Shown: one piece after another, positions 1 to 64,000 of the stretch
How the letters are laid out: each line of letters begins with the position of its first letter
Numbering within the stretch: the stretch's first letter is position 1
NCBI GenBank assembly: GCA_001938485.1
Contig: MQRK01231804.1
Location: 1-64,000, forward strand
Reading direction: 5' to 3'
Origin: Girardia tigrina
Lineage: Eukaryota
DNA length: 64,000 bases
Notes under the pieces: model-generated
What the model saw: the letters and a program-made list of their open reading frames with translations, nothing else
What the model was told of the DNA's origin: nothing
The model's database searches: none
Position numbers and translations under genes: made by a program

Positions 1-118
1 ACCGCGACCGTTGCTATGGTAATCGGGTCGGTTGCCATGGTAACCACGATAACCCATATCGTTGCCATGGTTACGGCCAGGGGGGGGTGGTCGACAGAAT
101 GCCCATTTTCACACTACT
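1..118. mobile_element. Possible terminal inverted repeat end of a Polinton/Maverick-like DNA element, cut by the window edge
   Basis: GC-rich block ends in ...CACACTACT at 118 (5'-AGTAGT on the minus strand, the typical Polinton terminus), followed by an abrupt switch to AT-rich DNA. Contains three X-box-like palindromes. The partner end and TSD are not visible. Confidence 0.35.
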
Positions 119-419
119 GGTATGTACATAAGCCCCAAAGAGAACTGCTATAAAAGTTATAAAACTAAAGGATGATTGCAGAGGAAAATATAAGTTGATC
201 ATAGAATAAATGTTAATGGTAAAAATAGTATCTTAAATGCACGGAAGACGTATAGATATTTTGAATCCAATCGAAAATATTTGTACCAGTGTGTGTAGAT
301 ATTTTTGATGAGAGCGATAAAGAAGTGATGTAGAACAAGGTTTTGGCTTTTTGACTGCATAATATAACGGATAAAGGGATATTCAAATGTCCCTTTCCTG
401 TTGTACTAAGTGTACTTAT

Positions 420-665
420 TGTCACGACCCTCTCGAGTGATAACATTTTTAAAAGCTCTGGAGCCCTCAGTGGTTAATAAGGGTCAACAACAATCCACTC
501 TAATTTTACTCGGAATTTAACTTTATTATATAATAGGGTCGGACGCCTCTCTTTACTTGACATCTGTCTAGCAGTGCCAAGCTCAGAGGGCCTTCGGGTT
601 CTGTTCAAGATAAGATAGGCTATGGGCCCCCACCTAGCTCAGTGCCGCTCGGGGCTGATTTCTTA
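420..665 (+). repeat. Truncated copy of the start of the LTR at 59826-62035
   Basis: Begins TGTCACGACCCTCTCGAGT, as at 59826. Shares collinear blocks GGGTCGGACGCCTCT, ACTTGACATCTG, CTAGCAGTGCCAAGCT and GGCTATGGGC with 59826-60066. Confidence 0.85.
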
Positions 666-689
666 TTATGTAGTTTTTTTGAGGTTTCT

Positions 690-1300
690 AAACGATATGA
701 TGATTCATCGAATAAAGGTTCGAATATTGCACACAATTTCTAACTAGGGACGATGAAAAAATTATATTTTTAGAGGAATTTATAATAAGTTGCTCCAGTT
801 GACAAAAATATGGCTGGAGCGTTCGTGGATTAACCTCACGAAAAAATTCTACAACAATTAGATCTAAAAATTTCTCCGTTTTAGCAACGATATCTAAAAT
901 ACACTTAATAAATTTTAAAATAAAAAAATAAGCCTATAATCGTGAGGCTTTCATGTTTTACCTGAATGAACTCATGATATTGATGCGGGAAAATAACATG
1001 AATAATTTTAAAATCATCATGGATAACTGCAGTATCCAAAATGCCCAGAAATAAATGATGTGGTTGCAAACTGTGGCCATGAGATTATTTATTTGCCACC
1101 ATAAAGCCCACAGTTGAACCCAATTGAAGAGATTTTCTCTAAATGGAAAAATGCAATTAAAAATACCAATATCACTAATAGAGATGAATTAATGGCTGCA
1201 ATAAAGCAAAGCGCTGATTTTATATCTGAAAATGATATAAAAATTATTTTCAACATAAGCGCGAATTTGCAGTTAACAAAATAAGAAAGAGAAGAATCTT
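690..1300 (+). pseudogene. Decayed IS630/Tc1-like DDE transposase remnant
   Basis: Translation of ~1014-1150 gives IIMDNCSI...CGHEIIYLPP*SPQLNPIEEIFSKWK, the catalytic-region motifs, with stops and frameshifts. Confidence 0.7.
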
Positions 1301-2529
1301 AAGAAGAACTTTGAAATAAATATAATAACTGACATTTGTTTTGTTTTTCTAATTTTTATGTTTAATAATTCTATGTTTGTAATTCTATGCTTTTATTAAT
1401 TTCTTTTTCTTGTTTTTTTTTTGTAAAAAGAAAAAACTCAAAAAGCATGTATGTATAATGCAATGATTAAATTATTTGCACATCGAATTAAATTACGTGT
1501 AAACCAATGTAATAAAAATATTAAATAATTTTGTTGGAATAATGAGATTTCAAAAAATAAGCTTTTTATTTCGATTGAGATCGATGTCTATGAATAAATG
1601 CTTCGTCCAGAGAGTGATCGAAATTGTGTTTCTAATAAAATTTTAAATAATGTGTGAGTTCTTTTAACATTAAGTATGAAATATCTATCGATTATGCATA
1701 CAAATGTTTCATAAATTATTTTGACTAGTTGAAATCATTTATATTATAACATTTTTGTATTTGATTGAAAAAGTTTAATATAAGGAAAGGGCATTACAGA
1801 AATCTGAAAATGCTCACAATTTACATTTAATAAGATTGAAACTTCCTCATCTTTTTCTTAAAAATTTAACTTAAAATGGGTATTTTTACACTTAGATTTT
1901 CAGAATGATGTTTGAACAATCCTAAACGTTTATCATGGCAACCATCTTCATTTCAGTTAAAATTATAGTTTTGATGAAAGTGTCATTAATAAAGACGCAG
2001 CTGCAACATAGTAAACTTTAAGCAAACGGCAGTAAACATCCTGTGTAAATTACTTGAAAAATAGGAAAAGAACATTACGCTTTTATGCCGTTAAAAATGT
2101 CAATTCTGTTTAAGAAATTGTTTAACTACTCATATCTTTAAAAGATGCGATATCAGAATGATGCTAAAAGCATACAAAATCCTTTTTTGTCTCTTAAAAT
2201 GGCATATAAGACAAATAGTCGAATGATTGGAAAGATCAACAACAATTCAAAAGTACTATTGTAACCATCCAAAGAGTGTCTTAGCATACATTTAGGATTA
2301 TCAAACAATTAGCTCGAGAAACCATTTAAATTACAAATGAGTATCCATAAAAATCGAAAAATGATAAATCCTTGAATAAAGAAAAAATAGACCCTTGAAA
2401 AAAAAGTGTCATTTCATTTTTACATGTTCAGTAATAAAATTTAATTGTCTCATTTTACATAAGTATTAAGTCGTCAAGTATTAAAATTGTGGAGCTAAAA
2501 TTAAAGTATATTTATAATTTATAAATGTA

Positions 2530-3527
2530 AATATGTGCCATTCTTCAAAGTATATACCCATATACTCGATACACGTTAACCATTTGGCTGCAGGTTGTTG
2601 AGGCAATTTGAATAAAGATTTGGTGGTCGAGAATCTATAAATTCCTGGAGGGCCATTTTAGTGACATTTTCAGAATTGAATTGGTTTCACATCAAAAGGT
2701 TTTTCAAATTGAGAAAGTTATGGTAGTCAGTTGAAGCTAGGTTTGGTGAGTATGTATCATGATGCAGAAGTTCCAACTCAAGTTCTTGTAGTTTTGTCAC
2801 GGTCTTAAGTACATTATGTGGTTTTCAATTATCATGAAGCAAGATGGTAGTTGAACTTTTTACTAAACTGTTTTTCTTTGAGTTTCTGTATTATATCTTC
2901 CAATTGGTTGCAGTAGACATCTGCTGTGATCGACGAACCAGGTTTTTTGAAGTCAAAATGGATTAGACCTACGGCAGACCACAAATCACTCAATATCAGC
3001 TTCTTTTGATGAATGTTGTGTTATGGACTGTGTTTAAGTGTTTCATACGTGTTCATTAAAATTGTTAAACGTTTACGATTACGATCCAATTTTCATTACA
3101 AGTGACGATTCGATTCAAAAATTTATCAAATAGGGAGAGAGCATCTTCAACTAGGCATTCAAACGCTTTTTTCTGCTTTTAATTCAATTCATGACGAATC
3201 TAATTTTCCAAGATTTTCTATTTACCAATTTAAGTAAAGTGATTCAATATTGTTTGCTTTGTAACAACAATAAATCATGAGCACTTTGTGATCAATCCGA
3301 TTCCATGGTCACCTTCAGTTTGCAATTGTCTACCTGGGCGACTACAGACTCATTCATGAGATATTCGCCGAAAAAAGTAATCAATAATTTTAATTAATGT
3401 GTTAAATTGCCAAGATATGTAGCAATCAAACTAAAAATATGAGCTACAAAATATTAAATCATTGTCAAATTATAACTATTTGAATTTATCGTAATCATGC
3501 CTACAAATTTCATACTTAATAACATAA
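2530..3527 (-). mobile_element. Decayed mariner, same family as 50612-53178
   Basis: Minus strand reads NRIVTCNE (IVTxDEKW motif) at ~3090-3118. The terminus CTACAAATTTCATACTT (3501-3517) matches the TIR sequence at 53152-53168 and, inverted, at 50624-50639. Confidence 0.7.
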
Positions 3528-3954
3528 TATAATTTCTGTGAACTTCTCAAAACTCAATTAAAAATATTTTTTAAAATATAAGAATTTATTTAATATATTT
3601 AAAAAAAAAATATAATTTTATTTCAAATCTCAACTAATAAAAACATTAATTAGAGACTTAAAAAAACGTTTAACTATTACGAAAATATAATTAAAAAAAT
3701 AATTTTTAATTATTAAAAACTAATTAATCAAAACATTTTCTAATATTATTTTTTATGGCAAAAAAAACAAATTAAAAAGTCATAATTTTTTTTGTTAAAT
3801 AAAAATTTTAAATTAAATATCAAAAAACAATTTCCAATCGGAAATTTAAAATTGTCCATTAATAAATGTTGAATGATCGATGAATAGCGAAATATAAAGA
3901 AGAGAATATTTCCATTCCAGCGCTCTTTTTAATGTATAAAATTCAAATATTTTT

Positions 3955-4085
3955 CATATACCGGAAGTGAACGGAATTCTTCACTTTGTAGCAGAAATTC
4001 CGAGCGATTTCCGGTCTGGTTTCGACAACATTTAAACAAAAAATTATTATAACTTCCTGCATGTCAAAAATAAACATAAATAAAT
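3955..4085. promoter_or_regulatory. ETS/forkhead motif cluster (candidate promoter or enhancer)
   Basis: ACCGGAAGTG (3960-3969), TTTCCGGT, ACTTCCTG and two TAAACA motifs within ~130 bp of a GC-richer island. Confidence 0.35.
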
Positions 4086-4661
4086 AATTGAATAATTTGA
4101 ATTGGAAAAAGATAAGATAATATTTGTTTTTCTTTTTTTCGTTATGATTAATGAAACGATAAAATGATGAAAAAAATATTTTCTATCAATAATAAAATTT
4201 ATGAATAATATTAATTTTTTTTAGCAATTATTTCTTACTTGATGAATTTAGTAAAAAAAACTGAATATATAAAATTTAAATATTAGTTGATATATAATTA
4301 ATTTTTTTGAAATAATAATTATTAAAAAAAAATGATTCACGTTTTCATTTGATTTTCTGTTTTAAATTTCTATTTTTTGAGAATTTTTTTAAACCTGATT
4401 TTTTTTGAAAATATTAATTATTGGTTTTTTATTTTTTATTATTTATTATGTACTTTATAATTGACTTTGATACAATTTTTAATTTCCGTTTTCTAAATTT
4501 CTTGTTCGATAAAATAATATTTTGTATTTAAATTTAAATAATATATATTTATTTTTATCCTACAGCGTATTCATCTGGATATAAGTATGATCTAATTTGT
4601 TTAAAACCCATTCTATATCTCAGCTGTTTGGATATTTTTAAAAATAAGTTATTTAGACATA

Positions 4662-6855
4662 CAGCCACTCCTAAAAATACTGAGATTTTTGACTAACTGA
4701 TATTGTAACGAAGTATTAAGGATATATTCAGTACATACAAATTATAAGAAGAATACAGATATGGATACACAGTTCAAACACTTTTCCACTAGTACTTTGT
4801 TTGGCCACATTTTGCATTAATCACTCTTGCCAATCGGCGTAGCATTGACGTGATTATATTGTCAGTGAGTTTGAGGCCGATCTCTTGTGCCCAAACACGT
4901 TTAATCACGTCAAGTAGGTCATCATATGATGTAGGGGCATAATTAGCAACCTTTTCTTTCACTATTCTCCATAAATTTTCAATCAGCGATAAATCAGGTG
5001 AGTTGCCGGGCCATGGACCCAGAACGTTGATCACGTTTGTTTCCAACCAGGTTTTGTTTAGTCGCGATTGATGGCATGGAGCCCCGTCATGTTGAAAAAA
5101 TTTGCACTGACGCATTTAAATGAAGCGTTGGACCTTATCGTGAATAATGCCGTTGTACACAGGCGAAGTGAAAGTAGTTCTCTTGGGACAGAATCAAAGA
5201 CTGCACCGACCTCTGGCAGCAATTGCGGTCCAAATCATAACTTTCGGCGCTCTCCGCACAATGGGAACAGTGTACTTTGGCCTAAAGCGGTGACCAGGCT
5301 GCCGGCGCACCATGCAGATCCATGTGTCTTGCTGATGGATTGTGGTTTCATCAGTGAACATCACCGAACGCCATTGTTCCACTGACCAACATTGGTAAGC
5401 TTTTGCAAACGCGAGCCTATCACGAATATTCTTCGACGATAAAAGCGGTTTCTTGGCAGGCTTGTAGGATCGTTTAGTGTCGGCGGATCGAAGCTTCGGT
5501 AGTGGGACCTAAGTGTCTCGTGTTCCCTCCTGAGTGACCGGATATTGGAATGCACCAAAGGGAGCACCGAATCACAAATCTTACCGTATTTTGATGGCGT
5601 GTAAGAAACGCTGAAGGGGCCGCCATCACACCCGCAAATAATTTTCGCTCCGACGTTGTAATTAACCGCGTGATGTCACCGGAGTTCGCAACTCGATTGT
5701 GTCATTCTCGGCAAATAGGTCGCTTGTCGTCTTGACGGATTATCGATGTTGAAATTCGATAAATTGACGGTCGAGTTGTTGTGGTGACTGTTCACTGATG
5801 TAAATCCACTGGTTTTATGAAAATGTTCTCTTCGTCGTTTCCAATTGTTATTATTGCCACCGATATTATTCGATTTCAACGGTTTATTTTGATCGAAAAA
5901 TGATGGATGATAGCGTTTTCTCTTCAAACGATTTATTTTATTGGTGTTGGTCGATAAAATCGTCATTTAAGACAATCAAACATCCAAAGCATAAATTCAA
6001 GGAATTATTCTCAACTTGATATCGGTTTAACGGAAACTTTTTCGTTAAAAGATTATATAATTATTATTATAATAGACGATTTGAATCATCGAAAAATTTA
6101 TTTGTATATTAAAACAATTTGTTTTTTGAATTCACAAAATTAATTTACAGAATTAAATTGTTCCATTGTTGTCGGTTAATTTTTTTAATTAATTACAATG
6201 TTCGATATTTAATAAAAAATATTTATCGATGAAAGAAAAAGCAAAATTGATTAATATTAAAATTTGTTTAATAATTATTTTGTGAATTAAGTATTTTTAT
6301 TTATAAAACGAACATGTGTTATTTCTGGTCACTACAGATCGAAAGCCTCCTTCAACCAGACATCGACGAATGGTTCGTGCGCTAGGAAAATTATCAATGT
6401 TAACTGGTAGACCAGCTAGTATTGTGCGGGTACCAGCAAATGGATTGGTCTTGCAGGATCTCAAAATGGCTCGATCTGTAACCTTGCTTGTGATACGCAG
6501 CCTTCCACTGCGTTTCGTATAGGCAAAGGCGCCGGTGGCTTGATGAAGACGAAGAGTGTCGGTTACTGCAGCGCGGCTAATATTAAATCACAGGGCAATG
6601 CCACGGTTATAGACTCCAGTGTCGTGTAAAGCGACGATTTGTGCCCTCAGAGTGGGTAAAAGTTGGTTGCCAGTCATGTCGGAATAGTCACAAATACTTT
6701 AATATATCATAATAGCATAGTGAGTATGCTACTAAAGCTGTATTCTTATTGTATGTTGGTTAAGAATATTATTTACATGCACTTACACACACACGCACTT
6801 AGATATTAATTTTCTTTAAAATGCAAGGGTGGCCGGTGAATTATGGCCATGACTG
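4662..6855 (-). mobile_element. Decayed Tc1-family transposon with D35E spacing, split by a solo LTR
   Basis: ATG at 6677. Reads MTGNQLLPTLRAQIVALHDTG...EGGFRS|YKPAKKPLLS...VMFTDE...FQHDGAPCH...WPGNSPDLSLIENLW to the stop at 4789. The right end CATGACTG|TA is clear; the left end TA|CAGCCAC matches it only weakly. Confidence 0.85.
5473..6336. mobile_element. Solo LTR, 864 bp, with 5-bp TSD GATCG
   Basis: GATCG at 5468-5472 and 6337-6341. Ends TTTAGTG...CACTACA, one substitution from TGTAGTG...CACTACA. Removing it plus one TSD copy restores the Tc1 frame GGFRSYKPAKK. Confidence 0.85.
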
Positions 6856-6869
6856 TATTTTAACAATTT

Positions 6870-7035
6870 ATAATATATATTATAATATAACATATTATAA
6901 TATAACATATTATAATATAAAAAATAAAATAAAATATAATAAAATATAATATAATATAAAATATAGTATAAGATATAGTATAATAAAATAATATAACATA
7001 AAAAATAAAATAATATAATAAAAATAATATACTAT
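6870..7035. repeat. AT-rich low-complexity minisatellite
   Basis: Reiterated TATAA/ATATTATAATATAAC units. Confidence 0.8.
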
Positions 7036-9088
7036 TACTTATAGTGACTACGATTTGATATCATTAATATTTTTAATGAGGATAGAGTGACAAGAATCTC
7101 CAACCAAACTGTTTGATCGTTTTTTGTTCCACTTTCGAAGTATAACGCCTTACATGTTAGAAGAAGAAAATTTAGAAGAAAATCTCTCATTGATCGATTA
7201 AAGGAGACTGTCAACAATAATAGCCTAATGACTCTGGAAAATATCATACTATGGGAAACCCTTCATATGTCACCAAATAGAGCTGTCATCAAGGTATGGG
7301 TATTGAATTAACACTTTGCACTGTACCTAAAAATACAATATAAATATCATAAAAGATCTAGAGCATAGGGTGGGGGAGTTTAACTTCATCTTTCGAAATT
7401 GTAGTTCAGGAACTTAGTACTATCTGTTCCTTAATACTATGAGCGGGGGTATTCCCTCACTCCAATAATGGCACCAGCTATCATCATTTCGTCCGGTGAA
7501 TTGCTTGTGTCATTCCCTGTGGACATTCAGCATTTGGTAGAGAGAATCGATGTTATGGTCCCCCAACGAAAATTAGTTTTTCATATAATTTACTTTATTT
7601 TACTAAATTGATTAACTTTGAATAACTATTTATCTCTTCTTCTGTGTCTTTAACTGCTTATTTTTAATGCGGATTGTGTGTGAAATTTGATAAATTTGTA
7701 TTATTATCCCTCTTTGATTTGAGTTGAACGGTCGATCAAGAGTGTTTTTTATTAATGATTATATTTTATTTATTATTAACATTTCGAACTGTTTATGTAA
7801 AATCGTGCGTTTTATATTATTGGTTTAGAGAGGAGGAAAATTAATTAAATTTCTAAAATTAAATGTTTAATAAAAAGAACATTAAACTATGCAAAAAAAT
7901 GTTTTTGTTTTAAAAAGTTTCTGTTTGAATGTCAAGTTGGATGAATAAATTTGAAAATGTCGATTATAAGTTCGAATATTTGTGAGCATTTGATGCAAAT
8001 AGTTGATGAGATCGAGCTAGTGGTAAAGTGTTTAATTTGCCTGAGGAAGTGAGAAACTATGTCAGGAATTTCTTTATGGAATATGAATCAAACCTTTTCA
8101 AAAAGGCATTTTAAGAAAGCTCAGTACTCTTGCAGATATTTGTGGCCAATAACGTCTATTACATTGAGAAGTAAACATCTCAGTTATTTGTTGTAGAAAA
8201 ATAAAATCTCTGCGACTCACCTTTTATATTCAGTCAACGTACTTAATGTTTCAACCAAGTAAATTTAATTTCCGTTTTAGTAAACATTATATGTATCTTA
8301 CATTTTAATAATTAAACTTATTTCAACTAATTTAAATTTTAAAATATTAAAATTTTGTATTATCATGTACAAGTGTTATTATGAATATTTTTACTTTAAA
8401 TTTAACAATAAAAATCCATTAATAATAAATATTTATGAAATAATAAATGTTACCCTTTCACAACCATGGGATGCATGTCCCAACGGAATTTTTTATTTAA
8501 TTTAAATTTCCTCTACAAATCAGTGAAAAATATAAAACCTATTTGTCAAAATTTTATTATTAAAAAAATTTATTAATTATATAATTAGAAAATAATTAAA
8601 TAATTATTCAACTAATTAACCAATAAATTTATTGATTGCTAAGGAAAAGATTTCAATGTAACAAATCGTATGATTGACAAATAAAAAACATCCGGTTCGT
8701 TTGTCATTTAATTAGTCTTTTTCATAATTAACATTAAACCTTCACCAAACCTTTATATATTATGGAAATATAATTACACATTCATTATAAAATAACGACT
8801 TAAGAATTATCACACGATGTAAGAAGAAAGGGGATTTTGTCTTCGATTTCTTTAATTACAATACTGAAACAAAATTCTCCAGCTTATCCCATTAAGGGAT
8901 TAAAGAATCGACCGAAAATTAGAGAATGAAAAGGAAACAATGAGATGAAAGAATATCACAAAGGAAGTTAAGTTGAAATTTCTACAAATATTCAGTTCAT
9001 TAACGCAATTCTGAAAAGGATCATAGAAGACTCAAATGAAAATAGAACTTAAAATCTTAATGAGTTAATTAGTGAAAATAATAATAAT

Positions 9089-9091
<3 letters not shown>

Positions 9092-9128
<37 letters not shown>
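9092..9128. repeat. (TA)n microsatellite
   Basis: Visible directly. Confidence 0.95.
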
Positions 9129-9130
<2 letters not shown>

Positions 9131-9394
9131 CTAGGTAGGTCACTGCAAATTTTATTATTAAATATATATTATTATCATTATATTAAATCAATTAAAATAA
9201 TTACTTGATAGCGATCGTTTGGATTTAATAATTAGCATTTGAGAATTAATTTGTCTTTTCTGTGCAAATGAGACATTTATTGTACGAATAAACTAATTTA
9301 AAAATAAACGGATTTAATATCACAGAGGTGTGATCTTGTTCTAACAAATGAAACCGAATTATCAAAATTCAGTTACAATGGCAATTTAGATTTG

Positions 9395-12300
9395 TGTAAA
9401 ATAAGATGATTTTTTCGATTTACAAAAAACTATATTATTCAAACGAATTAGATGATCAAATTAATTACACTCCCAGATCAAATCACATAATCGTCCAGAC
9501 ACTGAGGGGGTTCCGTACCCGCACCGGTAGTTTAGCGGAATCTTTAGCTACCTTTTGCGTTGTCGGTCCACTCATTTCGTCTCTCCTGTCTGAAATGCTA
9601 TCATCGGAATCCACTAACATCAATTGTCGATTGTCCACTGCTCTCCTGATGTGGGATATATGTCTCGTGATTCCATCGTCGTCCATCTCCACTCCAACTA
9701 CAGACTTCAACGATGTAATTACATGCGGTCCCGTCCATGGTTCATTGCATTTCCCGCCGACTACCAAATAAACATTTTCACAAATGCTGAATGAGTTTTT
9801 CTCCGTAGCGTTATACTCATCATTCGAGATGCACTCCAAGATGAATTTGCATTCAACTTGAAGCTCATCTCGAATAATTGGCAGTCGAGATTTGGCATGG
9901 AACATCAATTCATAGGGCCCCGCATCCCGGTGACCCGTCGTACTCTTGTAACAAAACAGACATTCGCTGATCGACTTTGCAGATCTCGCCGCCATTGTCC
10001 TAATGGTGCAGTGATTTCGCTCTCACATTCCATTTCCTTGATGTCGATAGGCTGCTGTGAACCATTGCTCGATTCTCCATTTATCTAGCAACCGTCTCAC
10101 TGGGGCACTTCGGTAGACAGCCGCATTGTCGGAAATGAAACATTTCGGTGGTCCAAATTCAGAGCATACGCTATCTATATGCCAATCTATTTCCTCGGTG
10201 GATTCTCCAAATACAAAATCTTGTTGCTGAATCCACTATGGTCAGATACTCGACACCGTTGAAATAAGTCACATCGCTATAAAGTTGGTACCATACCTTG
10301 TCAGTTGACAATTACCCATGTCGATACTCAATTCGTGGGACTGGACAGATCTTTGAACACTCAACACACTGCTTGATAACTTCCTTAACTTGATCCGACT
10401 TTATTCCATGAGACCCATATTTTTCCCTCAACAGTTCACTAGTCCTGCCGACTCCAAAGTGACAGATATCATAAATTTTCTTGATCACATCAACACTTGG
10501 ATACTGATTTACTTCAATGGCGTTTATTTCCACTTTCTTGTTTAACCATTGTTTTGGAACCCTGGTCAAACAATCTGCCATATTCAATTGAAATTTCACC
10601 AATTCCAGTTCCACTTCCAGTTTTTATTTATCTTTCAACTCTCTCATGATATCGAGTCTTCGGCGTACCAAATGTTTAGATAACGTGCGGGTTCTTTGGT
10701 TGTGTGTATTCTTGAATACTGCCATGAGCCATCCATACACTGTTGCTGAGTCCGTTCATCAGCTTGAACTTATGAAAGCCAAAGTTATTACCAAGTTTAT
10801 TCCCTTTATGGCCGAATCAACTTCACTCATATTAATATGGCTTGTATCGTCTTCCTTCCTTAACCAAGTAGTGTCTTCAACGATATCACCGTTAACGCAC
10901 AGTAGTACGCCCATTACTATATTACTTGCATCTGTCCAAATGACAACATTATTATATCAATTTACCACCCATTTGCCTGTTGCTGGATCTCCATCCATCC
11001 TCAGCCTTTGACATATTTCATTAACTTTCTCTATGATGTCTTTTGGCGGTTAATCTCTGAATGTAGGTACAAGCAACTCGTAATCATCCTGCAATTGGTA
11101 CATGGCCTATCCACTCCCCAAAATTCCATGTACTTCTCTTCTAGTTGCTTTCTCAAGCTACCTAGTTGCGAGCTCTTGGTCTATTCTCCCTTGCAAATGG
11201 CTTTTTACATTCAGTCCAAGCACCCTGACATCTTGTTAAAGCCAATCCGTTTTATGGGTTTAGACTCCAACCCAAACCGGCGAAAAATTCCTACTATATC
11301 CTCTGTATTACAAGAACTTTCCACAATGAACACGTCATCAATATACCCAGAAGCAGTAATCGTCTACTCTTCCTTGATAATCGTTTCAACTATTCTTGAC
11401 ATGACTTTTGGCGCAATGGATAGACCAAACCCTAACCTGGTCATCACATAGACTTCGCCATTCCACATAACCGCCTGATATTTCCACAAATCTGGAGCCA
11501 CCCTTACTTGTAGGTAAGCCTTTTTTACATCCATTATAGCCCAGTTGGGTCCCAATTTTCTCCATTCCCGTAATCGTGACTGGCAACAGGCATAACTGCT
11601 GCCCGGATAGTTATGAATTTGTTCGTTAAGTAACTTGTAGTCTAATACCCGTCGTATTCGTGTCCTTTTGCATTTGACTTGCCGCACTCCCATCAACAGT
11701 ATCATGTTACGAATCTTCCCATTTCGTTTTTCATCCAATTTTATCAGAACACCTTCGCTTATCCACTCATTCACTTCATCTTGAGATGGTTCTTTATCTA
11801 CATTGGGATTATCATAATTGACACATGAGGTTCTCCCAGCCGGATGATCACCGACAAATCTCCATCGGGTGCTCCAATACCTTCCGTCACATTGAGCTTC
11901 AAAATTATCCTCTTTTATCTGCAAATGTCTTCCACTTTTCACTCCAGTTGCTGCAGTAATAGCTTCCAATTTTGCTCCATTACTGCCAAATTTTATACAA
12001 ACATCATCACCGTCTAGCCGTATTGTCAGTTCACTTTTGAGAATAACATCGTTTCCCACTTTGATGTCGACACCTGCAGGCAGTCTTTCAACCTTAATTG
12101 CTCCAACAGGCCCTAGGTTCATACCGCCAAAAATAGAATCTCATGTAGATGCTCTTTACCCAGGATATTCCTGACTACCGTCGACAACTACCAGGTTCAT
12201 GTTTCTAACGCCTTTGATTCTTGACTTTGTGCAACATCTTCTAATAAGAGTGGCACTACTCCCCGTATCGATCATTGCCTTCATCATTTCCCCGTCGATT

Positions 12301-13220
12301 AGCGCTTGACGAATCAATAACAGCTGAATTCGGAATAACAGCTGAACATGAATAAATTAATGGCGATTGTGAATTTTTGAGGCAATTCACGGCCGCCTTG
12401 TTGACACAGCTGTCCTCGGGGCGTTGTGGCCTTTTACAGGCGTAACTATTGCCGGTAGTTACATTACCACCCCCTCTTACTGTATCATTTGGTCCTACAC
12501 CATTTACTGGGGAGAGGTTGGACCCGTGACCTTCTCCTCTCTGTCGTTTCTAGACATGTTACAGCTTTCTTTTATATGGCGGACTTCTCCGAATTTAAAG
12601 CATTTAAACCTACACGTCTTCTGCGCGTATCCGAGTCGATTACACTAATACATCGAAATTTACTGTTGGTCGCTGCAATCACTTCTTGAATATGTTTATG
12701 AGGTGATATCTTTTTGGCCAAGTTCATCACACTCTTGAACATGAATTCGTCGTCCAATTTTGGTTGCACCTCTCTCTTTAATTGATCCGGCAAACTATGA
12801 ATAAATGTCATTGCACAAAACGCATCGATCGGATCCTGGTTCCCAACAACGGTCCGTATCAGCTAATTGATCTCGGCCGCCGACACTTCCAATCTGTCAC
12901 CCGGGAGAATCTTCTTTTGGCGCAACTCACTTTTGATTTCCTTGGCATGTCTCTGTTTATCCAGCGATAAACCCTTCCACGTGTCGTATGCCGGCCCGTC
13001 CAACAGCACGACCAAGCATGAGACTTCTTTTTCCATTAGCTCATCTACCTCGATGGCAAACTCGAATCTGTTGATCCAACTTTCGACGTCCTCCAAGCCA
13101 TCAAATTTCTTCAAATTACTGATTGCTTTCATTGCAGCGATAGCTTGTAAAATAAGTTGTTTTTTTCGATTTACAAAAAACTATATTATTCAAATAAATT
13201 AGGTGATCCAATTAATTACA
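9395..13220 (-). mobile_element. Structurally complete but coding-decayed LTR retrotransposon: 3826 bp, 75-bp LTRs, gag-PR-RT-RH-INT
   Basis: LTRs 9395-9469 and 13146-13220 (TGTAA...TTACA, 6 mismatches in 75). TSD ATTTG at 9390-9394 and 13221-13225. Gag from 13132, protease MIDTGS ~12270, RT DVKKAYLQV/RLGFGLSIAPKVM/YIDD ~11340, RNase H WTDAS ~10935, integrase zinc finger CHFG...CVEC in ORF 10312-10614. Confidence 0.95.
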
Positions 13221-14113
13221 ATTTGAAATCTACAGAAAAAGATAGATTGTAAAAATTAATTTGGATTTATTTGTATCGCTCTCTCTCTCTCTTTCAATAT
13301 TTTCCTTCAAATCAGACATATCTTTCCCATTCAATTTCAGTCAACCTTCCCATCTATCTATCCATTCAACTTATATTATTATATTATATTATTTATTATA
13401 ATAAAAATGAACTTACATAATTTTTAGTTGTCTATGACAATATCAATTAACGGATATTAAGATAGTTAATTGTATAATTAATTTGAAATTAAACTTTTAA
13501 TGACTGTAAGTCAGAAACTAACCGGTATATGTTATGTTTGGTGTATTCTAATTCGGGTCCGGATCATCGATAGCACCGAGATATTACCTTTAAGATCAAC
13601 TTATATGAGCCTTTTAAATTTAGAATACTAAAGAAGTAAATCCGTCCAATACCAAATCCACTAAAACTCATTTTAAAAAAGATAAAAAAGTACGTTCATA
13701 CTCAATTTGAACAATTAGACCGAGTGTTGGTGATGACTATTTTGTTATCTATTTGGTCTTTGTAGTTATTTCAGTTACATATCATACGGTATTGTTACCT
13801 TATGTTCTTTTATTATACTTTTCTTTTATCAGTATTGTGATTGACTCTGATTACGATATCTGCAAAGTATTGGGTGTGTTGTATTATTTCTATTTACATT
13901 AATATTAATATATTGAGTTATTAATGTCGTTATTTTGGTTCATAATAAAAAATAAGTACAATTTCAAAAATGTATTTTATATCAAAATAATTATATTTAA
14001 ACAAACATAATTAATATTAAATAATATTTGTTTAATATTAAAAGTTTAGGCATTTGAAGTATGCCTACAAATAACATTATGCCTAATTTATTTTCCTTGT
14101 TTTATTTTAACAG

Positions 14114-14133
14114 GTCTCACCGACGATAATGTA
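14114..14133 (+). other. Candidate 20-nt micro-exon
   Basis: CTAAT branch site, pyrimidine tract and TTTTAACAG acceptor, then 20 GC-richer nt and a GTGAGT donor at 14134. Open as (x)LTDDNV. Confidence 0.3.
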
Positions 14134-16364
14134 GTGAGTGAGCTCTGTTAAACAACAACAACAAACAAACAATAATAATAATAATAAATTTCTGTTGTTA
14201 ATTATAAATAATACTTCATCAGAAAATAATAATTAATTTTATTTTCGAAATTAAATCAAAACATTTTTCTTTCATATTTGCATATGATATCCAGAAAGAA
14301 TATTATTCTATTTATTATAATCAAGATTATTTATTCCAGACAGTTAAAAAGAAATTGAAAAATTAAATTATATAATCTTTTTTTCTATTCTATCGCTGTC
14401 AAAATTTTTTAATTAAATAAAGTGCTTCAAAGAAGTATTATTGGAAATTTTGTCAACTTATTGGTGCCAAATTTGTGGGAACAAACGCTCAGTTGTTTTA
14501 ATTTATAATTAAAATTAACGAAAATTTAAACAAGAAAATTAATATTTAATAGGAAAATAGAAATATTCGGCAACGAAAAATAAAACTATAAATTGTACTT
14601 TATTTTAATTAATTTTACTGAATATTTTTATACCTTCAAATTAAATGGTACCCACATTTTGATTATGATTATTAAAATAATAATTAAAGTTAATTAAAAA
14701 TCATGAAAAATAAAGATATAAAAATTACAATAAATTATATATAAATTATTCATAGACATTGAAATAATAATTATTTTTATTATAAAAAAGTACAATTTTA
14801 AAATTAAGACAGAAAATTTGTTTCGACACAACAACAAAAAATCATTCTAAAAATAGACAAAAATTCCCGATTTGTCCCCACCAGTTGAGGGGGGTCCCAG
14901 CAATCTCCAGTTGAACTATTTACCTATCGATAACACAGTCATTTTTATAAAAATAACTCGCATTACTTAATATCTAAATATAAAAAATGAGTCAATTTAA
15001 CAATCCCGGTTTTGACAAACATACTTTAAATTTATTTGTTCAAAATCTTTTGATAACAAATATTAATGATAAATTAGCAATGTTTTGACAGTTAGCAAAC
15101 ATGACGACCATTAATGGCCGAGATAAACAAGGAAGATATTTGCTAACTTGTACTCCCGATAGGACATAATTTGATTACTACTTCCACTGCCTACGAAGGC
15201 GAACATCGCGGGATATGTTGCTGGGAAATTGCTGGGAAGATTATTAATGTTAATTAATAAGTCATTGTAAGAAAATCTAATCTTCTTTATTGGTTTTACG
15301 GCTTTATGTCCGTAATCCGAGGATTGATGTGGATTGAGTAATTTTACTGAAAGAAATTTTATGTTTTCATATAAGTAGCTTTTAAAAAGAATTATAATGA
15401 TTTATAGATGTCTTTTAATTATTTTTCACTAAAGTATGTAGAATTATCACTGTGTTTAGTTAGGAAAATTATTGTATCCTACTATTTACCTTCCATTCCC
15501 CATTCAGAGAATAATACTAAAATGACTAAAATCATTTTCAATTAATCCTTTATTAGAAAATATTAATCAGATAATAGCAGGGAAATTCAAGAAAAGAGGA
15601 TTTATTTGTGAAATAAATGTTTAGATTTTTTTAAAATTTTTATAATATAGACTTGTAAAATATAAAATGAATACTTGAAAAAGTATTATTATTGCGGAAA
15701 TATATGATACATGCCATTTAACAGCTATGATTATTTATACCAAACTCATATATTTTTATTTATACGTCTTTATGATAACACAATTTTAAAAAAGACATTA
15801 AATATTAAAGAGGAGACAAAGAAAGAACAGAAATAAAATATAATAAGCTTAATTAATAGAAATTATATTATATTAAAAAAAGTCAATCAAAAGTCAAAAA
15901 CAAATACAATTAAAAAATTTCAAAAAGAATCCAAGGATATTTGAATACGTAGCTGCACCATCGCCTCTAACCAAGAATAACAGAAACTATTCCTATCGAG
16001 CAAAGAGTCAATCCACGTATTGAAGATCTGAATAATCATAAATTACCTTGACAACCGTCACCGTGACCCTAGAAATCATCAAAAACACCTTAAAAACCCA
16101 TCGAAATCCCCTAAACAACCAATCAAATCACGGTGACAGTCATCTAAAACATCTTAGAAACCTTCAAAAATCAATATCAACCATAAAATTTACCTTAAAA
16201 CCATCAAAATTAGTAAAAAAGTCAAAAATTGCTAATCAATACTGCACATGTGCAAGTTTGCAAAATCAATAAAGTCACAATTGTGCAAAGTGCAAATAAT
16301 TTTGATTGATATATTTATTTATTTTTAATATAATAGAGTTTAAAATTCAAAGTGGTGTAGAACG

Positions 16365-16900
16365 CTCATCAGTGAGGCAAAATGACCATAGTGAGGCAGA
16401 ATGCCCATATTGTGGGGAGCATACCCATAGTGTATAGACGGTGAAGCAAGCAAAATATTAAAATTCTGTTTGAACACATGGGTAAAAAACCATAGGTATA
16501 TAGTCGGAAAATGATCTTAGATTTTCAAAAAATCAATGCCTATTGCTTTATTGACATGTTGTGTTTTAAAGTGTAAAGTGGGCCGAATGGCCACAGCCTA
16601 GGCAGAGGTCCAACAAAATATATCAAAAAAAGTGTTTATGCTTTTGGATAGGAACTTATATATGAATAGTCAAAATCCCTGTCAACATTTTTGAAAAAAT
16701 TTTTATATATCAATTTTTTGTCCACAGTACCCATTGACAGAAAACGTACACAGAATGTATAGCTACAATAAAGCCCAATATCGAAATTGTGCTTGAACAC
16801 ATGCATAGAAACTTATAGATTCCACTTTAACATTATCCACAAAGTGAGCAGAACTCAATTTTTCGAATATGTGTGTATCATGTAAACACTATACAATGTG
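16365..16900. repeat. Remnant with ~20-bp subterminal-type repeats, probably a non-autonomous DNA transposon
   Basis: AGTGAGGCAAAATGACCAT, AGTGAGGCAGAATGCCCAT, GTGGGGAGCATACCCAT and GTGGGCCGAATGGCCAC repeats. Confidence 0.45.
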
Positions 16901-16995
16901 TTAAAAATATATTATATTATTATATAATATAATTATCTTATCAACCATTCAAAACATAACCGTATCCAAAGTGATATCTTCATGGATTTGTTATG

Positions 16996-17500
16996 TGTGA
17001 GGAATATTTTGAATTTGTATGTTGAGTTTAGTATTTGGAAATGTGTTTCTCCCACCTAGATGGAAAATTGATATTTTGGATGTTCACGATGAATAATTAT
17101 TCGAGTATAATTTGCATTTTAAAGTACAGCATAAGATATTTAAAAAACTTTGAAAATATCAAATCGTTTCAAATTTTAATATTAAAAATTTAAATAAAGT
17201 AAATAACTTTTAACTAAATTTTAAAGTAAATAAATGTTCTTTCTTTAAATAAAATCATTTTTTTAAATAAAATTAATATGTAGATAAAATTATTACTAAA
17301 ATTAAAAAATTTGAACTTTAAAAATAAAATCTGGAAATAATGAAAAATTTGTTCGAATAATTTTTTATTAAAAAACATTAACTAAAATTTATCAATTTAG
17401 AACGATGTCGAATTACTAAAGCTTTACTGAGAGTTTTCCAAAAGACAATTCAAATTGTATTGAAAATAAATGGTCGAAAACCCATGTTAGTGTTCTTAAT
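16996..17500 (+). repeat. ~500-bp repeat; inverted copy at 27772-28281
   Basis: Collinear reverse-complement match throughout, e.g. GATGGAAAATTGATATTTTGGATGTTCACGAT versus ATCGTGAACATCCAAAATATCAATTTTCCATC. Confidence 0.9.
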
Positions 17501-20500
17501 TTAAAAAGATTGATGAACTAGTGGAGAAACTAGTTGAGAAAAAACTTAGAAAAAAAAGAACTTTCAGATCTAGTGTACGCCGACGCCATCGAAGATAGAG
17601 AAGTAAAAAGAGAAATGACTCTGAGAAATGCCTCAAAAGCAGAAGATAAAAAGAATATTCAGGAGAAAATTTACTAATTTGAGCTGAAAGACAGGAATAT
17701 AGGAGTGGACGCGTACAAGACAAAGGAAATAAAGAATGGAAGAAAGTAGAATATAGAACAAGAAGACCGAGACCAAGATACAAAGAGAGAAAGATCGAAG
17801 GACCAAGAAGAAATTTTAAAGCGAGAAGGATCATATGTCGAACAGGATCATATGTGAGACGGAAATGCCCAAATGTTATATGCAACCATTGTAATAAGAA
17901 AGGGCTTGTAAGAACACAATATTATGAGAATCCAAACAGATTTAGAGAGCGCGAACAATCTGGAAGAGAAGATACAAGGAATAGTAGAAATGACCAAAAC
18001 GAATACACAAACACACAGTACAGAGGTCAGATGGAATATACGAATAGAAGAAACCAAGTAGCAGAATTAGAAGAATTCGATGACGAGTGCGAAAGAATGT
18101 CGGAAAGATCGAATAAAAGAGGAAGTCTAACTAAAAGAGAAAATATTGCAGACAAGAAATATTTCAGAGACGAACAGGGAAACGAGGAGGCACGATCACA
18201 GGGAGAAGTGATCAGTGCACTTCACTAAGAAACGAATGTGTGTGTATGTTTGACTGTATGAATGATTGTTTGTATGATGACGTATGTTGTGTATGGGATG
18301 CTGTTGAAAATATTCCTCAGGAATTGTGTATATTAGATGGTGAAAATGAAATGCCCAATGAGAAATGTGACAGCTTGATCACAGGAAAAGATGAAGAAAG
18401 AATCACAGATATAATGAAAATATCAAAGTTTAAAATAGAATACGAATAACTGAAAGGGATACCTAGTATAGAATTTCAAATAAAGAATAGAAAAGTGCAA
18501 TGTCTATTGGATACGGGAGCACGAGTGAATGTTATTAAATTAGACGTACTCAAAAATATGACAAATGTCAAAATAAAGGAGACAATAGACGTATACACTG
18601 TGCTAACGATTCTGAACTAGTAAATTACGGAATAAATTAACTAAAGATTTAGATTGAAAGAATATAGAAAACAGTGGACTTTTTTGTGGTAAAAGATTTG
18701 GAACCCGAAATGATTGCAGGAATAGATTTTCTAAATAAATTCAGCATAAAACTAAAGAAAGAAATAGGATACAACGAAGGAGTGCTGGTAATACGAGATA
18801 CTTTAACTGACGCAGACAGACTTAAAAGAATAAGGGAAATATACACAGATAAGATAGATGAACCATTAATGAAGTTGCTAATAGAATATAAAACGATATT
18901 CATGGGGGACAAATGGGATATCGAGAAGACAACACTAAGTAAGCATAAAATTGAAACGCAAGGAGAACCAATATTGGTAAAACCGTACCGACAGTCAAAA
19001 CACTTTGATGAAAAACTAGATGATATAATCAAGAATTACGAGGAAAAGGATATCATTGAAAAAGGCTGTTTGCCGTGGAATTTCGCGTTAGTATGCGTAT
19101 GGAAAAAAGACAAACAGGATATTCGAGTATGTGTTGATTTTCGACAATTAAATAAAGTCACAATCAGACCAGCATTTCCAATGCCAAATGTAGACGAAAT
19201 GCTAAATACATTAAATGGAGCGAAATACTTAAGCACGATCGACTTGGGGAGAGCATATCATCAAGTTGAATTGGAGAACGATTCAAAATTAAAAACTGCA
19301 TTTTCGACAAAGATCGGCCAATATTGTTTTAAAAGAATGCTATTCGGAATTGCAGCTGCCCCAAGAAATGACAAGAACTAATAACAAGAGTGTTAGGAAA
19401 ATTAAACTGGAAAGAAGCAGTTGTATACCTCGACGATATTCTAATCTTCGCAAAAGACAAACAAGAACATTTCAGACGAATCGAACACATATTTCAAAAT
19501 ATTAAAGAATCGGGCCTTCGGATAAACCCTGAAAAGTGTCAATTCATGGTAGAAAAGACAAAATTTTTAGGATATGTTGTGAGCAAAGATGGTATAGAGA
19601 CAGATAAAACAAAAATTGAAGCAATCGACAAATTTCAAAATCCTTTATGCATTAAACATTTAAGAAGTTTCTTGGAGCTAACGAACTATTATAGAAAATT
19701 TTTGAAGGATTATGCAAATATTCAAAAATACTGGAAGGGCTATATGGAAAAAATAAAGATAAAAAGTTGACATGTACAAAGGAGTGTGACGAAGCATTTC
19801 AGACATTAAAAGATAAAATGATAAAAACACCGATCCAAGCATATCCAGATTTTGAAAAGGAGTTTATACTGGATAAAGACGCCAGTTTTGATACAATCGG
19901 GGCAGTACTTGCATAGGAGAATGCATATGGGAGGGAAAGAGTAATTGCATATGGATCCAACAAGATGAACAAACACGAACTTGGATACTGTATTACAAGA
20001 AAAGAATTATTGGCAATCTATTACTTTATCGAACACTTCAAACATTTCTTATACGGAAAGAAGTTTCTACTTAGAACGGACCATAAGGCCATCACATTCA
20101 TAACTCCACAATTCCAAACTTGGATAAACTTCCTTTGTGAACTAGACATGAGGATGGAATTCCGCAACGGCGAAAAACACACTAATGCAGACGCAATGTC
20201 GAGAAATACATGTGAACTATGTGTACAATGTCAGACAATGCACGATGACAGTAAAAAAGGAAAAGGTAAAACTAGAATACTTGCATTAACTGACGATTCA
20301 GAAGAGTTCATTTGGCAGACGAATGATGAAGAAATAGAGCAGATTAAAGAAAATATTAGAATGGGAGAGACAAAAGAATGGCTACTGAAAAACAATATCG
20401 TGACGACAAGAGATAACAAATATTGGATATCTATGAAGAAGAGAACAGACTTTATAGAAGATATACATAAATGTTATGACATGCAGGAAGTAAGAAAGTA

Positions 20501-21060
20501 TACAATTACATAAAAGGTGATTTCGATATGTATGAAATAAGACAACAGATAAAGAAAATCGTACAAATTTGCGCAAACTGCCAGAAAAGGAAGACACTGA
20601 CAACAAAAACGAAAGAGAAACACATTAAACACTCTATCGACGAACCATTTCGAAAAATTTACATGCACTTTTGATGACCATTCTGAAGGACAATGAATTG
20701 ATACCAATTCATTTTAGCAATAATCGAAAAATTTAGTAGGTACATCAGCTTGACCGCAGTGGTACACCAAGACGAGCAGACTACACGAAAGGTCTTATTA
20801 GATAAATGGATTTGGAAATTCGGACCACCAAAAGAGATACACGTTAATAGAGGGAAAACTTTCGAATCAGCACTCTTTAAAAACACGACGAAGAAATTTA
20901 AGACGTAGATAGTATACTCAAGCCCTTATCACCACAATACTAACATAATCATAGAAAGACAATTCAGAACAATGAGAGACGTCATAAATATAGGATTAAA
21001 GCATGAAATGCATAGAGATTGGGTAGAAATGTTGGTAGAAATAGAATTCATGTTAAACGG
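17500..21060 (+). mobile_element. Decayed Ty3/Gypsy gag-pol, truncated; no LTR pair found
   Basis: Degenerate zinc knuckles ~17835-17915, protease LLDTGA ~18505, RT RVCVDFRQLNK and YLDD (19426-19437), RNase H DAS and ELLAI/RTDHKA, integrase FGPPKEIH..RGKTFES ~20820. Many stops and frameshifts. Confidence 0.92.
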
Positions 21061-21079
21061 CTAAGTGCTTAGCTCATAA

Positions 21080-21790
21080 AGCACTTCTAAAACCAAATTT
21101 TCTAAAACAAGAATTTCAAAAATAAAAATTTCTAAAACCATATGTTCTAGAACAGAATTTTGAAAGTAAAATATTTGGTACTCAAGAAAAATATTGAAAA
21201 GTTGTCATCATTCAAATATAAAAATTTTATTTCATTTTATGTCTATTAATCTTAATTTATTAAAATTTATTTCAATTTATTCCCAAAATCCTAATTTATA
21301 AAAATTTGTCACTTAATTCCTTAAAATCCTAATTTATAATAAATTATTTCTAATAATACTAATTTATAAAAATTTTTAAAAATTTTTGTGAAGAAATAAA
21401 ACTGTTGATTTCTTATGAAAAGGAAAAAAACTTTCGATGATACGTATTTCAGACAGCTTCTAAGTAAATAGAAACGGAAAAAAAGAAATAATTTGAATAA
21501 AGTAATTTGCAAAATTGTAGAACACAATCCAGACATAATACAAAATGCGAGACTCAGTATAACACCCAATGAGATCCTTTTATTCAAACACCTTAAAACA
21601 ATGGGTCGGAAAAACTTTGCTTCTAAAGACGAACAGCAAGAGAGTGAATCATTTCTCCTCTAAGGTTTCTCTTTTGGTAGCTTCTCATCCGACGTTGATC
21701 CTCCGTTCGTTTCTTTTACCTTCATATATTATTTATTTTTTTAAATCTAATAAAGTTGATTAAATATTAAAAAAATGGTGTTATATAATT
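21080..21790 (+). repeat. DNA-transposon remnant with short tandem subterminal repeats and a decayed ORF
   Basis: ~15-bp TTCTAAAAC repeats at 21085-21160 and CTAATTTATAA repeats at 21285-21370, followed by a broken ORF. Confidence 0.35.
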
Positions 21791-21819
21791 TTCTCTTATT
21801 TATCTTATTAAACTCGAAC

Positions 21820-24240
21820 GAGAAACGTTTGATAAGCCACGTATCAAATTTTATGCTGAAAGTAATACAAAAAGAATCATTCTGAAGGAGGAGCAAGTTC
21901 TTAGAAAGATGCAGACGGACTTCAGGGAAGACTGTAGCACTACAAGAATATAACAAACCTGAGGTTGTTTATGAGAAAAACAGACTAAAAAAGAATAATA
22001 TAAAAATAGAATTTAAAAGCGCTTTTCACATGGTGGAGCATGAAGCACTATGACACACTATGAATCAGCTCAACATTTGAAAACATATTACATGTATTAA
22101 TCACAGTCTTATGAAGATGCAAAGACCAAAGTGTTGACTAGCAACCAATTTAGTGACTGGTTTAAATAATCAGTAGGGGTAAAACAAGGTTTAATACTTT
22201 CACTAACACTATTCAACCTTTTTCTTGAGATAATCTGAATGGAAGTGATAGACGACCTGGATCAACCTACAATTTGCAGAGGATATGGTCATAATTGACA
22301 AAGACAAGGTAAATTAACAAAGAAAAAGAAAAATGATGGTCTAAGAAAGCAGTAACAACAAGGTAAAATGAGAGATCGACATTGAGAAGGAGAGGTGGGA
22401 ACAAGTTAGGAATTTGAAATACATAGTCTTTACTATCACTTAAAATTTTGGAATGTAAGAAGAAACCCAAAACAGGATTTGTATGATAACAAGCGTAATT
22501 ATTAGGTTTATCTCAGTTTTTAACCTCAAACAACTCAACCTTAAAAAGCATAATAAAGATCACTAAGGCTATTGTCTGGGTAACATATATGGATACCAGA
22601 GTTGGGCACTAAATTTAAAACGTGGATAAACTGAAAGTGTTTGAAATAAAGTGCCACAGGAAAACGCTGAAGATAAAGTGGAAAGAAAAGAGTACAAACA
22701 ACTTTGTCTAGAAAAGAGTGACAGAAATACTAGGTGAAAGACAGAAATCAATAGAAGAGACAATCAAGAGCAAAAAGCCTAAATTTTACGGTCATCAGAT
22801 TGAAAAACAAGCACTTTTAAAGATAATAATTGAAAGAAGAGTGGAAGAAGAAAACTAAATAAGGACTGAGTGCGAAAAATATTACTAACTTTAAAACCAT
22901 CTATCTTCAAAACCATATTTTTGATTGAAATAATATCGACTGTTTTGAAAAATGTGTTTTATTCAAAATACTTTTAGTAAGCTAAGAATGACTTTTTGTT
23001 TTTTTAATAAATTCTGCGAGTTTTTCCGGAATGTCTGCCATTAGACTTGCAATTGTTGTTTTTGTTACGTTTTTGGCTGCATTATTCCACTTTTTCCGAA
23101 AATGTGTAATTGTCTGTGCCCTCTTGTTTGTCATCTTAAAATGCTTTTTTACCAGGGCCCAATATCTTTTGATTTGGCGAAGCTCTGGGCAATTTGAAGG
23201 GTTTGCCTCTCTTTGCACCAAATCGACGTTATTGTCTTCGTACCACTTCTTGGCTGCCTTACCATAGTGATACGATCCTGCCAAAAGGAAGTAAGACCTC
23301 CGAGCTGATTTATGAATGGTAATAAACGCTTTTGCAAGCACCCCTTCATAGACTTCTGTGTTTATTGTGCCAGATGTGACAAAGCATTTACTCATGTTCA
23401 CCATCCACATATAGCCTTCCAAACAAGAAATCTTTTTGGAAACTTAGATTTTTTCTTGCTCCTAAATTTTTCGTCAACTCCTCTCTAAGCACATACGTTT
23501 CATCATCCATAATGCAACATTTTTCTTCGCAAGAAAACCAGATTTCAACTTTCTGGCTCACTTCTACGCCTTTACGTTCTTGTTAGCTTTCCGGTCTGGT
23601 ACTGTTTGAACTTTATACGTTTTTAAATCCACAGACTGTTTAATTTTCCGAACTGTTTTCTCGGTACAATTTTCCTTTAACGCCAGTTTTAGATTTGATA
23701 GACGAGGATTTCTCTCTAACACAGCCTTTACTTTCTTCACACTCTGTGTACACAAAAACACTTTCTTCTTCCCGAACCAATTTTTCTAAAAACGTTCAAG
23801 TTCTCATTGAAGTTTTTAATAACGTTAGAAACTGTTTTCTGACAAACCATTGCCTTTCTGGCAATTGTTTTGTGATTTTATTTTGGATTTTCTTGGATTA
23901 AACGAAAAATTAATTCGCGACTTCCTGTTTCTGACGACATATTCATGAAAAATGAAATGTAATAATGAATACTAAAATGAATTTTATTTTGATTTATTCA
24001 AACAACAGTCTACTTGATTAGATTTTTGTAATTTCTGAATTTATGTTGGAGTTATAGAGATTTAAAGTTAGTAATATTTTTTGCACTAAGTCCTTAGACA
24101 ATTGGAAGATGACTTAAAAGAATGGACTGTATGTAACATAGAACCTTTGAGAAGAGCGGTTGTAAGTATAGAGCAATGACAAAGACTTGCATTTAATTAG
24201 GTGTACCCATGACAATACGGCTAAGGCCCAAAGGAAAAGG
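21820..24240 (+). mobile_element. Decayed RTE-like LINE 3' fragment, interrupted by the DD37E element
   Basis: GVKQGLILSLTLFNLFLE (~22177), QFAEDMV (FADD-like, ~22270), FYGH and KIIIERRVEE (~22785-22850). Resumes after 24096 with QLEDDLKEWT. Confidence 0.75.
22862..24094 (-). mobile_element. DD37E (ITmD37E-like) transposon, full length, transposase disrupted
   Basis: ~34-bp TIRs AGGACTGAGTGCGAAAAATATTACTAACTTTAAA / TTTAAAGTTAGTAATATTTTTTGCACTAAGTCCT with TA TSD. Motifs CIMDDETYV, FWQD, and HYGK...NPSNCPELRQI(E>K)RYW are typical of the D37E family; spacing is reconstructed across a frameshift. Confidence 0.88.
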
Positions 24241-24350
24241 AAAAATATCGAAAATGCATAGTTCAAAAGTTGTAATTATAAAAAATATTATTTAATTAAG
24301 TTCCTAAAATTAGTGTTCCCAAATTCGTTAAATCTATTTTATTAAATATA

Positions 24351-25694
24351 TTGGGTTGTTGCATAAGTTCCCGCCGTTTTTTAAACATTTATTTTAAAAG
24401 AAATCAAAGAATTTTAACAACCAAAATAATGACTCAGTTAATTATATATTTAATGAAATCATAAAATTTTAACAGCAAAAATAATAACACTTCAATCAAT
24501 TATGTACTCTCCTTCATTGTTCACTACTTCTTCTCGTCTTTTCACCAGTTTGTTGATTCCATTTCGCCGGAAATCCTTAGGTGGAGTCTCGAAGAAGTTG
24601 TTGAGCCAATTCTCATTTTCGAAGCTAAGACCCCTCATTTCATTTGAAAGGCAGCGGAAGAGATGGTAATCCGTCGGGGCGAGGTCTGGTGAATAGGGAG
24701 GATGTTGAAGGACCTCAAAACCGAGTTCTTGGAGTGCCATCTTGATAGTTTTTGAGGTGTGTGGTCGAGCATTGTCATGGAGGAGGATCACCTGGCCTTG
24801 TCGATCCGGTCTTTTTTGTTGAATTTCCTCATTGACTCGATGCACTTGGGTTTCATAGAGATTCTTTTCTACTTTCATGTTCTTTCCAAGCATTTCCCAG
24901 TGGATTAGACCTTTTCAATCCCACGATACACAAACCATTGTCTTCATCGGGTGCAGGTCTTTCTTGATCCTGGGCTTAGGCTTCTCTCCAGGACTCACCC
25001 ACTCTTTTCTTTGCTTTATATTCACATTGAGACACCATTTCTCGTCTCCAGTGACGATTCTGTATAAGAAACGTTGCCTGTGGCCATAAGTTCCTTGGTG
25101 TCGAGCGGGATTTTGAGCAGCAATGGAAAGCCGCTTATCCTTCTGTTTTTGGGTGAGTTCGTGCGGGACCCAAGCTTCAAGCTTTTGAGTGAAACCCATC
25201 GACTGAGGATGGCGTGAAATTGTCGCAAAATCACAATTCATCTTTTCGGCCAATTCTCTGTATGTCTGGCGGCCATCTTCCTTCAAAAGATCCCCGAGTT
25301 GGTCCTCGTCCATCTCGACTGGTCTTCCGCAACGAGGAGCGTCGTTGATATCGAAATTATCGTGTTTGAACCTGGTAAACCAATCCCGAGCAGTTCTCTC
25401 AGCTATAGCGTCCTCTCCATACACGGCACAAATATCTCTGGTAGCTTCACTCGTTTTTTGACCTCGATTAAAGGTGAAAAGAAGAAGGTGTCGAAAATGC
25501 GAATTTTTTTCGCTTGACAATCCATTTGATGGTTCTAAAAAAGATAAAAAAATAATATAGGCAGAGACAATTACTTTAATCTTGTAGAGCATAGCACGGG
25601 CTTTCTAATGGTATATAACACTTCGACAAACATCAAAAAGTCTTTGTAGAACAAATAGTTTCATGTAACGGCGGGAACTTATGCAACAACCCAA
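24351..25694 (-). mobile_element. Mariner (DD34D), full length (1344 bp), frameshifted transposase
   Basis: Perfect 28-bp TIRs TTGGGTTGTTGCATAAGTTCCCGCCGTT with TA TSD. WVPHEL, VTGDEKW, HDNARPH and YSPDLAPTD motifs in ORFs 24915-25592 and 24492-24893. Confidence 0.96.
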
Positions 25695-26619
25695 TATTTA
25701 ATTATTTTAAATATAGCATGACCAAACCCTTTGAGGACCATTATTTGATTTCTAGTTGATTGTCTGGTTTTTATTATTTTTCAAAAATCAAGCAAATATT
25801 TAGACGCATTTGTCTCAACGAACTCATTATTTTTTTTAAAATTTTAAAAATATTTATGTAAATTTCAGTTTTTAAATGTCGAATTGCTTAATTCATTTTC
25901 CATTATTATATAAATATCTTTGAGTGTTTTGGTGACTTTGCTTTTTACATGAATGAATGAAAAAGAGAGAATAAATTATAAAATGAATAGAAATTGTAGT
26001 CTCTTTCTATCTTGATAAATAATAATTAATTGAGATCAATTTTAATGTGAGTACTTTTCTCAAACTTTTTTTTAGTTTTAGTTATTATATTTTAATATCA
26101 TACAATGGTAATACAAGATTTTAATGTCTTCTACAGAAACTCATTCAAATCCTTATTGATGGGACCAGAAATTATGTGTGGGAAATAAAGTATGACGAAG
26201 CAGAAAATCATTTTATAATAAAGAAAATATTATAGAAAGAATGATTTAACTATTTAGTTTAATTCCTGAGACGTAGTCACTGAAAACAGTTGCGTTCTTT
26301 TTAAATGTCGAATATTTAAGTTCATGTTTTAATGGGAATATAACTGTTGAGTCGTACACCTGTTGAGTATATCCACTAAATATACCTTTCTTTGGATAAT
26401 GGCCCATTTTATCCTCTTTTTTAAGATTTATAAAAACTTATAAAACAAGTATTAAATGACATTTTTACTTTCGATAAAGACCTAGGTGGATATGGGTAAC
26501 TAATTTTTCAGAGTAACAATAGATATTAATACAACTGTGACTTACACTATAAAAATTATAAAAGATCAAAGATTAAAAAAAACACAAACAGAATTATAAA
26601 AAACTATACAACGTTAGGT

Positions 26620-27553
26620 ATTATATCTGTTTAACCCGAATGGGGCCACCGTCCTTTTAAAATAACACTGCTCAAATATTTTTTACATCAATTTGACGAC
26701 TCAGCAACAGGCGGCATTAGGTGCAGTAGTCTTTGTATATATGAGTCATGAGTTTGAACTCATCAGTTTATTTTTTAATGTAGAACAAGTTATTTAGATA
26801 TAATAAACCAGAATTAATATCAAAAATTCATTTTTTCTAAAGGAAATAGTTTCGGCCTCATTAGGGTTAATTTATCTTTTTGATGTATATTATAATTTGA
26901 TTGTTGTATCGTCAGTGGCGGACGTCGTGAGTTAGACTCCAAATTGACCTTGCTGATTTTGTTACTGATATTTATGATTTCTGCTTATTGTTACAAATGA
27001 TGGACAAGCGTTAATGCTTTCCATTTCTGGGATCATAAAAGCTTTATTCTCATGGATTTCGTGGATAAAGGCATTATCATCAACACTGCATATTGTAGCC
27101 AACTTGTGGTAATCACCAAAAAGAATAAACGAAAGTAGAAGAAATTGCCACTATTTTTTCTTCACAACAATGCACCAGTGCATACAGAGAAAATTTCTCA
27201 GGTCACAATTGAATGTATTTGATTAGTGCTTGTGAGCCATTCAACGTACAGCCAAGATTTGGTACTGATCGATTTTTATCTCTTCAGACATGTAAAGAAG
27301 CATTTGAGAAGTATACAGTTTGGATACTATGACGATTTAAAGGTGGCTGTGGAGAATTACTTTGCCGCATATCCACTTGAAATTTTCAAAAAGCCGTTTT
27401 CTGAGTTGATTATTTGTTGGCGGAAATCTGTGGGAAAATGGAAATTATGTTAAAAAAGGATGCCTATATTCATAAGGCTTCTTGTGTTATAAAAATGGCC
27501 CTTTTCGGAATTTTTTTTCTTTGTCAGGCTGGGTTTTTATTGAACGCACCACG
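26620..27553 (+). mobile_element. Internally deleted mariner remnant (irritans-like)
   Basis: HNNAPVH and HSTYSQDLVLIDFYLF motifs. The 3' TIR TCTTTGTCAGGCTGGGTTTTTATTGAACGCACCACG|TA matches the TIR at 63191. Left boundary approximate. Confidence 0.75.
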
Positions 27554-27771
27554 TATCTATGCTTTTTGGAATGGAAGAGTGCTCTACAGTAAAGTTACCT
27601 TTCCAATATTCGAACTGTTAAGCTTTCAATCTCTTTCCTCATGTACATGATTTATTTCTGGCAATTCTAACACCTTGAACTAATTTTTAACTTTAATTTT
27701 GATGATTGTTCCTTCATTAAAAATTTCCTTGAGATCATGAAATGATTGTGAAGTATTTTATTTTTTTAGTT

Positions 27772-28281
27772 ATTAAAAACACCAATATGGGTTTTCGAAC
27801 ATTTATTTTCAATACAATTTGAATTTTCCTTTGAAAAACTCTCAGCCAAGCTTTCAGAATTTGACATCGTTCTAAATTGATAAATTTTTTTTATATTTTT
27901 TAATAAACAATTATTCGAAAAAATTTTCATCATTTTCAGATTTTATTTTAATTATAAGATTTTAGTAATAATTTTATCTACATATTAATTTTATTTAAAA
28001 AATGATTTTATTTAAAGAAAAAACATTTAATTAATCAATTTGAATATTAGTTAAAAGTTATTTACTTTATTTAAATTTTTAATATTAAAATTTGAATCGA
28101 TTTAATATTTTTAAAGTTTTTAAAATACCTTGTGCTGTAATTTAAAATGTAAATTATGCTCGAATAACCATTTATCGTGAACATCCAAAATATCAATTTT
28201 CCATCTGGGTGGGAGAAACACATTTCCAACACATTTCAACATACCAATTTCAACATACCAAGTTTTAAAATATTCCTCACA
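27772..28281 (-). repeat. Inverted copy of 16996-17500
   Basis: See the partner feature; the outer end is CCTCACA. Confidence 0.9.
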
Positions 28282-29499
28282 TTAGTGATAGAGTTAATAT
28301 GACAAATATGATGTGATTATTTAATAAATAACATTATTTTAATCTAAAAAAAATAAATATATTTGTGAATTAAAAAAATAAGGGTCACGTAAAAATCCGC
28401 AATAATTTTGCATGAACCTAATCTTCCTATTTCTTTATTCTTTTTCAATGGTTAAGGACATCATTCGTGTTTTGAACATCTAAATCATTTATTTTCAAAA
28501 ATTTCATACCTTTAAAATGGTTTTCTTTTGTAAGTTTTGATTAAAAGAAATTGTTGTTCCAAATAATTTATTTATTATTAAGAAAAATTAATGAGACCTC
28601 AAATTCATTTATAATTTCTCATACTCAAATGAAAGATGCTTGTTCATAAAAGAAAATAAATTAATTAAATTAAATATTTAATTAAAATTAAAAAAGCATT
28701 TATTGAAGTAGAATGTGTAAAAATAAATCATCTATCAGAGAATTTTTTTTCGATCTTTAATTGAGAAAAAAATTTCCGTCCTTTGAGTAATTTTGTATAA
28801 TAACATTCCCTTTGAAACTATTAAAAGTTTGAACTTTTTTAAACCATATTTTAGATCGTTTTCGTTTTTTATATGGAAATATCAATTAAATAAAGCGACA
28901 TTTGTTTCTGTAGCTTTCAACATAAATACAACATTTCCTATATATAATCCAGAAATACAAGATAAGAATATTTACAGGAATAATTATAAAATTACTGATA
29001 AAAATAATCTTTTAATCAAGTAGAAGGATTAAAAATTATCAGTAAAATTGTTTCAGAATGAGATGTGTTATCTTTGTTTGTCAATGGCTTCATTTTGTCA
29101 AAGATTAAACGATCAATAATATTTAAAAAAATAATAAATAATTACAATGCCTCTTGTTTCAAATATTTTACTTGAATTTTTTATTTATATTTATTATTTT
29201 TATTTATACTTTGAAAAATTCGCACCCACCTTTGCCTTAATTACAATCCGTTTGTTCGAATTTAATGTTTCAAAACTGTAAATCGTTTGTATTTGAATGA
29301 AAATATCGCTGATCTGTTTTAAACCGATGCTTGCTGCTTTTTATAAATAAGTCTATGAAAAATTAATAATTTCTTACATAAAAAATTAATTAAAAAAATA
29401 TTATTTGAATTTAAATTTTGTTAAATTGCTTACTCTAACAAAGGTGTCTTTGTTCAGGTTATTATTCAGGTTGTTTAAATTGGTCGACCAATCAGAGTG

Positions 29500-29860
29500 A
29501 ACTTCGTGATTTTTTTGAATTTTAAAAATTCAATTTTTATGAACTTCAATCAAAATTTTGTGAGTCGATTCATCGAGATTTTTTTTTCGAATAATAATCG
29601 AATTTTTTTATGAATCGAATCAAATTACGATTTATTTTTGAACGACAATTGTTAGCAAGAATTAACTGAATTATTTTAAACGATGTTATTTTCTTAAGGA
29701 TTTTGAATTCTGAAAGATCGATTTATTCGAATAAGATTATTTTAAACGAATTGTACCTGAACGAATTTTATTTTTAGCAATAATCATATTTGATGTATAT
29801 AGTCGAATTTACTGTTTTTGAATCGACTTGGTTTTAAACTGAAATTTGAATTTAATTTTG
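29500..29860. repeat. Degenerate short-period tandem array of CGA(A)TTT-containing units
   Basis: Recurring CGAATT/CGATTT cores at roughly 15-bp multiples. Confidence 0.5.
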
Positions 29861-31139
29861 ATTTATAACGAAATATAATAAAGAAAATATCATGATTGTC
29901 AGCTCTAAACTCCAAGAGCCTCGTGACTCTTCTACCACCGTCCGGTCTTCGGGAAACCTGGTGATATAAAGTCTTTTAATGTGGATTTTAAAGACCAAAT
30001 AATAAAACAAAAAAATATAAAAAATATATTTTAATTTTTCAGCACTGAAACACTAATTCATATTTAAAAAAAATCAGAAATTAAAGTTTAATTTTATTTT
30101 TCTAAACTGATTTTTTTATTATATATTTATTAAAAAAATAATTCTTCAGAAAATTTCTTAATTTATACCAAAAAAAAATTTAAATTGCAATTAAAAATTT
30201 ATTTAATAAATTAAAGCAAATTGAAAACCTAAATTCAAACGAAAAATAAAACAAACTTCTCTATTATTTTATTTGGTTTTGTTTTATTTTTATTCTAATT
30301 TTTTATTTTCTAATTCAAAATTAATTTTTATTCAAAAGAAAAATCATTTATTTATTTATTTATTACTTTGATTTAAATAAAAAAAATGGAAAATTATAAA
30401 TATTTCTTTGTTAAATAATTAATTGAATTTCGAAAAAAAATGTTTAGCATACAAAAATAAATTAGCTTTAATTTGTTAGCTTTTTTATAAATTTGTGTAA
30501 ATGTACAATGGAAATTGTTTAATAGAAATAATCAGTCGACCAGAATTGTTAATTATCCTAGAACAACAGAAGAATTACTATCGATTCCAAATGAATTATT
30601 AAAACATAAAAAAAATCTTTTCAAGTGGAAATTTTGTTTTAATAAATGAATTATTTTATATTTTCTTTTCGAAATAAATGAGGATATTTATATATTTATT
30701 GGGCTGTTTAAATCAATCATTACGTTTTCCTGACGAATCTCTCTTTTGGAAATATTATCCCAACTTATCAACTAATCAATTCAACCATAATTAAAACGAC
30801 TTTTAAATGTCACTCCTGCTATAATTGCTTGTAGGACAAGTTGGAAATCTGCGTTTTTCATTAAATCCGGTCTGATGGCAAAACGGATATCGTAAACAAA
30901 ATCCTTATGTCCTCAATTTGTTAATGTCATTTAATGTGCACCTTGGACTGCTTTCGGCAGACAACATAATCATATTATCATTATTATTAATTGGCATTTA
31001 TTAATCAACCATAATCAGTTATAATAAATCTTTATACTAATTATAAAGAAATAATAATATTCTTAATTACTTTTTATCCCAAATTAGAAAATTAATTATA
31101 ACTAAAATACAAGAATAACATTTTCTTATTTTAAAACAA

Positions 31140-31500
31140 TAGAAACGTCATTTTAAATAAATTTAATGATAATATATGTTTCGATGGTTTTACCTTCATC
31201 TTCAGATCACTGATTAATGAACTTATGAAATAAATGTTTATGTGATCTATTGCATCGAAAAATCTTAACAAATTGGTTTCAATGTCGTTTAAATATTAAT
31301 TTTTGGATAGTGAGGTCTAATTAACAATGCTTCAAATGAAACTTGTACAGAATTTTTGAATCATTTATACTGAAATTACATTTACAAGTTGTCCGATGCT
31401 CATCAATATTACTCTTACCTCCTTGATAAGCGTGGTCTTGGACACTTGTACGGAAATGACGGACAGTCTATCCAATGTAGCTCCCATTACATTTAAGTCA
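31140..31500 (-). mobile_element. Penelope-like element 3' fragment (GIY-YIG endonuclease)
   Basis: Minus strand reads KCNGSYIG*TVRHFRTSVQDH...IDEH...CNFSINDSKIL / EALLIRPHYPKIN, followed by a hammerhead-like motif. Confidence 0.8.
31166..31210 (-). ncRNA. Degenerate type I hammerhead ribozyme associated with the Penelope fragment
   Basis: GUGAU-CUGAAGA-UGAAGGUAAAACCAUC-GAAA-CAUAUA-UU-AUCAU. Conserved CUGANGA and GAAA core, 5-bp stem I, imperfect stems II and III. Confidence 0.6.
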
Positions 31501-32365
31501 AAAATCATAAAATATATTTTAAAATTACGTTCTTATTGTTTTATTAAAAAATCTTTTTATATAATTTTAATATTATAATTATCATTTCAACTTTTAAAAT
31601 TTTATTTCTATAAAACAAACCATTGTTTTGAATTAACCGGAAAGAATTTTAATTTTTCTTTTAATTTGTTATCTGTGAACTTTTTATTTATAAGAGGAAA
31701 TTTGAAGGTCCAAAGAACCTCAATTGTTTATCGACTGTCAAAATCCTAAAAAAAATATAATTTTATTTATAATAATAACTATAACGTATTTATCATACAA
31801 TATTAAATACTATTTAACTAAATGATATATAAATTATCCAAACGTGCTACATCCGAACGTTATGTACCGTTATTTTTTATCGTTTGTTTATTTAAGTTGT
31901 TTTCTATTTTTATTTTTTTACTTAATAATTAAATTTATGAAAAATAATTTTAAAATTACTGATATATTATTTATTATTCATGTTTTACTTATTAATTAAT
32001 TTTTGATATGATGTACGTGTAATAATACAATCATTATTGCTTATGAATATCCAAATATGTTCAGAATATGTGGCAAGTAAAAACTGACACTGGGATGAAA
32101 GTGTAAATCTAAAGCACTGTGCCAACTGCATTACGTAGTTTATATTCCCGAAAGGATGTTAGGAAAATAAATACTTTGCTAGGGTAAAGACTTGTCATAT
32201 AAAGACATAGAATATTTGTGCTATTCTCGCGGGACGTGAGAGGAGGCAAACTGAGCTCCTGTGCTCACCAATTCATCCCTGACAGAGACACACATCACCG
32301 ATGACAGAGTGCATTGGCAGCGCTGCAAGGACCGCTTTGCAAGTATTTTATATTGGTTACCACTA

Positions 32366-33673
32366 CAGTGCGTTCCAAAAGTCTGTTCGCACCCATTGAA
32401 ATTTTGATTTATGCTATTTATTAAATTTTTTAATTTGTTTAAATGCTTTAATTTAAATAATTTTAGTAAAATTAAAATTGAAATATCAAGACCATCTTTT
32501 TTTAAAATGAATTAATTAAATGTCTATCTTTTAGATTCAATGACAACTCGAAATATAGATATAAGGTTTAGGATTATTATTGCAGAATTAATGAACGAGG
32601 GTCATTCAACGGGTCGGATACAAGAAATTATGAAGATTAGACATGGTATTGTTGTTTCAAAGCGGGGCATTCAAAAAATTATACATAAGTTCAAGACATT
32701 AGGTACATATGAAGATAAAAAACGTAGTGGACGACCTTCAAAATTACCAAAACGTTCTGAAAGAATTATTCGCCGTATATGCTTGAAAAATAGGTGCATA
32801 TCGATAAGTAAAATAACAGGAGCTTTCAATGCAGCTGGAATAATACATGCATCACGAAGTACAGTGAATAAAATTTTGATAAAGTACGGCTTAAAAAGTC
32901 ATTATGCTGTTTGCAAGCCTTTATTGAATGGAAAGCAACGAAAAAGAAGAGTTGAATGGGCTCGGGATAAACAAAATTGGGACATCGATAAGTGGTCGAA
33001 TGTAGTTTTTAGCGATGAATCTATGTTCCACACATATAGCCACACTCGTAGCGAAATTGTTAGAACGTTTGACAATGAAAGGCTTAGTCACATTTGTACT
33101 AAGAAGGTCCTCCAAAGGGGTTCCCAAGTTCATGTATGGGTATCTTTCTCCAGATTTGGCGTTGGTATCTTAAAACGGATAAATGGAAATTTAAATTCGA
33201 AGAACTATCAAGACTTAATTGTCAATAACATAGACAACATAGGCAATGCTTGGTAGTCCCTCTTCCAAATTTTATATTTCAGCAAGACAATGCACCTTGC
33301 CATCGATCAGCATCAACAATGTCTTTTTTGAAAACAAAGAAGATAAATATTCTTGATTGGCCTGCCAACTCACCAGATGTAAACCCAATTGAGAATTTGT
33401 GGGGTATTATAAAGAGAAAAATAAATAATATGGATACTTTGAATTCAGAGAAAATGTGGATAGAAATACAAAAGTTATGGTACAACATACCAAGTTCTTT
33501 ATGTCGTCGACTTATCGATTCGATGCCGCGAAGGATGTCTTCAATCATCAAGACGAAAGGATACCACACAAAATATTAAAAATAACATTTTTATTTGTAA
33601 ATATAATATTTACTTAGGAAATTTGTATAAGAGATGATTTTTATGGGTGCGAACAGACTTTTGGAATGCACTG
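32366..33673 (+). mobile_element. Tc1 (DD34E) transposon, near intact, 1308 bp
   Basis: 31-bp TIRs CAGTGC(G/A)TTCCAAAAGTCTGTTCGCACCCAT with one mismatch and a TA TSD. Confidence 0.97.
32540..33579 (+). pseudogene. Tc1 transposase with a single frameshift near 33250
   Basis: ORFs 32540-33256 and 33250-33579 contain SGRP, VFSDES, FQQDNAPCH and SPDVNPIENLW, with 34 residues between D and E. Confidence 0.93.
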
Positions 33674-34926
33674 TATTAAGCATATTAAAAGTCGAGGTCT
33701 TCTCAAAACATTTATAACAATATTTATAAAATGATCAATAATTAAAGTATGATATATGAGCTGTTGTTTCTTCAGGTTTTAAAATTATTGCCAATTGTTT
33801 AAAAAATAAAACAATTGTATATCCTATTAATTGCTTAATAACCATGAAATAATAATACAATTTATATTAATAAATTTTAAATTCAAAAAATTCATGTAAA
33901 AAGTTCAATAAAGTCGTGTGTCCTGGAAAGGTTTGGTGTCGCAATACTAGCCAAACATAAAAGTATCTCAAAACAGTCACGAATCCCTCATACATCATTC
34001 AAATATCTCTCACAATCGAATGGAAGTATAAAATTTTGAAGATAGAATAATTCAGAAATTGTTAAAACAATATTAATAGTAAACGAAATTATTATTCTAA
34101 TTATTATTATTCAGTAAATCAAAATACAGTTAGAGATTTTATCAAACCCGAATTAATGGTATTAAATAAAACCTGTACTCTTCAAACAATGGAAATCAAA
34201 CTGATTGCCGTTTTTTGTCGGAATGTCGTGTAAATAATAAAAAGAGAATCAAAAATTTCGAGAAAACCATTCATAGAATTAATTTATTATTTTTCAAAGA
34301 ATTGTCTGTAAATCATTTTTCCACAAATTTTCGGAAATCATGACAATGTCACGATTTTTGATTGGGTTTTCCATCATTAATGGATTTATATAATTATTAT
34401 TAATTTGATATTCTCATTATTCAAACAATTTAACCTAATTAGCAAATTATTTTTTTTTCATTCTTTTTAGAAGTTTTCTTTAAAACTTATTTCTGTTAAT
34501 AATAATGATAATAAATATTAATTATTAAAAATTAATGTATTTATATTATTTATATTTAAATATATATTTTTTATATATGATTAAGTATAATTATTAATAT
34601 AATAATTAAATAAAATATATTTAAAAAAATCAATCTTTGGATTGTTTAATTAATTTGGATTTTTATTATCATAAAACTAAATCGATAATTCATCGCCAAG
34701 TTCTCAATAATCTCCAAGTCAACGAATGCGATTTATTTCTTTTTCAATCTAAATTCAATCCTCGGGTTCCAAATTCTTCTTTCCACTCCGACTAATCTCT
34801 CAATGAATCTTAACCAAAAAATAAAGAATAGTCTAATTCATTACTCCTGCCGAGTAGTAGAAGTCATTGATCGATCCTGATTCCAGATCGTAACGTTGGA
34901 CGTTAGTAATTATCGAAAAGTTACGT

Positions 34927-35147
34927 TTAACTTCTAACTACTAAGATCGTCGTCTTGACGGTTTTTTAATGACATACTCAAAAATTTCGATATAATTTAT
35001 GCATTTTTCTAGAATTTTATGAAGTTTATATTCTTTTATTTATATAAACCAAGCTAAAGGTTAAAATGAAAGTCAGGAAAAAATCCGTCAATTTGACGGG
35101 TGTAGTAAAACTAGGTATATATTTAACGTCGGTAGTTCTAGTTTTAA
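34927..35147. mobile_element. Degenerate piggyBac-like MITE remnant
   Basis: TTAA-flanked ends TTAACTTCTAACTAC...GTAGTTCTAGTTTTAA with internal TTGACGG / CCGTCAATTTGACGG motifs. Confidence 0.35.
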
Positions 35148-35220
35148 TATTTATATAATTAAAGTTCGAAAATCCGCTGACAGATTTTCTAACCTGCTTT
35201 TTACAATTATCATTAATATT

Positions 35221-35477
35221 TTTATAAGTTATTATATGACTTTACTTTTTATTTAAGTTTTAAATTGACAGCTTTTTAATTTCTTTAAAAATTTTATTTT
35301 CGACAATTTTATATTTATATTATTTTTATATTATATTTATATTATTATTTATATTTATATTATTATTATTTTTATAATTTATTATATGACTTTACTTTTT
35401 ATTTAAGTCTTAAATTGACAGCTTTTTAATTTTTTTTTAAATATTATTTTCGTCAATTTTATATTTATATTATTTTC
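35221..35477 (+). repeat. Direct duplication of ~107 bp with period 150
   Basis: TTATATGACTTTACTTTTTATTTAAGT.TTAAATTGACAGCTTTTTAATTT occurs in both copies (35221-35327 and 35371-35477). Confidence 0.9.
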
Positions 35478-36899
35478 ATCACATCTTCATTAACTAATTA
35501 AGGATCAACTGCCATCATTTGATAAAAATGATCTAATCTCCCCTCATATGAGCATATCGAAAAGTAATTGAATCTATTCAAGAATAATCCCATAATCTAG
35601 CCGTAAACGAGTCCTTTCCTTTATTGCCCGTGGCACTGAAATTATGTAAGGATTCATTGTCAATAATTGTGACAGAAAATAAAATTATATAATTAAGAAT
35701 TTTGTTTGTTTGAATTATATTCAAATAATATAAGTTATTATTAAAATAAAACTTATTTTTAAAAATATTTTTTTAAATTATTTTTATATTATTTCAAATA
35801 AATATTTTAATTATTAATAAAAACAAAATAATAACTAATTGAAAAACACTATTTATATTGTAGAAATAATTAAAAAATATAGAAAAATACTTATTATTGA
35901 AGATTTAATTAAAAAAAACATTTTTTTAAATTCTTCAAAATGTAAATTATAAAATATAAAATTCTAAAAAAATAATCATTCGTGATGAACAATTTATCCC
36001 ATAATCTGACAAGGCCCAAAAGGCACGAACTAATTATTTTGATTGCATTTTAATAGTAATTTAATCTTTTCTACTGCGACATAAAAAAAATAATTATCAA
36101 AATATACAATTTCATTTATTTTTAATTATTTGAAACTTTATTTTTTTAAATTTTCTCCCGTGTTTTATTTTAAAAAAAAATATGCGACTATTTATTTATT
36201 TTTTATAAAGCTTTTATACAGATTATTATCATTATTAATCTGATTTAAAAATTAATTAAAATAATTAATATGGAAAAATATTATAATATTTATTTGAAAA
36301 AAAAGGTATTTAAAATAATTAATTTTTCTGGAAATGAATTAAACGTGAAATATAATTTAATGATAATTAATTTTTTTTCTAAAAATAATATTAACAAAAA
36401 TAAAAATATTTTTATCTTATTACTATTATTATTTTTCTAAAAATAAAACTTAGAATTTTTTAATAATATTTATTAACTGTTAATTAATAAATAATATTTT
36501 TTTATTATCAAATACAGATATTTTAGCTGCCATTAAAAAAAATTTATTTAAATAATTAAAAATAAAACAAAAAGAAAATATCTTTCAAGCAGAAAATATG
36601 TTTAATTTTTTTTCAACATTATTTTTTATTTAGAAATTAAATTACAAAATTAATATTGAAAAAGAAAAACAAAATCAGAGAATGAATTTTATTTTCATTT
36701 TTTTTTATCCCTGTCGATAATCATATCTGAGAATAATTGACTATTAAATAATTAATTTGTTTTAAACAATTGTCAGTCATTATTACACAGAAAAACAAAC
36801 TACGTCGATATGATAATTAAAACACTACACATATTTACAATATATTAATTATAATCAATTTGTTTTAGTTAATAGTGATTAAATTTAAATAATCGAAAA

Positions 36900-37520
36900 A
36901 TTTTATTGCTAATATTATTTATGGCTGCGATTGAATTAGGTGCAATAAACCGATTTCTCATTAGTCCAATAAGTTTTTCAAGCATAAAACAAGCGACAGA
37001 ACCGAGAGGATGAGGGTAATTGAATGAAGTGGCACTTGAATCGTACTTATCCGGGAATGAAACATAGCAAATAGTCTCTCTCACTATCTGCAACGAGGCG
37101 AGGGGGGTGCAAAGAGACCAAGTATAATTCCATTTGACTACGAGTGGTGGAGATGGCATATTCGAATGCATGTTATTGTGTAGTAGCTGCCGGCGATTTG
37201 ATGACACAATTCCCCCGGGGGGAAGCTCTGCATCTACGATACTATGGGATTAGCCAGCATGTATTGACTGTTTGCTTCTTGAGGCTATATAGCGAGAGCT
37301 GAGAAGAGACAATATCAGATTTAGTGTTTGATAAATCTCATTATTAGCCATCCACTCATACCGGGGATGAAAGTGGTCACTGTCGAACGATTCCTCAAAT
37401 TGGATTAACCGCTATCAACGCAGTCATTAATCTTCATTCCCGGCTGCTCTAAAACTATCTCACCCTCTTTTCACATAAAACATATAAGTTGATAAATATT
37501 TTTCCTCATCGCCTGCCTCG
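36900..37520. promoter_or_regulatory. GC-richer non-coding island (candidate enhancer)
   Basis: No TE motif or convincing ORF. TTTATGGC, GGATTA (twice) and TCATTA homeodomain-type motifs, flanked by extreme AT tracts. Confidence 0.35.
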
Positions 37521-38039
37521 AACTTCTAAGAATTCTCTAATTGATGAAATCTTGTTGATTTAAAAAAAAAGGAAAATGTTTTTTAATTAGTATTTCTATT
37601 TAATTAGAAAAATATTTTTTATTAATAATTATTTTATATTATTTTGTTTTATTTCTATATTTTTTATTCTTGTAAAAAATAGAATAATATAGAAAAAATT
37701 TATATAATTTTTTATGAATAAAAATAAATAATTATAATGTTGACTACTTTAAATAAAAATTTAAAAAAAAATTAACAAAAATAATTTTCAAATAATTTAT
37801 ATTATATTTATATTTTCGGTAATGACTCTCAGAATGAAAAAAAATGTATATTATTTATAATTTAAATTTCAGATAATTTTGAAGAATATTTATATGGCTT
37901 TTTATAGAAAGTTGGAATGTCATGATGGTTGGTTCCAATTATCCTATTAGTTGTATAATGAAGAATAAATTAAATTAGCGCTAAAATTGTGATCAGAAAT
38001 TTAATGATTTTAGTATAATTATTAAAAAAAACATTAAGT

Positions 38040-38700
38040 AAGTGTAAGGTTTGGGTGAATTTAGAGACTTATATTATAGGTGAAGTCTTTCATGGAGTTC
38101 TTGAAAATCAGGGAACGTTTATCTGCTTAGATCAATCACAAAAGGTCCGTTTTCCAGAATATATATAGTTTGTATCTAAACAACCAATCTGCAATTTTTT
38201 TTCAAAAATAGTATTGAGTCTTCGTCTCTCTATGGGATTTCCCAAAAAGAGTTACTAGGACATTATGGAGCAACCAACATTTCTTTAAAAAACGACCAAT
38301 AGTGAGTTACTATATTACAAAGAAACATTATTTTTGTTTGAATGTCAAAAAGTCTTTAACTTAAGTACAAATCTTTTTGAGATGGGTCGTTTCAGGGTTT
38401 CTGTCGGCTTCATCGTGCTGATATTTGTTTCGAGATGTGTCTTCTGTTTTAAAGTGTAGCTAATATTTCCTCATCAGAGGTTACTGTGTTGAGATACTGA
38501 CGTTCCATCTTCTCTATTATCTCCATTATAGTCATTTTTGCTTGTCTTGATAACTATCCTTGTGTTTTATAGATCATTTAACAATTTCACAGATTAATTA
38601 TTTCTTGCGCTTTGAAATAATTTGCCCTTAGTTTTCTCTTTAAAATGCAATTTTCGCATATTAAAGAGAATTAACTTGTTTCATTAATAGTGAAAAATCA
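38040..38700 (-). pseudogene. Highly decayed retrotransposon integrase-like remnant
   Basis: Broken frames, including KNSMKDFTYNISL..PY, resemble the integrase core region. Weak. Confidence 0.35.
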
Positions 38701-39241
38701 TGTTATAGGAACTCTATGAATAATTATTAACTGTTAACGCTGAGGCACTCTTCGAGTAGTCTTTTTCTCTCATATTTCTTCTTTTCGTGAAAAATTCATC
38801 GTATCTATTGTGCAGATCGTTCCCTAAACGATGCGATAGCTGGAACGCAATGAACATCAATTAATCTGTTTGCTCTAGTGCTTCATCCCCGAACGGAATT
38901 AGCCAGTTTGTCTTGGATTGCCGGATCAATCCGTCCGCATTATGACCCCTCGTGTCTCTGGATCGTTGGTCATCCGAGAACGACTCGACTTTGAGGTGCT
39001 CCTTCCTTAGGCGACATGTACGGGCGCCTTGGATTTATTCCCTTAGCGAAGATAATGGATAAACGGTTTCAGATAGATAGCTTCATTTAAAACGCGACAC
39101 AAAGACGGTAGCGAATAACGCAGACAGATCCATGGTTTATCTCAAGCGAAAACATCGATCGGCACTTTAGCGGTTTTATATAAGTCAGAACAGTCAGACT
39201 CTCATTATCACACGATTTGAGATCGTTGGGCGATGGCGACA
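38701..39241. mobile_element. Possible solo LTR
   Basis: Sharply bounded GC-rich block TGTTATAGG...GGCGACA. No clean TSD. Confidence 0.35.
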
Positions 39242-40299
39242 CATAATTTCATGATTTTAAACCAACTTTTGAAATGTTGCAAAAAGATATTTATTTAAAC
39301 ATATTACAATTTTTAATTTATCACACAATATTGATTTTTTCAAATTTCGAGTTTTTTAGATTTTTTTTTGGATTTTTCTTCTGGCCTCGAATTGCTCTTC
39401 GGTTTTTTGTTGTCATGGGCAGAACAAATGGACAAAACAATATTGTTTTTAATGATTTTTTTCTGAAAAAAAGATTCTGAAAACATTTACAAAGAAGATT
39501 TTTAGATATTTATTGCTTGTAAATATGTAGATATTCTTAAGTAATAAATGAATTAATCAAAAATGTTGATTACATATTCCACGATTATTAGAATTCACGG
39601 ATAAGACTTTCTTGATCTCAAAACTATCATTTAAAAAACTTCTGTATAACCTTTTGAGTTTAAAAAATATGCTCCTTTGCACTGAAAAGACCATTTTTTG
39701 CCTAATACCATAAATAGTTTTATATCTAAAAAGGGTTTCTTAAACCTGTCCAAATTGTACCATTGTAAAAACATCAAATGTACGCTGTGATTAATAAAGA
39801 CTTTTAGACTAAACAAATACACTTATGTTGGGATCCTTGGTTTCTTTGACTCCTGTTCTCACCCAGTCTCATTCCTGTGAGCAGAAAACTCCTCTGGGTC
39901 TGAAATAGAAAAATATATGATTAATAATTATAAAATTTAAATAATAATTAATTAAAAAGAGAAACGTTTACATGGTTTTGAGCCTTGGGGCCTGTTTATT
40001 TAGATTATTTCTCGTGAGGACCTTGGTAGCCTGAATTTTCGATCTTAGTTTGACCAAATATTGACTATCTTCGGGGTTTTACTGTCTGATGATGTTTGAA
40101 TTACTGAATATTGATTGATTAATGACTGTGAAAATGAACTACATGTTAGCTTGAGATTTTTCGTTAGTAAAAAGTAGTATTAATTTGGACTGAACTAGAA
40201 TGAAATTTAACATTTAGTTTAAAAAACCTGAGTGTTTGCTATCTTTTGTCAAATACAGTTTGGGCATTTATTTTATTTTTCACGAATTGGGCAGAGAGT

Positions 40300-41412
40300 A
40301 GGTGATTTTCTAGTCGGCAATCGGTCTGGCATGGGGAAGTGGCAGGTATTTATATTGCCTGCCAAAACCTAGGACGATCTGACAGCAGTTTATATGTTAA
40401 ATTAGTGATAAACTGCCGATCTGTTGACTAGCAGCGGTAGGTGCTTACGAGGGTTATCGTCACTATTTGTTTCTATTCTTCAACCACTTGCTTTAATAAG
40501 CTGACTCTGCATGTAATAATAAGTTGAATGAGTGCTTGGAGTCTTATCGGCTTTGACTTAAAACGTATTGTTGTGAGGCACTTGTGAAGTCTTGCTGAAT
40601 CTGTGAATAATACGAATTAGTAACTTGCGCTCCGTGCGCCTAAAACCCATGACTTTTCTGCACATACAAGACTCCCTGCAGTGTGACTAGAAATAGTATC
40701 GTTGAATTCCCGGTAATCAAGCACCGGTCGGACATTTTCTTCTGCTTCTTGTACGACTTCCATAAAAGAAAGCGGCAGTCACTGCGGACTTCACACTCGA
40801 CAAGACACCCCTCATCTTCCCAACCTGCAACTCCGCCTTAATTTAAGCCTCGTATATTTTAGCCGATATATATTTGGACTGCAACAGTGTTGCACACTGG
40901 GGGCACCTGTCCTTCCTTCCAATTCCATTTTACTAACTAAGAAGACACACCGAACTTCTCGGTTAACTCCTGAACCGTGATAAGGGTGGGCTCTGGCCTT
41001 AAACCTCGTGTCACTATCTTTATCACCGGTTCATTATGCGTCCTTATTGCAGCTGGATTTGGCTTCTGTTCTAAATCCCTTCGCATTTCCTTAAGCGAAC
41101 CGGTTTTTTTCCACAAATTCCGTGACTGCCTCTCCGGGGCGGAGAGTCCAAGTTCAAAATTTATGCTATACATCTAGGGGGTCTTTGCTCTATACTTCCA
41201 GCAGGGTGACTTTCACAATCGCATAGTTCTTCTGATCGCAGCTTCTCATCCTAGTGATCACTTCGAAGACGCAACCCCCTAGCAGTATTATAATAGCTGC
41301 TGTTTTGTCCACACTGCAAATAACCGCGGTAGACGCAAATATCCGTCGCCAAATCTCAAATCATTAGTTCCCTCAAACAGGCGAACTTCATAGGTAAATT
41401 TTATTTTCGACA
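40300..41412 (-). pseudogene. Decayed gag resembling that of the 9395-13220 element
   Basis: MSKIKFTYEVRLFEGTND/EIWRRIF...IILLGGCVFEV parallels MKAISNLKKFDGLEDVESWINRF...VVLLDGPAYDT. Multiple disablements. Confidence 0.55.
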
Positions 41413-43039
41413 TGCCGATAACAACTTCTAAGAAGGTTTAGAAACATAGAAAACTATTTATAACGCAATTGTCTCTAAAATCGATTTACCTACGTAATTC
41501 ACAATATTGAAACAACTACAATTTTTAAGTCAGTACGCAATTCACAAAAAATTAGAATTTTATTACATATTTGGTTACGTTAATATTTACTAAGGAGCTT
41601 CGTAAGTATTCAAAGGGATGGTCTGCATGATATGACATCACTGCCCCTCTATTTCCATCTGATGTATTGGGTTCACTACGTTAACTTTGAAGTTTATAAA
41701 TAAATGTGATTTTTTAGTCATTCTATAGGAATAAAATTTGATTTTTTAATAATATAATTGTAGTGACCATTTCCCAGAAAAAATCGAACCCTGTTAAAAT
41801 ATTCACAAACTTAAATATTATTTAAATGTAATTCGAATTTCTTCTATTTTTTGTCTCAAAGTTATTTAACAATTACAAAATTATAACTCCAAGAAGTTTT
41901 CAAAAGAGAATATCGTGATCAATCGACCCAAGAATTTTCATACTCGAAATTGTAAATATGAGACAAGAAAAAAATACAAGAAAAAAAGCGTTGTTTAAGT
42001 GAACCGAAAAGTAAAAGATGTTGAATCACAAATTTAAAAACCACTGAAAAAATTGAACCATTAGCGAACTACCAAAAACCTCGTGTATTTGTTATTTCGC
42101 TGTCAATGAATGTTCTTATGCATTTTCTTATGCATATTCATTTGCATGTTTCTTATTTTTCGCATGTGGAAACCGCCATGGAAACTCCCACTTCAATAAT
42201 TTAAAAATATCTCATTACCTTTTGTTTATACATTCAAAAATATTATTTTTGTAGATGATTATGGATATTTTTTCTTTTAATGAAATGCGAAAATGTTTTA
42301 CTATTAAACAGTTATAATTGATTATATTTTCTTTAATTATATATTTAATTACAGTCCAAGAGATAAAAGCATCAAAAATGAATCTATTAATCAGAAAACA
42401 TCGAAAATTTCGTTGAAAAAGGAAACACTAAGTAATTTGAAATAATTATCTTTCAAAAGAGTTTTACTTTCAATGAAAGTTTAATAATTATTAAATAACA
42501 ATTTTAAATTAGTCCATTATTAGAAAATTATTCCCATATTATTTAATTTAAAAAAACATTTTTTTGAAAATTTTTCATTAGATTTTACAATTGGAAAAAA
42601 ATTAAATCAGATAATTAATAATATAAAAAATGATAAAATCTTAAAATCTCATTTACATAGAAATAAAAAAAACTGTTAAAAAATCACTTCGATTAGATTT
42701 CATCAAATTTATTTTTTACAAATTAAAAAAAATAAAAACAAAATATTTTCATTTATTTTAATTAAGTTTTTTTCTAATAAAATTTAAAATAAATTAAAAT
42801 TCTGATACATTATAAAATTTTTAAATAAAATAATTTCATAAATATTACGTAATACAATATAATATATTAAATTAAAATTATAAATTTTTTAATCAAAATA
42901 TTAAATTGATAATTTATTTTCTTTATTAAAAAAATATATTTTTGGGGAAATAAATTATTCATGTTTTTCTTTCGTTCCCAACAAACAGAAAAAAATTATT
43001 TATTTATGGATGAATTTTTTTATTCAAAGAATTTTTAAT

Positions 43040-44050
43040 TCAATTACAAATCAGGTGAATACTCCTAGAATTACCATGAAAATCAATAAAATATTAGTTT
43101 TTTACATCTGCGATGTCATTATAAGTCGTCACCTGCGTCTTAAGTGGTCCCTAATCCCATTGAACGGAAGATCCCAAACACTTTACGCCATTCCAACTGT
43201 CAGGTAAACCTGGATAACCATGAATTACTGCCACTCAAAATGTGGAAGAGACAATAAAACAGTCTGAATGAGATTCTCGTTGTGATAATTTCTGACAATA
43301 AAAAAAATTGAAATTTTTTCCACAACACTTGCGTTGCGAAATAATTCGATTATTTATTTCTTTTTCTTTTTTTTCTTTATTTTTCTTTATTATATATTAA
43401 ATTAACCTGTTTTAATTTTTTTCTAATCTTATTTGACACTAGTCCCTCACTATTTGTCAGTAGGATATTTCGTTAAAAATTATATATTTTTTTCGGATAA
43501 AGACTTCGTGTGATAAAGTGGATTTTAATTTTTTGTTTTAAACGATATTATTAAGTGGATAACGTTGTTTTGATTAATAAGAATTGACATTGTTGAAAGA
43601 GGACGCAAAAATTGTGATTGACAGAAAGACGTTCGCCGTGTTCTCAGTGTTGATAACTGTGAGAAAGGTTTTTGTACATTTCTGTTAACAATGGGCAAAA
43701 GATTTGATAAGGGTACCTTGGACGACTTGATTAAAACAAATGTCAATTAGTGAACAAATTGAAATAGGAGATCGTTGAGATAAGCATAATTTGATAAGCG
43801 CTTCTCTTCTTTCACGTGGAAAATGTTAATATTTATTTTATATTTATTTATTTTTTGGGTAGTTAAAAGGAAAACTTTACGCGATTTTTTTGTCATCCCA
43901 GATGTGCCATATTGATTTATTTGCGTAATGATTTAAATATATTTGCACATGTTCTGTTGCAATAATTTCCCATTACAGGAAAGAGAACTACTTTACTCTG
44001 ACACCACAGCTGGTTTGTTTTTATGACTTTCTATTGCAAATTGGTTTTTA
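43040..44050. promoter_or_regulatory. Motif-dense non-coding islands (candidate enhancers)
   Basis: Perfect PBX-MEIS/PREP decamer TGATTGACAG (43615-43624), TGATTTAT (~43913), E-boxes CACCTG/CACGTG/CAGCTG, TAATCC and several GATAA. Confidence 0.4.
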
Positions 44051-46479
44051 AGGATTATTTAATTATTTAATTTTAGTATTTTATGTTCAAATAATAAATA
44101 TATTTGATTTGAAAAAAATTTTGAAATAAATAATATTATCAAACATCTTTTAGCACAAATTTTAATAATTTAAATACAATTTTATAATTTTTTTAAAAAT
44201 ATTTAAAATTAAATTTTGATTTCAAAATTAATAATATAATTGAAATAGAATATATTTTAAAGTTGATAATTTCTGGAAATAATAAATTTTAACTATAATT
44301 AATTTTTAATATGATAGATTAAAATGTTTTTCTAAATTTTAAAATGAATATTATTTTAGAATAAATCGTATAAATTTAAAATTAAAAAAAAGAATTAAAA
44401 TATTTTGTAAAGAATTGTTTTTAATTTTAAAATATGTATTATTTTAGAATAAATTTTAATTGATTCAGATATTATTTTTAGGTTTCACTTTTGAGAAGTT
44501 TAATCCGAGTTAGATTGTTAAGATTAATATCGGCAAATTGATGATTTAAAGAACGTAGAAAATTAGTATGAAATAAAAATTAATATTTTGTGCAAATAAA
44601 ACATTTTTACAATTAAGAATCATAATTCAAATATCGAAAATGATATAAAAACAACTATCAAACACATTACTAAAATGTTTTACAAAATATTTAACACAAT
44701 ATAGTTTATATAATAATCTGTAAGTTCTAAGTCAGGACATACTCTAATAATGAAAAGAACAATTTTCTTCATTTTTACGTTTAATATCTTTAAAATGACT
44801 ACTGTATAATAATAGGAAGCAAAAGAAGAGAAAAAGGAAGATTATTGAAGAAGATGATGATTTGTATAAAAAATTAGCTTGCTTGATATTCCCAGAGTCG
44901 ATAAGCCAAATAAAATATGTTTCGTGATTAAATTAGATTTTTTTTCTAACACAGCCTGAGCAATGAAAATTTTAAGAACGAATTTAAATGACGAAGCCAG
45001 TGTGACGCAGACAGCCACCCCCCTTATTTATAAATGACAATATCTCAAGGTACTAACGGAATTCAGCCTGTTTATGAAAATTTCAATTTTCACAACTCTA
45101 ATAAAAATTTTCGATGTTGTATCAAACTTTCCAAGTTAAAAAAATATTAAAGAAAATATTTTTTATTTAAAAAAAGTATAAAATAATTTTGTTTAATTTT
45201 ATACAAAGTATATATTGTTAAACAAAATTTATTGTAAATTAAAAAAAAATAATTTTTTTTCAAAACATTATATCTAATTATTTAACAATATTATATTTCA
45301 AAGATAATAAAAAAATGAAAAGAAATTTGTATTTTAATTTGAATTGAGAGAAAAAAAAATCAAAGATTAAAATTTCTATTTTTTCCCCATTTTTTGTGGA
45401 ATTAGTCTAGCATAACAAGATCAGGAATGGATGAAATTTTATGGATAATAGTTTCTTTTGAATGAATTCAGGAATATTTGTCGTCCCCCTGGGAATTATA
45501 TAAATGTATATATTTTTTTTGAATTATTTGTGATCACTAACTCGGTTATAGCGAAATAGTCTTATGAAAAAATGTCTCTCAAAATTCGTATGGGAATTGT
45601 TTGATTCATATCTCATTTAATAATTGTTAGGATTTTGGTGATCTCGTAAATTTTTGAATTTTAAAAACGCAACGTCTAAAGCATTTTAGAGATATTTCAT
45701 TAAAAATATTATAATTGTAAATTAAAAAATATTTCATTGAACTTGTGGAAAACATTTTAAAAATAAAATCACATTGTATTTAATTTTATTCAATGAAGCC
45801 ACAAAATCAAATATTACAATTTAATATTTAAAATTAGGATTTAACGTTACGAAAATAAAATAGAATATATGAAATTTAATGTTTAATTATGAGTAACAAT
45901 TAAAGTAAATTTTACATTAATAAAAAATTATAATAAACTGAAAATTAAAGACGTAATAAAATTTAACAAAAAAAGTGTGACAAGTAATAAAATTATTTTT
46001 CAACTATAAACATCATTTTGTAAAATTAAAATTTATCTCGATATTCATATTTATTATTTTTATTTAGAACTGGTTTGTGCAAAATAAGAAAGTATCCCTC
46101 CTCCAAAATTTATTTAAAATAGTTAATTGTTATAAAAATAAATTTTAGTGTTATTTACTCTCATATTGATCAGGAATCTAACAATAATATATTTAAAATT
46201 TCATTTTAATTAGAAATTAATGCCAAGCAAAAAGAAAATTAAAAAAAAATATATATATAAATAAATAAATCCAGTTGACACTAATTGGCTCGATGTTTAC
46301 TTTTTCAATAAAATTTATAAAATTACAGCCCCCCTACAACACCTGTTCAAACAAATATTTTCAAAAGACAATTAATCATCTTTCCAAACGAATATCTTAT
46401 TCGATTTTATTTTATTTCTTCATCTATCCCAACAAATCTAATTATTTCCCAATCTTTGGATTTGTCAAAAAATAGGAAA

Positions 46480-49400
46480 TTCATCACCAGAAACAACTGA
46501 AAACATAATCTTTATTAGCCAGTATATCACAACATATTATTGCAATATTAACTGTGTATTTAACTAGCAATTTGTCGTCTTTGTTTCGTCTACAAAAGGC
46601 CACATTTTAATGAAGGAAATTGTACAAAATATACACGCTACCCCCTTCCTCCCCCCGTCGACTCTTCAAGAAGACCACTGGCGTCTCCAAGTAAATACAA
46701 ACATATACGTTGTAACTAGTAGCTGCATTAACCAACACACAGATACACTCTCCTACCCATCCTCCTCCTCTCCTCCCAGACATTGACTCGGCAAAAGAGA
46801 AGAAGTCATACAACAGAAAAATTAAAACTGACTGATTTATTTCCGAATTATAAAAGAACAATTGAATTAACATAGACCCAATGGTCTTTAATTTCACTGA
46901 TCATCACAAAAGGCCAGTAAAAATTAAAATTTTGTTTTGTCGCAACCTTCTCAACTACAGCTATCGTAACGTATTGCCCGGTCGCCCACTTCCCTCTCTT
47001 CAACTAACCGACACACAATCACCCGTTTTTTCCCTTTCCAGATAAAACACAAGTCAAAAGTTATAAAACTAAAAAAAAAACAACAAAATCCCGACATTTT
47101 TATATAGGGGAAAAAAAGTAAATGTTGTCGTGCTTGAATCGAAAACTAATAATTTACTTAAAATCTTATAATTTGCTACAAAAGTATAGCTGTTTTATTT
47201 GTCCATTGAGACAACAAAAACTGGTGACAGTTGTGAGGAGGACGTAGGCACGTTGGGCGAGCGGGGGTCGACTGTCCCCAAACCAACTTACAGACAAGTA
47301 ATATGCAAATACACACAATCAGAAATAAAGTTGTTTATTCAATTTGTTGTATCATCAACATGGGTTATTCTATATCATTCTTTAATACCGGGGATTATTC
47401 CCCCTCCTCGTTCTCGGCCGTCGTTCAAGTTTTGTGTAAATAATTGATGAGCTTCATTTGCATATCAGAGGAAATTTGATATGACATAATAACTGGGCAA
47501 TCGAGACGATATGCCAGAATTTTCTGCTATTTTCCATACCGATGATAAAATATACAGCCTCGACATTTCGTGTTTGTATGCTGGAAAGTTACATCCTCCT
47601 CTTACGTCACCCCTGTTAGGAATATCTAGCGACTGTTGGAAACATTTATACCCGAATATCAACATTGTATTTAAATGCAGTGGTTTATTATTTGACATTA
47701 ATAGTTAATAGTTAAAGTGTGTTACACATATCTGAGTAGAGGGAAGACTTCCAGCTTTTTTTACTTGACTCCTATTTTATTCTAATTGCACTTGAGCCAA
47801 TGTTCACAGCAGTGCCCTCATCTTCCCCTACCCGCCGTTGCAAACCTCCTCCCCTCTTTTCTCTTCTGTTTGTTGCCTGGGCTCTTTGTTCGTTGAAGCA
47901 CTAATTGGTTTCAGTTGAAGCTAAATAAATAAACGTTAATGACAGCGGGTATAATTTGAATTATTCTCTCTAATTATTCACTTGTAATTTTTAGCGCGCT
48001 TTATATTAAAAAAATAATCAGATAATTTAAACAAAGATATATATATATATAAAGATAAAATTATGAGGTTTTTAGTTTTGAATATAACGAATTAGAGCTG
48101 GGAGGATTATCGTTTTGCCATTCTTATTGCAAACGTATCTAATTAAACAAACAAAGACCGAATTAATGCAAATATTTTTCTTATTTATTGAAATATAAAT
48201 TTTACTTTTTTTTATTCAACTCGGACGACAATCTTTCCAATGATTGAATAAAAAGAAAGAATAATTATTATGTGAAATATTAATTAATGAAAAAACTTAT
48301 TGTTTTTATATTTATTATAATTATTTTTATTATTGTGATTATATTTTAATTATTATTATCAGTGGTGGATTACTACTGTCATAAGAATTAAGTATGGAAG
48401 GTTTTAATGGCTTGATTAATTATATATATATTTGATTATTTATATTTTTGAAATATTTTTAATGAAAAAAAATATTATATACATTATATTATTATATTTT
48501 AATTATTATTAATTTTAGTGGTGAATTAATTTTAAGTCTTGGAGTGTTCTTGGCTTGATTCATTATATATATTTTTTTATAATTTATATTATTTTTTTAT
48601 ATTTTTATTTATATTTAATAATGAAAAAATTATTATTATTATTATTATCATCTAAAATTAATAAAGTTTTATATTTTTATAGTCATTATTATTGCTTACT
48701 AAATTTCTAAATATCAACTCGTAAAAAATAATTACATTCATTTTTTTCTCATTGCAAGGAAATAATAAAATCGAAATATAATCCAGTTTCTTTTTTTTCT
48801 CCAACCACAAAAAGAAAAGATATTCCACATGAACCATCTGACTTTCAGGAAACAATTAAAGGCAAACAGCCATAAAAAATGAGACATGATTTCCTACAAT
48901 ATATACATAAAAGAGTAATAAATTATCTCGTGAATTTTGAGTATCAAATAAATTATTTATTAATCAGTTAATTAAAACAAAATGCAGTTTATTATAAAGA
49001 AATTCAGGTTATTTTTTTTTAATTTTTCGTTTCTTATTTTTTGTTTAAATTAATTAAATTTTGTAATACAATCCGTAATTATATAATCGTTTCGAAAATA
49101 TTTTTCTATCGTTTCTCTTTTGATGTTTTATTAATAACATCTCTAAACTGCTATTCTCACATGAGATTTGTCACCTTGACAGAATCTCCAACCATCTTTC
49201 GTTAGATGGCAGGCAGATCAGTAAAACAAAGGATGTTACCATTGAATGTTGTCGTTTCAGTAAATAAACCCAGTCCCCATAATTGCAATACCAACAATCG
49301 AGATTCGAATTTCTATTTGCGTTCTTAAAACAAAGTCTCCTCGAAAATGTTGTTGGCAAAAGATTGTTTATCAAACAACTTAGAAATTAAAACAAACAAA

Positions 49401-50380
49401 TTGACTGTTGAAAATTTTTACAATACACCGAAATGTTCAACCACCCTCCTCTTTTCAACCGGTGACAGTTGGTGACGAAATTGTAAATGTTTATTGAAAG
49501 CGTGCTAATCAAAGAATATTTTACCAATCTATCAAAAGAAATTAAAAAAAAAAGATGGCGTGTATTACTAATCTTCGTACGAAAACTGGGGGGACCCCTG
49601 TTTCATTTCTCTGACATTTAATTCGTATCAAATAAGGATTCTCTTTCATCTTATCTTGTTATTTTATCTTTACTAAAGTGTGTATTTATCTCCTTTATTT
49701 ATATTTTGGTGAGAGAATTCATTCAAACAAGATGCTTAAAATCGAGTTCGTGTGTAGAATAATTCATAACACTAATTCACTTGGCATGCCAGCTCTATAT
49801 AATCGACACCTGATTTATCTTTTTATACATTGGATTAATAATGAGGCAAAAAACAAACATCTTCTATCATATTTTGTTTTAATGAAAGGACGTGTTGATG
49901 TAGAGGATGAGGGGGGAAATACGACAAAAGTACCACGCGGTTTAATTATCATAACTGTTGTTGTTTCTTTTTTTTTGTTTGAAAAAAGAAGTATAACTTC
50001 TATAGCCATCATTAGGACCACTAGCCACAGTCGAATAATGATCAAGAGTTATTAAAATGTAATCGTGTTATATGAGATGAAAATTTTTTTTTATCCCTGC
50101 AAAGTGATGGAGAGGAATGAAAAGAGAAATTATTTCTGATATTAAATCCACTTAGAGGTAGATTTGATAATTACAATAATGATAGTCGCAGGTTTTAGGT
50201 AACAGGTTTAAGTAACAGAGGTATCCTCTGTCGAGTAATTTGGTATTAACTACTTCCTGGCTTGGCAGCACTTTAATTCAGCCTCATCTCACTGATTAGA
50301 GTGGGATAATTACTTAAATTATCGCTTCATTTCACCCCGACCATTAGTTTATGGCTGTGAAATCGATTTAATATTGATTT
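46480..50380. promoter_or_regulatory. Cluster of TE-free, GC-richer non-coding islands
   Basis: Repeated GGTGACAGTT (47223, 49461), octamer ATGCAAAT/ATTTGCAT (~47302, ~47456, ~48166), TTTTATGGC (~50347) and purine/pyrimidine tracts. Confidence 0.35.
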
Positions 50381-50611
50381 ATTTTGTCAATTAATTATTA
50401 GAATTCAGTAAAAAAACAAAATTTTTATTTTATTATTTCATTAAAAAAAATTTTTTTCTAATTGGTTTTGTTTTATTATATAAACCAGAAAAAAAGAAAT
50501 GTTTTTTAAGAGTATTAATTTAATATTTTATTTTATTTTTTTAAAATAATTTTAATAAAATTTTTAAATAAAAAATTAGTAAATAAATTAAACAAATTTG
50601 TCAAAAAATTA

Positions 50612-53178
50612 TTAGGTTGTCAGGTATGAAATTTGTAGACAACAAATTCAAATAGTTATAATTTGACAATGACTTAGCATTTTGTTGCTCAGTTTTTTTG
50701 ATTAGTTGCTATATATCTTAGCTATTGAAAACATCAATAAAAATTAATTAAAATTGTTGATAACTTGTTTTAATAATCAATATATTAAAAATGAAAAAGG
50801 CAGAAATTCTAACTATAATGAAGTAAGAGCATCAATAACCGTGCGAGACATCAATAGTGTGTTTAGATCCAACGTTACTACGCAACAGACAGTTTTTAAA
50901 TTGTTTCAGGAAATTCGTCAAAGGTAATTTTAACCCCAAGTCTCTGGGTCACCCAAGAATGCATGTAGTCATGCAGACGAACTAAATGTAACCGTGGACT
51001 TCTCTTCCATCCATCACAAATTTCTCATGATTTTCCCCTAATGTATACGTTATAAAGTAAGTAATGTTGAATCACTTGGCTGAAATTGGTAAAGTAAAAA
51101 GGTTCGATAAGTGGAATCGACATAAATTGAATGAAAAGCAGAAACAAAAGCATTTCGATGCTTACTTTATGAAGGTTTCTCGTTATAAATGTGATCACTT
51201 TTTCAATCGAGTCGTCACTTGTAAAAAAAGGTGGATCCAATATGATAATCTCAAACGTTCAACAAACTGGGCGGACAAGAATGAACCACCAAAACACCGT
51301 TAAAATCACAACAATTATCATAAAGAACTGATTGTAAATGTTTGGTAGTCTGCGAAAGATGTAATCCATTATGACTTCATGAAACCCGCTTCGTCGATCA
51401 CAGTAGATGTCTATTGCAATCAGTTGGAAGATATAATGCAGAAACTCAAAGAAAAACAATCGCATTAGGTAAACAGGTCAACTCCCATCTTGCTCCATGA
51501 CAATGCAAAACCACATACTGTATTAAAGATCTTGACAAAACTACAGGAACTTGAGTATGAACTTCAGCATCATCTTCCGTACTGATCAGACCTAGTCCCA
51601 ACTGACCACCATTTTTTTCTCAATTTCAATAACTTTTTGATAGGAAAAAAATTCAATTCTGAAGATCGCGTAAAAATGGCATTCCACGAATTTATAGATT
51701 CTCGGTCACAAAATTTTTATTCAAATTGCCAGAACAAGCTTCCGCTCAAATGGCAAAAGTATTTCGATAATATTAGGTGTACAAGTATGAAATGCGGATT
51801 AAATTTTGAAAAGAAATACGTTAAAAACAAAAGAACGATAAAAAAAGCTTTATTNAAAATATGCTCCATTACTAATGATACATTTGTCCCATCTATATCT
51901 CAAATTGTGGGTACCTCGCCAGTAAAAATCTTCCTTTTTTTCCATGAACCATTCATCGATCCATTTTTGCACATTTTCGTAAGAATCAAAGTGCTGCTGA
52001 GCAAGTGCGTGACCCATCGATGCAAACAAATGGTAATCTGAAGGAGCCAAGTCTGGTGAATAAGCCGCATGAGGTAAAANNNNNNNNNNNNNNNNNNNNN
52101 NNNNNNNNNNNNNNNNNNNNNNNNNNNNNNNNNNNNNNNNNNNNNNNNNNNNNNNNNNNNNNNNNNNNNNNNNNNNNNNNNNNNNNNNNNNNNNNNNNNN
52201 NNNNNNNNNNNNNNNNNNNNNNNNNNNNNNNNNNNNNNNNNNNNNNNNNNNNNNNNNNNNNNNNNNNNNNNNNNNNNNNNNNNNNNNNNNNNNNNNNNNN
52301 NNNNNNNNNNNNNNNNNNNNNNNNNNNNNNNNNNNNNNNNNNNNNNNNNNNNNNNNNNNNNNNNNNNNNNNNNNNNNNNNNNNNNNNNNNNNNNNNNNNN
52401 NNNNNNNNNNNNNNNNNNNNNNNNNNNNNNNNNNNNNNNNNNNNNNNNNNNNNNNNNNNNNNNNNNNNNNNNNNNNNNNNNNNNNNNNNNNNNNNNNNNN
52501 NNNNNNNNNNNNNNNNNNNNNNNNNNNNNNNNNNNNNNNNNNNNNNNNNNNNNNNNNNNNNNNNNNNNNNNNNNNNNNNNNNNNNNNNNNNNNNNNNNNN
52601 NNNNNNNNNNNNNNNNNNNNNNNNNNNNNNNNNNNNNNNNNNNNNNNNNNNNNNNNNNNNNNNNNNNNNNNNNNNNNNNNNNNNNNNNNNNNNNNNNNNN
52701 NNNNNNNNNNNNNNNNNNNNNNNNNNNNNNNNNNNNNNNNNNNNNNNNNNNNNNNNNNNNNNNNNNNNNNNNNNNNNNNNNNNNNNNNNNNNNNNNNNNN
52801 NNNNNNNNNNNNNNNNNNNNNNNNNNNNNNNNNNNNNNNNNNNNNNNNNNNNNNNNNNNNNNNNNNNNNNNNNNNNNNNNNNNNNNNNNNNNNNNNNNNN
52901 NNNNNNNNNNNNNNNNNNNNNNNNNNNNNNNNNNNNNNNNNNNNNNNNNNNNNNNNNNNNNNNNNNNNNNNNNNNNNNNNNNNNNNNNNNNNNNNNNNNN
53001 NNNNNNNNNNNNNNNNNNNNNNNNNNNNNNNNNNNNNNNNNNNNNNNNNNNNNNNNNNNNNNNNNNNNNGAAATCCGCATTTCATACTTGTACACCTAAT
53101 ATTAGTGCATACTTTGATGAATTAAATTATCAACAAACTTTGATTTTAGTTCTACAAATTTCATACTTGGTAATCTAA
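50612..53178 (+). mobile_element. Decayed mariner hosting a nested insertion
   Basis: TIRs TTAGGTTGTCAGGTATGAAATTTGTAGA / TCTACAAATTTCATACTTGGTAATCTAA with TA TSD. RVVTCKKRWIQYDN and HDNAKPH motifs. The C-terminus ..KYFDN|..AYFDE is split at 51772/53102. Confidence 0.88.
51773..53099 (-). mobile_element. Mos1-like (mauritiana subfamily) mariner nested in the older mariner; interior is an N gap
   Basis: Identical 28-bp TIRs TTAGGTGTACAAGTATGAAATGCGGATT with TA TSD. C-terminus LPHAAYSPDLAPSDYHLFASMGHALA...FYWRG. Confidence 0.9.
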
Positions 53179-53928
53179 TATTTGTTTATTTTTGTGATAA
53201 GATTTTGTTATGAAATATAATAAATTGTGAAAGAACAATAATTAAAAATAAATATATAAAATTTGTCGATTGAAATAATTTATTTATTAATGTGTGTGAA
53301 AATATTGTTTTAAATAAATGTGGAAATTGAAATTGTAACAAAAAAAGAAAAGAACTGATAACCAGAAAATTGATATTGTTTTGGTCTTTTGTTATTCATA
53401 ATGAGTTTTTTTTCAGTTTTTTTTGTTTTATTCAATCAGACTTTTTTTCAAATATAATTTTTATTTAATGAATGAAAATCTTTGAAAGGGTAATGTACAC
53501 TACTTATTCACAATTAATATTTTCTGTAGAGATATTGTTTTATCAAGTACGTCTCTCTCGTCCCTATTGTTTTATTTTGTTTGAATCATTTAGTAAATTA
53601 TGAATGATAAAATAAATTTTAAAAACCTCTAATGGATTTTGCAAATTTACTTTTACCAATTAATATGTTGAAATATTTTATTATATTTTTTTCCAAAAGA
53701 AAGAAATAAAATTGTTTTAATTAAATTTATTTATATAATCAAAATAAAACTAGTTAAAATTTATTAAAAATAAATTTATATAAATAATTTGAAAATATTT
53801 ATTTAAAAAATAGATGCTCTTTTTTTAATGATTTTTGGACAGCTGGTAAGTAAAGAAACTCAGGAATCATTACTTTTATGAATATTTGTCTTATTTAAGC
53901 ATAAATAATCACACAGATAGAGTTTGTA

Positions 53929-55162
53929 TTGGGTTTTTACATGGATTCGTTCGGTTTTTTAACATTTGTTCAAAGCAAAATTCATTCTAAAATAAAAGCT
54001 TTTATTACGAATTATATTGTCTATTACTTTGTATTAATCTGGTCAAAATTTCAGGAAATCGCCTTATTCCTTCTCTCCAGAAAGCTTCGTCCTTAGTCTC
54101 GAAATATATATCAAGATGAATTTTTATGTCGTCCAAAGATGTAAATTATGTTCCGTCAAGATAATTTTGTAGTGAACGAAACAAGTTTTAGTCAGATGGT
54201 AGGATATCTCAACCCAACCCTAATAGGTTATGTATGGTAGTTACAGATGTATGTGGTCACGCACTGTCATGTTGAAAACATATTCTTTGTCTATTATACA
54301 TTTTTTTCCGTTTTTGTGCAAGAGCTGTTTTCAGACTGGCAAGTAGTTCACAGTTTTCGATCGAGTTGATATTCTAATTATTCGGAAGCAGCTCATAGTA
54401 GACTACAGCCATGTACATCCCACTAAATACACAACATCACTTCCTTCGTGGGAAGACTAATCTTTGGCGATGTCTGAGAAGCACAATCGTTATTAGACCA
54501 AGATAAACGGTGCACAACATTGTTGCATATAATCCATTTTTCACCGCCGTTAATCATATTCTGAAGATATAGTTCTTCCTGGATCTTTTAATGAGCTCAT
54601 CACAAACCAGCGTATGTTAAATCAGTTGACGCTTATTCAAATCATCCGGAACCCACACATCAGCATGATTTTCATAGTCTTCAACCTGAATGTGTATTTC
54701 ATGACATTCGCTATCTCATGCAGTGTAAAATGTAGATTTTTTTCCACCACAGTCAATATCGTGGCCTTGCCAGTTGTTGCAGGCCGTTCGGGACGCTCGC
54801 AAGCTTTAGGACTGAATTCTCTGCTTTTGAATAGTATTCAGTAAATAACACTTTTGTACTACACGATCGGTAATTGCAGATGCCCCGTAGACATTTTAAA
54901 TTCTTTTCGTTGCTCGGATTGTGTTTTTATCCGTTTTGAAAATAATGCATAATATGAAGGAAATCCTCATTTCGATCTTCCATTTGACTTTTTAGAAGGT
55001 CACAAACTAAGTAAGAAATTAAATTAATATTATACTACAATGTATCTACAAGTGTACAAAACAACTGAGGCTACTAAAATATCCCCCTTCATCTAAATAT
55101 CGTCCGTCCTTTGGGCGTCAATATCTGGGCGCCAAAATACGAACACACTTGTGGCAATCAAA
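53929..55162 (-). mobile_element. Heavily decayed mariner
   Basis: Degenerate TIRs flanked by TA. Minus strand has DVWVPDDLN (WVPHEL-like), ERPERP (SGRP region) and VMLCI*WD motifs. Confidence 0.7.
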
Positions 55163-55879
55163 TACTTAATCTGTGTTATAAATTTTTGTTAAAAATTAAG
55201 CATTAAAATTTATTTACTAACTTTATTCTATAAATCATATAAAAAGAATAACGACTCACGACTTATCAAAGATGGAAATATTAACAATCAACCAGCGATT
55301 CCAGTTCACCTCGGTGGCATGATACATTGATACATCGAATCTTATAACAATCTATATACATTAAGTGATGAAAAATTGTTACATTTATAAATCTTTTACT
55401 AATTAAAACCTAAAGCAACATTAAATATCAAATTATAAACTAACAGTACTTAAAAAAAGAACCTTTTACTGGTCATTGGACCAAAAATACAAGTCTATTT
55501 TAAAAATATGTAAATATATCGACTCGTTAAATCGAGTACCTTCTGTGACTACTTAAATGTGCAATCAACAACATTGAGTGGATTATTTGATATTTTATTA
55601 AGCTTATAACTTTTGTTTTGTAACTAAAGTTTTATTACAAGTGTCCTCATGGTGGATCATAAGGAAATGAGAAATTCCCCATAACTATTTATGTAAAAAT
55701 GATTCCTTTCTTCCTTTGATTAGAATTATGTACAAATGAGACGATAATAGAAAATTGTAACGACTTATTAGCTTGAGATTCCCGCAACCTCGGGCAAAAA
55801 CAATTCAGATTTTCGTTAGGAAGCGATTGATGAGCGTAGAACTCATGATTTATTTATAAATGTATTTAAACTCTGAGAA

Positions 55880-56037
55880 CAGTAGCGGATTTAGCTATAG
55901 GACTGAGGGAGGAGGGGGGGGTGGCAGACAGCCCTCCACACCCCTGTTGGATTCTAAATGGCGCCCCAAGATGACTTTTTGGCGCCCCCTTAAAGTTTTC
56001 TCGTCCCCCCACGCACCAAAATCTAAATCCGCAAATG
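55880..56037. mobile_element. hAT-type MITE, 158 bp, with 8-bp TSD
   Basis: TIRs CAGTAGCGGATTTAG / CTAAATCCGCAAATG. TSD TCTGAGAA at 55872-55879 and 56038-56045. Confidence 0.9.
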
Positions 56038-56599
56038 TCTGAGAAAAGTATGTAAACCTTAAACATGTTGGTTTTATTTTCTTTCACTATATTTTTAGCC
56101 TCATATTTATAAACATGCTCTTTATAATATCAAATGCGCTTTTATGATGATTACTATTAAAAAATTGTTTTAAAAAAATAAAGACTAAATTTAAACATCA
56201 TAAATTTATATTGATCCGAAAATTTATTTTCAAGACTCACACTCAACTTCTTTTTGAATATCTTCAAATATAACGTTATTATGCGCCATTGGTTATGCCA
56301 TCATTATCATGTAAGGTAAGTTCAGCTGAATTAATTACCGGTTTTCTGCAAAAATTTTCAAGCATTTAAATTTTTTTTGCAAAAATAATGATAAAAAAAT
56401 AACAAGTGCCGTTAAACTTTTGTTTTAAAAGATTAAATTTATAAAAAAATGATTTTAAATGATTAAACAATAAGTTATTAAAAATTGTTTGTTAAATTCC
56501 TATTTTCATATCGAACTACGTAAGATTAAATTTTTTTTATATTTATTCGTTTTCGAATTTTTTTATGTTTGAAGATTTATTCTTTTTAGATTTTGCATT

Positions 56600-57420
56600 T
56601 TTTTTCCTATGCATAGGAAGCCATGTAGTATAAAAGTAAATATCAAGACTCTTGAAATTTTGTGACAAAATAATAACAATATATCCAAAGCAGCAAGAGA
56701 TTGTTGCATTACGAATAAAACAGGAAAAAAGATACGTGGTTATAAAAATAAATCTTCAACATTTAAAGTTGGATCTGACAGAACACCATTTTTTTACTGG
56801 TCATAAAGAAGATCTTGCTAGTTTTTTTATACACGAAGCGAAAAGAAAACAACAGACTTGTTACATGTAGTCTATTGAGGGAACAAGAAAATAAATATTA
56901 ATTTTATGGAACGAAACAGATTCTCTGTTAGAAAAATTATGAATGTAAGATTGGAAGAAAACCGTCCAGTTAAAGAGACAAGATCTGTTATTAAAAACTA
57001 TTTTGCAGTTTCAAAACTGAAGTCAAGGAATCTTGATCCGGAAAATTTTTTTAATATCTAGGAAACACTGATGATTGACATGATGATTCCTCGAACAATT
57101 TCGTTTCATGGAGAAAAATATGGAAGTATTTACTAATAGACATCAAAAAACAAGATTCCCTGTATTTACTTCAAATCTTGTCGGACTAATGATCAAAGCA
57201 ATGTTGATATTGAAAAGATTAAAAAATCCATCGAAATGTAAAAATTCCGCCAAATTTAAAAGATTCTATATAAAATGATGAACCATCGAAAATTTCTAGT
57301 CCGATTAACAATTTGAAAAGATAGTTGTTGCTTATGGATTATTGGAAGATCTACTATAATCTGCTAACGCTGAAGATGAAGAGTCTAGTGATATTGATGA
57401 TAACGATTTTGAAATTTTAT
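56600..57420 (+). pseudogene. Decayed DNA-transposase-like coding remnant, possibly Sola-type
   Basis: Broken frames with DCCITNK, EHHFFTGH and an acidic tail EDEESSDIDDNDFE. Family assignment tentative. Confidence 0.35.
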
Positions 57421-60400
57421 AAATTAAAATAAATAAATCTTACTAATAACTTAGTACTTTTTATGAAATTCTGAACTTTTATTTTTATCGAAAAACTTTT
57501 GTAGAAGGTTTTATTTTGGATGCTTTTTTTTGAAAAAAGTGCTACCAATATAAACTTCGAAAAATGGTGTTGAGATTTTTTGAAAATATTTATTGATATC
57601 TCAATAATCGTATCCTTCAACGAATTGAAATTTATATTAATACAAAAGGAGGACCTTAAAGTTTTAATAATGTTAATCAGTCTGCGTTTGTATTTTTTTG
57701 TTTTTTGAAAAATCCTCAAGTTTCATGAAGTTTTAAAATAATATCTCTCTGGCGCAGATGGCTGATTAATATTTTTTAGTTTTTTAAAAATAATTTAATT
57801 AATATTGTTGATTATTTATTTGAATTAATTATTTTAATTCCATTTTGTATAGTGAAAATATTCAAATATGTAAAAATTAAAAATAATAACAAATCCTGAA
57901 CAAATTTCTGAAAATTATTGTTGTAATAATTCTGTTTGAGATATTAATAAATTTATTAAAGCTAATGGTTGTCAATTATATTTTAATAATTTTTTTACGA
58001 AACTAATAAAATTTGATTGTGATAAAGTAATCATTTAAAACATCGATCACATATTACAAAATAAATTTAAAATTAAAATATTATTAAAAAATTAAATATT
58101 TAATTAATAACATAAAAATTGTTTAAAAGTAACTTTTTATTTTTTATGGAAAGACAAAATCATTTATGCGTGATAATTAAGTTCATAAATTAAAAGAAAA
58201 TAGAATTTAATTAAACAATACAAAAATGCTGTTGTCAAATAAATGTCATTTTACTTCCTGTTATATAAAGTGGAGATTTTTTTATTTTCGAAAAAATATT
58301 TTAAAATTTTCATAAAGAATAATAAATTTGATAATTTTAAGACCATTTTAAATTATCAAATTGTAATTAAATATCAAAAAATAATTATATATATATATAT
58401 NNNNNNNNNNNNNNNNNNNNNNNNNNNNNNNNNNNNNNNNNNNNNNNNNNAATTTGATATTTTACGATAATCTAAATACAATTCTAAAATAATTTGAAGA
58501 AATCAAATAAAAAAGTTAACTAATAAAAATTTTATTCGCATTTAAAAATTTGTTCTCAAATTCAAAAGATTTCGGACATCTGCTTTTCAATTCAAATGAA
58601 TTCGGACACCTACTATTTAAAATCTTGTAACATCGCCCTTTGCTTTTATGGCATCTTCCATTCTTCTATTCATTGAATTGTATAAATTCTGACATTTATC
58701 AATGGGAAAATTATTCCATATTGCTAAAATTTTATTCTGCAAATCAATTTTATTTTTAGGACATTTTTTTCGTAATTCCTTTTTCATAATTGCCCAAACG
58801 TTCTCTATAGAACTTAAATCTGGGCTTCCAGGAGGATATATTATTTTTCATCATCCAAGTTTTTGTAAATTTAGAAGTATGACAAAATGCTCCATCTTGT
58901 TGAAAAATGAAATCTCCATTGTCAAAAATATTGCGTAATAGATGGGGTGAGACTTTCCATTTATATATCGGTATACAACTCCAAATCATAAACGTCCTGG
59001 AAATTTCAGAGTTCGGTTTAAACAGTCCGATAATAATGACTCGGTACTAAGTCTTAAGACCGATTTTCTATTTTCACCCATAGATAATTCAAAACGAGAT
59101 TCATCTGAAAAATAACTTTATTCCAATCATTTTGGCTCAATTTACTATGATTAAGAGCCCATTCAAGTCTCTTTTTCTTTTGAATAGGTGACAGAAACGG
59201 TTTGTTTTTAGCCTTAAAGAAGTGTTACGTAATGCTTATATTTCATTAAAAAAAGCTTACCTTGTAGAATGAATAATTTAATTCATGTATTCGACGTAGA
59301 CAAGTGAACGGAGAAGAAGAAATGCCTGTTTGCATACTCCATTTCTCGTTCATTTTTTGAACAGTAGCACGACGATATTGAGGAATTAACCTCTTCAAAC
59401 ACCGGTTATCAGTAGCGGAAGTCAACTTTAGTCGTCCAGATTTCTTTGGCGATGAGTTATTCTGACGGTATTTAGCTTTTTTAATTTTATCGAACACCGT
59501 CGATTTACTCATCACTAAAATTTTTGAAATTGCCCTTACTGATTTTCCTTTAACATGCATGGCAAATATTTTCTCACACATTCGCGTATACATCTTTTTT
59601 CCACGAACCATATTTTAAAAATAACAAAAATTTAATCGACTGAAATATTTAAACAATAATAATAATAATTCTTTTGAATTGAAAAGCAGATGTCCGAATT
59701 CTTTTGAATTTGAAAACAAATTTTTAAATGCGAATAAAATTTTATTAGTTAACTTTTTTATTTGATTTCTTCAAATTATTTTAGAATTGTATTTAGATTA
59801 TCATAAAATATCAAATTAATTCATCTGTCACGACCCTCTCGAGTTAAAACATTTTCAAAAGCTCAAAAGCCCACAGTGGTTATTATGGGTCAACCACAAC
59901 CCAATGAATTTATTTACTTATTCTCTGTTACATGTTCGACTGTATTTGGGTCGGACGCCTCTTCTCACTTGACATCTGACTAGCAGTGCCAAGCTTGAAG
60001 GGACTGCGGGTTCAGTTCAAGACAGGACAGGCTATGGGCAGTGTCAATCGGGGTTGATTTCATCTTGTAGGTACATATTCTTCTCTAGTGAATGCATTGC
60101 TCATGCTTGTATAAAATGTGTCGGTGATTATAGCTTGAAGCACTGTGATGTAATATTTGAGACTTGCGCCACTGTTGTGTCTGCATGTGAACTTGTGGCA
60201 CCGTCATGTCTGGTTTATCTAAAATTACGAAAATATTATTATATGTTATTGTGTATCGTTATATATTGTATATCAATTTATTCTATATCAACAACAGATT
60301 TACCTAGATAATAATCAATTTAAGTCGTAATTCAAGTCGCTAATTCACGTCAATAATCAAAACAAAATCATTTAGTAAAACGTATTCGCATTTATATATT

Positions 60401-60506
60401 CAATAATCTAAATTTCATCATTACATTAATCGGTTAACGTCTTATCAGTTGAATGAACATATCTCTCAATATTTATTGATTAATTAGACCGTTGTGAATC
60501 AACTGT

Positions 60507-61126
60507 TTACTGTTCCGCACCGGTGGATACATTATTAATCACGAACCGCGTTGGATCATCTAGGTATAATGCGATTGCCTTTTGCTCATAGTTAAACGGG
60601 ACTGATCTCACGTCGGTGATAACCGGGATTTTATCGTATCCTCCATTGGAACTCTGATTATCATCGTCAGCGTATGTTCTCCAATTACATACTACCTCAG
60701 GGTCTCTCTTGCCTGATTTATTCGGCTTATGATAACCTCGGGACATGTCTTATGAGGACGACGGCAACGTCAGGACGGGCTTTACTTCTATTTAATAAAA
60801 CTGAAAGAGGTTAGAATTTAAATATCATTATTATTATGTAAAATACCTAATTATAAATGGATACATTTATTAAAATGGTAATAAAACCTTTCACAAAACT
60901 TTTAAAATTTACATTTGTTTCGATTCAGCAACTGTTCAGAAATTGTCCGGAGGAAGTTGATTCGGGTTAAGCTCTGATTATCTAAGGTAATGCTCGGTAA
61001 TGATTCTCGGATATCCTCCAAATATTTCGCTTTCAAAATCGTCTCAATGTATTCTTCTCTTCTATCGACGTAGTTGTCGTTTGGTTCTGGTTGGTTTTGT
61101 TTCGACTTTAAATGTTGATTGCTCAA
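60507..61126 (-). pseudogene. Candidate spliced accessory gene inside the LTR (minus strand), function unknown
   Basis: TATAAATA at 61191-61184. 74-codon frame 61126-60902 with a TTG start. Intron 60912-60801 (GTAAAT...CTAAC CTCTTTCAG). Downstream 79-aa ATG ORF 60746-60507. Confidence 0.45.
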
Positions 61127-61404
61127 ATTTGGTCGTCAAAATTGTTCTCAAAATGGTGTGTCTTTAATGCAAAATGACTGCGTTATTTATACATGGGTCT
61201 GTCGTCATGCCTTACCGTTGAACCAATCACTGTTTGACAGGACGAGATTCTAAAATTTTGGACTGTTGTTGGCTGGCATATGTTGCTTACTTACTGGTTA
61301 TTCTAATCGATACACCCTGTTTTAGATTTGCACACTGTATGGACGGTCGATTGTGATGACCGGTGTGCGATTGTGATTGTCATGCCTCTGAGTCATAGTG
61401 ATTC

Positions 61405-61919
61405 ATGCTGATTAATCGCATGACTGTTATTTTTGGATTTATGGTTGACTCACGTAAGTTTTTTAATCTAACCTTTATAATTAATTTAATTTCTTGCATT
61501 TCATTCAAGGGGTCACAACTTTCCATCCAAAGATCACACGGGAAAACGGCTTTCTGTCATCGATAGTCCCCACTGAGACCTACGCGGAGAGGGTCATTTG
61601 TTCAAATTCGGCCACTGGGTCACTCGGTAATGCTCTTATTATTTTTCGTCTTGTCATTAATTAACTTTGAATCTATCAGGGTCCACAACTTTTCTCCAAT
61701 TCACACAAATTTCTGATGTGTTCTTCTCATGAATGTTCTTTACAGAAGCCTATCCAGGGAGTGCCAGCTATATAATTTCTTTCATCGGGTAAGTTTTTAT
61801 TCGACTCTGCTTGTTTTTTTTAATTATTTATGTTGCATTTCTAGTTTTCATGCGGTGCTCGTAACATTCTATCGGCATACGAGGATGCCAGGGACAATAA
61901 TCTGGGACTCAATTTGTGA
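61405..61919 (+). pseudogene. Candidate 4-exon mini-gene inside the LTR (plus strand), function unknown
   Basis: Introns 61454-61509, 61627-61679 and 61789-61844 (56, 53, 56 nt; GTAAGT/GTAATG...AG). The spliced frame is open for 72 codons; a second frame from 61729 continues across intron 3 to 61919. Confidence 0.5.
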
Positions 61920-63190
61920 TCTTGTCATTCTATATGATCTTCAAATACATGTATCATAATAACTTCTTGATTCTTTTTTCTTTATTTATTATATTTGTGA
62001 TACACGTCTGCGTATATGGGTTTTCGACCGCAACACATCTATAATACAAATAAGTACATATTATTTATAATTTAAAATTTTTAATAAGAATTATTTTACG
62101 TGTCCGAATACATATGAATTTGGGTAGTAGGAACGAAAGCTTTGTCAGTTATTAAAAAAAACTGTAAATAAATTTTTAATTTAATTTTGTCTTAAATGGA
62201 TTATATATATTATGGATTTTATATGTTATATATTCTAAGGAGCATTTTGACATATTTTTTTGATAAATTTATTTAGTTTTAAGCAACGTTATAGTTTTAC
62301 CACCGCGTAATATTCTTTTTGATGCCTCGTTGGAGAAGAATAATTGAAAGTAATGTCGACTAAATATTCATTCTTACCTAATAAATACAATATTTAAATG
62401 AAATAATTAAAGCGTATTGAAAAAATAAAAGCAAAAATTCAATTATTAAAATTTAAACATTTATATATATTTTTTTATAAACAAATTAGATTGAAATAAA
62501 TTTTTCTTTTATGATAAAATTAATGGAAGATTTAATGAACAAAATATCGAATAGTTTTAGAAAAAAATAAATTGCTTTGATGTTTAAGAATTATTTGAAA
62601 ATTGTTTGTTTTAATTCTTAAATAGAAAATATCAAATAATAAAAACAAAGAAAATAAATCCAGATATTAAATTGTAATTCCAGATTAAAAAAATATATTT
62701 GAGACTCTTCTGAAATCATTCTGTCATAAATATGTATCAAATATCCTCCGGCCAATCATGTGGAGAGGGGGGTGAATTTGAGTTTCGATTAATTATTTTA
62801 TATTTCTCAAAAACATTTAAGTTAACATTTTCTCTACAAAAAAACTTAAACAAAAATTTTTAGAATTATTAAAAAGCAAAAATAATTCTTTTATTTATTT
62901 GGAATGTTTATTATTATTATTATTATTGAAATTATACATAAAGAAATTATATTTTTTCTCAGTTGGAAATCTGATTATTTTATTCGATGGTTTTCGGGGA
63001 GGGGGAAATACAATATGTAATTTTAGAAACTTAAAATATAATTAATATATTTTTTTGGTTTATTGAACATGTAATTATAATTATTAAAAAATTGAATTTT
63101 TTTTAAATATCATAATTCAAATTGAGTTTATTTAGATAATTTACTCTTTAAATTTAATTTTAAATAATTTAAATTATATTTGAAATGATA

Positions 63191-63595
63191 CGTGGTGCAT
63201 TCAACAAGTACCCGGCCTGACAAAGATAACAAATTCCAAAAAGTGCCATTTTTATAACACAAAAAGCTTAACGTATGTATGCATCATTTTTTTACATAAT
63301 GTCCATTTCGCTCCACATACTTCTGCCAACAAATAATCAACTCAGAAAATACCCTCTTGAAAAATTTTGGGGGATATGCGGCGAAGAAATCCTCCACAGC
63401 GACCTACAAATCGTCTTTGGATACAAACTGGATGCCTTTCAAATCCTTCTTTACGTGTCACAAGGAGTAAAAATCGGTCCATGCCAAATCTGGTATGTTC
63501 AATGGATGATCCACAAGCACTAGTCCAGCACCGTCAATTTTGGTTCAAAAAATGCCCCTGTGTGCACCGGTGTATTCTTCTAGATAGACCATAGT
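63191..63595 (-). mobile_element. Mariner (irritans-like) 3' remnant
   Basis: TA|CGTGGTGCATTCAACAAGTACCCGGCCTGACAAAGA matches the TIR at 27553. Decayed PDLAWTDFY motif. Confidence 0.75.
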
Positions 63596-63599
63596 GAGC

Positions 63600-64000
63600 T
63601 ATTCATCTGATTCTGTCTATTCTTTTTGGCGGTTGCCAAGGGTTTGCTGTAATAGACCAGGCCATATTTTAACCATATTTAAACACTTGCAGTGAATCTT
63701 CCATCCGCGTGTTCAGGTAACAGACTGCAAACACATTTTTCTGTCTTGTCTCCATTGCATTTCAAATCTTCCCATACTTTGCATCACCACTACAAATTTT
63801 CCAATGCGGCATTGATTAATTGTTGTAAATGTTCGACAAAACGCACCTCAAAAAAGATGGGGAAAGCTGTAGCACAGGAATCTGTAGGTTGCTGTGCGAA
63901 TCCGTTAAGGAGTTTTGTTCGTTTCTTTGAAGTGCAGAAATATGTCCAAATGCCTCATAGATTCGCGAAATGTTGGCTGAGTCCGTCGGAATCTAGTCCA
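63600..64000 (-). pseudogene. hAT-like transposase remnant running off the window
   Basis: Minus strand reads FPIFFEVRFVEHLQQLINAALENL, resembling the hAT RW-motif region; stops present. Confidence 0.45.

Follow-up and report, generated by a model that had tools for sequence, protein, structure and literature searches.

Why retroelements keep introns in their antisense RNAs has been a question since TART and HeT-A, and the role of such introns is called elusive in the text available from one report (PMC2615633). The same design is met here in an unrelated class of element, within a 64,000-nt stretch of the Girardia tigrina genome (contig MQRK01231804.1, positions 1 to 64,000; hereafter the window). 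The earlier note on this DNA described three AT-rich GT-AG segments of 56, 53 and 56 nt inside a solo long terminal repeat (LTR), gave two peptides predicted from the spliced exons, and proposed that the LTR carries a spliced cargo gene for a protein. The three segments are present as described and both peptides translate as written. The locus therefore raises the question of whether these introns are genuinely spliced, and whether the exons between them encode a protein.

The segment at 59826-62035 (2210 nt; sense strand minus) is indeed a solo LTR, and belongs to a giant Burro-like Ty3/gypsy family. It has the TG..CA termini and the 4-nt target-site duplication expected of a Ty3/gypsy solo LTR, with CATC at 59822-59825 on the left and at 62036-62039 on the right; contigs with the empty-site joint (59821 to 62036) and insertion-free copies of the host repeat exist. 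Duplications of 4 nt were also found around other complete copies (9 of the 14 LTR rows with both ends, repeated loci included). The 18-nt left LTR end has 388 exact matches in the genome (G000), and the family is dispersed and encodes an integrase, as read from a sister-subfamily element. The insertion target is the terminal inverted repeat of a high-copy MITE-like element, which occupies 58451-59825 and 62036-62130 of the window.

The sense orientation was read from relatives of the window copy. Among the 100 matches listed for the left LTR end, at least 27 loci have one common flank, and the flank at this end reads as a primer-binding site (PBS) on the minus strand in 7 of the 30 loci read and in all 11 of the larger copies fetched. 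The PBS, taken from these relatives, is complementary to the 3' end of the host tRNA-Pro(TGG) genes, and the nearest LTR bearing it is 81% identical to the window LTR over 214 nt. At the right (plus-side) LTR end, TGG occurs nearby in 6 copies only, none of them with a PBS-like flank. A short purine run before the 3' LTR is common to three elements (L116, L140, and L152), so that both the PBS and the purine tract of a Ty3/gypsy element are found among the relatives. As minor observations, one of these elements has a stretch of about 100 nt close to its 3' LTR (L116:6233-6338) that looks like the PBS-side leader, and tRNA-Pro(TGG) genes at L239-L241 lie in tandem arrays, often about 646 nt apart.

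The internal genes were read from the sister-subfamily element, whose LTR has 69% identity to that of the window over the first 214 nt. It measures 28,717 nt between its outer LTR ends, close to the near-30-kb size of Burro, is flanked by ACTA, and has two LTRs that are 97-99.7% alike. Its minus-strand domains, spread over several ORF pieces, follow the order Ty3 capsid, zinc knuckle, ubiquitin-like, mononegavirus-type fusion, PR, RT, RH, and INT, i.e., a Ty3-type capsid with the PR-RT-RH-INT order of pol. The env-like fusion domain between gag and pol (PF24664) was matched twice (E 1e-25), and the ubiquitin-like domain at E 3e-5, which is below the curated cut-off. No BIR, BCL2, MATH, ankyrin, or midasin-like domain was found in the 8 ORF pieces scanned, which make up part of the internal region. 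A weak dUTPase match (E 0.0055, below cut-off) lies between protease and RT in the pol ORF of L098 (G000:C227859, residues 548-639). According to the available text of its report, Burro (GYPSM1) of planarians is similarly about 29 kb long, with two LTRs, the PR-RT-RH-INT order, an env-like mononegavirus fusion domain between gag and pol, and a ubiquitin-like domain; unlike the present case, that text mentions no antisense RNA and no LTR gene (PMC6431247).

Since the PBS and gag-pol lie on the minus strand in relatives, the sense strand of the window LTR is minus and the three introns are antisense to the genomic RNA, which was one of the two options offered earlier. A predicted sense promoter (61184-61227, minus strand), consisting of a CCAAT box at 61223-61227 and a TATA box at 61191-61184, recurs as a pair in 12 of the 15 copies tested, from three subfamilies, and places the antisense exons in U3, at the high-coordinate side of the LTR. 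Genomic matches to a probe across intron 2 comprised 22 with the intron and 0 without it, as would be expected if the intron never stands in splice orientation on the copied strand. The introns likely survive reverse transcription because they run backwards on the packaged RNA.

On the plus strand, intron 1 (61454-61509, 56 nt, GC 0.20), intron 2 (61627-61679, 53 nt, GC 0.26), and intron 3 (61789-61844, 56 nt, GC 0.25) separate exons of 49, 117, 109, and 75 nt with a GC content of 0.35-0.52. Exon 2 (61510-61626) keeps its 117 nt in 21 of 25 copies and measures 120 nt in the sister subfamily, exon 3 (61680-61788) keeps its length in 20 of 24 copies, and the last exon, taken to its poly(A) site, spans 61845-61962, with the variant poly(A) hexamer AATACA at 61944-61949. 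Between 61300 and 62035, a strict short-intron pattern occurs twice on the plus strand and 0 times on the other; 2000 dinucleotide shuffles gave a maximum of 1, reached in 33 of them. At 17 further LTR ends, a set that includes the window copy and one repeated locus, at least one antisense intron was present in 16 and a sense-strand intron in 3.

Exons 2 and 3 are related over their full length (z 6.1; 0 of 500 shuffles), and exon 4 shows no relation to either. The exon duplication suggested before thus holds, exon 3 being a duplicate of exon 2. The U3 exons differ in blocks among subfamilies. At several right ends (L005, L007, L011, L015, L147, L150, and L159), last exons and intra-exon blocks are swapped among subfamilies at fixed length, which is a sign of frequent U3 recombination. 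In the alignments of the two copy sets described below, exons often differ in length by multiples of 10 nt (85/95; 97/117/137), and the unit of exon plus intron measures about 165-175 bp, a hint of helical or nucleosome phasing in U3.

Conservation was assessed in 29 copies of the window type (set A) and 27 of the sister type (set B) after duplicate removal; 4 A copies were left out because their exons 1-2 are non-homologous or have diverged too far, as were 3 partial B copies. In set A, 122 of 139 splice dinucleotides are retained, versus 544 of 840 for other GT/AG (p 0.022), and in set B 123 of 126, versus 677 of 853 (p 0.014), P values that are optimistic given the relatedness of the copies. 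In set B, one acceptor coincides with the sense TATA box in reverse, and leaving that site out gives 108/109. Donor and acceptor are kept in 19/24 and 19/24 copies for intron 1, 22/23 and 23/24 for intron 2, and 23/23 and 16/21 for intron 3. Donor 3 takes the forms GTAGGT (8 copies), GTCAGT (6), GTGAGT (5), GTAAGT (3), and two singletons, with changes mainly at +3/+4; this drift within allowed forms points to splicing and not to a protein-binding site. Subfamilies with an unrelated last exon bring their own acceptor. The conservation of splice sites among copies, which had been proposed as a check, is therefore borne out, and we consider it very probable that splicing of the antisense introns is real and under selection.

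RNA contigs came from four unstranded runs of one sample, "RNA-type" being a guessed run class. They skip introns 1, 2, and 3, with GT..AG joints for introns 2 (two contigs) and 3, and the deepest contig has 107 letters versus 216 in the DNA, the difference being introns 2 and 3. RNA junctions are thus seen for all three introns, but the contigs that show them stem from sister copies and not from the window copy. An untemplated A tail behind 61962 in two runs marks a poly(A) site 73 nt inside the LTR edge, and a poly(A) hexamer (AATACA, AATATA, or AATAAA) is present in 20 of the 22 copies covering the site. The flank at 62401-63124 is nearly empty in the two RNA-type runs relaid, and DNA-type contigs cover it. 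Contigs from the antisense region extend to 60502 and 61176, and the spliced contig at 61176 passes the TATA box. The sole splice joint on a contig identical to the window copy (440 nt) skips a further antisense intron of 119 nt at 60810-60928 (plus strand), through which DNA-type contigs read among the DNA-run joints listed. The acceptor of this intron is kept in close copies only, and it is likely incidental, as its donor is the predicted sense branch point reversed.

A few other leads were followed in these data. An alternative acceptor within exon 3 was rejected, since the 68 unaligned contig letters are the diverged first half of the sister-copy exon 3. A hairpin between the spliced exons and the LTR left end was no better than shuffles, the exons gave no conserved RNA fold (z-scores inconsistent, from +4.4 to -2.8), and they have no Rfam match at E<=1. 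A loose contig end at donor 1 had no match among 188 loci, and in run X5 two contigs go from donor 1 (61454) to non-LTR sequence, possibly a host exon at another insertion.

The antisense exons lack the marks of a captured cargo gene, namely a conserved start, stop, and frame and a dN/dS below neutral. In set A, dN/dS in the frame proposed earlier is 0.92 versus a column-shuffle null of 0.76 +- 0.10, the best frame of set B gives 0.69-0.72, no different from the null, and none of the six frames tested in A and B falls below it; control internal ORFs of the family gave 0.15 and 0.19. Variability by codon position is 0.246, 0.232, and 0.227, with the third position not raised, and the exons vary more than the intron interiors (0.235 vs 0.174). 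The ATG is found in 18 of 25 A copies and absent from 7. From ATG to stop there are 10, 14, 26 (four copies), 41, 46, 53 (five copies), 63, 72, 87, or 111 codons, or the frame runs to the end of a truncated copy, and it exceeds 100 codons in 1 of 25 copies.

Nor is it confirmed that a single frameshift divides a protein of about 115 aa, as had been supposed: the stop at 61730-61732 in exon 3 is common to 12 of the 25 copies, and the other 13 have no second ATG. Subfamilies share stops at different places (codons 27, 54, and 73), which implies that lineages spread while carrying them. No continuous ORF is conserved among copies: exon 2, although homologous in A and B, has a different open frame in each, the B open frame lacks Met in some copies, and many B copies share a 10-nt exon length difference (85 vs 95 nt). 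The exon 2 peptide has no Pfam match. Pointing the other way, stops are depleted in one frame per set (0.021 against a null of 0.050 in one set and 0.013 against 0.042 in the other; P 0.017 in either case, uncorrected for six frames), and a shared-versus-singleton test in the frame of the earlier note gave p 0.027 for exons 1-4, yet 0.46 for exons 1-2. On balance, the antisense spliced RNA is probably non-coding.

The sense strand of the same solo LTR holds a better candidate for a protein gene. Copy differences spaced by three bases revealed a micro-ORF at 60507-60746 (minus strand), whose predicted 79-aa product contains an acidic run as well as the motif P-x-I-x-[DN]-V-[RQ]-S-[IV]. Its protein has 139 matches in genome G000 among 150 candidates scored, 114 of them stop-free, counts that include duplicates and come from protein-based picking, which favours open frames. 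Start and stop are common to the copies, and 27 of 30 indels relative to the window copy are multiples of three, although these are not independent events. For the A type, dN/dS is 0.55 versus a null of 0.71 (P 0.07), and DNA-picked A copies have a 76-77-codon frame in 4 of 6 assessable cases. Eighteen of 25 B-type LTR ends have a 56-61-codon ORF at the equivalent place, the other 7 being gapped or too short; most of the 18 carry the motif and the rest close variants, and 12 B ORFs, chosen by motif, gave a dN/dS of 0.55 versus 0.82 (P 0.008). The sense micro-ORF is thus likely a protein gene, as judged from its conservation among copies. The claim that every solo LTR is a self-contained gene is not supported for the antisense exons and fits this ORF better, but two complete LTRs of another subfamily, one with an N gap and an insertion, lack it.

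Searches with the micro-ORF gave no Pfam match below E 0.06 and, by word search, no homologue of 43-139 aa; a profile search of 1.84 billion proteins gave a single match, to a repeat protein of 1120 aa, which was taken as chance. Its structure model is unfolded and of low confidence (pLDDT 59.7, pTM 0.14), and the P-x-I-x-D-V-R-S motif is presumably akin to short docking motifs, for instance the SUMO-interacting kind. ORFs that lie in or overlap an LTR are known from MMTV (sag) and lentiviruses (nef), in both cases in U3. The micro-ORF is like them in being a probable small protein gene in an LTR, a likeness of arrangement, and unlike them it sits behind the predicted promoter. This placement means that a solo LTR could express the micro-ORF alone. 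A sense intron (GT..CTAAC..AG) is predicted before it at 60802-60912 (minus strand) from the sequence and by-eye likeness in copies, with no joint seen in RNA; if used, unspliced RNA would have to be packaged. The AT-rich stretch concerned (60912-60802 minus, 60810-60928 plus) may be an intron on both strands.

For the U3 side of the LTR, we favour, with some reserve, a spliced, polyadenylated, and likely non-coding antisense RNA whose introns and poly(A) site form a splice-and-stop cassette, likely ending antisense transcription at the LTR edge. Antisense transcription would cross the micro-ORF region and the sense promoter, the RNA would be handled like a host mRNA by way of three short U3 introns, and it would be cleaved 73 nt short of the LTR edge. 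Within a 3' LTR, the cleavage point would lie just ahead of the internal genes and might leave less antisense RNA against gag-env-pol, and antisense transcription across the promoter might in addition lower sense transcription. The cassette would present the antisense RNA as an ordinary mRNA and would be copied along with each LTR, solo LTRs included. Introns can shield a transcript from silencing, as described for human HUSH in the available text of one study (PMC8770142). That termination or camouflage is the main role of the antisense RNA is a tentative proposal, which we hold less firmly than the anatomy of the cassette.

Other explanations deserve weight. The antisense RNA may be a non-coding source or target of piRNA/siRNA that restrains the element, a role that has been proposed for the HeT-A and TART antisense RNAs, with splicing aiding stability or export. 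We consider this unlikely. In its favour, the anatomy is that of HeT-A/TART antisense RNAs, with several introns, no ORF, and spacing kept, in the accessible parts of the reports (PMC1636488, PMC2615633), planarian LTR elements are piRNA targets according to part of another (PMC8532177), and the antisense RNA has its complement in U3 of the genomic RNA, with a spliced contig reaching 61176, beyond the TATA box. However, the poly(A) site keeps the RNA within the LTR, and self-silencing must benefit the element to account for the conservation. Alternatively, the exon DNA may be a U3 enhancer array in which GC-rich modules alternate with AT-rich spacers about every 165-175 bp, and at whose borders read-through RNA happens to be spliced cryptically. 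The exons do lie upstream of the sense CCAAT/TATA pair, are tandem-duplicated and block-variable among subfamilies, and vary more than the introns, and two other antisense splice signals (the 60810 donor and the B acceptor at the TATA box) are by-products of sense signals. As a full account we find this quite unlikely, because splice GT/AG are kept better than other GT/AG, donors wander within the consensus, unrelated last exons each have an acceptor, the strand bias is strong, and the poly(A) hexamer is conserved as well. The exon DNA could nevertheless act as an enhancer under the splice-and-stop reading too.

It is quite unlikely that the antisense RNA encodes a small, fast-evolving protein that is broken in most copies. 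The stop-depleted frame in each set, the stable lengths of exons 2 and 3, the ATG of 18 copies, and the shared-versus-singleton result for exons 1-4, yet not for exons 1-2, are what such a protein might leave. Against it, dN/dS does not differ from the null in both sets under a test that detects the B sense micro-ORF and gives the low values of the internal ORFs, subfamilies share their stops and one copy alone passes 100 codons, the open frame of B reads the DNA homologous to A in another way, with Met missing from some B copies, and exon 2 matches nothing in Pfam.

Antisense RNAs of this anatomy have precedents. As in Drosophila TART and HeT-A, described in the consulted portions of two papers (PMC1636488, PMC2615633), the RNA is antisense to the transposition RNA and has several introns and no ORF, and intron size and spacing are kept among diverged subfamilies; its role there is unresolved. 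In the planarian, several antisense introns are removed in vivo, as seen in contigs of one sample, and no ORF is conserved, with weak stop depletion. TART and HeT-A are, by contrast, telomeric non-LTR elements with introns in UTR repeats, and the present unit lies in the U3 of a dispersed Ty3/gypsy LTR family with an integrase. The window unit is a member neither of the HeT-A/TART kind nor of the BLV AS1/AS2 kind; it works like the former and recalls the latter. In deltaretroviruses, the antisense RNA leaves the 3' LTR for the internal region, whereas here the introns and poly(A) site all lie inside the LTR. The likeness to BLV AS1/AS2 and HTLV-1 HBZ is that of an LTR-derived antisense RNA that is spliced and polyadenylated, as far as described in extracts of two sources (PMC4855707, PMC10186651); in the first of them, the coding capacity of the BLV antisense forms is doubtful and AS1-L overlaps microRNAs (PMC4855707). 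The plant elements Grande, RIRE2, and Retand similarly have an antisense unit in most copies of an LTR family, but, in the portion of the report at hand, as ORFs between pol and the 3' LTR, unlike the unit here, which is inside the LTR and has no coding signature (PMC7264820). Among the literature listings examined, none described a multi-intron antisense unit that is conserved and lies entirely inside the LTR of a Ty3/gypsy element; the original planarian genome paper on Burro, outside the scope of these listings, may with its supplements describe LTR transcripts.

Bidirectional transcription of solo LTRs is known from the available text of one source (PMC10186651). The present unit lies in U3 and includes a poly(A) site of its own, so that it is present in each solo LTR, and solo LTRs, usually deemed inert promoters, can thus carry a whole spliced transcription unit; on the opposite strand lies a likely protein gene that escapes both gene finders and repeat maskers. 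Given hundreds of natural variants, evidence of selection on splice sites, and a built-in poly(A) site, the question of why antisense introns are kept becomes testable by comparison. A doubtful but broader possibility is that the LTR is a two-strand cassette, in which a multi-intron U3 antisense RNA both disguises antisense transcription and brings it to an end, and the region behind the promoter expresses a sense micro-protein that bears a conserved linear motif. If so, hundreds of solo LTRs would be self-contained regulatory units able to act in trans on the family and on host chromatin. Elsewhere in the window, positions 420-655 hold a truncated second copy of the LTR left end, 77% identical over 214 nt.
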